Shown here in pieces: positions 1-64,000 of a stretch of 64,000 nt of DNA. The stretch is taken from positions 47,138 to 111,137 of the forward strand of contig CACZDU010000001.1 in the NCBI GenBank assembly GCA_902780055.1. Reading direction: 5' to 3'. The notes beneath the pieces are model-generated. The model saw only the letters and a program-made list of their open reading frames with translations. It ran no database searches and was not told where the DNA came from. Numbering within the stretch: position 1 is the first letter of the stretch; each line of letters starts with the position of its first letter. The position numbers and the translations under genes were made by a program. Origin of the DNA: an uncultured Bacteroidia bacterium. GTDB taxonomy: Bacteria > Bacteroidota > Bacteroidia > Bacteroidales > F082.

Positions 1-97
1 CCTTGCTCTTCAGCGTGGGCAGGGCACGGGTTCGCGTCTTGAGCTGCTTGTTCATCTCATTCAGCGAGGTCTTGTTATATTGAAATTTGATGGCCAT
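1..97 (-). CDS. V-type ATP synthase subunit D, first 32 codons only (gene runs off left edge)
   Basis: Reverse complement of 1..97 reads MAIKFQYNKTSLNEMNKQLKTRTRALPTLKSK, with ATG at 95..97. It lies 39 nt downstream of subunit B on the same strand, the usual position of subunit D in Bacteroidota V-ATPase operons. Too short for the ORF track. Confidence 0.55.
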   Translation of the reverse strand, partial: MAIKFQYNKTSLNEMNKQLKTRTRALPTLKSK

Positions 98-136
98 TTA
101 TCTTAGTTTGCAGTTTACAGTTTGCAGTTAATAGTT

Positions 137-1465
137 TTATTTTGCTGCTTCTTTCCAGTATTTTTCAATGAGTTTCTCTTTCAGACCCGTCTCGGCCTTG
201 GTGAAATACTTGCCGAACAGCTCCCAAGCCGTGTCGAGCATCTCCGTAATCGGAATATTGACGTCGATGGCGAGGAGGCGCGTGGCGTATTCCTTGGCGT
301 AGTCGAGGCAGCGCAGGTCGTAGTCGCTCAGGTCGAAGCCGTTCTCCAACTTCGTCTTGGCGTTGGAAGCGTCGGCGTAGAGTCGCACCGAAGTGTTCAT
401 CACCGCGCTGTGGTCCTCACGAGTCTTCTTGTTCTGCACATGTTGTTTCAGACGCGACAGCGAGCGGAACGGGTCCACAATGACCTTGCCCGAATCGGCA
501 TCGGCACGGAGGAACAACTGTCCCTCGGTGATATAACCCGTGTTGTCAGGAATGGCGTGCGTGATGTCGCCATCGTTCAAGGTCGTCACGGCAATAATGG
601 TGATGGAACCGCCATCGGGCAACTGCACGGCCTTTTCATAAATCTTCGCGAGGTCGGAATAAAGCGAGCCGGGCATGGAGTCCTTGGACGGGATTTGGTC
701 CATACGGTTGCTCACGATACTCAAAGCGTCGGCGTATAAGGTCATGTCGGTGAGCAGCACCAGCACCTTCTCGTTCTTATCGACGGCGAAATATTCCGCA
801 GCGGTCAAGGCCATGTCGGGAATCAACAGACGCTCGACAGGCGGTTGGTCGGTGGTGTTCACGAAACTGATGATCTTGTGCAAGGCACCCGCGCTCTCAA
901 ACTCGTTTTTGAAAAACAGGTAGTCGTCGTTAGAAAGACCCATGCCGCCGAGGATGATCTTATCAACATCGGCGCGGAGGGCCACCATGCTCATCACCTT
1001 ATTGTAAGGCTGGTCGGGGTCGGCGAAGAACGGAATCTTCTGTCCCGAGACCAAAGTGTTGTTCAAGTCGATGCCGGCGATACCCGTTGGAATCAGCTCG
1101 GAAGGCATACGACGCTTGTAGGGGTTCACGGAGGGGCCGCCGATCTGGCGTTTCTCGCCCTCCACAGCCGGACCGCCGTCGATAGGCTCGCCGTAGGCGT
1201 TGAAGAATCGGCCAGCCAGTTCGTCGCTCACGTTCAAGGTGGGCGGCTCGCCAAAGAAGGTCACTTCGGCGTTGGTCGGGATGTCTTCCGTGCCGCCAAA
1301 CACCTGCAAGGTGACGGCGTTGTCCTTGATTTTCACCACCTGCGCCAAACGACCCGCCACGACAGCGAGTTCGTCGTTGGCCACGCCTTGCGCCTCAAGG
1401 GTCACGGTGGCCTTGGTGATGGCGGTCAGCTTCGTATAGATGCGTTGAAAGGCTTTCTCACTCAT
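137..1465 (-). CDS. ntpB: V-type ATP synthase subunit B
   Basis: 442-aa ORF with A/V-ATPase B-subunit blocks (PSELIPTGIAGIDLNNTLVSGQKIPFF; SITIIAVTTLNDGDITHAIPDNTGYITEGQLFL). Overlaps the subunit A gene by 8 nt. Confidence 0.93.
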   Translation of the reverse strand: MSEKAFQRIYTKLTAITKATVTLEAQGVANDELAVVAGRLAQVVKIKDNAVTLQVFGGTEDIPTNAEVTFFGEPPTLNVSDELAGRFFNAYGEPIDGGPAVEGEKRQIGGPSVNPYKRRMPSELIPTGIAGIDLNNTLVSGQKIPFFADPDQPYNKVMSMVALRADVDKIILGGMGLSNDDYLFFKNEFESAGALHKIISFVNTTDQPPVERLLIPDMALTAAEYFAVDKNEKVLVLLTDMTLYADALSIVSNRMDQIPSKDSMPGSLYSDLAKIYEKAVQLPDGGSITIIAVTTLNDGDITHAIPDNTGYITEGQLFLRADADSGKVIVDPFRSLSRLKQHVQNKKTREDHSAVMNTSVRLYADASNAKTKLENGFDLSDYDLRCLDYAKEYATRLLAIDVNIPITEMLDTAWELFGKYFTKAETGLKEKLIEKYWKEAAK

Positions 1466-3206
1466 GTTTCAGTTCCTCCTTTAACTGTCCAAGATATTTT
1501 TCAAAGTTTTCCGACTTGAATTCCGAGTAGTTCATCTGTCGGCAGATGTTAATCAAGCCCTTGAAGTAGGTCGTACACTCCTCGAAGTTGTCGAACTTGA
1601 AGCTACGGTCGCAGATTTCGAGCACAAGGTCGAGCATGAACTTTTGGCGTTCGAGCGGCGTGGAGCCGTCGATTTCGTCGAAAGCGTCTTGCTGAAGAAT
1701 CACAAAGTCAATGAGTTCCGACTTCCAATATTGCTCGTGGTACGACATCGGCACGCCGTCGTCACCCAAGATGTTGATTTGCTCGTAGGCATCTTTACCT
1801 TTTCTAATAATGTATTTCGTCTTCGTCACCTTATCGACCCAACCTTTTTCAATCTTGTTGTCAAGATATTCAATGATTTCGGGATATTCGAGGTATTTCG
1901 AATAGGAATCCACAGGGTCGACGGCGGGATAGCGCTTCTTATCGGCGCGATTTTGCGAAAGTCCGTAGAAGCAACGGGCCGCTTTCTTCGTCGATTCGGT
2001 GACGGGTTCCTTCAGGTTACCGCCGGCAGGCGACACTGTTCCGATGAAGGTGATGGAACCCGACTGGCCGTTGTTCAGTTTCACATAACCCGCACGAGCG
2101 TAGAAGTTGGAGATGATGGCCGACAAATCGACAGGGAAGCCGTCCTGGCCGGGCAGTTCCTCCAAACGGTTACTCATCTCACGCAAGGCCTGCGCCCAAC
2201 GCGAGGTGGAGTCGGCGAGCAGCAAAACTTTCATGCCCATAGCGCGGTAGTATTCGCCGAGGGTCATGGCCGTATAGACCGAAGCCTCACGAGCCGCGAC
2301 CGGCATGTTGGACGTGTTGCAGATGATGATGGTACGCTCCATCAGGCTGCGACCCGTGTGTTTGTCCTTCAGTTCGGGGAACTCGGTGAAGATTTCCACG
2401 ACCTCGTTGGCACGCTCACCACAAGCAGCCATGATGATGATGTCAGCATCGGCTTGCTCGGCGAGGGCATGTTGCAGCACGGTCTTGCCGCAGCCGAAAG
2501 GTCCAGGGATGAAGCCCGTGCCGCCTTCAGCGATGGGATTGAGCGTGTCGATGGTGCGCACACCCGTTTCCATCACCTTGAAGGGACGCGGTTTCTCCGC
2601 ATAGCCGCCCACGGCCACTTTGACAGGCCATTTCTGGATCATGGTCACCTTCACCTCCTCGCCTTCCGCGTTGGTCAGTGTGGCGATGGTATCGGTGATC
2701 TTGTATTGTCCGGCAGCAGCTACCGACTTCACGGTATAAGTGCCCTTGAAGTTGAACGGCACCATGATTTTGTGGGGCAGCCAGCCTTCCTTGACTTCGC
2801 CCAACCAATCAGCGGCAACCACTTGGTCGCCAGCCTTGGTGAGGGGCGTGAAGTCCCAAAGTTTCTCTTCGTCCAAGGCCTTGGTGTATTCACCGCGTTT
2901 CAGAAACACGTCCGTCATGGTGGCGAGGTTGTTCTGCAGGCCGTCGAAGTTGCTCGAAAGCAAACCGGGGCCCAAGGACACTTCAAGCATGTAGCCTTGG
3001 AATTCCACCTTGTCGCCGATTTGGAGGCCGCGCGTGCTCTCAAACACCTGCACGGAGGCCTTGTTCCCGTTCACCTTGATGACCTCCGCCATCAGCTTGG
3101 TACCCGCCAAGTCGATGAAGCAGATTTCATTCTGTGCCACAGGGCCGTCCACCTCCACAGTGACGAGGTTTGCAATGATTCCTGTAACTTTTCCTGTTGT
3201 ATTCAT
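1458..3206 (-). CDS. ntpA: V-type ATP synthase catalytic subunit A
   Basis: 582-aa ORF. Walker A GPFGCGKT, Walker B region VLLLADSTSRWAQALREMS, and the non-homologous insert typical of A subunits. Confidence 0.95.
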   Translation of the reverse strand: MNTTGKVTGIIANLVTVEVDGPVAQNEICFIDLAGTKLMAEVIKVNGNKASVQVFESTRGLQIGDKVEFQGYMLEVSLGPGLLSSNFDGLQNNLATMTDVFLKRGEYTKALDEEKLWDFTPLTKAGDQVVAADWLGEVKEGWLPHKIMVPFNFKGTYTVKSVAAAGQYKITDTIATLTNAEGEEVKVTMIQKWPVKVAVGGYAEKPRPFKVMETGVRTIDTLNPIAEGGTGFIPGPFGCGKTVLQHALAEQADADIIIMAACGERANEVVEIFTEFPELKDKHTGRSLMERTIIICNTSNMPVAAREASVYTAMTLGEYYRAMGMKVLLLADSTSRWAQALREMSNRLEELPGQDGFPVDLSAIISNFYARAGYVKLNNGQSGSITFIGTVSPAGGNLKEPVTESTKKAARCFYGLSQNRADKKRYPAVDPVDSYSKYLEYPEIIEYLDNKIEKGWVDKVTKTKYIIRKGKDAYEQINILGDDGVPMSYHEQYWKSELIDFVILQQDAFDEIDGSTPLERQKFMLDLVLEICDRSFKFDNFEECTTYFKGLINICRQMNYSEFKSENFEKYLGQLKEELKHE

Positions 3207-3245
3207 AATTTAAGATTCAATATTCAAGATTTAAGATTTTATGAT

Positions 3246-3959
3246 TCAATTTATTACATTAGATTCAATCAATAATTTTACGGCGACACCCATCAAAATC
3301 GCGATACCAAAACTCAACAAAGTGCCGACCAAAACATATTCCGACTTCACTGTATCTGTCTCCCTAAACCTCAGCAACGACTTGGCAGCCAACAAAAAGC
3401 CTATGGCTTCAAATTGTCCCAGCATGACAAAAACCAAAGTCAACAACCTTTCCACATTGCCAATCACACGACCCGCATTGGGCAAACTTTGCTCTTTTCC
3501 GCTGTCAGGAATAGATATTTTTGCCTCCTTAAAGATGTTCTGGATAATGAAATTGGCAGGGCGCAAGCAAAACGAGAATGCCACAATCCACAATAGCACC
3601 TTCGTTTCGGGCAACCATATCGGGAGCGAGATTACACCTTTATTAAAAAGAGCCACCACCGCGACAATAACCGCCAAATGCAGCAACTGGTCAATGAAGA
3701 ACGCGCCTTTCAGGTTCTTGCAAACCGATTTCAGGCCGTCAATAATAAGGTGCAGCACAGCAATCAGCAACGCTGCCCACCAAAAGCCCACACTCAGTGA
3801 GAACAGCCAAGCGCAAGCAAAGGTAATCAACGCATGAATGTACAAATGCCTCGATTTGAACGCATTGTCGGCCTTGCTCTTGCAGGACTTTTCTGTCTGC
3901 AAATAGAAGTCGCTGACAAGGTGCGCCAAAAGTTGCAATATGAGGAGTTTGCACATCAT
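3246..3959 (-). CDS. DUF3307-like polytopic membrane protein (partner of SatD-like gene)
   Basis: 237 aa. N-terminal LLAHLVSDFYLQT (HxxxDFxxQ motif of DUF3307) and multiple hydrophobic helices. Its start overlaps the upstream gene's stop (ATGA at 3956..3959). Confidence 0.7.
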   Translation of the reverse strand: MMCKLLILQLLAHLVSDFYLQTEKSCKSKADNAFKSRHLYIHALITFACAWLFSLSVGFWWAALLIAVLHLIIDGLKSVCKNLKGAFFIDQLLHLAVIVAVVALFNKGVISLPIWLPETKVLLWIVAFSFCLRPANFIIQNIFKEAKISIPDSGKEQSLPNAGRVIGNVERLLTLVFVMLGQFEAIGFLLAAKSLLRFRETDTVKSEYVLVGTLLSFGIAILMGVAVKLLIESNVIN

Positions 3960-4633
3960 GATTCGAAGTTCAGTTTTTCAAAGTAATTGAGTGCTGATTC
4001 AACGGCTTTCCATCCAGTCGAATTACTGCGTTGATTTACAGCAGATTGTTTAATGTTTAAAATTGCCGCTATCTCTTTCTCATTCCTTCCACACAACCTA
4101 TAATAAAGGATTTCATTTTGGCGTGAAGTTGCATTCCTCAAAAGCGTATCAAGCAAGCCCACCATTACATCCACAGATTCATTTAATAATGAATTGGGGC
4201 AAGCAAAAAACATGCTCCGTTTGATGGATTGTTTCTCTTTGGAAGCCTTTTCCAACAATCTTCCAGAATTATATATCGCTTCTCCATCCAAAATATCTTG
4301 TTTTCGGTCTGCGGTACGCATCTCACCGATGCCAATGGCCAGCCTAATACCATATTTTCTGAACAACTCTCTTTTGGCATTTGTTTCTTTCCCCCACGAA
4401 AATGTCTTTTTCACCAAAGTCTTCAACAACAATGCAACTCTAAGGGCTTCATGCGGGTCATACATGAAAATCTCGACCGAATCGCCTTTGAACAACCGCC
4501 CCCAATTCTTACCTTGCGACTTTTCTGAAAGTCTTTCAAGAAACAGACGAATCTCCGATTGCAAAAGTGCCAATTCCTCAACGCTCAGCGAGGTTGAAGA
4601 AACGATGTCTGCCGAAATTGTTGCTTTTACCAT
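3956..4633 (-). CDS. SatD-family protein: cyclase-fold-like N-terminal domain plus C-terminal HTH
   Basis: 225 aa. The N-terminus ATISADIVSSTSL, FKGDSVEIFM and IRLAIGIGEM resembles class III cyclase/GGDEF palm motifs. The C-terminus NEKEIAAILNIKQSAVNQRSN looks like a sigma-70 region 4/LuxR-type HTH. SatD-DUF3307 pairing is a known co-occurrence of unknown function. Confidence 0.65.
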   Translation of the reverse strand: MVKATISADIVSSTSLSVEELALLQSEIRLFLERLSEKSQGKNWGRLFKGDSVEIFMYDPHEALRVALLLKTLVKKTFSWGKETNAKRELFRKYGIRLAIGIGEMRTADRKQDILDGEAIYNSGRLLEKASKEKQSIKRSMFFACPNSLLNESVDVMVGLLDTLLRNATSRQNEILYYRLCGRNEKEIAAILNIKQSAVNQRSNSTGWKAVESALNYFEKLNFES

Positions 4634-4647
4634 TTTCTTTATCTATC

Positions 4648-4734
4648 TATAAGCCCCAAAACTTATATTTGTTATTTATAAGGTCCAGAACTTATATTTA
4701 CCATTTATAAGGTTCAGAACTTATTTTTGTATTT
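4648..4734. repeat. Three tandem 29-bp repeats, each with palindrome TATAAG-N8-CTTATA (operator-like)
   Basis: Units start at 4648, 4677 and 4706: tataagccccaaaacttatatttgttatt / tataaggtccagaacttatatttaccatt / tataaggttcagaacttatttttgtattt. They lie immediately upstream of the SatD-like start (4633, minus strand). Confidence 0.85.
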
Positions 4735-4778
4735 ATAACTTCTTTTTGTTGCATTTATTGTTATTTATCGTTTTAGAA

Positions 4779-4828
4779 CCGATATTCACTAATTATCGGC
4801 TTTTTTACCGATATTTTCAAATTATCGG
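4779..4828. repeat. Two copies of palindrome CCGATA-N9-TATCGG spaced 29 bp apart (operator-like)
   Basis: ccgatattcactaattatcgg at 4779..4799 and ccgatattttcaaattatcgg at 4808..4828, in the intergenic region between the DUF2764 gene stop (4838) and the SatD-like gene. Confidence 0.85.
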
Positions 4829-4837
4829 TATTTTCAC

Positions 4838-5443
4838 CTATACTTTCCCTCCTCCGCTCAAATCCAAATTCGTGCTCGTGCCTCTAATCTCTTGAACCAA
4901 TTTCTTGAACATTTCCTGACCCTTATTAGCATCGAGTTCGGCCCAGCGTTGGACGGTCTTGGCCTTGACGAGGAAGGCGAGGATGGCGTTCATGTTGAAG
5001 TAGTCCATGCGGGCGATGTCGGAGGCCTTTTCCCATTTCAGCTCGTCCATCTTCTGCTCGCGCTGCACGAAATCAGCATCGTTGAGAATCTCGTTGATTT
5101 GCTTCTCTTCTTCAAAATCAGCCTCTTCAAGGTTCACCAAATAAGGATCGCTTTCTTTGCCGAGACGTTTGGCCAAGTAGTTCACCTTCATGTTGCGCAG
5201 ACGACCGTCGAAATCGAAATACTCGCGGATGAAGCGGTTCTTGCACTCGGTGGCCTTGGCGTAGAAGTTGGCATTAAGCGTGTCCTCGTTGAAGCCTTCC
5301 TCCATGAGTTCAACCAATTGTTGGTCTTTCTCGGAAAGCAGTTCCATAATCGACTCTTTCACGGCGGCATAGTCGAAGCCCGCGTTTTCGAAGCCCGAAG
5401 TCAGTTCCGGCAGGCCGGCCACGATATAGACGTAGTTATCCAT
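4838..5443 (-). CDS. DUF2764 protein (V-ATPase-associated, subunit C-like position)
   Basis: 201-aa acidic helical protein starting MDNYVYIVAGLPEL. It sits directly after the subunit E gene (1-nt overlap), as in Bacteroidota V-ATPase operons. Confidence 0.7.
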   Translation of the reverse strand: MDNYVYIVAGLPELTSGFENAGFDYAAVKESIMELLSEKDQQLVELMEEGFNEDTLNANFYAKATECKNRFIREYFDFDGRLRNMKVNYLAKRLGKESDPYLVNLEEADFEEEKQINEILNDADFVQREQKMDELKWEKASDIARMDYFNMNAILAFLVKAKTVQRWAELDANKGQEMFKKLVQEIRGTSTNLDLSGGGKV

Positions 5444-6054
5444 CAGCCGAAGAGGATTTTCTTGGTGGCGGGACGCAGGTAGTTGGCAATGAGTTGGGTG
5501 AACTCCTCGTCGGTGAAGTTAAGCATGTAGCCGCCTTCCTTGGGCGAAATCTTGAAGCCGCCGTTCATCTTCTTGGAATAGTCAACCTTCACCTCGCCCT
5601 TGAATTGTTTGGCGATTTCGTTTTTCACGAAAGGCTCCACCTCTGCCCTCAGCGATTCGGGCAGGATAAGGCTCAAATCGACGGGCGAAGCGTTTTGTGG
5701 GTTGAAAGCCTTCACCACGCTGGCAATCAGTTCTTTCGTAAAAGCGGCATTGCCCATATTGGCTTTCACGCCTTCTTGGGCGGCCTTGGTCACCACCATC
5801 TTCTCGATTTCCTGTTTCGTCACGGCGATGCTCTGCGTGGCGGCCATCTTCACGTCGGCGGTCACCTTGGTTTTCAGTTCTTCGGCTTCCTTGTTGGCTT
5901 GGGCGATGATGCGGTCGGCCTCGGCCTTGGCGTATGCTACAATGCGATTGGCCTCAGCCTGAGCCTTTTGCACCAGCTCTTCGCCATCGTGTTTTCCTTT
6001 CGACAAGCCCTCGTTATAGAGCCTGTCGGTCAATTGTTGCAGTTTGTCTTGCAT
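5443..6054 (-). CDS. ntpE: V-type ATP synthase subunit E
   Basis: 203 aa. Long charged N-terminal helix (AQAEANRIVAYAKAEADRIIAQANKEAEELK) followed by a globular C-terminus. First gene of the operon. Confidence 0.8.
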   Translation of the reverse strand: MQDKLQQLTDRLYNEGLSKGKHDGEELVQKAQAEANRIVAYAKAEADRIIAQANKEAEELKTKVTADVKMAATQSIAVTKQEIEKMVVTKAAQEGVKANMGNAAFTKELIASVVKAFNPQNASPVDLSLILPESLRAEVEPFVKNEIAKQFKGEVKVDYSKKMNGGFKISPKEGGYMLNFTDEEFTQLIANYLRPATKKILFG

Positions 6055-6387
6055 ATATTTTTCGTTTTGTTGTTGCTTTTGGATTCGGGGGCAAAATTAG
6101 GGAATCCCAAGCACAAAACGAAAAGAAAAAAGAAAAATTTTGCCGAAACCGCTTGCGCTTTGAAATATTCCCTATCTTTGAGCCGTTTTTTGGAAGCACC
6201 TTTATATACATTATATATGCTCCATAGCTTTGGCAATAGTGTTTACTTGAACATCAAGGAACGCGACCGTTTCTAAATCGGCGTTTCTTGCAATAAAACC
6301 ATTGTCACGGAGCCTTGAGCCTGTCGAAAGGCCGTGTCAAAAAACAACAATCAACAATTAAACATCTAACAATTAAACAAATAAATC

Positions 6388-7764
6388 ATGGAATTACCAT
6401 TTGCAGAAGCGTGGAAAATCAAGATGGTTGAACCTATCAAGAAATCCACCCGCGAACAACGCGAAAAGTGGCTCAACGAAGCCCACCAAAATGTCTTCAT
6501 GCTGAAGAGCGACTATGTTTACATCGACCTGCTCACCGACAGCGGCACCGGCGCAATGAGCGACCGCCAATGGAGCGCGATGATGATGGGCGATGAGAGC
6601 TACGGCGGCGCCCGCTCGTTCTATCACATGAAGGATACCATCACTGAAATCACTGGTTTCGAGTATGTTATCCCGACGCACCAAGGCCGTGCTGCCGAGA
6701 ATGTGCTGTTCTCCTATCTCGTGAAGCCGGGCCAAGTCGTTCCGGGCAATGCCCACTTCGACACCACCAAGGGCCACATCGAGAGCCGTAAAGCCTTCGC
6801 CATCGACGTGACCGTGCCCGAGGCTTACGACACCCAACTTGAAGTGCCTTTCAAGGGCAATGTCAGCCTTGAAAAACTGGAAAAAGTGCTGAAAGAGAAC
6901 CAAGGCAATGTGCCGTTCATGGTCCTCACCGTTACCAACAACACCGTTGGCGGCCAGCCCGTGAGCATGAAGAACATCCGCGAGACTTGCGAATTGTGCC
7001 ACAAATACGGCGTGCCGGTCAACATCGACAGTGCCCGTTTCATTGAGAACGCCTACTTCATCAAGACCCGCGAGGAAGGCTATGCCGACAAGACCTTGCG
7101 CGAAATCTGCAAGGAAATGTTCAGCTACGCCGACTCGATGACCATGTCGGCTAAGAAGGACGGTCTCGTCAACATGGGCGGTTTCATCGCCACCAATAAG
7201 AAGGACTGGTACGAAGGTGCCAAGTTGTTCTGCATCCCCTTCGAAGGCTTCCTGACTTACGGCGGCATGAACGGTCGCGACATGGACGCTTTGGCCGTTG
7301 GCCTGAAGGAAAACATTGAGTTCGAGATGGTTGAAACCCGCATCAAGCAGGTGCATTACCTCGCTGCCAAACTCGACGAGTATGGTATTCCTTACCAGCG
7401 TCCTGCTGGTGGCCACGCCATTTTCGTCGATGCCGACAAGGTGTTGACCCAAATCCCGAAGGAAGAGTTCCCCGCCCAAACCTTGACTTGTGAGCTCTAT
7501 CTTGAAGCTGGCATCCGCGCCTGCGAAATCGGTTACGTCCTTGCCGACCGCGACCCCGTCACGCGCCAAAACCGCTTTGGCGGCAACGACTTCGTGCGCC
7601 TCTGCATCCCGCGCCGTGTGTACACCAACAACCACATGGACGTGATTGCTGCTGCCCTGAAGAATGTGTACGACCGTCGCGACGAAATCAAGCGCGGCCT
7701 CGAAATCACATGGGAAGCCGAGCTGATGCGCCACTTCACCTGCCAATTCAAGAGATTGGGCTGA
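6388..7764 (+). CDS. tnaA: Tryptophanase / tyrosine phenol-lyase family beta-eliminating lyase (PLP-dependent)
   Basis: 458 aa. Has DLLTDSGTGAMS and the PLP-lysine block MSAKKDGLVNMGG. Length and N-terminus are typical of TnaA/Tpl. Substrate cannot be fixed by eye. Confidence 0.85.
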   Translation: MELPFAEAWKIKMVEPIKKSTREQREKWLNEAHQNVFMLKSDYVYIDLLTDSGTGAMSDRQWSAMMMGDESYGGARSFYHMKDTITEITGFEYVIPTHQGRAAENVLFSYLVKPGQVVPGNAHFDTTKGHIESRKAFAIDVTVPEAYDTQLEVPFKGNVSLEKLEKVLKENQGNVPFMVLTVTNNTVGGQPVSMKNIRETCELCHKYGVPVNIDSARFIENAYFIKTREEGYADKTLREICKEMFSYADSMTMSAKKDGLVNMGGFIATNKKDWYEGAKLFCIPFEGFLTYGGMNGRDMDALAVGLKENIEFEMVETRIKQVHYLAAKLDEYGIPYQRPAGGHAIFVDADKVLTQIPKEEFPAQTLTCELYLEAGIRACEIGYVLADRDPVTRQNRFGGNDFVRLCIPRRVYTNNHMDVIAAALKNVYDRRDEIKRGLEITWEAELMRHFTCQFKRLG

Positions 7765-7787
7765 TTTTGAAGTACAAATGATTTTGG

Positions 7788-7827
7788 TTCGGGGAGGTCG
7801 AAGGTTCGGCTTCCCCGAATTGTTTTT
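7788..7827 (+). terminator. Rho-independent terminator after tnaA
   Basis: Stem TTCGGGGA (7788..7795) pairs with TCCCCGAA (7812..7819), followed by TTGTTTTT. Confidence 0.7.
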
Positions 7828-7859
7828 GGGTAAAACATCTTGCATTTGGAAATAATGTG

Positions 7860-7867
7860 TAATTTTG
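7860..7867 (+). promoter_or_regulatory. Bacteroidota -7 promoter box (TAnnTTTG) for higB
   Basis: TAATTTTG lies 27 nt upstream of the higB ATG. Confidence 0.45.
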
Positions 7868-7893
7868 CGGCATACAGTAAAGGATGAATCGTA

Positions 7894-8190
7894 ATGAGAA
7901 TCATTTCGAAGACATTTATTAGAGACTACTACACAAAGAATCCACAGGCCAAGGCTGCCTTAATCGGTTGGGTTGAGAAGACGGAAGCGGCACAATGGCA
8001 AAACTTTGCCGACATTAGAAAGACTTTCAATTCGGTAGATAGTGTAGGCAATCAACGATATGTGTTCAACATCAAGGGGAACGACTATCGGATGGTAGTG
8101 GTCATCAAGTTCACGCCGCAGAATGTGCTCATCCGTTTCATCGGCACACATGCAGAATACGACAAAATTAAGGACATCAAAAACATTTGA
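7894..8190 (+). CDS. higB: Type II toxin HigB (RelE-fold mRNA interferase, HigB_toxin family)
   Basis: 98 aa. MRIISKTFIRDYY...GNQRYVFNIKGNDYRMVVVIKF...IRFIGTHAEYDKI matches the HigB/YafQ-like pattern. Local AT-rich composition. Confidence 0.8.
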   Translation: MRIISKTFIRDYYTKNPQAKAALIGWVEKTEAAQWQNFADIRKTFNSVDSVGNQRYVFNIKGNDYRMVVVIKFTPQNVLIRFIGTHAEYDKIKDIKNI

Positions 8191-8193
8191 GAC

Positions 8194-8412
8194 ATGGCAC
8201 TGATAAAGACAGAAAAGGAATTGCGAGCAATTTTGGCTCGTATTGATGAACTGGTTCCCCTTACGGGAGATGGGGTTGCTGAGGATGACCCCAAAAACCT
8301 TGAATTGAATCTACTATGTGAATTGGTGGCCGAATATGAGGACGAAAATGTCATCCTTGAATCTTCAATGGAGGAAAATCCTTCTCCGTTTAATGTTCCT
8401 CAAATGGCATAA
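8194..8412 (+). CDS. HigA-like antitoxin, N-terminal domain only (no HTH domain)
   Basis: 72 aa, starting 3 nt after higB. EKELRAILARIDELV...NLELNLLCELVAEYEDEN resembles the N-terminal half of HigA partners of this HigB type. The ORF stops before any HTH_3 segment, and the next gene starts at 8430. Confidence 0.5.
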   Translation: MALIKTEKELRAILARIDELVPLTGDGVAEDDPKNLELNLLCELVAEYEDENVILESSMEENPSPFNVPQMA

Positions 8413-8429
8413 ATAGTTATCTGCGACTA

Positions 8430-8993
8430 ATGGCAACAGCATCAATAATCATCAGCATCCTCTTCATCATCTGCCTGACCGCTCCCGTGGCCACGCGCTC
8501 GGTGGGACTGATTAAGGCCGACGACAAGCCTTCGCAAAAATGGTTTATTCCGTTATTGTTCGGTGTCTATCATGGGGTTGCCGCTATGTTTGGTAAGTTT
8601 TTGGGAGGATTGTTTGCTCATCTCATTACCTATATCGCTCAGTATATGGTCTTTGCGATGATGCTCATAATTGCCGTAAAAATGCTTGTCGATTCAATGA
8701 GGATTTTGAAAGGCAAAATGCTTTACACGGTCAACAACGACACTGAACTGATGTTGCTCGTTTTCATGTCGGCCATGAACACACTGCTTATGTCGCTGAT
8801 GGAGCCGTATTTCGAACCTTTTGGCCGATGGTTTATGCCATTGGTTATCGTGGCAAGTTTTTTATGGTCTTTCATTGCCGTCCGCATCGAGTTTAACCCA
8901 AGTGTGATTAAAAAAGTGAGTTTCATCGAGTTCTCGGCGGCTGTATTTATGGCAGTCATTGCGATATTGTATTTGTTTACGGATTTGGTTTAA
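8430..8993 (+). CDS. Polytopic membrane protein, MntP/DUF204-like (tentative)
   Basis: 187 aa with about six hydrophobic helices. LLFGVYHGVAAMFGKFLGG...MMLIIAVKMLVDS loosely follows the MntP pattern. Confidence 0.35.
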   Translation: MATASIIISILFIICLTAPVATRSVGLIKADDKPSQKWFIPLLFGVYHGVAAMFGKFLGGLFAHLITYIAQYMVFAMMLIIAVKMLVDSMRILKGKMLYTVNNDTELMLLVFMSAMNTLLMSLMEPYFEPFGRWFMPLVIVASFLWSFIAVRIEFNPSVIKKVSFIEFSAAVFMAVIAILYLFTDLV

Positions 8994-9034
8994 GGATTTA
9001 AAATTCAAAGATTTAAGATATAATACTCTGAATA

Positions 9035-10099
9035 ATGAAAAAGCTCCTCGCTCTTTTTATAGGTTTATCGCTGTCCGTCTTGGTCGGTGCGCAACCAGCA
9101 AATTACTACAATTCCGCCAATGGCTTGACGGGCAACCAGTTGAAGGTGGCTTTGCACAACATCATTAAGGGTCATTCGTCCATCGCTTATAGCCAACTTT
9201 GGAACGCCTTCTGGAGCACCGACAACAAAGGCAATGGCGTGGTGTGGGACATGTATTCCGACCGGCCTAACGGCAACCCACCTTACACTTACTATCTCGG
9301 CCAAGACCAATGCGGCAACTACAACAGCGAAGGCGACTGCTACAACCGCGAGCACTCATGGCCACAGAGTTGGTTCAACGAACAAACCACGCCGCGTTCC
9401 GACTTGCACCATATCTTTCCGACCGATGGCTTTGTCAATAACAAGCGTGCCAATTATCCCTTCGGCGAGGTGCGTTCTGCCACATGGACTTCACAAAACG
9501 GCTCAAAATTAGGCACATGCAAAACCCTTGGCTATTCAGGAACGGTGTTCGAGCCTATCGATGAGTACAAAGGCGACTTCGCCCGCGCCTTGATGTATAT
9601 GAGCGTGCGTTATTATTCGGAGGATGGTGGCTGGGCTTCAAGCGAGATGACCAACAAGTCGGAAATTTTGCCTTGGGCCATTAATATGCTGATGCGCTGG
9701 AATGACCAAGACCCTGTGAGCGAGAAAGAAAAGGAGCGTAACGAGGTCATTTACAACGACTATCAACACAACCGCAACCCCTTTGTTGACCATCCCGAAT
9801 ACGCCCGCATGATATGGGACCCGACTTGGAGCGCTGTTGAGGAAACCTCAGAAGCAGCGGTGTTCCTGTTTCCCAATCCCACTGAGGCAGGACAAGTTCT
9901 TCATGTGAGCGGCAATTCAAACTCATTCGATGCAGTAGTCATCTGTGATTTGAGTGGGCGTACTTTGCTCAAGGCTATTGGTAATGCCGTCGGTGATTTT
10001 GCCGTGACTTTGCCTAACGATTTGGCAAAAGGCTGTTACATCGTCAAATTGATGCGTAATGGCTCGGTAGTGAAATACGAAAAACTCCTTGTGAAATAG
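9035..10099 (+). CDS. Secreted endonuclease I family nuclease with T9SS C-terminal sorting domain
   Basis: Signal peptide. Endonuclease I motifs REHSWPQSWF, DLHHIFPTDGFVNNKR, YKGDFARALMYM and NRNPFVDHPE. C-terminal FLFPNPTEAG...KGCYIVKLMRNGSVVKYEKLLVK is a T9SS CTD. Confidence 0.88.
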   Translation: MKKLLALFIGLSLSVLVGAQPANYYNSANGLTGNQLKVALHNIIKGHSSIAYSQLWNAFWSTDNKGNGVVWDMYSDRPNGNPPYTYYLGQDQCGNYNSEGDCYNREHSWPQSWFNEQTTPRSDLHHIFPTDGFVNNKRANYPFGEVRSATWTSQNGSKLGTCKTLGYSGTVFEPIDEYKGDFARALMYMSVRYYSEDGGWASSEMTNKSEILPWAINMLMRWNDQDPVSEKEKERNEVIYNDYQHNRNPFVDHPEYARMIWDPTWSAVEETSEAAVFLFPNPTEAGQVLHVSGNSNSFDAVVICDLSGRTLLKAIGNAVGDFAVTLPNDLAKGCYIVKLMRNGSVVKYEKLLVK

Positions 10100-10156
10100 T
10101 TTAGAGTTGAGGGTTTAGAGAACACCCTGAACATTCCAACAACTCTAAACACTAAA

Positions 10157-11074
10157 CTACATCATCTTCTTGTGCCTGAAGTAGATATAGAAAGCAGTAG
10201 CTACCACGGCCATGAATCCCATGATGCCCCAAAACGCCCAAGCCGCTTCTTGGAAGGGTAGGGCGACATTCATTCCGTAGAGGCCGGTGATGAAGGTCAA
10301 AGGGAGGATGATGGTCGAAACGAGGGTCAGGATTTTCATCGTCTCGTTGGTCTTGTTGGTCTGCATCGAGTCGAAGGTCATTGAGAGGCCCTCAATCAAT
10401 TCCTCGTAGTCCTCGGTCATGTCCCACACCTTTTGCAGGTAGTCGAGGATGTTGCCCCAGTAGTCTTCCATGTATTCCACATCGTCGGTGAAGCCAGTCA
10501 CTTTGCCCGTTTCAAACAGGTGGAAGAGCCTCAACTGCGGCTTGAAAATAGTGTTGATGAGGATGAGGTTCTTGCGCGTCACACTGATGCGCTCGATGAT
10601 TTTCACTTGCTTTTCCTGAAGCAGTTCGCGGTTGATTAACTCCACATCCAAGCCAACCTTACGAAGCAAGTACACTGATTCGGTCATCAGTTTTTCGAGG
10701 ATGCGGTAGAGCAGGATGTCGGAGTTGCGGAAGTTCATTTCCTCGCCGTTTTGGATGCGCTCCTCGTATTCCTCAAAGAGTTGCGACACGCCCCAAGGGC
10801 TTTTCTCGATGGAGATGATGTACTCCTTGCCCCAGAAAATCTTCACCTCCTTGATTTTCACGAACTTGTTCTGACGGTCGAAGTTGGGGAAATGCAGGAT
10901 AAGGAAATAATAGTCGTCGTAAATGTCGATTTTCGGGCGTTGGTTAACGGACTTGCAGTCTTCGATGTCCAAAGGGTGGAAATGGAATCGGTCTTTCAGG
11001 AATTCAAAGTCTTCCTCTGACGGGTTGTTGAGATGACGCCAAGTCAAGTTCCCGATTTTCAGGCTGTTAATCAT
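10157..11074 (-). CDS. corA: Magnesium/cobalt transporter CorA
   Basis: 305 aa. YGMNV (GMN) motif before the last of two C-terminal TM helices. Confidence 0.88.
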   Translation of the reverse strand: MINSLKIGNLTWRHLNNPSEEDFEFLKDRFHFHPLDIEDCKSVNQRPKIDIYDDYYFLILHFPNFDRQNKFVKIKEVKIFWGKEYIISIEKSPWGVSQLFEEYEERIQNGEEMNFRNSDILLYRILEKLMTESVYLLRKVGLDVELINRELLQEKQVKIIERISVTRKNLILINTIFKPQLRLFHLFETGKVTGFTDDVEYMEDYWGNILDYLQKVWDMTEDYEELIEGLSMTFDSMQTNKTNETMKILTLVSTIILPLTFITGLYGMNVALPFQEAAWAFWGIMGFMAVVATAFYIYFRHKKMM

Positions 11075-11200
11075 AATGCCTTCCCCCTTTCTTTAAAGTG
11101 AATACTCAGTTTACATCGGCGCAATAGTTTTTTCGCGCCGCGAAAATAAGGTTTTTTTCTGAAAGAACGGAAACAAATCTTGCAGAAATCGGAAAATAAT

Positions 11201-11235
11201 AAGGGTTCGGTCATTGTTTTGCCGACCGAACCCTT
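11201..11235 (-). terminator. Hairpin terminator downstream of the 642-aa T9SS cargo gene
   Basis: AAGGGTTCGGTC (11201..11212) pairs with GACCGAACCCTT (11224..11235). The minus-strand reading is followed by a T-rich tract. Confidence 0.6.
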
Positions 11236-11258
11236 TGGAAATGGTTGTGTTTTGTGGT

Positions 11259-13187
11259 TTACTTGACGACCACTTTTTGCACCTTCACGTCGTTGCCGCT
11301 GATAAGGCGGAACATGTAGACGCCGGGAGCGGCATTGATGCTCATGCTATAGCTGCCTTCAATCTGCTCGCTCTTCAGGATGCGGCCAGTCACATCAACG
11401 ACTTGCACGATGGCCTTGCCGTCGTTGTTGATGACCCAGTTGCCATTGCTGAAGAAGACGAAACTGTCGTCAGTGGCATTGCCCGTGGCAAACACCAACT
11501 TGAATCGGGTAGCATAGTCTGTTGTCTTGGCATCGAAGGAGTAGCTGGCGGTTTCAAGCAAGTCGACATCAACACCCGTCAGGTTGTCGATGAGGTGGAG
11601 ATAGCTGAAACTGACTTCCTCGTTGCTGAAGCAGAGGGTATAAGTGCCATTTTTGGCAGCCTTGAAGTTGACCGGCATCTCGCCCATGTCGCTGTTGACA
11701 GAAACCACGGCATAGTCCTTATTGTCCTGCGGGATATAGACCTTGGTGTTGTTTTCATTGAGCATGAACTTGGGCAAGGTGCTTTCTTCACCGAAACGGA
11801 TAATGGCACGGTCGATGGCAGCACCACGGTTGCTGGTGATGTTCATCACAAGTGAAGCACTCTTATCAGGTTCTTCGGTGCTGAAGGTCATCATTTCGCC
11901 ATCGGTTTCGGCAACAACGAAAACACCTTCCATAGCTTCGACACTGTTGCCCGAAACGGCAATCACTTCTGAACCCTCATCATTTAAGGTATAATACGGC
12001 TTAGTGATGAAAGCGGTCTGAGCGAAGGGATTGCCCACCAGATTCCAACCTGCGAAACGGGCGTTTGCATCATAATCCAAAGAAATCTCGCCATTGCCAT
12101 CGTATGGGAAACCAGTGAAAGTCAGTGTGACATCCTCACTGTTGGCATAAAGGTAGCCTTTCCCAGGAAGGAGGTTGTAGTTGCCGTTGTCACCCTCATA
12201 GTTGATCCATTCCAAAGCTGGAGATTGATCGAAATAATAGAGGTCATGATCATTTGAAAGCATGTTGGTCACATTTGCAGGTTTCACCTCTCCAATGGGA
12301 GACGCAAGTAGATAGTAATGGTCTTTGTTGCCTTCCGTGTAACCGACAATCTCCTTGGTGAAGGTTTGCATCGTGCCAAAGTTGATGACGAGAGGCTCGA
12401 ACATGTCGCCAATGTCGCTGTCAATCCAATTGAGGGTTAAATTGCAAATGCCAGGAAATATTTCTTGGTTGGTCACATCATATAGATAGAAGTTGATGGT
12501 ATCTCCTGTGGCACCGCCCACGACGATTTCCAGAATATGACTTCCGTCAACGGGTGACACCCACCATTTGTCCGAGTCGCCGAGACCACGGCACTCATCG
12601 CCGCAGAACGCTCCCACTTCCCAATTGGTGTTTTCCACAGGAACTCCATTGATTTGGATTTGCGTTTCGAGATACATGTAGTTCTCGTAATTACCAGGTG
12701 TCCAAGGGTATTCAGGGCCGTAGGTAATGGGGGGGTCCACAGTAAACTCGATGATTAATGGTTCCCATATTTCACCGTATCCATCGGCATTGGTCAGCAC
12801 CGTAGTCGAGCAATTGTCATACTCGGTTTCTGTGGCATGGTCATAGAGCTTGAAAGTAACGGTTTCCCCGGCATTGTTATAGGCCACACCCAACCATGCA
12901 AAATAAACTCCCGGATAATAGGTAGGGTCGGCCTCAAAAAGAAACTCCGTAGCCCTTACCTGATCGCCGACGAAAGCGGCAATTTCAAAATCACCAGAAG
13001 CCAAGGCTTCACCATTGAGATGCACTTCTCCAATCAAGGGGAAATTGCTCTCGTAATCATGGTAATTGTAACTCCAGTGATAGTTTTGTGCTTGCATTAC
13101 TCCGCAAAGGAAGAGAGCAGCGATAAAAAACATTATTCTTTTTGTCATGATGTATTTGGTTTTTCTCGTGTTAAACATTGTGTTCAA
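11259..13187 (-). CDS. T9SS-secreted protein of unknown function (internal domain duplication plus T9SS CTD)
   Basis: The signal peptide probably starts at the internal MTKRIMFFIAALFLCGVMQAQ (ATG near 13148). Two homologous domains of about 115 aa are present (..EIAAFVGDQVRA..TFKLYD..EPLIIEF and ..EVGAFCGDECRG..NFYLYD..EPLVINF). C-terminal PGVYMFRLISGNDVKVQKVVVK is a CTD. Confidence 0.75.
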   Translation of the reverse strand: MNTMFNTRKTKYIMTKRIMFFIAALFLCGVMQAQNYHWSYNYHDYESNFPLIGEVHLNGEALASGDFEIAAFVGDQVRATEFLFEADPTYYPGVYFAWLGVAYNNAGETVTFKLYDHATETEYDNCSTTVLTNADGYGEIWEPLIIEFTVDPPITYGPEYPWTPGNYENYMYLETQIQINGVPVENTNWEVGAFCGDECRGLGDSDKWWVSPVDGSHILEIVVGGATGDTINFYLYDVTNQEIFPGICNLTLNWIDSDIGDMFEPLVINFGTMQTFTKEIVGYTEGNKDHYYLLASPIGEVKPANVTNMLSNDHDLYYFDQSPALEWINYEGDNGNYNLLPGKGYLYANSEDVTLTFTGFPYDGNGEISLDYDANARFAGWNLVGNPFAQTAFITKPYYTLNDEGSEVIAVSGNSVEAMEGVFVVAETDGEMMTFSTEEPDKSASLVMNITSNRGAAIDRAIIRFGEESTLPKFMLNENNTKVYIPQDNKDYAVVSVNSDMGEMPVNFKAAKNGTYTLCFSNEEVSFSYLHLIDNLTGVDVDLLETASYSFDAKTTDYATRFKLVFATGNATDDSFVFFSNGNWVINNDGKAIVQVVDVTGRILKSEQIEGSYSMSINAAPGVYMFRLISGNDVKVQKVVVK

Positions 13188-13225
13188 AATACTACTATTT
13201 TATCCGATGATATTCTTTGCTGTCA

Positions 13226-15532
13226 TTACTTTGCAGAATTAAAGATTAAGGTCTGCGATTCGACAGCTTTCGATTTGAAGATGTAACCATTTCCTGGAAC
13301 AAGTTGTGTAAGGGTTCCCACCCACGAGGAGCCGTTGAAAGTGGAGAACTTGTTGTTGAAAACAATCTTGTCACCTTGTGTGGCCGTGTAGTTGCTCAAG
13401 GCTTGGTTGATACTTACGCTTTCCGTGCCAATGAAACCAATCCAGTTGCTGCCCGGATAGATGATGATAGGATAATCCGCAGGGTCGACCACTTCGCTAA
13501 CGACTGTAATGGCGCATGCCTCATCGGTTTTAATCTTGTACATCTTGCCCAATTCGATGCTTTGCAGGTTGCCCGACCATGAACCATTATTGGCATTATA
13601 GGTGGCAAACTTGCCATCTTGTGCCGCAATTCTCAAGCCGTGGTTGCCCAAAGCCTCTTTGAGTTGAGCCAAGGTGATGTCCACATTGGGCGACCACCAG
13701 TTCCAGTCGGCGGAAAGCTCAAAAGTCTGGACAGCGGAAGGCATTTCGCACGACACCGTGGCGACCCAACCGCTCTTGTTCACGGAATAATCTGAAGTGA
13801 ACCTGAAAGTCAAGGCTCCTTCGTCGTTGGTGGCGGTCACGGTTCCGGGGCCGGCAGTGCCGGAATACTGTCCGATTTGCGTGGCTGAAGTCGAAGTGCC
13901 GTCATAAATATAAAGGTAGTCGTAAGTCGATTCGGTATTGAACTCGGAGAAGTCAACGATGATTTTCGCTCCTGTGGTTGCAGGATAGAAAACCAAGGTG
14001 TAATCGAGGTTGTTGCCATAGTTGCTGTCGGGGCCTCCTGAGTCATAAAACAGCGCATCGCAAGTTTCAAAAGAGCCATCCTGCATGTTGATGATGTCGG
14101 GTGTGGGACATCCTGCGGTCAAAAAGATGGTGTCCAAATCCACTCTTTGGTTATCAGCCACAGTAACTTCAACGGTTTGCGGACAGTAGCCGTTTTTGGA
14201 GATAGCCAAAGTGTATGTTCCACCCTTGATAGGACGGTGGAAGTCGCCAACATTATGCGTACTCACCTGTGAATTGTTGACGTCATGGTCTTGCACCGTA
14301 ATGGTGGCACCGACAATCGGCTGGTTGGTTTCAGCGTCATACACATAACCGTGGATACCGTTCAAACATTGCTCAATGAGCCCAAGCATGGCGGTGTGGT
14401 TGTAGTTCCAATAGGTCGGCATGGTGGAGGCATTGGGCTTCTTGGTGGTGGAACACTCAATGGTGATTTCACGACATTCGCCGAATGCATTCTCATAATC
14501 CTGACGGCTGCCCGTAATCACATACCAATCGGCACCATTGGTGACGCCATCAGAATAAGGATTAGTCATGTAAGAGGAAGAATAGGTCCTCACATTGCTG
14601 ACGTACTCCGTACTGATAAGCTCATACCAATCTTTGTCGGCGTGGTCGGTATAGACGGCATCCCAAGGATAGTTCACCACTTCGGCACCGCCGTGGTAAT
14701 TGGCGCCCATGGTGAAAAGGTAGTCTTGGGCCAATTGCATGGTCCATTGGGTTTCCAAAGCGTATGCCTTGCCGTCGGGATGGTCGCCATTGAAATAATC
14801 CTTGTAGTTGCGGTTCAAGTCCACTCCGTTGATGTTGTATCGACGTGCGCCGTTCATGGTGCTGTTGCCGCTGTAATAGGTGCCGTCGGGGTTGGTCAAA
14901 GGGAAGATGAAGAGATCCACATTGTTTAGGATATTGACGATGCGGGAGTCAGTGCTGGTGCAGAACTCGTCAATTAGGCGAAGCATGAGCATCATGCCGG
15001 TCACTTCGTCACCGTGCATCGTCGAACTATAAAGGAATCTCGGCTTGCCGTCGGGTTGGCCATTATTGAGGCGCACACCCAACAGTTTGCGGCCACTATT
15101 GAGCGTACCAAGGTCAAGCAAGGTGCAAGAACGGTCGCTCAAGGCTTGTGACGGGAAGGCTTCCATCATGCTTTGGTAGGCATCGTAGGTGGGATAGCTG
15201 TCCCATTCATACGAGGAACGGTCGTTGCCGTCCCACATGACGGCATCGCAAAGCATGGAAGGCGGTGTCTGCAATTCAGGCTGATAGCCAGCCAGCAGCA
15301 GATCGTCATACTGCTGCTGGTTGGCATAGCAAACCACGGTTCTGCCATCAGTGCCATCAACGGAGCAAAGTTTGCTGATGCCCTGAATTTCAGAGGGTTC
15401 CTGAACTGTGAGCGCAAAATAATACTCGTTGCGCTCACGCATGAGTTGTTGTAGTTCCCTTTGACTTTGGGCGAAAAGGCTTCCTCCGATGACGAGGGCA
15501 AGAACCAATATGCAATATTTCAACTTATTCAT
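13226..15532 (-). CDS. Secreted M14 zinc carboxypeptidase with regulatory-like domain, CUB domain and a two-repeat C-terminal module
   Basis: Signal peptide. M14 motifs STMHGDEVTG (HxxE), NPDG, DLNRN and NYHGGAEVVNYPW. GYVYDAETNQPIVGATITV matches a CarboxypepD_reg-like domain. CUB-like segment at 13748..14062. The last ~168 aa are shared with the neighbouring C25 protein. Confidence 0.85.
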   Translation of the reverse strand: MNKLKYCILVLALVIGGSLFAQSQRELQQLMRERNEYYFALTVQEPSEIQGISKLCSVDGTDGRTVVCYANQQQYDDLLLAGYQPELQTPPSMLCDAVMWDGNDRSSYEWDSYPTYDAYQSMMEAFPSQALSDRSCTLLDLGTLNSGRKLLGVRLNNGQPDGKPRFLYSSTMHGDEVTGMMLMLRLIDEFCTSTDSRIVNILNNVDLFIFPLTNPDGTYYSGNSTMNGARRYNINGVDLNRNYKDYFNGDHPDGKAYALETQWTMQLAQDYLFTMGANYHGGAEVVNYPWDAVYTDHADKDWYELISTEYVSNVRTYSSSYMTNPYSDGVTNGADWYVITGSRQDYENAFGECREITIECSTTKKPNASTMPTYWNYNHTAMLGLIEQCLNGIHGYVYDAETNQPIVGATITVQDHDVNNSQVSTHNVGDFHRPIKGGTYTLAISKNGYCPQTVEVTVADNQRVDLDTIFLTAGCPTPDIINMQDGSFETCDALFYDSGGPDSNYGNNLDYTLVFYPATTGAKIIVDFSEFNTESTYDYLYIYDGTSTSATQIGQYSGTAGPGTVTATNDEGALTFRFTSDYSVNKSGWVATVSCEMPSAVQTFELSADWNWWSPNVDITLAQLKEALGNHGLRIAAQDGKFATYNANNGSWSGNLQSIELGKMYKIKTDEACAITVVSEVVDPADYPIIIYPGSNWIGFIGTESVSINQALSNYTATQGDKIVFNNKFSTFNGSSWVGTLTQLVPGNGYIFKSKAVESQTLIFNSAK

Positions 15533-15553
15533 ATTTCCAACGATGAATCAAGT

Positions 15554-18500
15554 TTACTTCGCTGACGGATAAGTGAAAGTGCGTGTTCCTGTCGCATTCG
15601 ACTTGTAGATGTAGCCCTTGCCAGGTTCAAGCGTGTTGAGAGAACCTTGCCAACCGTAACCTTGGTAATAAGTGGCTTTGCCGTTGGCTGACTTGATGAC
15701 ATCCCTATCGGTCGGAGTGAAGTTGCTAAAGGCTTCATTGAGGCTCATGCTTTGGGTGCTGATGAACCCAATCCAGTTGTTTCCTGAAGAAAGAGTAATC
15801 GGATATAGTGCTGGGTCGACCACTTCGCTACTGAAGGTTATGGTGCAGGCCTCGTTGGTCCTAATCTTGTACATCTTGCCCAATTCGATGCTTTGCAGGT
15901 TACCCGTCCATGTACCGCTGTTGGCATTGTAGGTGGCAAATTTGCCATCCTGTGCTGCAATCCTCAGGCCGTGGTTGCCCAAGGCTTCTTTCAGTTCGCT
16001 CAAAGTGATGTCTACATTCGGCGACCACCAGTTCCAGTCGGCTCCAAGTTGGATGGTTTGCTCGATGATAGGAGTACCTGTATCGATACCTAACAAGATT
16101 TGATTCTTCTGTGACAACACATTGTGATGATCTTGGGAGGTATAGGATGTCGGTGGATTCGATGGATTGTAATTGGTATTATCGCCGTAAACATACAAAG
16201 CCTGATTGCCAGAGGTGCTAAAGGTACGGCAGGCCATGTGCGGGGAAGAGGTCCATTGCCCAGTGTTGTCATCAGCAATGAGAACAAGGTTGGACGTGCC
16301 GTCGTACTCAAATGGGGTGCTGAAAGTGATGAATGTCCAATCGTTAGCCGCCATAATGACAGTGCCGCTGAACACTTTATCGGACTCGGAGACCGTTACC
16401 CAATCGGTATTGCTGGAGAATGAACTATTGGTAGTGGTCTTCAGATAGAAATCGTAAGTACGCGTCTTCTCCGCTCCACCATTGTAGAAAGCAATGGTTT
16501 TGATGGTACCGGCAGTGCCAATCTCCTCGGCTGTGTAAATCTGCTGGGTGAGCGCATACTTGTAATAGTTGTAACTGGGCAGATATTGGCTTGTTGCCGT
16601 GCCACCGTCACCTATGAGGACACCCTCCACAAAATTGGCCACCAGATTCATGTCGCTGGTCACATTGAAAGTGTATTCAACTTCGCTGGATACAAACTCG
16701 CCGTCTTGAATCCATCCACTGAAGTAATAACCGGGATTTTCAGTGGCTGTTACCGTGCAGGATTCGCCATAGCTGAATTCGCCGCCGCCGCTGACTGTGC
16801 CATAGGTGGAATTGCTTGAACTGACATTGACGATGAAAGTTTGGGATGCTATGGCACAATTGCAGTCGAACTCAAAAAGAGTGCCCGCGCTCGGCGTGCC
16901 GCTCGACTGGTAAATGATAATGTTGCCTTCCTCATATTGTATCGAGAAGGAGCACTCATTGTTGTAGCTTCCAGAGACAAAGGTCACTGTGACATGCGTG
17001 CCATTTCCAATTTCTAAAACATAGTTTGCTGAACTGCCCGAAGAAACGGTCAGAGATTGTGATTCAGTGCCGTCATCGAACGAAACGGTCAGGCTGGCAC
17101 CGTTCCAGCCGTCGCCGTAGGAGTCACTAAGATTGAAAACCACATTGCAAGCATTCTTCAAAGTCTCGCTGCCTTGTGCGCTGAGGTTGCCGTCGGCAGT
17201 CAGGGTGAAAGTGATGGGGATTTGTGCGGTTTCAGGACAGTTGGCCGCAATGGTTACGTTGAAATTGCAAGAAACAACCTCGTCTACACCAATGTTACCC
17301 ACGGTAATCGGTGAGTTATTGATAGTGATGTAGTTGCTGGATGAACTCATCGTGGCTACGGCATTGGTGGCTTGGTAATGGCCCGTGTTCTTGAACTTGG
17401 CTGTCAAGGTTAGGGTCTGGCCAGGAGTAAAACTGCCGTCCCAATTCATGCTCTGGTATTCCAAAACAGCCTCGCTAGCAGTGATAACTATGTTGCCTTC
17501 GTAGGTGTCGTTACCATTGACAGCGGCGTAGTGCATCATGACATTGGTACCGTCGGCCACACCCGAATTGATGCGGAACTGGAAGCCGCTCACAGTGGTG
17601 GTGGCTTCAGGAGCCAAAGTACCGAAGCTGCCTGTATTATTAATTAAGGTGACGTTGGGGTTATCCGTGGTCAACGTGATGTTGGTGGTGCCGGTGGAGG
17701 CATCCGTACCTACATTCTTAAAGGTGATGCTCAGGTCGATGTCGTCGCCGACATGGGCTGTTTCTGGTGTGTAGCCGTCAACAGAGATATAAGCACCTTC
17801 AAGGGCTACGGCGGAAACGGTTGAAATATAAGGAATACGGTTAGGAGCAGTCACGCAGATGGTGACATTGCCACTGGAAGTGACAGGGGTAATTGGAACT
17901 TGAACCGTGCCTGTTGCACCTACCAAAGCAGTGCCATGAAGCATACCGTCCTTGCTGATGGCCACGTATGAACCTGGAACGGCACTCACCTCGTAAGTAG
18001 CCATACCGAAGGGGATGATATTCATGTGGCTGACATTGTTGGCGGTAGGTTGCACACGGTAAGGCATGATGGAACCATCGCCCAATACATGGTAGGCCTG
18101 CCAATAGTAGAGCGTGGGCCTATGCATTGTGTAACCGAGAGCATTGGCGGCATTGCCAGCCAAATTACCGATGTAAAGCATGGAGTTCACAGTGTTGTAG
18201 ACATCATCCATCCAAATAGCATCGTACATGCCCGTGCCGGTTTCTTCGTAGGAAGGCATGGTGCCGTCGGCACGGCTTGTTGGGCCAACACCAAAATAGT
18301 AGTCGTTCAGCCAAACGGTGTTGGGGCAGGAACCGATATAGGCGTAGGCACCTTTGTTTTCGGCACGCACCATAGCTTCTCCGAAACAAGTGCCATAACC
18401 CCAGTCGCCCGATTGGCAGCAATTGCCGATGGCAAGGAAGTATTTGTGTTCGTTGGTCAAGTTGTTGACATCGTTAACGGTGAAACTCGGACCAGCCCAG

Positions 18501-19831
18501 CTTGTCTGACTGCCATGGGCTGTGTAATTGGCAAAACCGACACCGCTGCTCAAATAGCTGTAGCAATTGGTGTATGTGCCATGGCTGAACTCATACACAT
18601 TGCTAAAACCATGCTCGGTATTGTAGTAATAATTGGTGGCGTACCAAATGGTGGGACGGCCTACCGTGATACCCCATCCGTTGTCCTCACCTGCGATGAG
18701 GAGCGCATTGTTCAGATAGCTCGGGTCGGGCATGGTGTATTGCTCATATTCCAAACTTTTGTTGAGCATCGCTGTCATCTGAGCCACAGTTTGAGCTGAC
18801 AACCGACTGTGGAACATATCCACAAACTCATCGCCGTCGATGCTTGAGTAAGAGAGGTCGCTGACACAAGAGGTTTGACTAGCGGAGTTGGTGCTGGGAG
18901 CCACTTGGTCTTTATCGCCCATAATCATAAGGAAGGTGGGCGCATCTTGGGCGTACTTGTTTTGGATGAAACTCTGGATGGCAGAAGCGGTAGTACCGAT
19001 ATTGTCGGTATAGTTCACATCTACATAAATGCCTTTCATAGTCTTCCATGCCACCCAGTCTTGGATGCAGCTTTCGAACATACGGTTAGCGATGACCAAC
19101 ATCTTCACTGGTGACTTCCAGAGGTCAGGGTGCTCATCGTAAAGATCCCTAACGGCCCTGCCATTGAACAGTTGCTTGTAAAGCACATCAAAATAAGGGC
19201 TGTAGGTCTTTACCAGCATGTCCTCGGTGGCGCGGGCATCGGCACCGTCAAAATGTACTTCAACCTCGATGTCGTTGAACACGCGCAAAGTGTTGTTTAC
19301 GGGGTCGTAGCTCACTGGCTCGATACTCATCTGTCCCACTTGAACACCACGCATGGTGCCGTTCACGCTGACACGAGCAGTAGGCTCCGATTGGAGGCCA
19401 CGGGTCGACTGATAGGCGGCTTCGTTATAAACGAAGGGGCTGTTTTCGTTTTTGAAAACGTCAGGTTGGCGAGGCACCAAAGTATGGATGCCGTAGTCGT
19501 CGAGGCGGTAGTCCTTGGTGGTGTAGCTCGTGATTTCGATACGCGGGTTGGCACCGAAAGGCACGGCAATAAGTTCATTCACGACGGGAATTTGAGGGTC
19601 GCCCTCATTGCCGCCGATGACGGTGTTGGGCATCGAAAGCCACGAAAACTGGCCTCTTTCGGTTTCCATGTTCTCCGCCTCAATGTTAGAGAAAGAGAAA
19701 GATGCCCTAAGAAGTTGAAAATCACTGCTGACACATTCGGCCTTGTCGACCGAACGCAGCGTAATGGACTGCTGTCCCTCGACATTGAAACAAAGCATCA
19801 ATGCCAATGCGAATAAAAAGCTTCTTTTCAT
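15554..19831 (-). CDS. Gingipain-like C25 family cysteine peptidase, 1425-aa multidomain secreted protein
   Basis: Signal peptide and an N-terminal propeptide-like region. Catalytic-type blocks are NYTAHGSQTSW (His) and LAIGNCCQSGDW (Cys). These are followed by Ig/CARDB-like repeats, a DSYGDGWNG-containing domain, an InlB-B/Listeria-Bacteroides-repeat-like segment (TYGTVSGGGEFSYGESCTVTATENPGYYFSGW), and the C-terminal module shared with the M14 gene. Confidence 0.8.
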   Translation of the reverse strand: MKRSFLFALALMLCFNVEGQQSITLRSVDKAECVSSDFQLLRASFSFSNIEAENMETERGQFSWLSMPNTVIGGNEGDPQIPVVNELIAVPFGANPRIEITSYTTKDYRLDDYGIHTLVPRQPDVFKNENSPFVYNEAAYQSTRGLQSEPTARVSVNGTMRGVQVGQMSIEPVSYDPVNNTLRVFNDIEVEVHFDGADARATEDMLVKTYSPYFDVLYKQLFNGRAVRDLYDEHPDLWKSPVKMLVIANRMFESCIQDWVAWKTMKGIYVDVNYTDNIGTTASAIQSFIQNKYAQDAPTFLMIMGDKDQVAPSTNSASQTSCVSDLSYSSIDGDEFVDMFHSRLSAQTVAQMTAMLNKSLEYEQYTMPDPSYLNNALLIAGEDNGWGITVGRPTIWYATNYYYNTEHGFSNVYEFSHGTYTNCYSYLSSGVGFANYTAHGSQTSWAGPSFTVNDVNNLTNEHKYFLAIGNCCQSGDWGYGTCFGEAMVRAENKGAYAYIGSCPNTVWLNDYYFGVGPTSRADGTMPSYEETGTGMYDAIWMDDVYNTVNSMLYIGNLAGNAANALGYTMHRPTLYYWQAYHVLGDGSIMPYRVQPTANNVSHMNIIPFGMATYEVSAVPGSYVAISKDGMLHGTALVGATGTVQVPITPVTSSGNVTICVTAPNRIPYISTVSAVALEGAYISVDGYTPETAHVGDDIDLSITFKNVGTDASTGTTNITLTTDNPNVTLINNTGSFGTLAPEATTTVSGFQFRINSGVADGTNVMMHYAAVNGNDTYEGNIVITASEAVLEYQSMNWDGSFTPGQTLTLTAKFKNTGHYQATNAVATMSSSSNYITINNSPITVGNIGVDEVVSCNFNVTIAANCPETAQIPITFTLTADGNLSAQGSETLKNACNVVFNLSDSYGDGWNGASLTVSFDDGTESQSLTVSSGSSANYVLEIGNGTHVTVTFVSGSYNNECSFSIQYEEGNIIIYQSSGTPSAGTLFEFDCNCAIASQTFIVNVSSSNSTYGTVSGGGEFSYGESCTVTATENPGYYFSGWIQDGEFVSSEVEYTFNVTSDMNLVANFVEGVLIGDGGTATSQYLPSYNYYKYALTQQIYTAEEIGTAGTIKTIAFYNGGAEKTRTYDFYLKTTTNSSFSSNTDWVTVSESDKVFSGTVIMAANDWTFITFSTPFEYDGTSNLVLIADDNTGQWTSSPHMACRTFSTSGNQALYVYGDNTNYNPSNPPTSYTSQDHHNVLSQKNQILLGIDTGTPIIEQTIQLGADWNWWSPNVDITLSELKEALGNHGLRIAAQDGKFATYNANSGTWTGNLQSIELGKMYKIRTNEACTITFSSEVVDPALYPITLSSGNNWIGFISTQSMSLNEAFSNFTPTDRDVIKSANGKATYYQGYGWQGSLNTLEPGKGYIYKSNATGTRTFTYPSAK

Positions 19832-19898
19832 AGTAGATCAGTTTTGATAAAAATTTGATTTTTAGGCGGCAAAGATAAAAAAAATCTGAAAACTTTGC

Positions 19899-20495
19899 TC
19901 ACTTCCATTCAAATGTTTTTATCAAATGGTCAATATCCTCGCGGATGAAGTTGATGACAGGCTGCATCGAGTCGTTGTCGGGCTTGAAATTGAAATATAG
20001 CGCACCGCGCACGAAGTTTCGGGTGCTGTCGGTGAGGTAGAACTGCATTGGAGTGGCCACACCTTTGCCGTCCATTTCGATAAAGAGGCCGTAAACATCA
20101 TGTTCTTCGTTGAAAATCAGGCTGTCGCGCACGCCATTGGCCTTTTGCAGATGCTTGGTGACCATCGTGTGGACATCTTCAAGATATTCGCCCAAATTGC
20201 CGTCTACGGGCTTGTGTGTCAGGTGGATGGAGCCTTTGAATTGGGGCATTTCCACATTGACCCAGTTTTTCTCGTCGGGCGAATACGGGTCAGGGGTGAT
20301 GAGCGCGTATTGCGGGCACTCGAAGCTGTATTTTTCGATGGTGTCGACTTTGACGTAGGCCTTTTCCGGCAGGTCGATGCGGAAATAGCCGCGCGGCTTG
20401 GGCAGCGGGTTGGGCTGGCGGTCGCACGAGAAAGCAACGGCGAGTAAGGCCAAGGCCACAAGCAATATGGGCAGTTTATTCTTCATCATACACAA
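19899..20495 (-). CDS. gldD: Gliding-motility lipoprotein GldD
   Basis: 198 aa. Lipobox LAVAFSC, then PLPKPRGYFRIDLPEKAY typical of GldD. It lies directly downstream of, and overlaps, gldE, as in Flavobacterium. Confidence 0.72.
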   Translation of the reverse strand: MCMMKNKLPILLVALALLAVAFSCDRQPNPLPKPRGYFRIDLPEKAYVKVDTIEKYSFECPQYALITPDPYSPDEKNWVNVEMPQFKGSIHLTHKPVDGNLGEYLEDVHTMVTKHLQKANGVRDSLIFNEEHDVYGLFIEMDGKGVATPMQFYLTDSTRNFVRGALYFNFKPDNDSMQPVINFIREDIDHLIKTFEWK

Positions 20496-21816
20496 CTTTC
20501 ACTTCCTTGATGCGCTTGGTGTCGGCATCGGTAATCTCCATGTGGAACTTCTCGAAGTTGAACTTGAACCCGATTTCAGGGATGCGCCCTTCTATTTCGA
20601 GGATGAGTCCGGCAAGGGTGTCGGCCTCGCCCTGCATGGGTTCAAAATAGCCTTCGTCCACGCCAAACACCTTGCAGAAATCGACGATACTTGTCTGAGC
20701 CTTAAAGAGATAGGTGTTGTCGTCAAGTTTCTTGTAGTGTTCCTCCAAGTTGGCTTCGTCAAACTCGTCATTAATTTCTCCGACAATCTCTTCAATCACG
20801 TCTTCCATCGTAATCAGGCCCGAAGTGCCGCCGTATTCGTCAACGACAATGGCGATATGTATCTTTTTCTCGCGGAAATCTTGGAAGAGGTCATTGATTT
20901 TTCGGTTCTCTGGCACGAAAAAAGCGGGTCGGATGAGTTTTTGCCATTCGTATGATTGCGCGTCCAAGTAGGGAAGGAGGTCTTTCACATAAAGGATGCC
21001 GCTCACGTTGTCCATCGTTTCGTCATAAACGGGAATCCTTGAAAATCCGCTCTTTATGACGATGGCGAGCATTTCGGTGAACTCCATGCCTTGCTCCACG
21101 CCGATGATGTCGATGCGCGGAATCATCACGCCACTCACCTCTTTTTCGCTGAAGGAGGCAATGCCTTTCAGCATCTGTTTTTCCTCAAGCGGTGTGGATT
21201 CTTCGGTGGCAATGTCGACGGCGGTCGAGAGGTCTTCCATCGAGATTTCGCCTTTCTTTTTCTCCAAGTGCTTGTCCATGAACGAAGTGGAATTGACCAA
21301 CGCCTTGCTCAGCGGCTTGAAAAGCCCGATGAGAAAGCGCAGCGGCCTCGCCATGAAACGCGCCACCTTGACGGGACGCTTGCCGGCATAGATTTTCGGC
21401 GTGATTTCGCCCGCAATCAGGATTAATGAGGTGACAATCACCACTTCCAAGAGGAACGCCGCCACGGGATAGTTCGCCATGTCGAACAGTTGCGCCATGA
21501 TGTAGGTCGACAAAAGCGTGATGGTGACATTGACGAAGTTGTTGCCAATCAGGATGGTAGCCAGCAAGGTCTTGGGAATTTCGCGAAGTTTCAGCACGAG
21601 TTTGCTCTTCGCATCGGGGCGCGATTCGAGGTCGTCGATGTCGGCGGGTTGGAGTGAGAAAAACGCCGTTTCGCTGCTCGAAATCAAGGCCGAAGCGAAG
21701 AGGAGCAGGCACAATACAGCCATTCCGATGATGGCGTTGGCGGTAAATCCAGTGAAAAAGTTGTTTGAAACAACGGTCAGGAGTCCTATGAGAGGGTCAG
21801 GGTCGGGTGTTTCCAA
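20476..21816 (-). CDS. gldE: GldE (CNNM/DUF21 membrane domain plus CBS pair plus CorC_HlyC)
   Basis: 446 aa. N-terminal TM DUF21 region, CBS pair (MIPRIDIIGV..; GILYVKDLL), C-terminal transporter-associated domain. Adjacent to gldD. Confidence 0.75.
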   Translation of the reverse strand: METPDPDPLIGLLTVVSNNFFTGFTANAIIGMAVLCLLLFASALISSSETAFFSLQPADIDDLESRPDAKSKLVLKLREIPKTLLATILIGNNFVNVTITLLSTYIMAQLFDMANYPVAAFLLEVVIVTSLILIAGEITPKIYAGKRPVKVARFMARPLRFLIGLFKPLSKALVNSTSFMDKHLEKKKGEISMEDLSTAVDIATEESTPLEEKQMLKGIASFSEKEVSGVMIPRIDIIGVEQGMEFTEMLAIVIKSGFSRIPVYDETMDNVSGILYVKDLLPYLDAQSYEWQKLIRPAFFVPENRKINDLFQDFREKKIHIAIVVDEYGGTSGLITMEDVIEEIVGEINDEFDEANLEEHYKKLDDNTYLFKAQTSIVDFCKVFGVDEGYFEPMQGEADTLAGLILEIEGRIPEIGFKFNFEKFHMEITDADTKRIKEVKVVYDEE

Positions 21817-21882
21817 AATCTTATCATTTATAGTTCAGGCGGCAAAAATAGAAAATAATTCTGACATGCGCGTCAAGTTACG

Positions 21883-22332
21883 TCAAAATGGCAAATCGTT
21901 GCCTTCGTCGGTGGTATTTTGTGGGGTGTAGCCCGGAGCGGGTTCTGGTGCGGGGGCGTAAGGCTGGCCGTAGGAGGATTGCTGGACGGGTCGTGCGGGG
22001 GCCATCTGCATCATCTTGTCGGCGTGTACCTCGGTGACATAGCGCACAATGCCTTGTTGGTCAGTGTATTGGCGGGTGCGGAGTTTGCCTTCAACATACA
22101 TCAGGTCGCCTTTCGAGTAGTTGCGGCGGCCTTCGGCGATGTCGTTGGCCAAGTTGCCCCAAACCACAATGTTGTGCCAGTCGGTTTGTTCCACCCAGTT
22201 TTGGTCGCGGTCGCGATAGCGTTCAGAGGTGGCCATAGTGACGGATATTTTGCGGTTGCCATTGTCGAAAGTGGTGATTTCGGGGTCTTTCCCGAGCCGG
22301 CCTATGAGGATGACTTTGTTCAAACTTGCCAT
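21883..22332 (-). CDS. ssb: Single-stranded DNA-binding protein
   Basis: 149 aa. OB fold (MASLNKVILIGRLGKDPE...), Gly/Pro/Gln-rich tail, acidic tip DEGNDLPF. Confidence 0.93.
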   Translation of the reverse strand: MASLNKVILIGRLGKDPEITTFDNGNRKISVTMATSERYRDRDQNWVEQTDWHNIVVWGNLANDIAEGRRNYSKGDLMYVEGKLRTRQYTDQQGIVRYVTEVHADKMMQMAPARPVQQSSYGQPYAPAPEPAPGYTPQNTTDEGNDLPF

Positions 22333-22344
22333 AGTGTTGTTGGT

Positions 22345-23394
22345 TTAATTATTTAAGTATAAGTCGATTAAGCGAGGAATGGGAAAGTTGCCCAAATCCG
22401 TTTCAGGGGTCAAAAATAGTTCTTTTGTTTCAATCCGCAACAATTTTTCTTCAAGTTTTATTTCGATGAACTGGGCGATGATGGTGCGGTGGGTGAGTTT
22501 GTGGGTAAAAGTTGGCGAAGTCTTGATAATGGTAAAACTTTTGTTTTCAATAAGTTGCTGGAACTTTTCGGATGCTATGACTTCCTCGACTGTCATCGGG
22601 TTTTCGCTTTCGATGCAGGGAAAGTCGTAGAGGTTCTTCCAAATGTCGTTGCCGCTGCGCTTGTGGAGGTAAACATTGCCTTCAATCCTGAAAACCAAAT
22701 AGTTGAAATATCGCGTCGTGATTTTCAGTTTTTGAAGTTTCACGGGGCGTTGCATCACGGTTTGGTTTGCGAAGGCGAGGCATTGTGCTTGCAGCGGACA
22801 AAGCAGGCAGTTGGGGTTTTTCGGTGTGCATTGCAGGGCGCCAAACTCCATCATGGCTTGGTTGTGGAGTCCGGGCTGTTCGCGGTTGAGCAAATCATCG
22901 GCAATTTTGGCGAAAACGGTTTGCCCTTCATTAATATTAATAGGTGTGTCAATGTCGAAAAGCCTTGAAAGCACGCGGTAAACATTTCCGTCCACCACGG
23001 CATGGGGCAAATCGAAGGCAATGGAAGCTATGGCGGCAGCAGTGTAGTCGCCAATGCCTTTCAATTGCTTAAGTTTCTCGAAATCAGCGGGAAAATGGCC
23101 GCCATATTGTTCCACTATTTGCTTTGCGCATTGGTGCAAGTTGCGGGCGCGTGAATAATAGCCCAAGCCTTGCCACATCTTCAGCACCTCTTCCTCAGTG
23201 GCATTGGCAAGGTCGTTCACCGAGGGCCACTTCTCGACGAAGCGCAAATAATAGTCCCAGCCTTGGTTGACGCGCGTTTGTTGCAGGATAATCTCCGAAA
23301 GCCACACCTGATAGGGGGTGGGATTGTGTCGCCAAGGCAGGTCGCGGCGGTTTTCGGCAAACCAATTAATTAAGGTGTCATGTATGAAATCCAT
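22345..23394 (-). CDS. mutY: A/G-specific adenine DNA glycosylase MutY
   Basis: 349 aa. HhH-GPD region (LKGIGDYTAAAIASIAF), 4Fe-4S cluster loop CTPKNPNCLLCPLQAQC, C-terminal NUDIX-like domain. Confidence 0.9.
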   Translation of the reverse strand: MDFIHDTLINWFAENRRDLPWRHNPTPYQVWLSEIILQQTRVNQGWDYYLRFVEKWPSVNDLANATEEEVLKMWQGLGYYSRARNLHQCAKQIVEQYGGHFPADFEKLKQLKGIGDYTAAAIASIAFDLPHAVVDGNVYRVLSRLFDIDTPININEGQTVFAKIADDLLNREQPGLHNQAMMEFGALQCTPKNPNCLLCPLQAQCLAFANQTVMQRPVKLQKLKITTRYFNYLVFRIEGNVYLHKRSGNDIWKNLYDFPCIESENPMTVEEVIASEKFQQLIENKSFTIIKTSPTFTHKLTHRTIIAQFIEIKLEEKLLRIETKELFLTPETDLGNFPIPRLIDLYLNN

Positions 23395-23479
23395 CGTTGT
23401 TGCGTTGCGAAATTCTTTATTTATAACTCATTAGAAGAAAAAAATTGCATTAATAGGGTCTCCGTATTGAAAATGTTCG

Positions 23480-23487
23480 TACCTTTG
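23480..23487 (+). promoter_or_regulatory. -7 promoter box (TACCTTTG) upstream of hup
   Basis: Matches TAnnTTTG about 50 nt upstream of the hup ATG. Confidence 0.4.
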
Positions 23488-23536
23488 CCGCAAATTTACA
23501 ACAAACACAATAACTAATCATAAAATAAGGAAAAAA

Positions 23537-23809
23537 ATGACTAAAGCAGAAATCGTTGCTGAAATCGCCAGCAAGACCGGCATTGAAAAAGGTGCTGTCC
23601 AGAATGTTGTTGAAAACTTCATGGAAGTTGTGAAGAACTCGATGGCCAAGGGTGAAAACGTGTATCTGAGAGGCTTCGGTAGTTTCATCATCAAGACCAG
23701 AGCCGAAAAGACCGGCCGTAACATTGGCAAGAATATCGCCATCACCATCCCGGCCCACAAGATTCCGGCTTTCAAGCCCGCCAAGACCTTCATGACCGCT
23801 GTTAAGTAA
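23537..23809 (+). CDS. hup: HU family DNA-binding protein
   Basis: 90 aa. MTKAEIVAEIASKTG...LRGFGSF..K.RAEKTGRN..., typical HU/IHF fold. Confidence 0.93.
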   Translation: MTKAEIVAEIASKTGIEKGAVQNVVENFMEVVKNSMAKGENVYLRGFGSFIIKTRAEKTGRNIGKNIAITIPAHKIPAFKPAKTFMTAVK

Positions 23810-23834
23810 GAACAACATCTAAAATCCCAATATT

Positions 23835-23924
23835 ATGCCAAACGGTAAGAAACACAAAAGACACAAGATGTCGACACACAAGCGCAAAAAACGCTTGAGA
23901 AAGGACAGACACAAGAAGAAATAA
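23835..23924 (+). CDS. Untracked 29-aa hyper-basic ORF, bS22/mS38-like small ribosomal-protein candidate
   Basis: atgccaaacggt...aagaaataa translates to MPNGKKHKRHKMSTHKRKKRLRKDRHKKK. It lies 25 nt after hup and before a strong terminator. The pattern K-x-K-M-S-x-x-K-R-K-K-x-L-R-K-x-R resembles mycobacterial bS22 (..[16 protein letters not shown]..). Confidence 0.5.
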   Translation: MPNGKKHKRHKMSTHKRKKRLRKDRHKKK

Positions 23925-23946
23925 GCGCTTCTTGCGCCTAAAGGAG

Positions 23947-23995
23947 ACAATAACACAGCATTGGCAACCCCATTGTTGTGTTATTGTTTTGTTAT
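23947..23995 (+). terminator. Rho-independent terminator after hup/small ORF
   Basis: Perfect 11-bp stem: ACAATAACACA (23947..23957) pairs with TGTGTTATTGT (23977..23987), followed by TTTGTTATT. Confidence 0.75.
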
Positions 23996-24031
23996 TCAAA
24001 ATCAAATCGTTAACCCCAAAAGCAAAACACT

Positions 24032-25639
24032 ATGTCTGAAGAAGAGAAACAAGTTGCCGAAGCCATTCCGGCAGCGGCAGAGGAAAAGACGGTGGAGCGC
24101 GACTTGGTCATCAACTCGCACGCTTCGGAGGTTGACATTGCCCTGTTGGAGGACAACATTCTTGTCGAACTTCACAGAGAGAAGACCAACAACCAGTTTG
24201 CGGTCGGAGATGTTTATTTGGGTCGGGTGAAGAAACTGCTGCCAGGCCTCAACGCGGCTTTCGTCGACGTGGGCTACCCCAAAGAAGCCTTCCTGCACTA
24301 CCTCGACTTGGGCTTTCAGGCCCATTCGCTGCTCAAGTTCAAGAAAATGGTAGTGGCAGGCGAAGACGTTTCGTTGGACAAGTTCAAACTTGACCCCGAC
24401 TTGCCGAAAAACGGCAAAATCGCCGACATCATCAATGTAGGCGACCTGATTCCCGTGCAAATCGCCAAAGAGCCTATCCACACCAAAGGCCCGAGAATCA
24501 CGGCAGAAATCTCATTTGCAGGACGTTACATTGTCCTCGTCCCCTTCTCCAATCGCATTTCGGTTTCAACAAAAATCCGCAGCAACGAGGAGCGCAACCG
24601 CCTCCGCCGTCTCATCCAAAGCATCAAGCCCAACAACTATGGCGTCATCATCCGCACCGTCGCCGAAGGCAAGAAGGTGGCCGAACTCGACGCCGACCTC
24701 AAGGCACTCATCGCCAAATGGGAGCAATGCACCATCGAGATGAAAAAAATGACCAATTTCGGAAAGATGGTCAGCGAGATGGACCAAACCAGTGTCATGC
24801 TGCGCGATTTGCTGAACGAGTCGTTCAACAACATCCGCGTGAACGACGAGAAACTCTTTGAAGAAATTCAGGGTTATATCCAGACTTTCGCCCCGCAAAA
24901 GGCCGGAATCGTGCAACTTTACTCAGGCAAGGAGCCTATCTTTGACTACTACAACGTTGCCAAGCAAATCAAAGGCTTTTTCGGGAAGATTGTCACCATC
25001 AAGAACGGCGTTTACCTCGTCATCGAGCACACCGAGGCCATGCACGTCATCGACGTGAACAGCGGCCATAGGCTCAACAAGGAAAACTCGCCGGAAGAAA
25101 ACGCCCTCCAAGTCAACCTCGAAGCCGCCAAGGAAATCGCGCGACAACTGCGCCTGCGCGACATGGGCGGCATCATCATCGTGGATTTCATCGACTTGCA
25201 CGAAGCCAAGCACCGCAAGCAACTCTACGAAGCCCTTGTGGAAGCCATGAAGCCCGACCGCGCCAAGCACACCGTGCTTCCCGCCACCAAGTTCGGCCTC
25301 ATCCAAATCACGCGCCACCGCGTGCGCCCCGAAACAGAGGTGCAGGTGCAGGAGAAATGCCCCGTTTGCGACGGTGAAGGCAAAATCCGCCCCGCCATCC
25401 TCTTCATCGACGAAATCGAAAACCACCTCAAGTACCTCCTCGTCGACCAAAACGAGAACAACCTTGTCTTGCAGGTGCATCCGTTCATCTATTCCTACCT
25501 TTGCATCAACGGACTGTTTTCGATTCGCCGCAAATGGATGAAGAAATACGGCAAGAAATTCACAGTGCAATCGATGCCCGAATTCCACGCGCTGCAGTAC
25601 AACTTCCAGAACGCCAACGGCGACGACATTAAAATCTGA
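24032..25639 (+). CDS. rng: Rne/Rng family ribonuclease (RNase G-like)
   Basis: 535 aa. S1 domain (GDVYLGRVKKLLPGLNAAFVDVG), catalytic core (HVIDVNSG; GGIIIVDFIDL), Zn-link-like CPVCDGEG. Confidence 0.9.
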   Translation: MSEEEKQVAEAIPAAAEEKTVERDLVINSHASEVDIALLEDNILVELHREKTNNQFAVGDVYLGRVKKLLPGLNAAFVDVGYPKEAFLHYLDLGFQAHSLLKFKKMVVAGEDVSLDKFKLDPDLPKNGKIADIINVGDLIPVQIAKEPIHTKGPRITAEISFAGRYIVLVPFSNRISVSTKIRSNEERNRLRRLIQSIKPNNYGVIIRTVAEGKKVAELDADLKALIAKWEQCTIEMKKMTNFGKMVSEMDQTSVMLRDLLNESFNNIRVNDEKLFEEIQGYIQTFAPQKAGIVQLYSGKEPIFDYYNVAKQIKGFFGKIVTIKNGVYLVIEHTEAMHVIDVNSGHRLNKENSPEENALQVNLEAAKEIARQLRLRDMGGIIIVDFIDLHEAKHRKQLYEALVEAMKPDRAKHTVLPATKFGLIQITRHRVRPETEVQVQEKCPVCDGEGKIRPAILFIDEIENHLKYLLVDQNENNLVLQVHPFIYSYLCINGLFSIRRKWMKKYGKKFTVQSMPEFHALQYNFQNANGDDIKI

Positions 25640-25666
25640 AGTTTGCTGCTGCAAAAAAACTTGAAA

Positions 25667-25697
25667 AGCCTGCCTCGCAATGGGGCGGGCTTTTTCT
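25667..25697 (+). terminator. Terminator after rng
   Basis: AGCCTGCC (25667..25674) pairs with GGCGGGCT (25684..25691) with one G-U pair, followed by TTTTTCTT. Confidence 0.65.
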
Positions 25698-25699
25698 TG

Positions 25700-26380
25700 C
25701 TATTTCTTTATCTTGATTCCTCTTTTTTCAATGTATTGCCTGATGAAGGCCGCGATTTCTTCCGTCGAGATGTCGTATTTCGGTTCGAGGAGAGAAAAGT
25801 CTTTGGGCTTGTTGAAGTAGTTCTCGTTCAGGAGAATGCTGTAGATGAACTTGGAATGTATCGTATGACGGGAGAATTTGCCTGCATATTCCACGCCTTT
25901 GGCCAAATCGTAGCCTTCTTTCAGTAGGGCATAGATGTCGTAGTAGTCGCGGAAGGCGCTGCGCACGGCAATGGTGAATAGTTTCATGCCCAACAGTTCC
26001 TGTAATGAAGGAGTGACGATGTTGTTGTAAACGAAGCCTTTGCCTAATTCCAGTACCGAGTTCTCAGGCCTGAAAAACGACAATTTCACATTCCCATTCA
26101 CGAAAATTTGAAGTTGGTTTTTCGAGAGGAATTCTTTTTTGCAATCGGGGAAGACACTTGAAACTTCATTGGAAATGGCCGAAAAGTCAAGCATTGGGCG
26201 TTCTTTTCTCGTTCCAAGCAGTTCAAAGTCAAGGTCTTCGCTTTTTCGGTGTTTCATTTGCAGCGATTGGGCCGTGCCACCGCAAAGGTACAGGTTTTTG
26301 ATGGCCTCCATTTGCGAAACAGCCTCAAAAACGGGTATCGTTTCTTGCCTAAGCCCTAATTTCCAGTCTTGGCTTTCCAT
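25700..26380 (-). CDS. AbiEii/AbiGii-family nucleotidyltransferase toxin (DUF1814-like)
   Basis: 226 aa. LCGGTAQSLQMKHRKSEDLDFEL (NTase G-x / DxD strand) and RDYYDIYALL, typical of AbiEii-type toxins. Confidence 0.7.
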   Translation of the reverse strand: MESQDWKLGLRQETIPVFEAVSQMEAIKNLYLCGGTAQSLQMKHRKSEDLDFELLGTRKERPMLDFSAISNEVSSVFPDCKKEFLSKNQLQIFVNGNVKLSFFRPENSVLELGKGFVYNNIVTPSLQELLGMKLFTIAVRSAFRDYYDIYALLKEGYDLAKGVEYAGKFSRHTIHSKFIYSILLNENYFNKPKDFSLLEPKYDISTEEIAAFIRQYIEKRGIKIKK

Positions 26381-26699
26381 ATCGTTTCAGGTATTTGTCG
26401 GGTTTCTTGATGTCGAAAAACATGGCTGCCAAAAGCCAGTTGATAATGCCGTAGTAGTCGCCTTGCGAAACCAAACGCTCACGCCACACTTGTTGTATCT
26501 GCCGCATGGGATAGAGTTCGCAGAGTTTGTGCAAATCTTCAAACTCAAGATAAAGCAAGGATTTTTCGATGAGCAAACTGTCATCTATGCTGTCCGGATT
26601 TTTGGCATACGACCACAGGCAACCCGATTGTTCCAACTGTCGCCAAAGGACTCTTTTTTTGCCTTCAATCTTTCCGTTTCTGTTTTGGTGATTGCTCAT
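26349..26699 (-). CDS. Small partner protein upstream of AbiEii (putative antitoxin, not AbiEi-like; DUF6922-like)
   Basis: 116 aa, overlapping the toxin gene by 32 nt. No winged-helix/AbiEi pattern visible. The family name is from memory of Bacteroidota annotations. Confidence 0.45.
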   Translation of the reverse strand: MSNHQNRNGKIEGKKRVLWRQLEQSGCLWSYAKNPDSIDDSLLIEKSLLYLEFEDLHKLCELYPMRQIQQVWRERLVSQGDYYGIINWLLAAMFFDIKKPDKYLKRYGKPRLEIRA

Positions 26700-26779
26700 A
26701 GTGCCGCAAAATTAGGCAAAAAACCTGAAAACTTGTTCCAACTTTGAATAAAAAAACGCTGCTTTTAAGCACTTTTTCG

Positions 26780-26872
26780 CCAAAAAAGTAGGGACAAGCC
26801 CGTTTTCAAAAGATTTATACATTGTTGATTTTCAACAAAATCCGCTAAGGACATTCCAAAAAAGTAGGGACA
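26780..26872. repeat. Two 17-nt direct repeats CCAAAAAAGTAGGGACA, 76 bp apart
   Basis: Exact copies at 26780..26796 and 26856..26872, in the intergenic region between the AbiEii operon start and the TPR/HTH gene. Confidence 0.8.
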
Positions 26873-26919
26873 TCGCCCCGTGAAGCCCCGTGTGCCTCTT
26901 GACAAGCGTTTTTTCTGTA

Positions 26920-26927
26920 TATTTTTG
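26920..26927 (+). promoter_or_regulatory. -7 promoter box (TATTTTTG) for the TPR/HTH gene
   Basis: Lies 23 nt upstream of the ATG at 26950. Confidence 0.45.
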
Positions 26928-26949
26928 CGAAGTCAAAAACGAAAATGTC

Positions 26950-28422
26950 ATGAAGACGCATTTAAAATCACTCATCCTAATCACGGCAGCCTTCGCGCTG
27001 ACCGCTTGCGACAGCCCGACGAAGCGCATGGAACAAGCGCAAGCTCTCTATAAAGAAGGTGTCGAACTGCGCGAGCAACGTCGCTCCGAAGAGGCCGCCG
27101 AGAAGTTCCTGCAAGGGCTGGCACTGGTGCATCGTTCCAACAAGACCACCGAAACCGTCCAATTGGAAGGCCAACTTTGCGACAACCTCGGCGCCATGTA
27201 CCTGAAACACGGGCTTTTCGAGGATGCCTTCAAGCAACACCAACAGGCGCTGAAATGTTTTAAGCAGACCGCCGACTCCACGGGCATGATGAACGCCTAT
27301 CGCAATAGCGGTCGGGCGGTGAGGGCGCAGGAGCAATACACCCAAGCCAAGCAATACTACGACTCGGCCTTCCGCGTCGCCACCTTTATCAACGACAAAG
27401 CCATGCTCGGCGACCTTTATCTCGAAATGGGTCGCGACTACTACATGGAGACGGGCAACTTCGCCAAAGGCATCGAGAGCGTCAACCAAGCCTTGGAAAT
27501 CGGCCTCGGCGACAACGACACCGACATTGCCAACATGACCTTGGGCATCCTCTATTATTACACACGCGAAAACGAAAAGGCGAAGTCCTATTTGAACCAA
27601 GCACTCCGCAGCGAGCGTGCCGGACTGAAAATGTCTGTCTATCAAACGCTTTATGCCATTGCCTACAGCGAAGGCAACTACCAACAGGCGGTGAAATACC
27701 ACGAGCAGTTTGCCGCGAACATGATGCAAGCCGACGCTGAACACGCCAACGAGAACATCCAAAGAATCAAGTCGGAATACGAGTTGAAGGCGCAGCAGAG
27801 CGAATTGGAAAGCCTACACCGCACCCGCGACCTGAAACTCTATCTCATCATCGCCTTGGCGGTGATTGCCTTGCTCGTCATCCTCCTGATTGTAAGGAAG
27901 AAAATCAGCGACCACAAGTTGGAGATGGAGCACTTCGGGCGGCAGGTGGAGCGCGACCAAAACCGCATCCACGAGCTGGTGAGCGACATGGAGAACCTTA
28001 TTCGCACCAACGACGAACTGCGCCGCCATCAGCAGACACTTCCACCAAAGGATTTGATGTCGATCCAGAAAATCCTGACGCGAAACAAGATTATGGTCAC
28101 CGCGCAAGCCCTCACGGAAGAAGTGAACAACGACTCGCTCAACTTCGAACTGACCGACAACGACTGGAACGACTTCATCAGCCTCACCGACTTGGTCTTC
28201 GATGGCTTCTCGCAGCGGCTGTTGCAACTCTACCCCAAACTCAGCAAGTGGGATGTGCGCATCTGCTGCCTCTCCAAGAACGGCTTCTCCAACCAAGTGA
28301 TTTCCATCCTGTTGGACACGCAGACCGACTCCTACTACAAACGCAAAACCCGCATAAAACAGATGAAGATGGACCTTGGGGATGATAACCGCACCTTTGA
28401 GGAAATCGTGAATGCTGTATGA
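26950..28422 (+). CDS. TPR-repeat lipoprotein/membrane protein with coiled coil and C-terminal LuxR-like HTH region
   Basis: The start was moved to the in-frame ATG giving MKTHLKSLILITAAFALTAC (lipobox). TPR-like repeats are followed by one TM (LYLIIALAVIALLVILLIV), a coiled coil, and a C-terminal ..KWDVRICCLSKNGFSNQVISILLD.. HTH-like segment. Confidence 0.6.
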   Translation: MKTHLKSLILITAAFALTACDSPTKRMEQAQALYKEGVELREQRRSEEAAEKFLQGLALVHRSNKTTETVQLEGQLCDNLGAMYLKHGLFEDAFKQHQQALKCFKQTADSTGMMNAYRNSGRAVRAQEQYTQAKQYYDSAFRVATFINDKAMLGDLYLEMGRDYYMETGNFAKGIESVNQALEIGLGDNDTDIANMTLGILYYYTRENEKAKSYLNQALRSERAGLKMSVYQTLYAIAYSEGNYQQAVKYHEQFAANMMQADAEHANENIQRIKSEYELKAQQSELESLHRTRDLKLYLIIALAVIALLVILLIVRKKISDHKLEMEHFGRQVERDQNRIHELVSDMENLIRTNDELRRHQQTLPPKDLMSIQKILTRNKIMVTAQALTEEVNNDSLNFELTDNDWNDFISLTDLVFDGFSQRLLQLYPKLSKWDVRICCLSKNGFSNQVISILLDTQTDSYYKRKTRIKQMKMDLGDDNRTFEEIVNAV

Positions 28423-28424
28423 GA

Positions 28425-28497
28425 AACTACGGATTACACGGATTTGACGGAAATATTCATCAAAATGGAATTTGTATAATCCGTAAAATCCGTAGTT
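28425..28497. repeat. Long inverted repeat built from ACGGATT words (hairpin; possible terminator)
   Basis: Left arm AACTACGGATTACACGGATT (28425..28444) and right arm AATCCGTAAAATCCGTAGTT (28478..28497) are 18/20 complementary, with a 33-nt loop. Confidence 0.75.
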
Positions 28498-28539
28498 AAA
28501 AAACGAAATCAAATAATTAACAATCAAATACTTACAACT

Positions 28540-31500
28540 ATGAAAAACATTAGTATTATCGCAGTGATTGCCCTGATGATGATGGGCGGGATGACAATGA
28601 AAGCACAAGACTATCATCCTATCGTCGAGGACGGAAAACAATGGAATGTGCTGTTTTCCTATCCGTGGAGTCCGCCGGAGCCACAGCACAAGTACACCGA
28701 CATATACAAAATCGAGGGTGATACGCTGGTGGATGGCATGTCGTACAAAGTGATGTACACCACAAGAAATGAAAACCTTTCAGGTTGGAGCGTTTGTGGT
28801 GTTATCAGAGAAACCGAAGACAAACAAGTTCTCTATCGTAGAGACGGCTCTGCTTACGATGAGATTCTTTATGATTTCTCAATGGAAGTCGGAGATACCA
28901 TTATCATGAGCGGCAATGGGTTTTATCCCAACTGGATGTTTGTCATCGAAACCAATGAGATCCTCGTTAATGGCGAGCCGAGACAACAAATTGTGTTGGA
29001 ATATCCATGGGGTGAACAGGAAATATGGATTGAAGGTATTGGTAGCCTTTACGGGATAATCGATTCGGGTTCGCGGTTTTTGGATGGGGGTTCGACCGAC
29101 CTTCTTTGCTATTATGAAGACGGCGATTTGATTTGGCAGAATACCACTCCAGGGTATAATGAGTGTTATATCGTGAATACAGGGCAGCAGAACGATTTGG
29201 TGGTTACACCTACCGTGCTGACTTTTAACGAGCCTGCCGTGCCGCAAGTTTTCACGATTAGCAACCAAACCAACAATGCCGTCACCATTTCATCCATCAA
29301 TGTGCAACCTGACGACAATGTGGTGCTACTCTCCTTTGAAGGTCTGCCCCGCACTTTGCAGCCCAACGAAACCATGAATGTGACAGTGGAAGTGAACACT
29401 ATCGGATACAAAGGCTATAACAATTACAACGTCACCATAGCCACCTCGATTGGCTACAAGCATGTCATCGTCAAGGTCAACGAGGAAGCCTGGGACGAAG
29501 GGCTTCTGTATTTTCCTATGCAAGGGGTTACTTTCGATGAAAACACCCCTTTGACGCAATCCTTCTACCTGCACAACACCAATGCCCTGCAAAGCATCAC
29601 CATCTATGAGATTCGCGAATACGGCACCAACTATCTTGAAATGCTGCCTTCGCCCAGCCTGCCTTACGAAATCCCGGCGGGAGGCTTTCTTGAGGTTGCG
29701 GTCTCTTTGGTCAATTTCCCTGAAGAGCAAACCGTGACACACCTCTATTGTCGCAGTTCCGAAGGCGAAGGAAGCGGTTATTTCTTCTTTATTGCTGGAG
29801 GCCTTTCAAACGGCGGCAATGTGGTGCATAGCCTTTGGAAGCCCCTTAATCTCCCTGGAATACTTTTAGGTGCAAACGCACAAGGAGACCTGTTCTGTAG
29901 AAATACAGAGGTCTATCCTTCCACATTGGTTCGTTCACAAGACGATGGCGAGACATGGGAAACTGTGTTCGACGGCAGTGTTGGAAATCTCGCCGTCAGC
30001 AACGAAGGAAGGATTTTTGTTTTCAATTATAATACGATGACGGTCATGTATTCTGATGACAACGGCGACACATGGCAACAAACCAACCAAATATCCTCGT
30101 GTGGTTTGATAAGTGTAGCAGGTCTGTATGCTGCAACCAATGACATCGTTGTGGGGTGGACACAAAACAGGGAAATCTTTTGGACGCTTGATGGTGGTGA
30201 GACTTGGGGCTTTTCAGGCCTTGAATTCATGGAAGAACACCAAGAAATCAGCGACCTTCTCGTCAGCGAAAACGGCGATGTGTATGTCAGTGTTTGGTAC
30301 TACATCGGGCCTAACATCGGCGTGTATCATTCCACCCTCTCCGATATGCAGAACTGGGAAATTGCTGCCTTTGAGAATGTTGGCGTGAAAGACATGGCGT
30401 TTGACCCCGAGGGCAACATAGTTTGCGGCGTTAATTTCGGAGGCGATTTTTCGGGTTTCGAGCATGTGCCAGGGTTCTATGCCTTATGGGCAAATCGTGT
30501 GGCCATTGCCGACAACGGCATTGTTTACAAGACCGCAATGAGCATGTATAACAACGCGGTTTTGGCCTATTCCTTGGACCACGGCGAGCATTTCTACAAC
30601 ACCATAGAGAACCTTCCCGTTGAGGAGCCTATTCCCGGCGGCGAAGACGGTTTTCTCTCCAAAGGCTATGACAATCATCTGTATTTCTATGGCAACAGCC
30701 AATACTGGAAAAGCATCCCCAATGCCAACGACATTCCCAATGTGATTGCTTTCCCTTCGGAATGGTACTACGAAATCGAGAACGAGAACGGCAGCATCAC
30801 CTACCAATACATGTATCAGGCAGGCGACACCGTTGTCGGCGATGAGCCTTCGCATATCCTTGTGAAAATCAACACGCTTTACGACAAGGGATTGCGAGAG
30901 GATGTGACACGCGAGTATGTCTATATGCGCGACGGCAAGGTGTATTGGTGGAACAAGACCTTGGAAGAGTTTACCGTGCTGTACGACTTTGGTGCCCAGG
31001 AAGGCGACACTTGGGTCACCAAGGTCGGCACGGAAACCCTCATCATGCACGTCAATTCGGTGGAAACCGTTGAATACGAAGGCAAAACCTATAGGATGCT
31101 TCATGTGAGCGATGTGGACGACTACTTCAGCGGCGACATCGTGTGCGGCATCGGCCACCTGACGAGTTTCTTCCCCGAAAGGCTGATGGACAACGGCGAC
31201 GGTCTGCGCGTGGAAGGCCTGCGCTGCTATTGGATTGAGGACGAACTGGTGTTCAAACCCGGCGACGAGGACTGCGACGCGATTTATTCGGAGGTACACG
31301 GTGTGGAGGAGGACGGCCCTTCGACAGGCTCAGGAACCTTAACGGTTTATCCTAATCCTACCAACGGCGTTCTTACCGTTCATCATTCCGAATTGACTAC
31401 GTCGAATGCTTCGCATTTCCACATTCATCATTCCGAATTTCAAATTGCCAACCTCATGGGCCAAACCGTCCTTTCCGGCAATATTAATGTTGAAAACCAA

Positions 31501-31581
31501 CAGATTGATGTTTCATCGTTGCCTCAAGGGATGTATTTCATTACCGTAGGCGAAGCGACGCGGAAATTTGTGGTGGAATAG
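28540..31581 (+). CDS. T9SS-secreted BNR/Asp-box beta-propeller protein
   Basis: Signal peptide. Asp-box repeats SQDDGETWETV, SDDNGDTWQQ and TLDGGETWGF. Two related flanking domains (..YKIEGDTLVDGMSYKV.. and ..YQAGDTVVGDEPSHIL..). C-terminal LTVYPNPTNGVLTV...LPQGMYFITVGEATRKFVVE is a T9SS CTD. Confidence 0.8.
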   Translation: MKNISIIAVIALMMMGGMTMKAQDYHPIVEDGKQWNVLFSYPWSPPEPQHKYTDIYKIEGDTLVDGMSYKVMYTTRNENLSGWSVCGVIRETEDKQVLYRRDGSAYDEILYDFSMEVGDTIIMSGNGFYPNWMFVIETNEILVNGEPRQQIVLEYPWGEQEIWIEGIGSLYGIIDSGSRFLDGGSTDLLCYYEDGDLIWQNTTPGYNECYIVNTGQQNDLVVTPTVLTFNEPAVPQVFTISNQTNNAVTISSINVQPDDNVVLLSFEGLPRTLQPNETMNVTVEVNTIGYKGYNNYNVTIATSIGYKHVIVKVNEEAWDEGLLYFPMQGVTFDENTPLTQSFYLHNTNALQSITIYEIREYGTNYLEMLPSPSLPYEIPAGGFLEVAVSLVNFPEEQTVTHLYCRSSEGEGSGYFFFIAGGLSNGGNVVHSLWKPLNLPGILLGANAQGDLFCRNTEVYPSTLVRSQDDGETWETVFDGSVGNLAVSNEGRIFVFNYNTMTVMYSDDNGDTWQQTNQISSCGLISVAGLYAATNDIVVGWTQNREIFWTLDGGETWGFSGLEFMEEHQEISDLLVSENGDVYVSVWYYIGPNIGVYHSTLSDMQNWEIAAFENVGVKDMAFDPEGNIVCGVNFGGDFSGFEHVPGFYALWANRVAIADNGIVYKTAMSMYNNAVLAYSLDHGEHFYNTIENLPVEEPIPGGEDGFLSKGYDNHLYFYGNSQYWKSIPNANDIPNVIAFPSEWYYEIENENGSITYQYMYQAGDTVVGDEPSHILVKINTLYDKGLREDVTREYVYMRDGKVYWWNKTLEEFTVLYDFGAQEGDTWVTKVGTETLIMHVNSVETVEYEGKTYRMLHVSDVDDYFSGDIVCGIGHLTSFFPERLMDNGDGLRVEGLRCYWIEDELVFKPGDEDCDAIYSEVHGVEEDGPSTGSGTLTVYPNPTNGVLTVHHSELTTSNASHFHIHHSEFQIANLMGQTVLSGNINVENQQIDVSSLPQGMYFITVGEATRKFVVE

Positions 31582-31603
31582 CATGTGTATAAAAGTTTCT
31601 TCG

Positions 31604-31611
31604 TATATTTG
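31604..31611 (+). promoter_or_regulatory. -7 promoter box (TATATTTG) for the Rpn-like gene
   Basis: Lies 23 nt upstream of the ATG at 31634. Confidence 0.45.
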
Positions 31612-31633
31612 CGCGGAAAACAAAGCATGAACT

Positions 31634-32470
31634 ATGGTACCAGATAACAAGGAAAAATACATCAATCCCTATACCGACTTTGGTTTCAAGAAACTGTTTG
31701 GTACTGAGATGAACAAGGACTTGCTCATCAGTTTTCTCAACGCCCTGTTCAACGGAGAAGAGAAGGAGATAGAGGATGTACTGTACCTCAATGGCGAGAA
31801 TCTGGGCGATGGCTATGGCGACCGCCGTTCCATATTCGATGTCTATTGCACGACAAAGGACGGCAGCCGCTTCATTGTCGAGATGCAGAAGGCCGAGCAG
31901 ACCTATTTCAAGGACCGTAGCATTTACTATGCTACCACACCCATCCGCCAACAGGCGCCAAAAGGGAAGTGGGACTATCATTTAGAGAACGTCTATACTG
32001 TCGGCATCCTTAACTTCGAGTTCCCGAACAATGAATATCCTTCCAATAGTTTTCGCCACGAGATAAAACTGAAGGATGTGGAAGACAACCACGTGTTTTA
32101 CGACAAGTTGACGTTTGTCTATCTCGAAATGCCTAAGTTCAACAAGGTCGAGAACGAATTGGTGACAATGTTCGATAAATGGATGTTTGTGTTGCGTAAT
32201 CTTTCACGTCTGCTCGAGCGCCCCGTAGCCCTGCAAGACCGTGTTTTCAAAAAACTCTTTGAGCAAGCGGAAATCGCAAGGTATTCAGAGACAGAACGCA
32301 GACAGTACGAAGCGAGCCAGAAAGAGTATTGGGACTACACTAGCACACTTGAAACAGCGGAAAGGAAAGGGGTGCTAAGAATTGCCCGTAATATGAAATC
32401 TGATGGTGTGTCGGCAGAAACAATAGTAAAATATACAGGTCTCTCAACTGAAGAAATAGAGTCGTTATAG
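31634..32470 (+). CDS. Rpn-family recombination-promoting nuclease / PDDEXK_2 putative transposase
   Basis: 278 aa. YINPYTDFGFKKLFG N-terminus and DVYC..GSRFIVEMQ core (D..E-x-Q/K), typical of this family. Confidence 0.8.
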   Translation: MVPDNKEKYINPYTDFGFKKLFGTEMNKDLLISFLNALFNGEEKEIEDVLYLNGENLGDGYGDRRSIFDVYCTTKDGSRFIVEMQKAEQTYFKDRSIYYATTPIRQQAPKGKWDYHLENVYTVGILNFEFPNNEYPSNSFRHEIKLKDVEDNHVFYDKLTFVYLEMPKFNKVENELVTMFDKWMFVLRNLSRLLERPVALQDRVFKKLFEQAEIARYSETERRQYEASQKEYWDYTSTLETAERKGVLRIARNMKSDGVSAETIVKYTGLSTEEIESL

Positions 32471-32503
32471 TTTGGCATTGTCAATAATCCCCATAAATTT
32501 TCC

Positions 32504-32511
32504 TATTTTTG
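32504..32511 (+). promoter_or_regulatory. -7 promoter box (TATTTTTG) for trpS
   Basis: Lies 47 nt upstream of the trpS ATG. Confidence 0.4.
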
Positions 32512-32557
32512 CACCCTCAAACAACAATTCAACCCTTCAACAGTCAACAATTAAACA

Positions 32558-33553
32558 ATGAATAAGGACATCGTTTTGAGCGGCATCCGCCCCACTGGAA
32601 ACCTCCACCTCGGCAACTATTACGGTGCCGTGCGCAGCTTCGTGAAGATGCAGGAAGACTACAACTGCTATTTCTTCATCGCCGACTGGCACTCGCTGAC
32701 CACGCACCCCAAGCCCGAAAACATACAGAAATCGGCTCGCACCATCTTGGCCGAATACCTTGCCTGCGGCATCGACCCCGAAAAGGCCACCATCTACATC
32801 CAAAGTGATGTGCCTGAGACGATTGAGCTGTATCTCTATTTCAATATGAACGCCTACATCGGTGAGCTGGGCCGCGTGACCACCTTCAAGGAAAAGGCCC
32901 GCCAACAGCCTGATAATGTGAACGCCGGCTTGTTCACCTACCCGACCTTGATGGCCGCCGACATCCTCCAGCACCGCGCCAAATGGGTGCCCGTGGGCAA
33001 AGACCAAGAGCAGAACATGGAGATGGCCCGCAAGTGCGCCCGCCGTTTCAACAACATCTACGGCATCGAGTTCTTCCCTGAGCCGCAAAACTACTATTTC
33101 GGCGGCGACGCCATCAAAGTGCCCGGCCTCGACGGCAGCGGCAAGATGGGCAAAAGCGACGGCAACTGCATCTACCTCTTCGAGGACGAAAAGACGATGC
33201 GCAAGAAAGTGATGCGCGCCGTCACCGACAGCGGCCCCACCGAGCCGAACAGCCCTAAACCCGAAGTCATCCAAAACCTCTTCACGATGATGAACATCGT
33301 CAGCGAGCCGGAAACGGTGAAATACTTCGATGAGAAATGGAACGACTGCTCCATCCGCTACGGCGACATGAAGAAGCAGTTGGCCGAGGACTTGGAAAAG
33401 ACCGTCGCGCCCATCCGCGAGCGCATCATCGAGTTCTCGTCCGACACTGAACGCTTGGAACGCATCGCCCGCATGGGTGCCGAGAAGGCCCGCGAGAGCG
33501 CGGCGAAGACGCTGAATGAGGTTAGGAAGATTATTGGATTCAGACAGTACTAA
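32558..33553 (+). CDS. trpS: Tryptophan--tRNA ligase
   Basis: 331 aa. SGIRPTGNLHLGNYYG (HIGH-type) and GKMGKSDGN (KMSKS). Confidence 0.95.
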   Translation: MNKDIVLSGIRPTGNLHLGNYYGAVRSFVKMQEDYNCYFFIADWHSLTTHPKPENIQKSARTILAEYLACGIDPEKATIYIQSDVPETIELYLYFNMNAYIGELGRVTTFKEKARQQPDNVNAGLFTYPTLMAADILQHRAKWVPVGKDQEQNMEMARKCARRFNNIYGIEFFPEPQNYYFGGDAIKVPGLDGSGKMGKSDGNCIYLFEDEKTMRKKVMRAVTDSGPTEPNSPKPEVIQNLFTMMNIVSEPETVKYFDEKWNDCSIRYGDMKKQLAEDLEKTVAPIRERIIEFSSDTERLERIARMGAEKARESAAKTLNEVRKIIGFRQY

Positions 33554-33643
33554 TTAAGGTCGCTTTGCGTCATTGCGAGGAGGAACGACGAAGCAATCTA
33601 TGACAAAATATTGATTAGATTAGTATTATTGTCAAAATAAGCG

Positions 33644-33651
33644 TATTTTTG
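33644..33651 (+). promoter_or_regulatory. -7 promoter box (TATTTTTG) for the ATPase/nuclease cassette
   Basis: Lies 26 nt upstream of the ATG at 33677, so the cassette appears to have its own promoter. Confidence 0.45.
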
Positions 33652-33676
33652 CAACGATTATTTGATATTAAATGAA

Positions 33677-34963
33677 ATGAATAAAGTCAGTATCAAAATA
33701 AATGAATTAGGTCCTGTCAAAAACCAAGAGATTGAGTTGAAGCCAGTCATGTTGTTTACTGGAGAATCAAGTTTGGGCAAAAGTTATGTCAATTTCTTGG
33801 CGTATTATTTGTTTTATGTTTTTTCTTCGGAAAGGATGTTCGATTTTTTGTTGGAAAAGATAGGGAGTGAAGTCAACGATAAAAAGGAGTTTTCGTTTGA
33901 CTTGAAATCAGCAGACTTAATCGATTGGATGCAGAAAGATGTTAGAAAGTTTTTTGTCTATTTATACAATTTTGATGATTTCAGGTGTGATGTCAAGTTT
34001 GATTTCAAGAATGTTGAAGACAGTTTTGCCATTAAATATACTCGAGTTGATGCCAAAAACGACAAAGACAAAGAGTTTTTTTATGCATTTAACATCGAAA
34101 TAAATGGTGAAAGAATAAGGTCGAGTGCCTATTATCAGCAACGTTTTGAAAAAGCTATCTGTCGTACAATAAGTCAACAGTTGTGTCATAGTTTTTTGGG
34201 TATAAATATTCAACTCTCCTTTTTATTGCCTCCGGGAAGGGCTTCTTTATTGACGGGCGACTATACTGCGCAGCGAGGATCGAGTAATCTTGGACTATAC
34301 GATCTTTTTCTTCGTGATAACGATAGAATAAATAATTCTGTTTTATTCAATAGATTGGTAGGGGGCAAACAGAATGAATTTTTTGTTTCCCAGATTCATA
34401 ATCTAATCAAAGGGGACTTGCTGATGGAAAAAGACAACCTTTTCTTGGTTACCGAAGACCATCAAAGAATCCCATTGGGAGCTGCTGCTTCTTCCATCAA
34501 AGAATTGACTCCTCTATTGCAGTTGATTTTGGGAGGTTCCATATCCAATACTGCCATCTGTATTGAGGAGCCGGAGGCGCATCTGCATCCGGAAATGCAG
34601 ATTTCCATAGTCGATTTGCTTTCTGCTTGCATTAATGAGAATGCCTTTATGCAGATTACCACCCACAGTGACTATTTCTTACAGCGCGTAAACCAATTGC
34701 TGAAGTATGGCTGTATCAAGGGATTGAATCCAAATAGGTATCAGGAGATTTGTGATGAAACCGGGCATCGTCCTGAGCATTATCTTGACAGAGACAATGT
34801 GGGTGCTTATTTCTTCTCGTCTGAAAACGGGAAAACCAAAATAGAGTCGTTGACCATCGGGAAGAAAGGGATACCGATGACGACTTTTTTCAATGCTGTC
34901 GGAATGTTGTCCAAAGAAGACGAGGCTCTTGATGATGAACTTGAAAAACTGGGTCAGGAATAA
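33677..34963 (+). CDS. ABC/OLD-type ATPase (AAA_15/AAA_21-like), gene A of candidate two-gene defence cassette
   Basis: The ORF track begins at a TTG (33662); the first ATG is at 33677 (MNKVSIK..). Motifs: Walker A FTGESSLGKS, signature-like PLGAAASSIKELTPLL, Walker B/D-loop AICIEEPEAHLHPEMQ, H-loop ITTHSD. Strongly AT-rich relative to the flanks. Confidence 0.8.
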   Translation: MNKVSIKINELGPVKNQEIELKPVMLFTGESSLGKSYVNFLAYYLFYVFSSERMFDFLLEKIGSEVNDKKEFSFDLKSADLIDWMQKDVRKFFVYLYNFDDFRCDVKFDFKNVEDSFAIKYTRVDAKNDKDKEFFYAFNIEINGERIRSSAYYQQRFEKAICRTISQQLCHSFLGINIQLSFLLPPGRASLLTGDYTAQRGSSNLGLYDLFLRDNDRINNSVLFNRLVGGKQNEFFVSQIHNLIKGDLLMEKDNLFLVTEDHQRIPLGAAASSIKELTPLLQLILGGSISNTAICIEEPEAHLHPEMQISIVDLLSACINENAFMQITTHSDYFLQRVNQLLKYGCIKGLNPNRYQEICDETGHRPEHYLDRDNVGAYFFSSENGKTKIESLTIGKKGIPMTTFFNAVGMLSKEDEALDDELEKLGQE

Positions 34964-35661
34964 TGTTTAATGTACGAGACTTACAGCAGTTTTATAATCC
35001 TTCGTATTTTGGTATCAACGATAACCAGTATATATGGAAGGAGAGCGGTCAGACGGATCCAACTGCGTTAGCATCTGTTAAGTTTGTCTTTCAAGGAGGA
35101 ACAATAAGTTATGTGAAATCAAACTTGTTGAAAGAAATGAAAGATGCTTATAGGACGGATTCAACTAAATCGCTTAATCTTAGAAAGATTTGTGATGGGC
35201 TGTTGTTTCTTGATAGAGAAGAAGAGCATTATCTCATCATTCTTGAAGTTAAATCTGGATTTAAGGAGGTGAAAAATAAGGCAATCGGACAAATTCCCGC
35301 TTCATATATAAAAGCCCAATCCATATTAAATGACTTTTCGTCATTCAATATGAATGATTACAAAGCGTTTGGATTGATTATCAGTTATCCATATATTGTG
35401 AAGCCGCCAACTGATGCCGAAAACAATCCTTTGGTATGGGAGAACAAAGAGATAATGACAGAAGACATTTTCGCAAAGTATAACCGGTTATTGAGGAATC
35501 ATCAAAAAGCGGATTTTATTGGTAACGATTTTGGGTTTGATCAACTGACCCAGGTCAAACAAGACTTGTTGTTCGATAAGTTGAAAGTCAGACATTATCC
35601 TGTAAACAATCATTGTGTCAATGCAGAGATTGACTTGGATGTTGTTATCGGGACTTTGTAG
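34963..35661 (+). CDS. PD-(D/E)xK-like (restriction-endonuclease-fold) protein, gene B of candidate cassette
   Basis: 232 aa. Its ATG overlaps the stop of gene A (TAATG at 34961..34965). KICDGLLFLDREEEHYLIILEVKSGFKEVKNKAIGQI fits the D ... E-x-K core strands. No HNH or Toprim (E..DxD) motifs seen. Confidence 0.55.
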   Translation: MFNVRDLQQFYNPSYFGINDNQYIWKESGQTDPTALASVKFVFQGGTISYVKSNLLKEMKDAYRTDSTKSLNLRKICDGLLFLDREEEHYLIILEVKSGFKEVKNKAIGQIPASYIKAQSILNDFSSFNMNDYKAFGLIISYPYIVKPPTDAENNPLVWENKEIMTEDIFAKYNRLLRNHQKADFIGNDFGFDQLTQVKQDLLFDKLKVRHYPVNNHCVNAEIDLDVVIGTL

Positions 35662-35705
35662 AACAGTTACAGTTTTTTGTGCATTTCTATAATTATGCAG
35701 ACACT

Positions 35706-36899
35706 ATGGGCGACTTCATAACATACGAAAAAATCCCCGAAAGGGCAGTGCTGATAGCCGTGGCCTCGAAAAAGCAAGGCCGCGAGCGCACAGAGGAATA
35801 TTTGGACGAACTGTCATTCTTGCTCGAAACGGCTGGCGGCGTGCCAGTGGCGCGTTTCGTGCAGGCCATGGACCATCCAAGCAGCGTAACCTATTTAGGC
35901 TCAGGCAAATTGGAGGAAATCCACCAATACATCAAGGCGGAGAACATCGAGATTGCTGTCATCGACGACGAACTGAGCGCGACCCAAGCCCGCAACATGG
36001 AGCAGGCCTTGGAGTGCCGCGTCCTCGACCGCACGAGCCTCATCCTCGACATCTTCGCCTCCAATGCGCACACGGCACACGCCAAGGCGCAAGTGGAATT
36101 GGCGCAATACCAATACCTTCTGCCCCGCCTGACTCGCATGTGGACCCACTTGGAACGCCAACGCGGCGGTATCGGAATGCGCGGCCCCGGTGAAACCCAA
36201 ATCGAGACCGACCGCCGCTTGATTCTCGACAGAATTGCATTGCTGAAGGAGAAACTCAAGGAAATCGACATGCAGAAGACTGTGCAGCGCAAGAATCGCG
36301 GCAAGCTGGTGCGCGTGGCTTTGGTGGGCTATACTAATGTAGGAAAGTCGACTATCATGAACCTGCTGAGCAAGTCGGAAGTCTATACCGAAAACAAACT
36401 CTTCGCCACTTTGGACACGACCGTGCGCAAGGTGGTGGTGGAAAATTTGCCGTTCCTGTTGTCTGATACTGTGGGATTTATCCGCAAGTTGCCGCACCAT
36501 TTGGTGGAGTCGTTCAAGTCGACCTTGGACGAGGTAAGAGAATCTGACATCCTGCTTCATGTGGTCGACATTTCGCATCCCGACTTCGAGGCACAGATGG
36601 ATGTGGTGAACCAAACCTTGGCCGAGTTGGGTTGCGCCGACAAAAAGACCATCGTCGTGTTCAACAAGACCGACGCCTACACTTGGGAGGAGAAAGACCC
36701 CGACGACCTCACGCCGCCCACAAAACGCAACGTATCGTACGAGGAACTGAAAAAGACTTGGATGGCCAAAATGAACGAAAACTGCATCTTCATTTCTGCC
36801 AAAAACCGCGACAACTATCAGGAATTCCGTGATTTGCTCTACAAGGAAATTCGCGATATGCACGCCATTCGTTATCCGTACGATAATTTTTTGTATTGA
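35706..36899 (+). CDS. hflX: GTPase HflX
   Basis: The ORF track begins at a GTG (35679); an in-frame ATG at 35706 gives MGDFITYEK. HflX N-domain, then G-domain motifs GYTNVGKST (G1), DTVGF (G3) and NKTD (G4). Confidence 0.92.
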   Translation: MGDFITYEKIPERAVLIAVASKKQGRERTEEYLDELSFLLETAGGVPVARFVQAMDHPSSVTYLGSGKLEEIHQYIKAENIEIAVIDDELSATQARNMEQALECRVLDRTSLILDIFASNAHTAHAKAQVELAQYQYLLPRLTRMWTHLERQRGGIGMRGPGETQIETDRRLILDRIALLKEKLKEIDMQKTVQRKNRGKLVRVALVGYTNVGKSTIMNLLSKSEVYTENKLFATLDTTVRKVVVENLPFLLSDTVGFIRKLPHHLVESFKSTLDEVRESDILLHVVDISHPDFEAQMDVVNQTLAELGCADKKTIVVFNKTDAYTWEEKDPDDLTPPTKRNVSYEELKKTWMAKMNENCIFISAKNRDNYQEFRDLLYKEIRDMHAIRYPYDNFLY

Positions 36900-36927
36900 G
36901 GGTATGCGGATGCCGTAAACCCAAAAA

Positions 36928-36957
36928 AGCCAAGGCGTTTCCACCTTGGCTTTTTTT
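36928..36957. terminator. Bidirectional terminator between hflX and secG
   Basis: AGCCAAGG (36928..36935) pairs with CCTTGGCT (36944..36951), flanked by an A-run upstream and TTTTTTT downstream. Confidence 0.75.
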
Positions 36958-36976
36958 GTTGGCTTTTGCAAAAGCC

Positions 36977-37336
36977 TTATTCTTGTCCAGCGGGAGTTTC
37001 GCTTTGGGCTGGAGCCTCGTTTGTTGTGGCAGGGACTTCCGTAGCGGGAATGTTGGGCATCATGTTCTCGATTTGCGAACTGACTTCACTCTTCAAAGTG
37101 CCTTCTTTGGAACTCACGGGCAGGATTTTGCTCGAAAACAGGCAGAGCACTACCAGCACGATAGCCATCGTCCAAGTGGCTTTTTCAAGGAAATCGGTGG
37201 TCTGGCGCACGCCCATCATTTGGTTGGCACCACCGAAGTTGGAAACCAAACCACCGCCTTTTGAGTTCTGAACCAGAACAATCAATCCTAATAACACACT
37301 GACAATCAGGATTAAAATTACTACTAATGTGTACAT
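36977..37336 (-). CDS. secG: Preprotein translocase subunit SecG
   Basis: 119 aa. Two TM helices with the LVQNSKGGGL motif and a hydrophilic tail. Confidence 0.85.
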   Translation of the reverse strand: MYTLVVILILIVSVLLGLIVLVQNSKGGGLVSNFGGANQMMGVRQTTDFLEKATWTMAIVLVVLCLFSSKILPVSSKEGTLKSEVSSQIENMMPNIPATEVPATTNEAPAQSETPAGQE

Positions 37337-37338
37337 GT

Positions 37339-38178
37339 TTAATTATTTAATGTTTGACTTTTTTGACTTTCTTGAAGCCGTTCAATTTGGGCTGCAAAAT
37401 AACGACTTTTTTCTGGATATTTCAAGCCTAATTTTTTATAAATTGAAATTGCCTTCTCAAAATAGTTTTGTTGCTCGTATATTTTTGCCAAAGTTTCGCT
37501 TACGATGTTCTCTTGGTCGATGATGCTGTTTTGGGCTACGGAGATGGGGTTGTAGAACTCGGCCTTGGGTCGCGAGATGCTTGGATTCTCGGTTATGAAT
37601 TTGTCTATCAGTTCCTTGCGTGAGAGTTTCTTTGGTGCGGGCTTGCCTGCCTCCTTGCGTTGTTTTTCTTCCTCGATTTCCTTCAGGCGGTTGGCGATGA
37701 TGGCTTTCAGCTCGTCGATAGACTTGCGCTTTTCTTCCAACAGGGCCATTTCGGCGGAAAGTTCCTCGTGGCTGCCGCTGAGGTCGATTTCGGGGATGAT
37801 GAAGACTTTTTCGCGGATGATGCTACCGTTTTGTTCTTCCTTCGTGTCGATGGATTCGATGGAGGAGAAGACGTTGTCCTTGGGCTCAAACTCATCGGGA
37901 AGGGCTGGAATATCGGGTTTGGTTTCGAGGCGATGCTTGGCTATCATGCTGAGTAAGCGCAACTTATCGCGATTGGGCATGGTGGCAGCGGCGCGTTTCA
38001 CTTGGCTGTCGTAGTTGGGGCTGCCGATGTTCTGGTAAGCTATGGAAAGAAGTGCTTGGGCGATGGAGAAATAAGGGAAGGCCTTCACCATCTGTTCCAT
38101 TTCGTCCACGTCATTGCCCTTCATGCGCTCAGGCATTGTCATGTATCCTATCAGTTGCTTGCTGTCCATAATCACCAA
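37339..38178 (-). CDS. Hypothetical protein with TPR-like ends (conserved upstream of secG)
   Basis: 279 aa. C-terminal LAKIYEQQNYFEKAISIYKKLGLKYPEKS is a TPR-like repeat. The charged middle region has low complexity. Confidence 0.5.
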   Translation of the reverse strand: MVIMDSKQLIGYMTMPERMKGNDVDEMEQMVKAFPYFSIAQALLSIAYQNIGSPNYDSQVKRAAATMPNRDKLRLLSMIAKHRLETKPDIPALPDEFEPKDNVFSSIESIDTKEEQNGSIIREKVFIIPEIDLSGSHEELSAEMALLEEKRKSIDELKAIIANRLKEIEEEKQRKEAGKPAPKKLSRKELIDKFITENPSISRPKAEFYNPISVAQNSIIDQENIVSETLAKIYEQQNYFEKAISIYKKLGLKYPEKSRYFAAQIERLQESQKSQTLNN

Positions 38179-38675
38179 TTTACCAATGCTTTATTGAAAA
38201 TGTCTTCCACCAATTGCTCAGTGATAGTCGTCGTGAGTGCCTCTTGCACCGCGTTCAGGTCTTGGTCGCTGGGGTAGTCTTCGTATCGCGAGAAACTTTG
38301 CTCAAAGTCCTTCGTTTCATCGATGCGGTTGCTAAATCGCACGTTGACCGTGATGGTGAGTCGGTTCATGGCGGCGGTCTGCCCCGAGGTGATGGCCACA
38401 GGCATGGTCTTGTAGTCGGTGATTTCGCCTTCAAAGGCGATGTCGCCGCCCGATTCCACCATGTCTAATGTGGTTTGGTTGGTCATGGCGTCGCGCAAAG
38501 CGTTGGTGAAGATGTTGCTCAACATCGGGTTGACGAGTTGGGCATGGTTCGGGAAATAGTCCACGGAAACGGTTTTGGCCTCGGCGGGAATCGATGCGCC
38601 CGAGAAGGAATAAAAGCCGCAACTATGGCTCATAAGAGCCGAAACAACAACCACTATTAACGCCTTGATTTTCAT
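38172..38675 (-). CDS. LptE-like LPS-assembly lipoprotein
   Basis: 167 aa. Lipobox ALMSHSC. Size and beta-rich pattern match Bacteroidota LptE-family proteins. Overlaps both neighbours. Confidence 0.55.
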   Translation of the reverse strand: MKIKALIVVVVSALMSHSCGFYSFSGASIPAEAKTVSVDYFPNHAQLVNPMLSNIFTNALRDAMTNQTTLDMVESGGDIAFEGEITDYKTMPVAITSGQTAAMNRLTITVNVRFSNRIDETKDFEQSFSRYEDYPSDQDLNAVQEALTTTITEQLVEDIFNKALVNW

Positions 38676-39931
38676 AAATCTATGCCGTATTCGTTGATTT
38701 TGCGGTAAAGTGTGCGTTCACTAATGCCCAAAGCCTTGGCCGCGTCCTTTCGCTTGCCGCGATGGGCTTCCAAAGCCTTGATAATCATTTCTTTCTCATG
38801 GTGTTCGAGGGAAAGCGTTTCGGGCGTTGAGTTATTGGTCATTGAGCTTGTCGAAATGACCCCATAGTGCGAAGTTTCCTCGGCGGGAATGAACTCGGCA
38901 TATTCCTGCTCACTGACCTCTGGCTCATCGTGGCTTACCCGCGTCACCACCGTATCACCGATTTGTGTGACCGAATTGGGCTGCACATAGGTCGGCTCCA
39001 TCGGGCGACTGCCGCTCATATTATTGACTTGTGCGCGCAATTCAGCGATGTCTTTTTTCATGTCGAACAGTACGCGATAAAGCAGGTCGCGCTCCGACAT
39101 ACCCTCGGGCGTGTCCTCGCGAGGTAGCAATACGGGTAAATTGTTTATCACCCTGTTAGGCAGATACTTGGCCAAGGTCTCAGTCGTGATGTTGCGGTCG
39201 GTTTCCATGATGGAAATCTGCTCCGTGACGTTCTTCAGTTGGCGCACGTTGCCGTCCCAACGGTAGTTTTCCAGCATTTTCACGGCCTCGGGCGTCAAAG
39301 TGATGGCTGGGATGTGGTTGCGCTCGGCAAAGTCGGCTGCAAACTTCCTGAACAACAGCGGAATGTCGGCCTTCCTTTCGCGCAAGGCGGGGATGTGAAT
39401 CGGGATGGTGTTCAACCTATAATAAAGGTCTTCGCGAAAACGTCCGCGCTCGATGGCCACGGGCAAATCGACATTGGTGGCGGCCACGATTCTGACATCG
39501 GTTTTCATCACCTTGTTGCCGCCCACGCGGATGAACTCGCCATTTTCGAGCACGCGCAAAAGTCGGGCTTGGGTGGAAAGCGGCAACTCGCCGACCTCGT
39601 CCAAAAACAAGGTGCCTTTGTCGGCAATCTCAAAGTAGCCCTTGCGCTCGTTTACCGCGCCCGTGAAGGAACCTTTTTCGTGTCCAAACAGCTCGGAGTC
39701 AATGGTTCCCTCGGGGATGGCACCGCAGTTCACGGCGAAATATTGGCCGTGTTTGCGGGTGCTGTTTTGGTGGATGATCTTCGGAAACACGTCCTTACCT
39801 GTGCCGCTCTCGCCCGTGATGAGCACGGTGAGGTCGGTAGCGGCCACTTGCGCGGCTATGCCAATGGCGCGGTCCAATTCGGGGTCGGTGCCGATGATGC
39901 CGAAGGTGCGTTTTATTGCTTGTACGTCCAT
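38672..39931 (-). CDS. Sigma-54-dependent transcriptional activator (AAA+ plus Fis-type HTH, no receiver domain)
   Basis: The start was set at the internal MDVQAIKRTFGIIG (ATG at 39929..39931), since the track's longer ORF abuts the pheT stop. Motifs: Walker A GESGTGKD, GSFTGA (GAFTGA variant), C-terminal AAKALGISERTLYRKI. Confidence 0.85.
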   Translation of the reverse strand: MDVQAIKRTFGIIGTDPELDRAIGIAAQVAATDLTVLITGESGTGKDVFPKIIHQNSTRKHGQYFAVNCGAIPEGTIDSELFGHEKGSFTGAVNERKGYFEIADKGTLFLDEVGELPLSTQARLLRVLENGEFIRVGGNKVMKTDVRIVAATNVDLPVAIERGRFREDLYYRLNTIPIHIPALRERKADIPLLFRKFAADFAERNHIPAITLTPEAVKMLENYRWDGNVRQLKNVTEQISIMETDRNITTETLAKYLPNRVINNLPVLLPREDTPEGMSERDLLYRVLFDMKKDIAELRAQVNNMSGSRPMEPTYVQPNSVTQIGDTVVTRVSHDEPEVSEQEYAEFIPAEETSHYGVISTSSMTNNSTPETLSLEHHEKEMIIKALEAHRGKRKDAAKALGISERTLYRKINEYGIDL

Positions 39932-40012
39932 GTCGTGTTTTCTATCAGCAGGGCTTGCCATATCGCGGTAGCGACAACGGGGCATGCCCCGTTGTTGGCA
40001 AAGCCCAGCCAT

Positions 40013-42481
40013 TTATCTCAATATTCCTCCCAGTTCTTTCTCCATCGCGCTTTGGATTTTCCCCATCGTCTTCTCGATCACCTTGTCGGTGAGGGTGGTG
40101 GTGGGCGACATCAGCACGAAACTCATGGCGTATTGTTTCTTGCCTGCCGGAATCTTCTCACCTTCGTAAACGTCGAACAGGCTCATCGATTGCAGGATTT
40201 TGTTTTCCGCACTCATGGCGACTTTCTTCACCGCGTCGAAGGTGACGTTCTTGTCGAAAATCATGGCGAGGTCGCGGCGCACGGCGGGGAACTTCGACAG
40301 CGGCTCGAAATGCACTTCCTTTGCCTTGGCCAAGCATTGCATCATCAGCGTCCAGTTGAAGGTGGCATAAAACACGTCTTTCTTCAAATCGAAGTGCTTC
40401 AAGGTTTTCTTGCTGAGTTTGCCAAGCGTGACAATCTCCTTACCATCAACGCAATAAGTGGTCGCGTAGTCGAAATGCGGCAGGTCGGCTTCCTTGGCTT
40501 CCAAGGCATTGAAATCGAACTTGAAATGGTTGAGCACGCCCATGACGTATTCTTTCAGGTCGAAGTAATCGATGGCCTTGGCTGGGGCGTTCCACAACTC
40601 GGCTTGCTTGTTGCCGGTAAGGAAGAGGTCGAGGCAGGTGTGCTCGGTGTAGGGTTTCAACGGCTGTTTTTCGTCGCCAACTTTCGTTCCGTCAAAGAAA
40701 TAGACATTGCCGAACTCGAAAAACTTCATGTCGCTGACCTTGCGGTTTTGGTTGAAGGCGATACTCTCCAAGCCACCCCACATCAGGGTTTGGCGCATCA
40801 CATTGAGGTCGCTGCTCAAGGGATTGAGAATTTTTACGTTCTTTTCCGACTCAAAGGCGGGGAAAGCCTCGCTGTAGGCGGCCTTGGTGAGCGAGTTGTT
40901 CATAATCTCGTAGAAGCCGTTGGCGACGAGCATGTCGCTGATTTTCTGCTGCATCTTGTCGGCATCGGGTTTGGCGGCGCGACTGATGGAAGCATGAACA
41001 CGGCTCGGGATTTCAATGTTGTCGTAGCCGTAGATGCGCAGGATTTCCTCGACCACATCGGCGGGACGGGTCACATCGACCTTGCTGGTGTGAACATCCA
41101 CCACAACGTGTTTGTCGTCTTGTTCAACAACTTGACATTCAAGGCTTTTCAGTATATTGACGGCCTGGGTTGGGTCGATGACCTTGCCAGCCAGTTTGTT
41201 CAAATAGTCAAATTTCAAATCCACGCGGGCAGGGGCGAAGTCGCCGTTTTTCACGTCCTTGATTTCGGAAGAAATCGTTCCGCCGGCCAACTCCTTTATT
41301 AATAAGGCGGCGCGTTTCAAAGCGTAAAGGGTGATGTTCGGGTCGGCACCGCGCTCGTAGCGGAACGAAGCGTCGGTTTGCAGACCGTGGAACTTGGCCG
41401 TCTTGCGGATGCTGGTGGGGTTGAAGTAGGCACTTTCGAGGAATATGTTGGTCGTTTCCATGGTCACGCCCGATTTCTGTCCGCCAAACACGCCGCCGAT
41501 GCACATAGGTTCTTCGGCGTTGCAAATCATCAGGTTACGGCTGTTGAGCTTGCGCTCCACGCCGTCCAAGGTGACGAAAGGCGTGCCTTCGGGCAGGCAT
41601 TTCACCACGACCTTTTTGCCCGTGACTTTGTCGGCATCGAAGGCATGAAGCGGCTGCCCGACTTCCATCAGCACGAAGTTGGTAATATCCACGATGTTGT
41701 TGATGCTGCGGATGCCCACGGCGGCAAGACGATTCTTGAGCCAAGCTGGCGACTCGCCGACTTTCACGCCGCTGATGGTCACGCCCGAATAGCGCGGGCA
41801 GGCCTGTGTGTCTTCAACGACCACTTCGATGTCCAAGTCGTGGTTTTCCACCTTGAAGTCCTCGACAGAGGGGCGAATGAGGTGGTATTTCGTGGTGTTC
41901 TCGCGCTGGTTGAGGGCGGCCACGAGGTCGCGGGCCGAGCCAATGTGCGAGGTGGCGTCGCTGCGGTTGGCGGTGAGGCCGATTTCAATCGTATAGTCCT
42001 CTTCCACGGGGAAATAGAACGATGCTGGTTTGCCCACTTCGTAGTCGTCGGGAAGCACCATGATGCCTTCGTGAGAGGTGCCCAGTTGCAGCTCGTCTTC
42101 GGCGCAAATCATGCCTTCGCTCACTTCGCCGCGAATCTTGCCCTTCTTGATGGTGATGTGTTCGTCGCCAATCCAAAGCTCGGTGTTGATGGTGGCCACG
42201 AGCACCTTCTGTCCGGCAGCCACATTGGGCGCGCCGCACACGATGTGCAGCGGTTCCTCGCCGCCCACATCCACGGTGGTGATGTGCAGGTGGTCGGAGT
42301 TGGGGTGGTCGATGCAGGTAAGCACCTTACCCACGACGACACCTTTCAGTGCGCCTTTCACCGACTCAAAACGTTCCAAGTCTTCCACTTCGAGGCCCGT
42401 GGAGGTCAATATCTCGCTGACTTTCTCAGCCGAATAATCGCAGTTGACGTATTGTTTCAACCAGTTATAGGAAATCTTCAT
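40013..42481 (-). CDS. pheT: Phenylalanine--tRNA ligase beta subunit
   Basis: 822 aa. N-terminal MKISYNWLKQY, tRNA-binding OB domain, B3/4, B5 and FDX-ACB domains by length and pattern. Confidence 0.93.
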   Translation of the reverse strand: MKISYNWLKQYVNCDYSAEKVSEILTSTGLEVEDLERFESVKGALKGVVVGKVLTCIDHPNSDHLHITTVDVGGEEPLHIVCGAPNVAAGQKVLVATINTELWIGDEHITIKKGKIRGEVSEGMICAEDELQLGTSHEGIMVLPDDYEVGKPASFYFPVEEDYTIEIGLTANRSDATSHIGSARDLVAALNQRENTTKYHLIRPSVEDFKVENHDLDIEVVVEDTQACPRYSGVTISGVKVGESPAWLKNRLAAVGIRSINNIVDITNFVLMEVGQPLHAFDADKVTGKKVVVKCLPEGTPFVTLDGVERKLNSRNLMICNAEEPMCIGGVFGGQKSGVTMETTNIFLESAYFNPTSIRKTAKFHGLQTDASFRYERGADPNITLYALKRAALLIKELAGGTISSEIKDVKNGDFAPARVDLKFDYLNKLAGKVIDPTQAVNILKSLECQVVEQDDKHVVVDVHTSKVDVTRPADVVEEILRIYGYDNIEIPSRVHASISRAAKPDADKMQQKISDMLVANGFYEIMNNSLTKAAYSEAFPAFESEKNVKILNPLSSDLNVMRQTLMWGGLESIAFNQNRKVSDMKFFEFGNVYFFDGTKVGDEKQPLKPYTEHTCLDLFLTGNKQAELWNAPAKAIDYFDLKEYVMGVLNHFKFDFNALEAKEADLPHFDYATTYCVDGKEIVTLGKLSKKTLKHFDLKKDVFYATFNWTLMMQCLAKAKEVHFEPLSKFPAVRRDLAMIFDKNVTFDAVKKVAMSAENKILQSMSLFDVYEGEKIPAGKKQYAMSFVLMSPTTTLTDKVIEKTMGKIQSAMEKELGGILR

Positions 42482-42504
42482 TGTCGTAGATTTTTATTGA
42501 GCGG

Positions 42505-42512
42505 CAAAAATA
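42505..42512 (-). promoter_or_regulatory. -7 promoter box for pheT (TATTTTTG on minus strand)
   Basis: The plus strand reads CAAAAATA, about 24 nt upstream of the pheT ATG. Confidence 0.4.
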
Positions 42513-42575
42513 CGAAATTCTGACAAAATGTCACGCGGAAATTTGAAAGACTTTTGATTAGAGTTTTTTGATTTT

Positions 42576-42690
42576 GCCAAGTGCCTCGATAAAAACTCGC
42601 CAAGTGCCTCGATAAAAATTGGCCAAGTGCCTCGATGAAAACTCGCCAAGTGCCTCGATGAAAACCCGCCAAGTGCCTCGATAAATTTTT
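42576..42690. repeat. Five head-to-tail 23-bp repeats GCCAAGTGCCTCGAT(A/G)AAAA(C/T)(T/C)(C/G)
   Basis: Units start at 42576, 42599, 42622, 42645 and 42668, with no spacers. The first 15 nt are invariant in all five units. Confidence 0.9.
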
Positions 42691-42721
42691 CAAAAGTTGT
42701 TCATAATCAAAAAGAAATTAC

Positions 42722-42729
42722 TATTTTTG
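42722..42729 (+). promoter_or_regulatory. -7 promoter box (TATTTTTG) for the DUF4143 ATPase gene
   Basis: Lies 22 nt upstream of the ATG at 42751 and 32 nt downstream of the repeat array. Confidence 0.45.
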
Positions 42730-42750
42730 CAGCGTGAAATATTTGGATCT

Positions 42751-44043
42751 ATGAGTGAATATAAAAAGCGTGTTGCAGAACAGAATCTTGCCGACCATTT
42801 GGATGCAATGGGTGCCGTATTGATAGAAGGCCCTAAATATTGTGGTAAGACTACGATGGCAATCCAACAGGCCAATAGCGTTTTGCTTATGTCCGACCCT
42901 GATCATATAGAGCAGAACCTTTCATTGGCGAGGGCGAATATCAGGAAATTGTTGGAAGGAGAAACGCCGCGTTTGATTGACGAATGGCAGCTGGCTCCCC
43001 AGTTTTGGGATGCCGTCAGGAACGAGGTTGACCGACGGAATGCAGACGGGCAATTCATCTTGACCGGTTCGGCCGTTCCTCCGCGTCCGACCACTGAAGA
43101 AGAAAAGATTTTCCACACGGGAACGGGAAGGATTTCGCGGCTGAAACTCCGAACGATGAGCCTTTATGAGTCAGGCGAATCAACGGGGAATGTGAGTTTG
43201 TCGTCACTTTTCGAGGATGCCGAGAAAGTAGAAGGAACAAGCCATATCGACCTTGACGAACTCGCTTTTTTGGTTTGCCGGGGCGGATGGCCCAAGGCTA
43301 CGCTGAAAGAGAATCCCAAGGCAGCCTTGATGCAGGCAAAGCAGTATTACAAAACGGTTGTTGGATTGGACATTTCGAGGGTTGATGGTGTGGAACGCAA
43401 TGAAGAATTGGCCAAACGGTTGATGCGCTCCTACGCACGCAACCAAGGCTCGCAGGCCACGTTGGGGACGTTGCTCGCAGATTTGAAAAACAACGAAGCC
43501 GACACGCTGACGGAGTACACCATTTATTCCTATATCAATGCGTTGAAAAAGATTTTTGTCATTGAGGACGCGCTGGCTTGGAATCCGAATCTCAGGAGCA
43601 AAACCGCCATCCGCACTTCCGACACGCGCTATTTCACCGACCCGTCCATTGCCACGGCTGCTTTGGGCATCGGGCCGAAAGACTTGATTAATGACCTCAA
43701 CACTTTCGGGCTGATGTTTGAGACGCTTGCCGTGCGCGACCTGCGCGTTTATGCCGATGCCATTGACGGCACGGTTTACCATTACCGCGACAAGAGCAAC
43801 TTGGAGTGTGACGCAGTGGTGCATCTTGAAAACGGTTCATACGGCCTTGTGGAGATCAAGCTTGGCGGTGCGCAGCTGGTGAGGGAAGGGGCGGCCACTT
43901 TGCTTGAATTGGCAGGCAAGCTCGACACGACCAAGATGAAGAAGCCGTCTTTCCTGATGGTGCTAACGGGAATAGGCGAATATGCCTACAAGCGCCCCGA
44001 TGATGGAGTGCTCGTGGTGCCTATTGGGTGCTTGAAAGATTGA
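42751..44043 (+). CDS. AAA_14-type ATPase with DUF4143 C-terminal domain
   Basis: The start was moved to MSEYKKRV, since the promoter box lies inside the longer track ORF. Walker A GPKYCGKTT and Walker B LIDEWQ. The C-terminal part (ECDAVV...GLVEIKLG) is typical of DUF4143 proteins, which have a restriction-endonuclease-like core. Confidence 0.75.
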   Translation: MSEYKKRVAEQNLADHLDAMGAVLIEGPKYCGKTTMAIQQANSVLLMSDPDHIEQNLSLARANIRKLLEGETPRLIDEWQLAPQFWDAVRNEVDRRNADGQFILTGSAVPPRPTTEEEKIFHTGTGRISRLKLRTMSLYESGESTGNVSLSSLFEDAEKVEGTSHIDLDELAFLVCRGGWPKATLKENPKAALMQAKQYYKTVVGLDISRVDGVERNEELAKRLMRSYARNQGSQATLGTLLADLKNNEADTLTEYTIYSYINALKKIFVIEDALAWNPNLRSKTAIRTSDTRYFTDPSIATAALGIGPKDLINDLNTFGLMFETLAVRDLRVYADAIDGTVYHYRDKSNLECDAVVHLENGSYGLVEIKLGGAQLVREGAATLLELAGKLDTTKMKKPSFLMVLTGIGEYAYKRPDDGVLVVPIGCLKD

Positions 44044-44282
44044 TGGATTGTTTTTGAATAGGTTATATTTTGACCGACTATCATCGGTCACTTTCAATGT
44101 AAGTTCGGTCATTGTTTTTCTCCCGTTGGTTAATGGTGCAAAAATACACATTTATTTTGAATTGGATGATTTCGGTTGTGTTTTGTGAGGCATTATTGAA
44201 TTTTTTTTGAGTTTAATATGCGAATTTTGGAAATTATTTCAAAAATTTCATCAAAAAGTTATCGTAATTCGATAATTATTTA

Positions 44283-44290
44283 TAATTTTG
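44283..44290 (+). promoter_or_regulatory. -7 promoter box (TAATTTTG) for the thioredoxin-fold lipoprotein gene
   Basis: Lies 26 nt upstream of the ATG at 44316. Confidence 0.45.
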
Positions 44291-44315
44291 CAGCGTTTCA
44301 TAACTGCAAAATACT

Positions 44316-45050
44316 ATGATTATAAACAAACGGAAGTTATTGTGCTGGGTGGCAGTGGTTTCGGTGGCTTTTGTTGCGTTGCAATCTTGCATTCAAGTCC
44401 AAGTTGCCATCCCTAACCGGTGGAACCGCCGTTTTGCAGAAAAGCAAGACTATATAGAATGTCTCACGGCTGACCAACTGAAGGAAATGATATTGACAGA
44501 CACCACCCATTTTAAAATTGTGATGCTTTACAGCACAGGTTGTGGGCCTTGTGGGGAACATTTGCGAAGGACATACGCACCAGCCTATGCCCAACACCGC
44601 AACGATGTGAAGTTTTACTTCATCAGCGAAAGCACGGGCGGTATCAAGTATTGCCGCGATGAGTTGGAACGTTTGGGGTTGTATGATGGCAAGGTGTTGT
44701 GTTTCCTTGACGACAGCCCGCAGTTCGATAATCAGAAGCAAGGCAAAAACGCCAACCTACAAGTTTTCAACAACTTGGCCAACCATATCTTCACGAAAGG
44801 CCCGAAAGTGACGGGCAACTTTGGTATTCCTTGCGAGTTCATTGTAAGCAAGGACAACCGCGTGTTGAAATGCCTTGTCGCTACGCCCCATTCGGGTTCG
44901 GCCATCAAGACGGCACAATTGTGGCAAATCGACTTCGACCGAATCCAAGAGATTGATTTTGATTCGATTTACCGTCTTGAAGTGGAGGACGACTATTTTG
45001 AAGGCCTCCCCGTTTGCAATGGCGACTATTGCCCGATAAACAAGCATTGA
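44316..45050 (+). CDS. Thioredoxin-fold lipoprotein (CGPC active site)
   Basis: 244 aa. Lipobox FVALQSC and VMLYSTGCGPCGEH (thioredoxin CxxC motif). Confidence 0.65.
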   Translation: MIINKRKLLCWVAVVSVAFVALQSCIQVQVAIPNRWNRRFAEKQDYIECLTADQLKEMILTDTTHFKIVMLYSTGCGPCGEHLRRTYAPAYAQHRNDVKFYFISESTGGIKYCRDELERLGLYDGKVLCFLDDSPQFDNQKQGKNANLQVFNNLANHIFTKGPKVTGNFGIPCEFIVSKDNRVLKCLVATPHSGSAIKTAQLWQIDFDRIQEIDFDSIYRLEVEDDYFEGLPVCNGDYCPINKH

Positions 45051-45074
45051 AGTTTAACCTATAATAATAGAATT

Positions 45075-45548
45075 ATGAAAGACAAAACCTTGAAAAACAT
45101 TCGTTTGTGTTGTTATTTAGCCCTGGCCTTTTGTGTTGTCTGGGCTGGCGTTACAGTGAGGTATCTCATTGCTGATGTGTTAGGCTATGATACTTGGTCA
45201 TATCCCATTGATTGGTCGGAGAACACAGTGCTAAAAGTCATTATGCTCGCTTTTTATGTATTGGGTGCAGTCGCGATGATTGGCTTGTGTGTCAAAGCGG
45301 TCTTGAATACGCTCAAAGGGCTTCGCGAAAACACCGTTTTCCCAAAAAGTAATGTCAAATTGATGTTTTGGATTGCCTTGTCGGATTTCATCTACCTGTT
45401 GGGTTTCAACAATTTGAGCGTCCTTTGGAATGATATCCTTTTCCAACTTCCACACACTGTATTTGTCACGCCCTTCTTCTTGCTCTTCTTCGCTTTCATG
45501 TACAAAGTGGCCGCCGATGCGGTCGAGGAAAACAATTTAACCGTCTGA
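45075..45548 (+). CDS. DUF2975-like membrane protein
   Basis: 157 aa with four TM helices. A short YozG-type HTH gene lies downstream, the usual DUF2975/HTH pairing. Confidence 0.6.
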   Translation: MKDKTLKNIRLCCYLALAFCVVWAGVTVRYLIADVLGYDTWSYPIDWSENTVLKVIMLAFYVLGAVAMIGLCVKAVLNTLKGLRENTVFPKSNVKLMFWIALSDFIYLLGFNNLSVLWNDILFQLPHTVFVTPFFLLFFAFMYKVAADAVEENNLTV

Positions 45549-45708
45549 TTATGTCACAAAACCTACAAAACTTGCAAAACCATTTGTTTGGTATAGGGAA
45601 GCCTGCCAACCGGCTGGCTTCCGGCGGCGCACGGTTGTGCAGCTGCCACTTCAGTTGTTTGAAGTTTTGCCTTGTTTTGATGGTTTTGTGATGAAAAACG
45701 ACCGCCCT

Positions 45709-45921
45709 ATGATTATCCTAAACTTAGACGTAATGTTGGCCAAGCGCAAGGTGCGCTCCAACGATTTGGCCCAAAGAATAGGCCTCACCCAAGCCAACCT
45801 CTCCATATTGAAAACAGGCAAGGCCAAGGCCATCCGCCTCAGCACCTTAGATGCCATCTGCCGCGAGTTGCAATGCACGCCGGGGGATATTCTGGAGTAT
45901 AAACCCGATGAGCCAGTTTAA
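45709..45921 (+). CDS. XRE/YozG-type HTH transcriptional regulator
   Basis: MIILNLDVMLAKRKVRSNDLAQRIGLTQANLSILKTGKAKAIRLSTLDAICRELQCTPGDILEY. An alternative ATG exists at 45691; the longer track ORF (45637) is probably an over-extension. Confidence 0.8.
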   Translation: MIILNLDVMLAKRKVRSNDLAQRIGLTQANLSILKTGKAKAIRLSTLDAICRELQCTPGDILEYKPDEPV

Positions 45922-45985
45922 AGTGGTTGAAAGACCGCTTTAAACCTCTCAAATTCTTGCAAATTCGGTTCAAACACTTCGCAAA

Positions 45986-46642
45986 ATGAAACTTCTCCAA
46001 TTCTCTAAATTCTTGATTAAAGAAATGATAAAAAACATCGCCATCTTGATGGTATTCTTGACCCTTTCCAGTTGCAACACCTTGATGCCCATGCTCTTCG
46101 GCTTCCGCGAAATCAACGGCTGCGATGCAGAGCAATGCGAGAGATTCTACAAGAAACTGCCCAAGGATTTTGCTTTCACGCCCTTGGTGTGCGACGAAAA
46201 ACAATTCCGGCAAGTGAGCGAACTCGGTGCAGACTCGATGCAGATGAAAGACCTCTATCAGCCGCTGAAAATCATGTATTTCCACGGCGACAGCCTCGTT
46301 TCGCTCCACATCAATTGCTACTGCCCGCCTACGCTCGGCTTCAACCTGAATTGGAACTACGACCATCAGTTTGACGTGTTTCCGCCAGCCACGACCGTGC
46401 CTTTGGAAGGCTACACGGTGACGCGCACCCAAATGCAGTCCGTCTTCCCCGAAATCAAGGGGGAGAAGGACTACGCCGTGCTCGTCTTTTGGACGAACAT
46501 GCTGCACAAGGTTTCGCGGGCGGAAATCAAGACGGTTTACAGGAATCTGAAGCGGTTCGGCCCTTCGACAGGCTCAGGGGCCGAGGTTTATCTCATCAAC
46601 GACGACATTCCGCTGACAAAATCGCTCCACGAAACGGAGTGA
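45986..46642 (+). CDS. Hypothetical lipoprotein
   Basis: 218 aa. Lipobox at FLTLSSC (the real start may be the internal MIKNIAIL). No catalytic motif recognised. Contains the 21-nt element at 46558..46578. Confidence 0.5.
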   Translation: MKLLQFSKFLIKEMIKNIAILMVFLTLSSCNTLMPMLFGFREINGCDAEQCERFYKKLPKDFAFTPLVCDEKQFRQVSELGADSMQMKDLYQPLKIMYFHGDSLVSLHINCYCPPTLGFNLNWNYDHQFDVFPPATTVPLEGYTVTRTQMQSVFPEIKGEKDYAVLVFWTNMLHKVSRAEIKTVYRNLKRFGPSTGSGAEVYLINDDIPLTKSLHETE

Positions 46643-46710
46643 TTTATCAGGCTTTTTCATCAAATAATCTTTTTCCCGGCCACTTTTGCAATAGGTTCGG
46701 AAAAATGAAC

Positions 46711-46718
46711 TATATTTG
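46711..46718 (+). promoter_or_regulatory. -7 promoter box (TATATTTG) for the kinase-like gene
   Basis: Lies 20 nt upstream of the ATG at 46738. A TTTG lies about 25 nt further upstream. Confidence 0.45.
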
Positions 46719-46737
46719 CGCCCAAATATAATGAAGA

Positions 46738-47934
46738 ATGTCTGAAAACATCAACTCAAACGAATATGCCGACCTGCGCCTGCTTTATGCCTCGCGCTAT
46801 GGCAACAGCAGGATTTTTACGGCAAACAACCACGGCAAGAAGGTCATTGTCAAGGCACTGAAGGCAGAGTGTGCCGACGATGCCGCTTGCAAGGCCTCGC
46901 TGCGTCAGGAGTATGAAACCACTTCCATGCTCGACAACAAATACATCCGCAAGGCCCTCGATTTCACCAACATTGAAGGCTTGGGCGACTGCATCATTTT
47001 TGAATATGTCGACGGGAAGTCGCTGTCGGAGCATGTGCGCGTGGGCACGCTCTCCGAAAAGCAGGTGAAAAGCATCCTGACCGAGGTGTGCGACGGCTTG
47101 AATTTCCTGCATCGCAACGGATTGGTACACTGCAATTTGAATCCTGAGAATGTCATGGTGTCGGCCAACGACGGCCATGTGAAACTCATCGACATCGGTG
47201 TGCCTGAAACCAAGCAAGATGCCGACCGCGAACTGCTCATCAAGGAGATGGAGTTTGTCGCGCCCGAAATCATCAAGGGCGAGGACTTCGACTCGCGGGC
47301 CGACATCTATTCCATCGGCAAAATCATGGAATTCATCGGCGAGCGCAACATTTCCAAGCAATTCCATGCCGCTGCCACGCACTGCACGCAATTCTCGAAA
47401 GAACAGCGTTTCGACACTATAAGTGATGTGCGCTCGGCCATCTCGAAAGGTCATTCCTTCGTGAAAATCATCATTTTGGTGGTTGTGGCGGCCATCGTTG
47501 CGGCTTTGGCCATCATCTATGTGCCGAAAATCAGGGCCAATGTGGAAAAGGAAAGGGCAGAGAGGCGTGTCGTTGAGTTCAACCGCGAATTAGAGAAAAT
47601 CCAAGGGGAGTTGCCTGGGCTTTGCGAGAAATATGCCTTGCAGTCGATCAACGAACCCATTGCGGTGGACTGGTCGGAAGACAGTTTGCGTTTGGTGGAA
47701 GGCTTGATGCCTTATCTTGCCATTGACGAATACAAGGCCAAGGCGTTGCAAGTCATGGAACGCCAGCGCGTTGGCATAGAGAGAAGCCGCGAGGCCGACT
47801 TCGAGCAACTGTTGCTCAGCGAGTTCAAGTCGACCAACGACAGCCTTGCCGTGAAGATGCGCTCGGCTCTTGTGGACCCGACTGACGACCAACTCCTCAT
47901 CGAGGCAGGCAAATGGTACGAACTGACGAAATAA
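46738..47934 (+). CDS. Hanks-type Ser/Thr kinase-fold protein, predicted pseudokinase, with TM helix and C-terminal helical domain
   Basis: Kinase subdomains: VIVKALK (VAIK-like), LVHCNLNPENVMV in place of HRDLKPxN, KLIDIGV in place of DFG, and FVAPE. TM helix is IIILVVVAAIVAALAIIYV. Confidence 0.7.
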   Translation: MSENINSNEYADLRLLYASRYGNSRIFTANNHGKKVIVKALKAECADDAACKASLRQEYETTSMLDNKYIRKALDFTNIEGLGDCIIFEYVDGKSLSEHVRVGTLSEKQVKSILTEVCDGLNFLHRNGLVHCNLNPENVMVSANDGHVKLIDIGVPETKQDADRELLIKEMEFVAPEIIKGEDFDSRADIYSIGKIMEFIGERNISKQFHAAATHCTQFSKEQRFDTISDVRSAISKGHSFVKIIILVVVAAIVAALAIIYVPKIRANVEKERAERRVVEFNRELEKIQGELPGLCEKYALQSINEPIAVDWSEDSLRLVEGLMPYLAIDEYKAKALQVMERQRVGIERSREADFEQLLLSEFKSTNDSLAVKMRSALVDPTDDQLLIEAGKWYELTK

Positions 47935-47976
47935 TTTCGACGAAACGGAGTTATTGAAGAATAAACCTACAACGAA

Positions 47977-50652
47977 GTGCAAAGAAAAACCAACATAATC
48001 GTGATGATGGGCTGCGTGATGGGGCTGCTGGTGTTGAGCGGCTGCTCCACCAAGAAAAACACGCTCACCCGCCGCATGTTCCACAACCTGACCAGCCACT
48101 ACAATGTCTATTTCAACGGGGAAGCGAGCCTCAAGGATGGCGACAAGCAACTCCGTACCTCGGTGAAGGACGACTATTTGAAGGTGTTGCGCGTCTACAA
48201 CTACGGCACCCAACAAAACGGCATGAGCCTGAACGCCACCATGGATCGCGCCTTGGAAAAAACCTCCATTTGCGTGCAAAAGCACTCGATGAAATTCGGC
48301 AGCCGCGAGCGTGTGCGCTGGATTGACGATGCCTATCTCGTGATGGGCAAGGCGCATTTCTACAAGCACGACTACATCCCGGCCAAGCGCACTTTCGATT
48401 TTGTGGCCACCGAATACAACTACAACGACATCGCTTACGTCGCCAACATGTGGCTCATCAAGACCTACATCCAAACCGAGGAATATCCCAAGGCCGTGGC
48501 CATGATTGAGCAGTTGCAGGCGAGGACATCGGGACTAAGCAAACTCCCCAAGGAACTGATGCGCAACATGGACTTCACCATCGCCGACTACTACATCGCC
48601 GTGAAGGACTACAACAAGGCCATCCCTTTCCTGAAAAACGGCATTTTGCTCAACAAAGACCGCGACCTGCGCACCCGCGCCATGTTCATCATGGGGCAGA
48701 TTTACATGCACCAAGGCGACTCGGAACGCGCCACGGCGCAATTCAAGAAGGTCATCAAGCGCAATCCTGAATATGAAATGGTGTTTGAATCGAGGATGAA
48801 CATCGCCAAGGTGGGCACCGCCGACAATGCCGAGGCCCTCTACAAGATGATGCGCAAGATGCTCCGCGACCCGAACAACGAAGACTATCGCGACCGTATC
48901 TATTACGCTATGGCTGAATTAGCCCTCCGCGAGGGCGACGAAAACAAGGCCATCAACTATTTGCGCAAGTCGGTGGAGGCCTACAAGGACAACCAGATTC
49001 AAAGGGCGCAGTCGTCGCTGAAGGTGGCCACCATGCTCTTCGACCGCAACGAATACGAGTTGGCACAGGCTTATTACGACACCGCTGTAACGAGCATGAA
49101 CCGCGAACAAGAAGGCTACGACAGCATTATGAACATTTCACAAACGCTCAACGAATTAGTGATGTATGCCAGCGTTGTCCGCGACCAAGACAGTTTGCTT
49201 CGTGTGGCCGCTATGGATTCCGTCAGCCGCAACATCCTCATCGACAGGATTATCGCCCAAGTCATTGAGCAAGAGGAAATGGAAAAAGCCCAGCGCGAAT
49301 ACGAAGAACAATTGGCTCTTATGGGTTCAGCCGTGGGCGGTGGAGAAGAAAAACCCACCTCCGAGCCGACAAGCAACGTCACTTCATCATGGTATTTCTA
49401 TAATCCGACTTCTGTTTCCAAAGGTGTCACCGAGTTCACCCGCAAATGGGGCATGAGAAAGAACGAGGACAACTGGCGCATCAGCGACAAGCGCAGCATG
49501 GCGGCTGCCTTGTCGGGTGAGGAGGACGACGAAGGCATAACCGCTGAAAAGAACGCCAAAGCCAAACAAGACTCGCTGAACGCCACTTACACCACCCATG
49601 ACCGTGGCTATTACCTGCAAGACCTGCCTTTCACGATGGAGCAAAAAGAGGTGTGCGACTCGCTCATCGCCGACGGGCTGTATCATTTGGGATTCCTTTA
49701 TATGGACCGACTCAACGACCTGCCGCGCTCCATCGAATCTTACGAGAAACTGGACACCCGCTATCCGGGCAACGAGAAGGAACTGCCCACTTGGTACGCG
49801 CTCTACAAGATGCACAAAGACCTCAACCACGAGGAACAGTCGCTGGTTTACAAAGGCAAGATTTTCGACAAATATCCCACTTCGAGTTACGCCGAGTTCA
49901 TCAACGACCCGAGCTATTTCGAGAAACTGCAAGCCCAAGAGCGCGAGGCCTCCGATTTCTATTCCAAGACTTACGAAGCCTTCGAGCAGGGGCAATTCTA
50001 CCGCGTGAAGATGAACTGCGAGCGTGCCATGCGACTTTATGAAACCGACACGGCTTTCATGCCGCGTTTCGCCTTCCTCCATGCCGTTGCCCAAGGCCGC
50101 ATGGTTTCCATTGACACGATGGCTTTCGCTTTGTACAATTTGGTGCGCACCTATCCCAACAGCGCGATTACGCCCTACGCCCGCGATGTGTTGGAAAACA
50201 TCAACGTGGAATATGACCTCGGCTTGGTGTTGACCGAAATCGACAACAAGGAGGCTGGCGACCAACCCGAAGTGAAGAAAGCCTCTCCCTACACATTCGA
50301 GCCTAATGCAGAGTATTTTGTGATGATTGTCTGCGACACCAAGACCGTGCGCGTGGAGCCGTTGAAAGTGCGCATCAGCGACTTCAACAAGAAGGAACAC
50401 CGCACGAGGAACTTCACGATCAAGGATGTCGTTCTCGACGATGCCCGCACCCTTGTGACCATCGGCAACTTCAACGGCGAGCAACAGGCCACCGACTACA
50501 TCACCTCTATGTTCCTCGGCGATTATGTCTTTGGCGGCATCGACGCTTCAAAATATACCATCAAACCTATTTCCATCAAGAATTATCCCGTCTTTTATCA
50601 GTCCAAGGATTTGGACGAATACATACAGTTCCTAAATCAAACAAACAAGTAG
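47977..50652 (+). CDS. porW: T9SS lipoprotein PorW/SprE (TPR-containing)
   Basis: 891 aa. Lipobox LVLSGC followed by FHNLTSHYNVYFNGE, characteristic of SprE/PorW. TPR-like repeats throughout. Start uncertain (GTG at 47977 or ATG at 48004). Confidence 0.65.
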   Translation: MQRKTNIIVMMGCVMGLLVLSGCSTKKNTLTRRMFHNLTSHYNVYFNGEASLKDGDKQLRTSVKDDYLKVLRVYNYGTQQNGMSLNATMDRALEKTSICVQKHSMKFGSRERVRWIDDAYLVMGKAHFYKHDYIPAKRTFDFVATEYNYNDIAYVANMWLIKTYIQTEEYPKAVAMIEQLQARTSGLSKLPKELMRNMDFTIADYYIAVKDYNKAIPFLKNGILLNKDRDLRTRAMFIMGQIYMHQGDSERATAQFKKVIKRNPEYEMVFESRMNIAKVGTADNAEALYKMMRKMLRDPNNEDYRDRIYYAMAELALREGDENKAINYLRKSVEAYKDNQIQRAQSSLKVATMLFDRNEYELAQAYYDTAVTSMNREQEGYDSIMNISQTLNELVMYASVVRDQDSLLRVAAMDSVSRNILIDRIIAQVIEQEEMEKAQREYEEQLALMGSAVGGGEEKPTSEPTSNVTSSWYFYNPTSVSKGVTEFTRKWGMRKNEDNWRISDKRSMAAALSGEEDDEGITAEKNAKAKQDSLNATYTTHDRGYYLQDLPFTMEQKEVCDSLIADGLYHLGFLYMDRLNDLPRSIESYEKLDTRYPGNEKELPTWYALYKMHKDLNHEEQSLVYKGKIFDKYPTSSYAEFINDPSYFEKLQAQEREASDFYSKTYEAFEQGQFYRVKMNCERAMRLYETDTAFMPRFAFLHAVAQGRMVSIDTMAFALYNLVRTYPNSAITPYARDVLENINVEYDLGLVLTEIDNKEAGDQPEVKKASPYTFEPNAEYFVMIVCDTKTVRVEPLKVRISDFNKKEHRTRNFTIKDVVLDDARTLVTIGNFNGEQQATDYITSMFLGDYVFGGIDASKYTIKPISIKNYPVFYQSKDLDEYIQFLNQTNK

Positions 50653-50656
50653 TATT

Positions 50657-51025
50657 ATGGCTATAATGGAATCATCCGCACGCAACCTCATTGGTAACGG
50701 CACCGTCTTTAAAGGCGACATTGAGTCGAATGGCGACATCCGCATCGATGGTCGGTTGATTGGCTCAGTGAAATCGAATGGCAAGATTTCCGTCGGACAA
50801 ACCGGTATCATCGAAGGCGACTTGACCTGCAAACAAGCCGAAATCTCAGGCGTCGTGAAAGGCAACATCAACACGGAAGAACTGACCGCCTTGAAGTCGA
50901 CCTCTAAGGTGGAAGTCGACCTGAACACGAAGCAACTGCTCATCGAAGTGGGCGCCCAATTCACGGGCAAGTGTGTCATGGGGCAGCAGTCTACAGTGGC
51001 TATGCCCAAGCAAAAAATTGGCTGA
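50657..51025 (+). CDS. Bactofilin-family polymer-forming protein
   Basis: 122 aa. Repeating beta-helix pattern ([42 protein letters not shown]...). Confidence 0.8.
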
Positions 51026-51648
51026 TGATGAACGAAAGGCTTAAAAAGCATTTCGGCTACGAAGCCATTGAGCAGTATGACACGGAAAGGCTGGCCAAAC
51101 TTCAGGAGCACTATGCAGCCATCCTCGAAATTTTGGGCGAAGACCCCCAGCGCGAGGGCCTTCTGAAAACGCCTTTGCGCGTAGCCAAGTCGATGCAGTT
51201 CCTTACGCAAGGGTATGAACAGGACCCGATGGAAATCCTGTTGTCGGCCAAATTCAAGGAGGACTACCGCCAAATGGTGATTGTCAAGGATATAGAGGTG
51301 TATTCGCTGTGCGAGCATCACCTCATCCCATTTATTGGCAAGGCGCATGTCGGCTATATTCCTAATGGCTATATCACAGGTCTGAGCAAGATTGCCCGCG
51401 TGGTGGAGGCCTATTCGCGCCGCCTTCAGGTGCAGGAGCGGCTGACCACCCAAATCAAGAACGCCATCAACGATGCCTTGCATCCGTTGGGCGTGGCCGT
51501 CGTCATCGAGGCGCGGCATTTGTGCATGTCGATGCGCGGCGTGCAAAAGCAAAGCGCGGTGACCACTACGAGCGACTTCATTGGTGCCTTCGAGCGCGAA
51601 TCCACACGCGAGGAGTTCTTCCAATTGATAGGAACAAAACTAAGTTGA
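51025..51648 (+). CDS. folE: GTP cyclohydrolase I
   Basis: The start was set at MMNERLKK (ATG at 51025, overlapping the bactofilin stop as ATGA). Contains the CEHHL zinc motif and the HLCMSMRGV block. Confidence 0.9.
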
Positions 51649-51687
51649 AAGTTGTAAATTGTTGAATATTAAATCTCAAATAGAAAT

Positions 51688-52572
51688 ATGATTAAAGCAT
51701 ACGTTTTCCCCGGTCAAGGTGCCCAGTTTGTGGGGATGGGCAAGGACTTGTACGACAATTTCCCCAAGGCCAAAGACATGTTCAAGAAAGCCAACAACAT
51801 CTTGAAATTCAAGATTACCGATGTGATGTTTGAAGGCACTGACGACGACTTGCGCCAAACCAAGGTGACGCAGCCGGCCATTTTCCTTCATTCGGTCATT
51901 TTGGCTTCGCTGCTTGAGGAGTTCGACCCCACGATGGTGGCAGGCCACTCTTTGGGCGAGTTTTCAGCCTTGGTTGCCAACAAGGTATTGACTTTTGAGG
52001 ACGGTTTGCGCCTCGTCAGCAAGCGTGCTATGGCCATGCAGAAGGCCTGCGAAGCCCAACCCGGCACGATGGCAGCCGTTGTGGGGGGTGAGGACAGCCT
52101 GATTGAGAGTGTCTGCGCTTCCATCAAGGATGCCGTGGTGGTGCCCGCCAATTACAACTGCCCTGGCCAATTGGTGATTTCGGGTTCAATTGAAGGCGTG
52201 GCAGCCGCTTCCGAGAAACTAAAGGAGGCTGGCGTGAAGCGTGTGGTGCCCCTGAGCGTGGGCGGCGCGTTCCATAGCCCGCTGATGGAACCGGCCCGCG
52301 TGGAGTTGGCCGAGGCCATCAAGGAGACCACTTTCAGCCAAGGCATCTGCCCGATTTACCAGAATGTCACCGGACAATCGGTCAACGACCCAGAAATCAT
52401 CAAGAAGAACCTCATTGCCCAACTGACTTCGCCCGTGCTTTGGACGCAGACCATGAGCAACATTTTGGCCAACGGCGTTCACTCCGTTGTCGAGGTAGGT
52501 CCCGGCAAGGTGTTGCAAGGCTTGTTCCGCAAGATGGACCGCAACCTTGAACTTTCAAGTGCAACAGTATGA
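51688..52572 (+). CDS. fabD: Malonyl-CoA:ACP transacylase
   Basis: 294 aa. FPGQGAQ and the active-site block GHSLGEFSAL. Confidence 0.93.
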   Translation: MIKAYVFPGQGAQFVGMGKDLYDNFPKAKDMFKKANNILKFKITDVMFEGTDDDLRQTKVTQPAIFLHSVILASLLEEFDPTMVAGHSLGEFSALVANKVLTFEDGLRLVSKRAMAMQKACEAQPGTMAAVVGGEDSLIESVCASIKDAVVVPANYNCPGQLVISGSIEGVAAASEKLKEAGVKRVVPLSVGGAFHSPLMEPARVELAEAIKETTFSQGICPIYQNVTGQSVNDPEIIKKNLIAQLTSPVLWTQTMSNILANGVHSVVEVGPGKVLQGLFRKMDRNLELSSATV

Positions 52573-54200
52573 AATTCTTTAGCATAGATAACAAAAAGAT
52601 GCGGCCGCTCATCGTGACCTTGCTTTTCGCGGCGGGAATTGTCGTCGGAATATTGATTAACAAGGTCAATGTCCCCAAAATAGAAGGCATTGTGGGACCG
52701 GCATCGTTTGTGGATGGCAGCAGCAAGTTCGACGAGGTGATGTGGTATGTTGGCCATGAGTATGTAGACGTGCCTGATGTCTACGATTTACAGGATCATG
52801 CCATCACCGCTATGGTGGAAGAACTGGATCCGCATAGCGCTTATGTTTCGAAAGACGAGTTCAACGAGGTGAACGACCCTCTTTTGGGCAGTTTCGACGG
52901 TATCGGTGTGCAGTTCCGTTTGGAGAAAGACACCATTGCCGTTGTCAGTGTCATCAAGGGCGGCCCTTCAGAGAAGGTGGGCATTCTCGCTGGCGACCGC
53001 ATCATTTATATTGATGACACCCTCGCGGCAGGCGTGAAAATGACCAATGAAAAGGTGATGCGCAAACTGAAAGGCCCCAAGAACACCAAGGTAAAGGTTG
53101 GCGTGATGCGCCGTGGGGCTGAGGGATTGTTCGACTATACCATAACTCGTGCAGCCATCCCGACCTACAGCGTTGACATCGCCTATATGCTTGACGAGAA
53201 GACGGGCTACCTGAAACTCAGCAAGTTTTCGGCAACTACCGTCGATGAGTTCAAGAAAGCAACCCGCGAACTCAAATCCCAAGGCATGAAGCAACTCATT
53301 TTCGACTTGCGCGGCAATTCGGGAGGTTACCTTACAGCCGCCGTCGAAATTGCCGATGAGTTTTTGCCCAAAGGCAGCCTGATTGTCTACACCGAGGGTC
53401 GCAACCGCCCGCGCAATTACATGAAGGCAAGCAGACTCGGGATGTGGGAAAAACTGCCCGTGGCGGTGCTCATTGATGGCGAGTCGGCCAGTGCGAGCGA
53501 AATTGTGGCTGGAGCCTTGCAAGACAATGACCGAGGCACCATCATCGGGCGACGTTCTTTCGGAAAGGGCTTGGTGCAGGAGCAAATCATGCTCAGCGAC
53601 AAATCTGCCTTGCGTCTTACCGTGGCGCGTTACTACACGCCTACAGGTCGCTCCATCCAGAAGCCTTTTGATGGCGACCGTGAGAAGTACATTTTCGAGT
53701 CGTATGAACGCTACGAAAACGGCGAACTTTTCCACCCCGACAGCATACATTTCGCTGATTCGCTGAAATATACCACGCCGGGAGGTAGAATCGTTTACGG
53801 TGGCGGTGGCATCATGCCCGACATTTATGTTCCGCTCGTCGACGACAGCACCGAATACTATTTCAACCGCATCGTCAACCTCGGACTGCTCTACCAATAT
53901 GCCTTTGACTATACCGACCTTCATCGCCAGCAGTTGCAGCGGTATAAGACGGTCGATACATTCAAGAAATCGTTTTGGGTGAGCGACACAATGTTCAACG
54001 AACTGGTGAAGTTAGCCGACGAGAAGGGCATCAAGGGCAGCTATAGGCAGAAGCAGGTGGCTCGTCGCAATGTTAACACGCTCCTCAAGGCCTACATCGC
54101 CCGCAACCTTTTCGACGACGAGGGCTTCTATCCGATTTACGCCCCTATGGACGAGGTGCTGCAAAAAGCCATTGTGACCTTGCGCCAAGCGGAGAAGTGA
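52569..54200 (+). CDS. ctp: S41 family C-terminal processing peptidase
   Basis: 543 aa. N-terminal TM, PDZ (GGPSEKVGILAGDRIIYIDD), catalytic DLRGNSGGY and the SASASEI..GKG block. Confidence 0.88.
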   Translation: MKFFSIDNKKMRPLIVTLLFAAGIVVGILINKVNVPKIEGIVGPASFVDGSSKFDEVMWYVGHEYVDVPDVYDLQDHAITAMVEELDPHSAYVSKDEFNEVNDPLLGSFDGIGVQFRLEKDTIAVVSVIKGGPSEKVGILAGDRIIYIDDTLAAGVKMTNEKVMRKLKGPKNTKVKVGVMRRGAEGLFDYTITRAAIPTYSVDIAYMLDEKTGYLKLSKFSATTVDEFKKATRELKSQGMKQLIFDLRGNSGGYLTAAVEIADEFLPKGSLIVYTEGRNRPRNYMKASRLGMWEKLPVAVLIDGESASASEIVAGALQDNDRGTIIGRRSFGKGLVQEQIMLSDKSALRLTVARYYTPTGRSIQKPFDGDREKYIFESYERYENGELFHPDSIHFADSLKYTTPGGRIVYGGGGIMPDIYVPLVDDSTEYYFNRIVNLGLLYQYAFDYTDLHRQQLQRYKTVDTFKKSFWVSDTMFNELVKLADEKGIKGSYRQKQVARRNVNTLLKAYIARNLFDDEGFYPIYAPMDEVLQKAIVTLRQAEK

Positions 54201-54204
54201 CCAC

Positions 54205-55170
54205 TCACTTCAGCCAGCCCGTGTATTTCATCCAAACATGCAGCCAGATTCTTGCGATCGAGTCGATGGCGTCGCTGAAAATCATTTTGTTGTAATCGTC
54301 GAAGTGCCGGCCCCATTCGGTCTGCTCCATGAACTCGTCCATGCCTTGCGTGTTGGAGAAATCCATAGAAATGAGGTAGTTGGAGAAGAGATACGAATAT
54401 TGCGACGCGCCGCTCATGTAGTCCCAAGTGCTGGAGTTGCGCACGCCCCAAGTGTGAAGATAGTGGCGGCTGCTGATTTCGTCCTCTATGGCCTGCATCA
54501 GAGGCGTGGGCTTGAGGGGTAGGGGATAGCCTTCGGGATTGTAGAAGAAACGGTTGTTGTCGGTGTCAATCTTGTACGATTTCTTTATTTGGTCTTCCCA
54601 TTTCTTCTCAATCGCGCCGTGGATGCCTTTCTCGTCGGAGAAGGCGCGGTTGTCGCAGTGTAGCGGCATGTGGCAGTCGGCCACATAGTGGCTGAGGATG
54701 AAAAACCGCATGGCAATATGGTTGCCCGTCGTGGTGATGGGGCAGCCTCGTTCTTCCTTGTGGAGCATCTTGAAGTTGTCGACGATGCTGTGCGCAATCG
54801 ACTCGCAGCGGTCGGCGCAGTTGCCTTTGACGATGTCGTACTTTTGCTTGTAGAGCGGCGATTTCTTCTTCATCAGTGCCGAGATGGAGTGGGTGGAGGG
54901 CATGTTTCGAAAACTGTCGTAGGCCCCGTTTTCGTCAGGCTCGAACTTGACGATGTGGCTCGTGCTCATGTCCTTGAACACGTCGTCAGGATACCAAGCC
55001 CCTTCGATGACGAAGTCGCGGTAGTCCTTGAACCATTTCACCAAGGTTTTGGCGTTCTTGATGATTTCTTCATTGATGCCTTTCACTACGGATTCATTTT
55101 CAGCCGAGGCGATGATTTCCAACCTTTTGATGGCCATGAAAGCCAACCATGCGTGGGAGTATTTTTTCAT
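54205..55170 (-). CDS. Zinc-dependent phospholipase C / S1-P1 nuclease-fold-like protein, no signal peptide (tentative)
   Basis: 321 aa. His/Asp ligand-like pattern: YSHAW (N-terminus), GAWYPDD, SHYVADCHMPLHCDN, GIHGAIEKKWE. Confidence 0.35.
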   Translation of the reverse strand: MKKYSHAWLAFMAIKRLEIIASAENESVVKGINEEIIKNAKTLVKWFKDYRDFVIEGAWYPDDVFKDMSTSHIVKFEPDENGAYDSFRNMPSTHSISALMKKKSPLYKQKYDIVKGNCADRCESIAHSIVDNFKMLHKEERGCPITTTGNHIAMRFFILSHYVADCHMPLHCDNRAFSDEKGIHGAIEKKWEDQIKKSYKIDTDNNRFFYNPEGYPLPLKPTPLMQAIEDEISSRHYLHTWGVRNSSTWDYMSGASQYSYLFSNYLISMDFSNTQGMDEFMEQTEWGRHFDDYNKMIFSDAIDSIARIWLHVWMKYTGWLK

Positions 55171-55192
55171 GATTTCAGGTGTTATTTGCCTG

Positions 55193-55200
55193 CAAAGTTA
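55193..55200 (-). promoter_or_regulatory. -7 promoter box (TAACTTTG on minus strand) for the 54205..55170 gene
   Basis: The plus strand reads CAAAGTTA, about 23 nt upstream of the ATG at 55170. Confidence 0.4.
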
Positions 55201-55202
55201 GT

Positions 55203-55239
55203 GAAAAAACGAAAAAACCCGCTGGTTTTCAGCGGGTTT
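55203..55239 (-). terminator. Rho-independent terminator of tRNA-Ala
   Basis: 10-bp stem: AAACCCGCTG (55215..55224) pairs with CAGCGGGTTT (55230..55239). On the minus strand it is followed by TTTTTTCGTTTTTT. Confidence 0.8.
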
Positions 55240-55253
55240 TCTTTCAAATTTCG

Positions 55254-55327
<74 letters not shown>

Positions 55328-55433
55328 TCGCTTTTGACGCTGCAAAAGTACAACTTTTTTCTTTCGCTCCAACATTTTTCGGGAAATTTTTTATTTTTTT
55401 TCTTCAAAAGGTCTCTAATGCCCAAGAATACCG

Positions 55434-55441
55434 TACCTTTG
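55434..55441 (+). promoter_or_regulatory. -7 promoter box (TACCTTTG) immediately upstream of sdaA
   Basis: The box ends 5 nt before the sdaA ATG at 55447. Confidence 0.4.
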
Positions 55442-55446
55442 CAACC

Positions 55447-56646
55447 ATGAAAACCATACGCGACATTTATAAAATAGGAATCGGCCCTTCGAGTAGCCAC
55501 ACCATGGGGCCGCAAAAGGCCGCCAGCATCTTCAACGAGCGTTATCCCAATGCTTCTTCTTTCGAGGTGACGCTTTACGGAAGTTTAGCCGCTACAGGCA
55601 AAGGCCACATGACCGACTGGGCCATCCTCAACACCTTGCAGGCTCCGACTGAAATCGTTTGGAAACCCGAAATCATCTTGCCTTTCCATCCCAACGGAAT
55701 GTTGTTCAAAGCCTTCGATGAAGGGAAAAATCTCCTCGGCGAGTGGAAGGTGTTCAGCATTGGTGGGGGCAACCTCGCCGAAGAAGGCAAGCAAAGCGAA
55801 CAACCCGATCTTTATCCCTTGGCAAAAATGACAGACATCCTTGAGTGGTGCGAGCAGCGGGGGAGAACTTATTGGGAATACGTCTACGAACACGAAGACC
55901 AGAAAGAGATTGAAGCCTATATGCTTGAGGTGTGGGAGGTGATGAAGGCTGCCGTCGAGCGTGGCTTGCAGGCCGAAGGCGTTTTGCCCGGGCCGCTCAA
56001 TTTGGCCCGCAAGGCGGCCATGTATCATGTGAAGGCTACTGGTTTTACGCATACGCTGAAAAGCCGTGGCTTGGTGTATTCCTATGCTTTGGCAGTGTCG
56101 GAGGAGAACGCTTCGGGCGGGCGCATCGTCACTGCGCCGACTTGTGGTTCGTGCGGGGTTATGCCTGCGGTGCTGTATCATCTTTCGAAGAGTTATGAGT
56201 TCGCCGATTTACGCATCGTCCGAGCCTTGGTAACGGCTGGATTGGTGGGCAATATCGTGCGCACCAATGCCTCCATTTCGGGAGCCGAGGTGGGGTGCCA
56301 AGGTGAGGTGGGCGTGGCCTGCGCCATGGCTGCCGCTGCCGCCAACCAACTGTTTGGGGGCAGCCCGGCACAGATCGAGTATGCTGCCGAGATGGCCTTG
56401 GAGCATCACTTAGGCATGACTTGCGACCCCGTTTGCGGCTTAGTGCAGATTCCGTGCATTGAGCGCAACGCCTATGCCGCAGCCCGCGCCTTGGATTCCA
56501 ACATCTATTCCACTTTCTCCGACGGTCGGCATCGCGTTTCGTTCGACAAGGTGGTGGAAACCATGAAAGAGACGGGCAAGGATATTCCTTCCTTATACAA
56601 GGAAACCTCGCAAGGCGGCTTGGCACGTGATTACACTCAGATGTAA
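55447..56646 (+). CDS. sdaA: L-serine ammonia-lyase (iron-sulfur dependent, single chain)
   Basis: The start was set at [22 protein letters not shown]. The longer track ORF (55321) overlaps the tRNA and promoter. Cys ligand blocks: APTCGSCGV and [16 protein letters not shown]. Confidence 0.9.
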
Positions 56647-56655
56647 AGACAAAAA

Positions 56656-56682
56656 AATCCGACGCAACGCGCCGGATTTTTT
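56656..56682. terminator. Bidirectional terminator between sdaA and tonB
   Basis: AATCCG (56656..56661) pairs with CGGATT (56673..56678), flanked by an A-run upstream and a T-run downstream. Confidence 0.55.
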
Positions 56683-56703
56683 GTTTCAATTTCCTTCAAT
56701 CGC

Positions 56704-57384
56704 TTATTGCAGCTTGAAGTTGACGGGCAGCATGTACGACACACGCACAGCCTTGCCGCGCTGCTTGCCGGGCTTCCATTTCGGCATCGACTTGACAACG
56801 CGCATGGCTTCCTCGTCGCAACCGCCACCAATGCCACGGAGCACCTTCACATTGGAGACGCTACCATCAGGCTCGACGACGAAACCGACGAACACACGGC
56901 CTTGAATACCAGTTTCGCGGGCAATCTGGGGATACTTGATACCCTTGGCGATGAATTCCATCAGTTTCTGGTCGCCACCGGGGTAGGCAGGCATCTCTTC
57001 CACGATTTGGAAGATTTCCTGCTCAACGACTTCTTCTTCCTCGACCTCGACAGGGACATATTCCTCAATGACTTCGGTTTGGTCCACTTCGGCGTTGATT
57101 TCGATGTCTTCCACTTCAACGTCGTCTTGCACGATTTCGAGTTGGGTGGTCTGCTTGGGCACTTCCACAGGCTGAGGCTTTGGCTCTTCCTGCTTGGTGA
57201 TTTCCACCATTTCTTCCTCGACGACTTCGGTCTGGCGGAGCAAGCTCGGGTCGATTTCGCGCTTGTCGTAGCTCTTGTGTTCGAAGGCCATCCACGCGAT
57301 AAGCAAGCTGATAATCAGACCTATCTGCGTGAACATCACTTTCTTGTTCTCAAGATTGGCTTTAGGTGATTTCTTCTCTTCCAT
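56704..57384 (-). CDS. tonB: Energy transducer TonB
   Basis: 226 aa. N-terminal TM anchor, acidic/Pro-Glu spacer, and a C-terminal TonB domain (PAYPGGDQKLMEFI..YPQIARETGIQGRVFVGFVVEPDGSVSNVKVLRG). Confidence 0.85.
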   Translation of the reverse strand: MEEKKSPKANLENKKVMFTQIGLIISLLIAWMAFEHKSYDKREIDPSLLRQTEVVEEEMVEITKQEEPKPQPVEVPKQTTQLEIVQDDVEVEDIEINAEVDQTEVIEEYVPVEVEEEEVVEQEIFQIVEEMPAYPGGDQKLMEFIAKGIKYPQIARETGIQGRVFVGFVVEPDGSVSNVKVLRGIGGGCDEEAMRVVKSMPKWKPGKQRGKAVRVSYMLPVNFKLQ

Positions 57385-57468
57385 TGGTTATGTGTTTTTA
57401 GATTTTACTTCCTATTTTGGGTGCGAAAATAGGAATTATTTGTTTATGAAACGCAAATAGGGCAAATT

Positions 57469-57891
57469 TTATTTTTTGTGACGGAAAAAAAGATGAAAAA
57501 CATAGATTCCGAGGCAGGTGCCGATGCTGTCGGCGAGGAAATCGAACCAGTCGCCCACACGCCCTGGCACGAGGGTTTCTTGGATGATTTCGGTGAGTCC
57601 GCCATAGGCAATGCTGATGACGACGGCGAGAATCAAGGCTCTTTTGCGGTAGGCTTTGTCGTTGGAAACGAACTGCTTGCGGTAGCCCCAAATGCAGAGG
57701 AAGGCAAAAGTGGCATACATGAGTGTATGCACGACCTTGTCAAGACCTACAACGGGCTTGACATGGGGCAAATAAGAACCCGGAAGCCCTGTCAGAATCA
57801 GGATGACGATTCCGCACAGGATTCCCGGGTAACTATTTCTGGTCAGTCGTTCCAAGGGATTAACCGATCTTGGCTTCATAGGCGGCGGCAT
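57469..57891 (-). CDS. VanZ-family membrane protein
   Basis: 140 aa with four TM helices. KVVHTLMYATFAFL ... GGLTEIIQETLVPGRVGDWFDFLADSIG matches the VanZ-like pattern. Confidence 0.7.
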   Translation of the reverse strand: MPPPMKPRSVNPLERLTRNSYPGILCGIVILILTGLPGSYLPHVKPVVGLDKVVHTLMYATFAFLCIWGYRKQFVSNDKAYRKRALILAVVISIAYGGLTEIIQETLVPGRVGDWFDFLADSIGTCLGIYVFHLFFRHKK

Positions 57892-58249
57892 CCAAGAGGC
57901 CGTCGACCTCGGAGGCGTCGTTCACCTTGATTTTGATGATCCAAGCCTCGCCGTAGGGGTCGGTATTGACGAGTTTGGCGTTTTCTTCGTCAGCGAGGGC
58001 TTCGTTGACTTCGAGGATTTCGCCACCCACGGGCATGAGGAGTTCGGCGGTGGTCTTCACGGCTTCGATGGCACCAAATTCTTCTTGGGCTTCGAGGGTT
58101 TCGCCTACGAGGTCGGGGTCAACATCGACGAAGGTGATGTCGCCCAATTCGTGTTGTGCATAATCGGTGATGCCGACGTAAGCGGTTTCGCCTTCGAGGC
58201 GGATCCATTCGTCGTCGTTGGTGTACTTCAGGTTTGCTGGAATATTCAT
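57860..58249 (-). CDS. gcvH: Glycine cleavage system protein H
   Basis: 129 aa. YTNDDEWIRLE and the lipoyl-lysine block IEAVKTTAEL. Confidence 0.93.
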   Translation of the reverse strand: MNIPANLKYTNDDEWIRLEGETAYVGITDYAQHELGDITFVDVDPDLVGETLEAQEEFGAIEAVKTTAELLMPVGGEILEVNEALADEENAKLVNTDPYGEAWIIKIKVNDASEVDGLLDAAAYEAKIG

Positions 58250-58330
58250 TTTCTGTATGATTTAAAGTTGTTTGAATTTGGCTGCGAAATTACGTATTTT
58301 AGTGGCTCACTCTGCAATTTGTTGAAAATT

Positions 58331-61300
58331 TTATTGCGCAAGGCTGAATCGGATGGTCACGCCGGCGTAGGTGGTTGAGTTGCGGAACGAATTGGCCACC
58401 ATCGGGATGTTGATGTCGTACTTGAAGAAGGCTTGCGCACTCAGGCGTTTGCTGAAGGTGTAGTCGCCTGTGAAGTAAATGTTGATCTTGTTTTGGCCTG
58501 CCGACACTTGGTTGTTGTTCTCGTCGATGCGGCGCAATACGGTGATGTCCTTCTTGAAGCCCAAGTCGAGTTTCAGCACAAGGTCGTTCTTGATGGTTTG
58601 CGCCTTTCCGCTTCCGCCGATGGGTGTGATGGAGAACGAAAGGTTCTTGATGCGGTAGCCTGCGCCGATGACAATCTCCCTGCCGTTCACTTCGGTGAGT
58701 TGGTTGTTGGAGAAATTCAGGGTCAGGGTTCTCGCTTTCTTGAACTGGAGGTTGGCGGTCATTGAGTTTTGAAGACCGATGTCGATGCCAATCAAGGGGG
58801 CGTATTGCTCGCTGAGGACAATCTGGGCGATGTCATACTTCGGGATGATGATGTCGGAGTTCTCATAAGTCTGGATGGTGTTGCTATCGTCGTAATAGAC
58901 GTTACTGGCCCAAGAGTTGATGGCGTAGTTCGACTTGTAACTATGCGTGATGTTGACGGTCTTGAACAGGGAACTGATGGCTGGAATGTTGGTGAGTCCG
59001 TTGTAGGTGAAACTCCAGTTGGGCAGCGGAATGCGTGGGAAGGGGTTGAGGGGTAGGGTGTTGGGGTCTTTGCCGGTGTAGGCGGCGATGAAGGAGTAGA
59101 GCAGCACATCCGTCGAACTTGAAGTGTAGCCTTTCGGGAAATAGTCGCCCGCGAGGCTGTCGAAGACATATTCGTTCACTTGGTCAATCCATTGCGGGTT
59201 GTTGCGGGCCAAGCGCTCGGCAACGGTCTTGCGATAGGTCAACAAATTGTCGAACAAGGGGGATGAGGTGGAGTCGGAAGGTGCGAATGAAGTGGCCCAC
59301 ATGAGGTAACTCATGCTGAAGTTGCCGCTGTTGGTGGGGGTGAACACATCGAAGTCATTCGTCATTGGGTTGTAGCGGAAATAGTGTTGCTTGTTCTCTG
59401 CGTAGTTGCGGTTGCCGGTGAAGTCGATTTTCAGTCCGGGCAAAGGTTCCGTGTTGACGCGATAGTTGATGGTTTCGGTCTTGCGGCGGGTGTAGGGGTC
59501 GCTCAGGATGGAGTCGGTGGTCAGCCAACGATTTGCATCGTCAACATTGAGGCTATGTGCAACGGCTTTCATGTAAACATCATCGTCTTGGCCGAAGGTG
59601 CTGCCCAGCACGAATCCCAAGCCCGGCGACCAGCCGTTGGTGTTCATGCCTAAATATTGTGCCTTGGGCATGAATCCCGGCAGCACTTGCCCGTTCACCA
59701 AAGCATAGGTGCCCGACACTTTCTTGACGAGCGTGAGGATGCGCAAACTGTTGTCGAGGACGATTTTGCCGACGTTGACTTTTGGCTTGGTCTTGGTTGA
59801 GTCGGCGGGTTGGTCGCCTTCGCCTTCCTTCCCTTTGTCTTTGCCGTTTTGGTTGTTTCTGCCGCCTCTTCCGCTGTTGTTGCGCCGTTGCGCCGTGTTG
59901 ATGTTTTTCAGGTAGGGTACCTTATTATATAGTTTGGTGAAGTCGAGGGTGGCGTTGCCTTGGATGTTGTTCGAGTTCTCGATGGTGTTGCCCAAGCGCG
60001 GCTGGATGGATTGCGCCGAGGCAATCCAGTTGTAGGTGCCTTGGTAGTTGGCACTGGCCGTTATCCAATTGAAAATCGGAATCTTATTGATGGGAAGGGT
60101 GTAACTTGCATTGACGTTTTGGGTGAATCTCGACATGGAGCCAAGGTGTTTCAGTTCGTTCTTGATGGTGTCTTGGTTCTTCTTCCAAGTTTCGGGGTCA
60201 ACGCTTTTGTCGACAAAGCCGGCAGGTTCGTAGATGTAGGCTTGGGCTTGGGCGGAATAGTCGAAGTTGAGGCCCTTGGTGAGGTCGTAGCGGAATTGGT
60301 AATTGCGGGTCCAGTCCCATTGCTTCGAGTAGGTCGGGATGATGATGATTTCGCCGCCACTCTTGTTGCGCAACTCGCGTTCCGAGTAGTAGCGATACAT
60401 TTCGGTGTTGAAAGTGATGCTCTTCGGGGCGTAGTAGAAGTTGATGTCCTTGATGATTTGCAGGGCGGGTTTCGCGGCCCACTTGGCCTTGGCGAAAGGC
60501 TCCACGGGTTTGGGATTGCCTGCGTAGTTGTAGCCGAGTCCGCCGCGATAGGTCTTCACCAAGTAATATTTGATGTCGGTGTTTTCTTGGAAGGTTTCGC
60601 TGTAGGAGAACGACAGGTTGAGGTTCTCGATGTCGTAGAAGTGTACTTTGGGCATGTTGCCACGACCTCCGCCCAAGGCCCTGTTGGGGTCTCTCAGGTT
60701 TTCTTTCGGCTTGTTTTCCCCTTCGTTGTCGTCGTCCTTTTTCTTCTTTTGTACGCGCTCTTTCCTGACATTCATAAAGTTGATGTTCTTCTGTCGGGTG
60801 TAGTCGTGGATGGTGGAATTGAACTCCTTCCGTTCCTCGTCGCTGCCCATTGCTGCCAAGGCATCTTTCAGTTTGACGTCGGCGTCGTAGGGGTTGTAGA
60901 GCGGGGTGATGTTGGTTTGGCCATAGTCGAAGTGCATGGGAATCTTGAGTCCGGTGCTTTCGAAGAACTTGCCCAATTCGAGGTCGGTCGACACGTTGAA
61001 CTGCGAACTGGCCTCAAAGGTGTTGCTGGTGATGTCGCTGTCCAAGGCTCCGAAGCCTGCCGAATTGTATGCCCCGTTGACGTTCACGCGGCCAAAGTCG
61101 GCGAGGGTGGCCTCCAACCGGCCCGTGGCGGCTATGCCGCCCTTGCTGCTGAGTTCGGTGAGGCGCAATTCGTTGACCCACACCACGGCACTTTTCGACA
61201 AGCCGTCGTCGTTGTCGGTGAGGCTCTGCCGTTTCGGGTTGCGTATACCAATCATCATGGCCTCCACGTCGCTGATGCTGGGGTTACCGATGACCTTGAT

Positions 61301-64000
61301 GGTGTGGTAATAGTCCAAGTTGTCGACGGTGCCTTTCCTCACTTTTTCGGAATAGATGTAATTGAGCCTCACATTGCTGTTGGGCTGGTTCATGGCTTCG
61401 TTGCGCCGTGTCTTCACATTCACAAAGTCTTCCAATCTGATGTCCAAGTTGTTGATTTCTGGCCAGATGGCATCCTTGTTGTTGTAGGCGGTTCCCCATG
61501 GGGTCACTTTTAGGGGTATTTCGTATTCGTAATAGTTTTCGGTGAAGTCGGTACCGATGCGCATGAAAACGGTGAGGTCTTGGTCTTCGAGCGGGCTGTT
61601 TTCATCAGCAGCCTCGGCGTGGACGAACATTTTGAGGTATTTGTACTGCCGAAGGTCGAAGTCGGCGGTCTTGTAAATGGCGCGTCCGTCGCCGTCCACA
61701 AGGTTTTGCACGGTCATTTGCAGTGATTGCTCATTGATGCGGGTGGTTTGCGTCATGCCGATGACCCTCTCTTGCAGGATGCCGGGCGGAATGGTGTAGG
61801 GCACGGGCTGGCGGCGGCTGTTCTCGTCGACGCTGACTGCCGAAATGTCGAAAGTGGTTTCGTTGCTGACGTCGTTAGGCACGTATTCGCCCGGAGCTTG
61901 GATGCTTTGCGAATAGGTGCGCCATTCGCCCTTCACGAGGTCGAGGGTGGCGAAACGCAGCACGATAGGACGCTCAAACTCGTTGACAAACATACGCATA
62001 AAGCGGATGGACGAGAAGTCGTCGATGTGGCCAATCACCTTGTCGGGCTGCCTGATGGGAATACGGAACTGGTACCAAGTGACGCTGCCGAAGGTGCCGT
62101 TGGGTAGGGCGATTTGGCTGGCCTCAATGACATCGGAGATATGGTTTTGGCCGACCGACATCTTGGCAGGGTCAAGGTCGATGACGTATTGGTAGTAGCG
62201 TTCGGATTCGCTCAGGGTGTTGTCGTTGTTGATGTCCTCGGCATTGGGCAGGGTGGAGTTGCTGTTCGTGTAAACTTCGGTTTGCTGCACATCTGAAGGC
62301 GAGTTGCCGTCGGGGCCGTTATATTCCTTGTATCTTGCGAGGATGCTGGAATGGATTTCGTCGCTGTCCCAATCCGACGAGCGGAAATAATGGTAGTTGT
62401 CGCCTGACGGGTCGTTGTGGCCTTGAGTGTAGGCTCCCGAACTCTCGCCAAAGCGTTCTCTGAGAAGGTTCAAGTAGGTTTCCTCGAAGAAACTTTGCTC
62501 GTCCACATCGCGCAGGCCGTCATAGCCAACATCCTGATACTGACGGGCGTTGGCATCGTTGCTGAATGTACCCACAAGGTCTTGCAAGGTGGGAACACGC
62601 CCCCAGATGGTGGTGTCTACATTTTCGACCGTTGAGGTGGTGGGAAGGCCGTTCTCGTAGAATTTGCGTCCATCGCGAAGGATGTCTTCGGAGATGTCGC
62701 CGAGGTTGATGTAGAGTTTGCCGGGGTTGTTTTGGTATTCCTCATCGGCGAAGGGGTCCATGAGCCAGAATTCGATGTATTCGATGTTGGTGGCCTCGAA
62801 GTCGGTCGATTCCATCTTGCGCATGATGCCCGCCCAACGGCTGCGCGGATCGTTGAGACGGCCTGCTTCGTTGATACCGGCAGAGTATTGTGAGGGTGCC
62901 ACGTCATAATTGTATGGGCCGCGTTCCTCGGGATAATAGGCCAAATTGAGTACCGAAACGTTGGTTTGGGTGCCGGCAGCAATGTCCTTCATGGGGAAAA
63001 TCTCGGTTTCAAGCACCTGACGGACTGAGTTTTTGGAGAGTTCCTCGTTGGTGACATTGGCTGGACGGTAGTTGGAGTTGCGGTCGTAGAACACGGAGTT
63101 GTCGATGACATACCACGCTAATTTTGCGCGGTTCTTGCCGTAGTTGAGTCCTGTGCCGGCAGCGGCTTCGGGGAAGAGGTCGGTTTGGTGTTGGGGTGTG
63201 CTGGCCAAAAACCATAGGGTTGGCAGGCGGAGGTCGATGGTCGACTTGGCGCCTTCAAAGTCGTCGATGTAGGAAGTGCCAGGCTCGGCTGCCGACCTTG
63301 AGAGGCCCGGTATGAATCGGGCAAATTCGCCGTCAACATTGATGCGCGACGGGGCTTTGGTGCTGATGCCCGGTAGGGCGTTGATGAAGCTCGTCAGCCA
63401 ACGGGCGTCGGTGTGGTAACTGACATCGGCACCGTAGATGGTGTTGGAGATGGCTTCCTCGCCGTAGTTGATTTTTTGGGTGTACGACTTCTCGCCCAAA
63501 TAGAGGATGGTGCCGCCCAAGCGGAAGTCGCGGTTGAACTCATGCTCGACGCGGGTGCCGAGGAAGGTCTTCTTGATGGCACTGAAGCCCGAGTTCGATT
63601 CCAAAGCAATGTTGATGGGTGTTCCCGAATTGAGGATGCCTTCGTTCAGGATGGTTACGCGGCCAAGGGTGTAGTCGACGGTATAGTCAACATTCTCAAC
63701 CAATTGCATACCGCCCGCCGTGACGGTCACAGAGCCTTGGGCCACATTCATGGCGTTCAGGCTGATTTCGCTTCCCGACTGCGACGAGTAGAAACCCTTC
63801 AAGCTGAACTTGTTTTTCTCCGAAAACTGCTCGGCTGAGGTCTTGGTCATTGTGTAAAGCGAGTCGTAGGCGTATTTATCGGCGAGTTCTGGCTCGTTGG
63901 GGAATACCTTGGTGCGCAAGTGTTTGCCAAAGGGTTCCAACACGGGGAAGAAGATGCGTCCGTTAGATGAGTTGATCGTACCGCCTTGAGTGGCAGCGTG
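58331..64000 (-). CDS. sprA: T9SS translocon / cell-surface protein SprA (5' end beyond right edge)
   Basis: The frame stays open to the window edge (..HAATQGGTINSSNGRIFFPVLEPFGKHL..), so the track start at 63943 is internal. More than 1,889 aa are visible, beta-barrel-like throughout, with size and motifs typical of SprA. Confidence 0.88.
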   Translation of the reverse strand, partial: HAATQGGTINSSNGRIFFPVLEPFGKHLRTKVFPNEPELADKYAYDSLYTMTKTSAEQFSEKNKFSLKGFYSSQSGSEISLNAMNVAQGSVTVTAGGMQLVENVDYTVDYTLGRVTILNEGILNSGTPINIALESNSGFSAIKKTFLGTRVEHEFNRDFRLGGTILYLGEKSYTQKINYGEEAISNTIYGADVSYHTDARWLTSFINALPGISTKAPSRINVDGEFARFIPGLSRSAAEPGTSYIDDFEGAKSTIDLRLPTLWFLASTPQHQTDLFPEAAAGTGLNYGKNRAKLAWYVIDNSVFYDRNSNYRPANVTNEELSKNSVRQVLETEIFPMKDIAAGTQTNVSVLNLAYYPEERGPYNYDVAPSQYSAGINEAGRLNDPRSRWAGIMRKMESTDFEATNIEYIEFWLMDPFADEEYQNNPGKLYINLGDISEDILRDGRKFYENGLPTTSTVENVDTTIWGRVPTLQDLVGTFSNDANARQYQDVGYDGLRDVDEQSFFEETYLNLLRERFGESSGAYTQGHNDPSGDNYHYFRSSDWDSDEIHSSILARYKEYNGPDGNSPSDVQQTEVYTNSNSTLPNAEDINNDNTLSESERYYQYVIDLDPAKMSVGQNHISDVIEASQIALPNGTFGSVTWYQFRIPIRQPDKVIGHIDDFSSIRFMRMFVNEFERPIVLRFATLDLVKGEWRTYSQSIQAPGEYVPNDVSNETTFDISAVSVDENSRRQPVPYTIPPGILQERVIGMTQTTRINEQSLQMTVQNLVDGDGRAIYKTADFDLRQYKYLKMFVHAEAADENSPLEDQDLTVFMRIGTDFTENYYEYEIPLKVTPWGTAYNNKDAIWPEINNLDIRLEDFVNVKTRRNEAMNQPNSNVRLNYIYSEKVRKGTVDNLDYYHTIKVIGNPSISDVEAMMIGIRNPKRQSLTDNDDGLSKSAVVWVNELRLTELSSKGGIAATGRLEATLADFGRVNVNGAYNSAGFGALDSDITSNTFEASSQFNVSTDLELGKFFESTGLKIPMHFDYGQTNITPLYNPYDADVKLKDALAAMGSDEERKEFNSTIHDYTRQKNINFMNVRKERVQKKKKDDDNEGENKPKENLRDPNRALGGGRGNMPKVHFYDIENLNLSFSYSETFQENTDIKYYLVKTYRGGLGYNYAGNPKPVEPFAKAKWAAKPALQIIKDINFYYAPKSITFNTEMYRYYSERELRNKSGGEIIIIPTYSKQWDWTRNYQFRYDLTKGLNFDYSAQAQAYIYEPAGFVDKSVDPETWKKNQDTIKNELKHLGSMSRFTQNVNASYTLPINKIPIFNWITASANYQGTYNWIASAQSIQPRLGNTIENSNNIQGNATLDFTKLYNKVPYLKNINTAQRRNNSGRGGRNNQNGKDKGKEGEGDQPADSTKTKPKVNVGKIVLDNSLRILTLVKKVSGTYALVNGQVLPGFMPKAQYLGMNTNGWSPGLGFVLGSTFGQDDDVYMKAVAHSLNVDDANRWLTTDSILSDPYTRRKTETINYRVNTEPLPGLKIDFTGNRNYAENKQHYFRYNPMTNDFDVFTPTNSGNFSMSYLMWATSFAPSDSTSSPLFDNLLTYRKTVAERLARNNPQWIDQVNEYVFDSLAGDYFPKGYTSSSTDVLLYSFIAAYTGKDPNTLPLNPFPRIPLPNWSFTYNGLTNIPAISSLFKTVNITHSYKSNYAINSWASNVYYDDSNTIQTYENSDIIIPKYDIAQIVLSEQYAPLIGIDIGLQNSMTANLQFKKARTLTLNFSNNQLTEVNGREIVIGAGYRIKNLSFSITPIGGSGKAQTIKNDLVLKLDLGFKKDITVLRRIDENNNQVSAGQNKINIYFTGDYTFSKRLSAQAFFKYDINIPMVANSFRNSTTYAGVTIRFSLAQ

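Follow-up and report, generated by a model that had tools for sequence, protein, structure and literature searches.

WonAB, encoded by the WASA-1 prophage of Vibrio cholerae (Nat Microbiol 2025, PMC12137116), and the wider 'OLD-ABC ATPase + novel REase' operon, which that paper cites from a survey of ABC ATPases done in silico, share one design, an ABC ATPase combined with a nuclease. In WonA, residues K34, R182, E300 and H333 were mutated and a C-terminal extension is the predicted nuclease-binding part, while in WonB a lysine is essential (PMC12137116). Overproduction of WonB is toxic only with active WonA, a simple antitoxin model was excluded, and WonAB shuts down translation while genomic DNA stays intact and phage DNA replication proceeds (PMC12137116). 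PD-T4-4 of E. coli consists of an AAA_15 P-loop ATPase and a PD-(D/E)XK nuclease (Vassallo 2022, PMC9519451); EcPD-T4-4 forms a complex and, when purified, cleaved 0 of 11 DNA substrates. Septu (PtuA plus PtuB), PARIS (AriA plus AriB) and Gabija (GajA) likewise pair or fuse an OLD/ABC-type ATPase sensor with a nuclease. To our knowledge, a mechanistic phenotype has been described for WonAB only within the family of OLD-type ABC ATPases with restriction-fold nucleases, and no structure has been solved; PDC-M47 and PDC-M29 of PADLOC are computational candidates, predicted only and of undescribed mechanism, and we know of no tested member.

Here we describe a two-gene cassette in a rumen Bacteroidales genome, which is probably an anti-phage system of the WonAB/PD-T4-4/novel REase group, with an OLD-type ABC ATPase as sensor and a restriction-fold nuclease as effector. 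Its limits were obtained by alignment with relatives, and positions refer to the window (the whole stretch of DNA analysed, 64 kb). The locus comprises the following features:

32558 to 33553, + strand: trpS, core gene on the left flank (Pfam tRNA-synt_1b, 5e-65; synteny)
33554 to 35705, + strand: inserted cassette, 2152 bp, between the trpS stop and the hflX ATG
33558 to 33599, + strand: left arm of a REP-like palindromic element at the left insert edge (junction comparison with relative L017)
33644 to 33651, + strand: TATTTTTG, a -7-type box 25 nt upstream of the gene A ATG
33677 to 34963, + strand: gene A, OLD-type ABC ATPase, 428 aa (Pfam, PADLOC, WonA profile, AF2/Foldseek)
34963 to 35661, + strand: gene B, divergent PD-(D/E)xK (restriction-endonuclease-fold) effector, 232 aa (conservation, hhalign, AF2)
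35706 to 36899, + strand: hflX, core gene on the right flank, starting at ATG 35706 and not at GTG 35679

The trpS-hflX synteny is conserved in about 30 related species. In one ~95%-identical relative (L007) the junction is empty, the trpS stop overlapping the hflX ATG (TAATG) with nothing between, and this empty site supports the cassette being a discrete, horizontally acquired two-gene unit. An earlier note, made from the sequence alone, had described an AT-rich two-gene cassette at 33554-35705 and had proposed looking for an empty junction in related genomes; the empty site in L007 makes those limits the exact insertion boundaries. The G+C content is 0.368 in the insert, whereas the window as a whole has 0.499 and trpS 0.564, and GC3 is 0.41 for gene A and 0.39 for gene B versus 0.82 for trpS and 0.70 for hflX. 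Both open reading frames, their 1-nt TAATG overlap and all the gene A motifs named in that note are likewise present. Among the relatives compared, the same insert was found at this junction only in L008, at ~93% nucleotide identity, and the REP-like palindrome, whose arm is single-copy within the window, sits intact at the junction in L017.

A promoter of its own, also claimed for the cassette, held in part. The Bacteroidetes -7 promoter consensus is TAnnTTTG, which TATTTTTG fits, but the strict -33/-7 pattern (TTTG-N17-23-TAnnTTTG) had no match upstream of gene A, so that the promoter evidence for TATTTTTG is weak. Sigma-70-type promoter matches are uninformative for this phylum. On the + strand, no terminator was found between gene B and hflX.

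The pair also sits in unrelated genomic contexts elsewhere, in several of them with no linked integrase, and a self-mobilising element whose PD-(D/E)xK nuclease and ATPase act like TnsA and TnsC of Tn7 would explain a cassette at many different sites. The boundaries, however, carry neither terminal inverted repeats nor target-site duplications, for which reason this transposon-like reading was rejected as extremely improbable. The insert holds no DDE or other transposase, its non-coding ends measure just ~120 and ~44 nt, the left one being in part host repeat element, and the homology of its ATPase is to those of defence systems and not to TnsC.

Gene A is supported as an AAA_15/AAA_21 OLD-type ABC ATPase by Pfam (AAA_15, 1.8e-11; AAA_21, 2.8e-8). 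Its start was placed at the ATG and not at the upstream TTG at 33662, because homologues are 426-428 aa long. Its elements are:

33761-33784, + strand: Walker A, residues 29-36 (K35)
34238-34240, + strand: R188, replacing the Q-loop glutamine (PPGRAS arginine loop)
34475-34507, + strand: signature-like LGAAASSIKEL, residues 267-277
34553-34576, + strand: Walker B, residues 293-300 (E297/E298), within a Walker B/D-loop spanning residues 293-308
34664-34666, + strand: H330 of the H-loop ITTHSD, residues 327-332
residues ~340-428, + strand: C-terminal extension

Across 45 homologues, K35, R188 (in PPGRAS), residues 267-277, IEEPEAHLHP including E297/E298, and H330 are invariant. The AF2 model (pLDDT 88.7) had its best Foldseek matches to PtuA (1e-10), the closest solved fold, and predicts a PtuA/SMC/Rad50-like ABC fold; PtuA was also the best match in a sequence search of the PDB with the single proteins (E 0.024), which yielded nothing of use, and searches of the PDB with profiles of gene A and gene B returned no matches. 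With tblastn, gene A had no match in phage genomes and two weak partial matches in plasmids.

Among PADLOC models, gene A matched PD-T4-4_A best (2.7e-29, 100.7 bits, split over two stretches; the model carries no curated cutoff), and a Mediterranea relative of gene A reached 2.6e-34. A score of 101 bits split in this way suggests that gene A is a remote relative of PD-T4-4_A rather than a member of that family. Lower scores were obtained with PDC-M47A (1.9e-19), AriA (2.4e-14), GajA (4e-9) and PtuA (4e-8). For the last three, sequence similarity to gene A is restricted to the ATPase core in the Walker B/H-loop region, and NCBIfam PtuA, whose cutoff is 500 bits, scored 20. No HNH or Toprim was found in gene B and no Toprim in gene A. 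Septu, which would need the HNH partner PtuB, and PARIS, Gabija and OLD, which would need a Toprim, were thus rejected on the missing nuclease domains together with the weak ATPase similarity.

Gene A also aligns with WonA from end to end, most of the C-terminal extension included. A profile built from 8 published WonA sequences, truncated at ~400 aa so that the extreme C-terminus lies outside the comparison, matched gene A by hmmsearch with 114 bits. The match pairs residues 5-388 with positions 3-396 of the 409 in the profile and keeps Walker A, the arginine loop (PAsRs/PPGRAS), the signature, IEEPEAHL and TTHS in register. BLASTP against two WonA homologues gave 3e-10 and 5e-13, with alignments reaching residues 398 and 419, respectively, that is, inside the C-terminal extension of gene A. 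The mutated WonA residues K34/R182/E300/H333 correspond to K35/R188/E298/H330. The two ATPases share the OLD-type motif set, the arginine loop and the C-terminal extension, but they are only ~26-28% identical over the C-terminal half, and gene A has a degenerate signature (AAASSIKE) where WonA has SSGQQ. The family-specific string PPGRAS was not found in the truncated homologue tables of PMC12137116.

Direct assignment of gene B to a family failed over Pfam, NCBIfam, PADLOC and PHROGs: Pfam gave only a sub-threshold Lipoprotein_22 match, NCBIfam gave Alw26I at 0.059, no PADLOC model matched at E ≤ 1, and PHROGs held no match. Its conserved residues were defined from 83 relatives (15-49% identity):

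35041-35043, + strand: E27
35191-35196, + strand: C77-D78
35245-35256, + strand: E95-V-K97-S98
35290-35292, + strand: Q110

D78 and K97 never vary among these relatives, and conservation reaches 90% or more at E27, C77, E95, S98 and Q110. In the confident AF2 model (pLDDT 91.1), D78 is predicted to precede a strand, E95-x-K97 to lie at the end of the next strand and Q110 in the following helix, which is the canonical PD-(D/E)xK layout. Motif and secondary-structure register thus fit the PD-(D/E)xK core, and a PD-(D/E)xK-type catalytic signature in gene B is supported. The fold itself is weakly supported by Foldseek, in which restriction endonucleases ranked at the top (BsmI, PaqCI, N.BspD6I and FokI, with LmuA and HamA, among the weak neighbours) but nothing in PDB or BFVD matched at E ≤ 1e-3 (TM ~0.2-0.27).

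Through its relatives, gene B could be connected to described effectors. Matches to PADLOC effector models were found for 22 of the 83 relatives with PD-T4-4_B (over the catalytic core, 1e-6 to 1e-2, distant relatives), for 21 with PDC-M29B (best 3e-6) and for 12 with PDC-M47B (best 3.5e-8). In hhalign, the gene B superfamily aligned to WonB/novel REase with 96.6% probability (E 6.7e-10) and all motif residues aligned, while the close family alone reached 88%; gene B is thus connected with PD-T4-4_B/WonB only transitively or by profile-profile comparison, over no more than ~72-100 core columns. Both effectors have a CD-x16-E-x-K...A-x-x-Q core with an identical D-to-E spacing of 17 residues, and K97 corresponds to the essential lysine of WonB. 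They differ in size, gene B having 232 aa versus ~143-172 aa for WonB homologues (~60-85 residues longer), in the N-terminal hairpin, which is longer in gene B, in the C-terminus, where gene B has ~85 extra residues (146-232), and in the conserved DGC aspartate of WonB, which is without an aligned counterpart in gene B, whose family conserves E27 instead. The extra C-terminal residues may serve in target or partner recognition.

These results revise part of what had been read from the sequence of gene B. The D...E-x-K signature and the absence of HNH and Toprim stand; KICDGLLFLD and YLIILEVKSG are separated by 5 residues instead of the 10 given, and the conserved, predicted catalytic aspartate is D78 and not D84. 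The statement that the pair matches no named system does not survive: PD-T4-4, WonAB and the novel REase operon share the design, and genes A and B are detectably homologous to their components, so the claim of novelty largely falls and what is left lies at subfamily level. To judge from its sequence, the cassette is a divergent member of the described WonAB/PD-T4-4 family and not a new kind of system, and its novelty is modest, amounting to a Bacteroidales subfamily with a 232-aa effector, ~85 extra C-terminal residues, and an effector missed by the PADLOC models. The PD-T4-4_B model, required together with PD-T4-4_A, has no match to gene B at E ≤ 1, and PADLOC-style detection would therefore probably miss the cassette; PDC-M47 and PDC-M29 resemble it through gene A (PDC-M47A) and the relatives of gene B, though not through gene B itself. 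What it has in common with the WonAB group are the ATPase motifs, homology to WonA, a CD...E-x-K...Q partner and adjacency of the two genes.

Linkage of the two genes and their association with defence loci, which the earlier note had named as a check, were both found. Gene A lies directly upstream of gene B in 9/9 independent contexts, with identities falling as low as 41% for A and 24% for B, and the pair is often near ThsB (1e-69), AbiH (3e-25), PDC-M12A/B, Hachiman HamA plus helicase, and integrases, and is placed repeatedly inside capsular-polysaccharide loci. The dN/dS ratios are 0.10 for gene A and 0.31 for gene B. The two genes are translationally coupled and inherited together in every case; they evolve under purifying selection, move horizontally and occur in the neighbourhood of defence genes. 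As a patchy, mobile and defence-associated two-gene operon, the pair resembles WonAB, although it occupies a chromosomal core-gene junction here and WonAB a prophage.

The same junction holds other cargo in sister species, namely RelB+PIN, YoeB-type and HicAB modules, which would suit a toxin-antitoxin-like addiction module in which a nuclease toxin B is restrained by ATPase A without a dedicated anti-phage role. AAA_21 is, moreover, the 'AbiEii/type IV TA' Pfam family, and overproduced WonB is toxic (PMC12137116). That toxicity, however, appears only when active WonA is present (PMC12137116), the gene A family matches best to defence-system ATPases, and the neighbours in other contexts are defence genes, so we regard an addiction module as very unlikely.

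For the anti-phage reading, an ATPase-licensed nuclease causing abortive infection is the most likely mechanism, judging by homology with WonAB. Gene A would dimerise around two ATP sites, and gene B would dock onto the C-terminal extensions of this dimer. Licensing of B would take a cue derived from the phage as well as the binding and hydrolysis of ATP by A, and the nuclease activity of B would then arrest the infected cell. RNA (tRNA or rRNA) is the leading guess for the target of B, because WonAB shuts down translation with genomic DNA intact.

With the same architecture, B licensed by A could instead degrade phage or host DNA, whether or not abortive infection follows. The structures that weakly resemble gene B are DNA endonucleases, AbpAB, Hachiman and PD-T4-8 (PD-(D/E)XK nuclease-NTPase systems) degrade DNA in vitro, and DNA binding could be the role of the additional C-terminal part of B. 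We consider a DNA target unlikely, given that among the closest characterised relatives WonB toxicity spares genomic DNA and lets phage DNA replication proceed (PMC12137116) and that none of the 11 DNA substrates was cleaved by purified EcPD-T4-4. Rather unlikely, too, is a subfamily functionally distinct from WonAB/PD-T4-4, in which the C-terminal module and E27, a different first acidic residue, could confer a new substrate or trigger and placement in capsule loci would reflect a tie between capsule variation and defence, not hitch-hiking at a recombination hotspot.

The cassette does not overturn current understanding. As a probable anti-phage system of the WonAB/PD-T4-4/novel REase group, it brings a branch from gut and rumen Bacteroidales into the recently recognised defence family that combines an OLD-type ABC ATPase with a restriction-fold nuclease, a family that pipelines probably under-count in Bacteroidales, since the PD-T4-4_B, PDC-M29B and PDC-M47B models of PADLOC miss gene B. 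In these bacteria, toxin-antitoxin and defence cargo gathers in what emerge as small hotspots, namely the trpS-hflX junction and capsule loci, and the occupied and empty trpS-hflX alleles provide a natural isogenic-like comparison.

The trpS-hflX interval of the window holds two genes, arranged with their flanks as follows:

32558-33553, + strand, trpS (tRNA-synt_1b, 5e-65), left flank of the A-B pair
33677-34963, + strand, gene A, 428 aa
34963-35661, + strand, gene B, 232 aa
35706 (start ATG), + strand, hflX (GTP-bdg_N/M + MMR_HSR1), right flank of the A-B pair

The two-gene layout agrees with the earlier note in its coordinates and in the single base shared within TAATG; hflX starts at ATG 35706 (conserved N-terminus MGDFITYEK) and not at GTG 35679. 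The AT-richness claimed for the cassette also held: the cassette region has a G+C of 0.368, below both the window (0.499) and trpS (0.564), and a GC3 of 0.41 and 0.39 in the cassette genes versus 0.82 and 0.70 in the flanking genes. The Bacteroidetes -7 consensus is TAnnTTTG. The proposed -7 box, TATTTTTG at 33644-33651 (ending 25 nt ahead of the gene A ATG), fits it; the full -33/-7 pattern, searched upstream of gene A, had no match at this site, so the promoter assignment is only plausible. No + strand terminator was found between gene B and hflX, as would be expected if transcription from upstream continues into hflX.

All motifs quoted earlier for gene A were present in its translation (Walker A at 29-36 with K35; LGAAASSIKEL at 267-277; AICIEEPEAHLHPEMQ at 293-308; ITTHSD at 327-332), and the assignment to AAA_15/AAA_21-type ATPases was borne out by Pfam matches to both families, each exceeding its cutoff. 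Among PADLOC models, PD-T4-4_A was the best by far (2.7e-29, 100.7 bits), followed by PDC-M47A (1.9e-19), NsnB, AriA (2.4e-14), GajA (4e-9) and PtuA (4e-8); NCBIfam PtuA reached 20 bits, where its cutoff is 500. Invariant positions in a 45-sequence alignment included G29, G34-K35-S36, P185-x-G187-R188-A-S, A269-x-A271-S-S, E297-E298-P-E-A-H302 and T329-H330-S-D-Y, among others. A search of the PDB for a close solved structure found none; the nearest solved folds to the confident AlphaFold model (pLDDT 88.7, pTM 0.89) were Septu PtuA and retron effectors (E ~1e-10, TM ~0.4), followed by SMC and Rad50 heads, which places the predicted protein among the ABC ATPases of the OLD/PtuA neighbourhood.

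Gene B matched no family in Pfam, PADLOC, NCBIfam or PHROGs. A word-indexed search returned just 53 relatives at ≥50% identity (all ~230 aa and unannotated), and when 1.84 billion representatives were searched exhaustively with a profile, 165 clusters came up at E ≤ 1e-3, of which 76 were at ≤ 1e-10, with nearly all clusters at 210-250 aa. Across 83 relatives (15-49% identity), D78 and K97 were invariant and E27, C77, E95, S98 and Q110 were conserved at ≥90%; the conserved aspartate is D78 and not D84, and KICDGLLFLD and YLIILEVKSG are separated by 5 residues rather than by the 10 first given. In a canonical PD-(D/E)xK arrangement, D precedes a strand, E-x-K ends the next strand and a helix follows. 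The AlphaFold model (confident; pLDDT 91.1, pTM 0.90) has this order, with D78 immediately ahead of strand 79-85, E95-x-K97 ending strand 88-96, Q110 in the next long helix and an additional strand at 134-141. Foldseek of the model against PDB and BFVD gave no match at E ≤ 1e-3, and its top PDB matches were nearly all PD-(D/E)xK nucleases (BsmI first at 4e-3; also PaqCI, N.BspD6I, XisH, PfoI, FokI, LmuA, Cap4 and HamA). The PD-(D/E)xK core proposed for gene B is thus well supported by motif and predicted strand/helix register, and weakly by structural search.

The claim that this pairing matches no named system did not survive, as PD-T4-4 and WonAB share its design and both proteins are detectably homologous. 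PD-T4-4 combines an AAA_15 P-loop ATPase with a PD-(D/E)XK nuclease (Vassallo 2022, PMC9519451), and WonAB of the V. cholerae WASA-1 prophage an OLD-type ABC ATPase with a variant PD-(D/E)xK nuclease (PMC12137116); the WonAB paper connects the two systems with an "OLD-ABC ATPase + novel REase" operon, given there as present in about 1% of genomes (PMC12137116). Using the WonA, WonB and novel REase sequences printed in its supplement, an 8-sequence WonA profile aligned end-to-end with gene A (residues 5-388, 114 bits) with every motif in register, OLD-type arginine loop included. The essential WonA residues K34, R182, E300 and H333 correspond to K35, R188, E298 and H330. BLASTP against two WonA homologues gave 3e-10 and 5e-13, with alignments reaching into the C-terminal extension. 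When 8 WonB and 3 novel REase sequences were aligned, D, CD, ELK and Q proved invariant, and the D-to-E spacing was 17 residues, as in gene B. By hhalign, the gene B superfamily matched this alignment at 96.6% probability (E 6.7e-10; aligned elements C77-D78, E95-x-K97 and A107...Q110, with the following strand), and the close gene B family alone at 88%. Relatives of gene B matched PADLOC effectors, in the catalytic core every time (PD-T4-4_B, 22/83; PDC-M29B, 21/83; PDC-M47B, 12/83); one of these relatives, from a Mediterranea pair (ATPase 41% identical to A; partner 24% identical to B, E 1e-17), matched PD-T4-4_B at 4.8e-4. From these matches, both cassette proteins are assigned to the WonAB/PD-T4-4 supergroup, gene A being about equidistant from WonA and PD-T4-4_A. 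The cassette differs from named members in a degenerate gene A signature motif and in an effector that existing HMMs do not detect, of 232 aa against 143-172 aa in WonB (a longer N-terminal hairpin and ~85 added C-terminal residues). The conserved DGC aspartate of WonB has no aligned residue in gene B, whose family keeps E27.

A and B are linked in other genomes: A lies immediately upstream of B, overlapping or ≤13 bp apart, in 9/9 distinct contexts (the window, L008, L001-4, L087/88, L089/90, L091, L093/94, L095/96 and L097/98), and the pair has a G+C of 0.31-0.42 in every host. Among the neighbours are ThsB (1e-69), AbiH (2.9e-25), a SEC-C protein and PDC-M12A/B, Hachiman HamA + helicase and an HD-domain protein, and tyrosine integrases. 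Genes for a RelA_SpoT protein and for a KAP NTPase also stand nearby. Searches of phage genomes did not find the pair, and in plasmids it is all but missing. In at least four of the nine contexts it lies within capsular-polysaccharide loci, between glycosyltransferase genes (L001-L004, L087/L088, L091 and L095/L096), and in L097/L098 near DegT/Poly_export; a literature search found no paper on defence genes located within the capsule loci of Bacteroidales. The L001/L002 capsular loci also carry ThsB, AbiH and PDC-M12. A trio downstream of the pair recurs in two unrelated contexts (L001 10936-15152; L097 10933-15385), encoding proteins of ~500 aa (no Pfam match), 572-647 aa (SEC-C motif in L001) and 309-313 aa (AbiH in L001), and may be a co-travelling defence module.

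The window comes from an ENA metagenome scaffold, and scanning species-representative genomes with TrpS identifies its host as an uncultured Bacteroidales bacterium of rumen or gut (F082 / "Ca. Limimorpha"-like MAGs). trpS and hflX are adjacent in ~30 related species, with a gap of mostly 3-176 bp. In the relative L007 (trpS/hflX DNA 95% identical to the window; protein 100%/99%), the trpS stop overlaps the hflX ATG as TAATG with zero sequence between; this empty allele confirms a discrete insertion and sets its limits at exactly 33554-35705, as proposed. The empty junction, with its TAATG overlap, was seen in L007, L010 and L029. Only one related locus, L008 (RUG11609), has the same cassette (aa identity: A 98%, B 91%). 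In other relatives the junction contains the following:

L009, 5994-6856, RelB+PIN
L020, 5994-6678, YoeB-type toxin pair
L016, 5988-8547, YoeB-type toxin pair
L028, 2649-3126, HicAB
L018, 5994-8116, S41-peptidase pair
L017, about 2245-2350, palindromic REP-like element, CGTCATTGCGAGGAGG.ACGACGAAGCAATC plus inverted copy
L012, 5994-6168, different palindrome

The junction is a small cargo hotspot in this Bacteroidales clade, lying between two translationally coupled core genes. Toxin pairs share the site, and defence genes stand beside A-B homologues elsewhere; that the cassette is a pure addiction module is improbable. Window 33558-33599 is the surviving left arm of an L017-type palindrome (single copy in the window); L008 likewise has the left arm only, and in both it directly adjoins the AT-rich cargo, which suggests that the cargo either inserted at the palindrome or took the place of one half of it. 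Terminal inverted repeats and target-site duplications, looked for at the cassette boundaries, were not found; a self-mobilising element is a very remote prospect.

Directly upstream of trpS, 31634-32470 (+) encodes an Rpn-family "PD-(D/E)XK nuclease family transposase" (PDDEXK_2, 3.7e-77). It is an indel (the equivalent interval in L007 is 78 bp), found among 80 related loci only in L008 (100% aa), the sole cassette-sharing genome; trpS thus has an independent accessory insertion on either side. Further upstream, 28540-31581 (+) encodes a 1013-aa secreted protein with Por_Secre_tail (T9SS sorting domain); in L007 and L008 the matches to its 3' part are duplicated or rearranged, so the gene family seems to vary among close relatives.

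Between the window (33677-35661) and L008 (5605-7589), A and B have dN/dS values of 0.10 and 0.31, indicating purifying selection on both coding sequences. Cassette dS (A 0.11, B 0.16) was two to four times below that of the flanks (trpS 0.33, hflX 0.47), only a hint, as base-composition differences may bias dS, of horizontal exchange at the same locus more recently than the flanks diverged.

Both proteins keep their catalytic residues, linkage of the two genes is obligate, and the cassette, with defence genes among its neighbours, is accessory and mobile; it is likely a WonAB/PD-T4-4-type defence system. By analogy with WonAB (PMC12137116), A would form an ATP-dependent dimer whose C-terminal extensions bind B, B would be active solely with functional A, and activation would shut down translation with DNA left intact, aborting infection. 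Such a shutdown would point to an RNA target, and within the WonAB/PD-T4-4-type reading we give an RNA-targeting abortive mechanism slightly under an even chance. Purified EcPD-T4-4 formed higher-order complexes and cleaved 0/11 DNA substrates, consistent with this mechanism; a variant degrading DNA directly is unlikely.

The feature described in the earlier note is real, correctly bounded and very probably a defence cassette. It does not represent a new type of system; it belongs, as a divergent member from the Bacteroidales, to a family whose descriptions date from 2020 to 2025. What it adds is a larger effector overlooked by current HMMs, clean occupied and empty alleles of a trpS-hflX hotspot, and an apparent association of A-B pairs with capsule loci.
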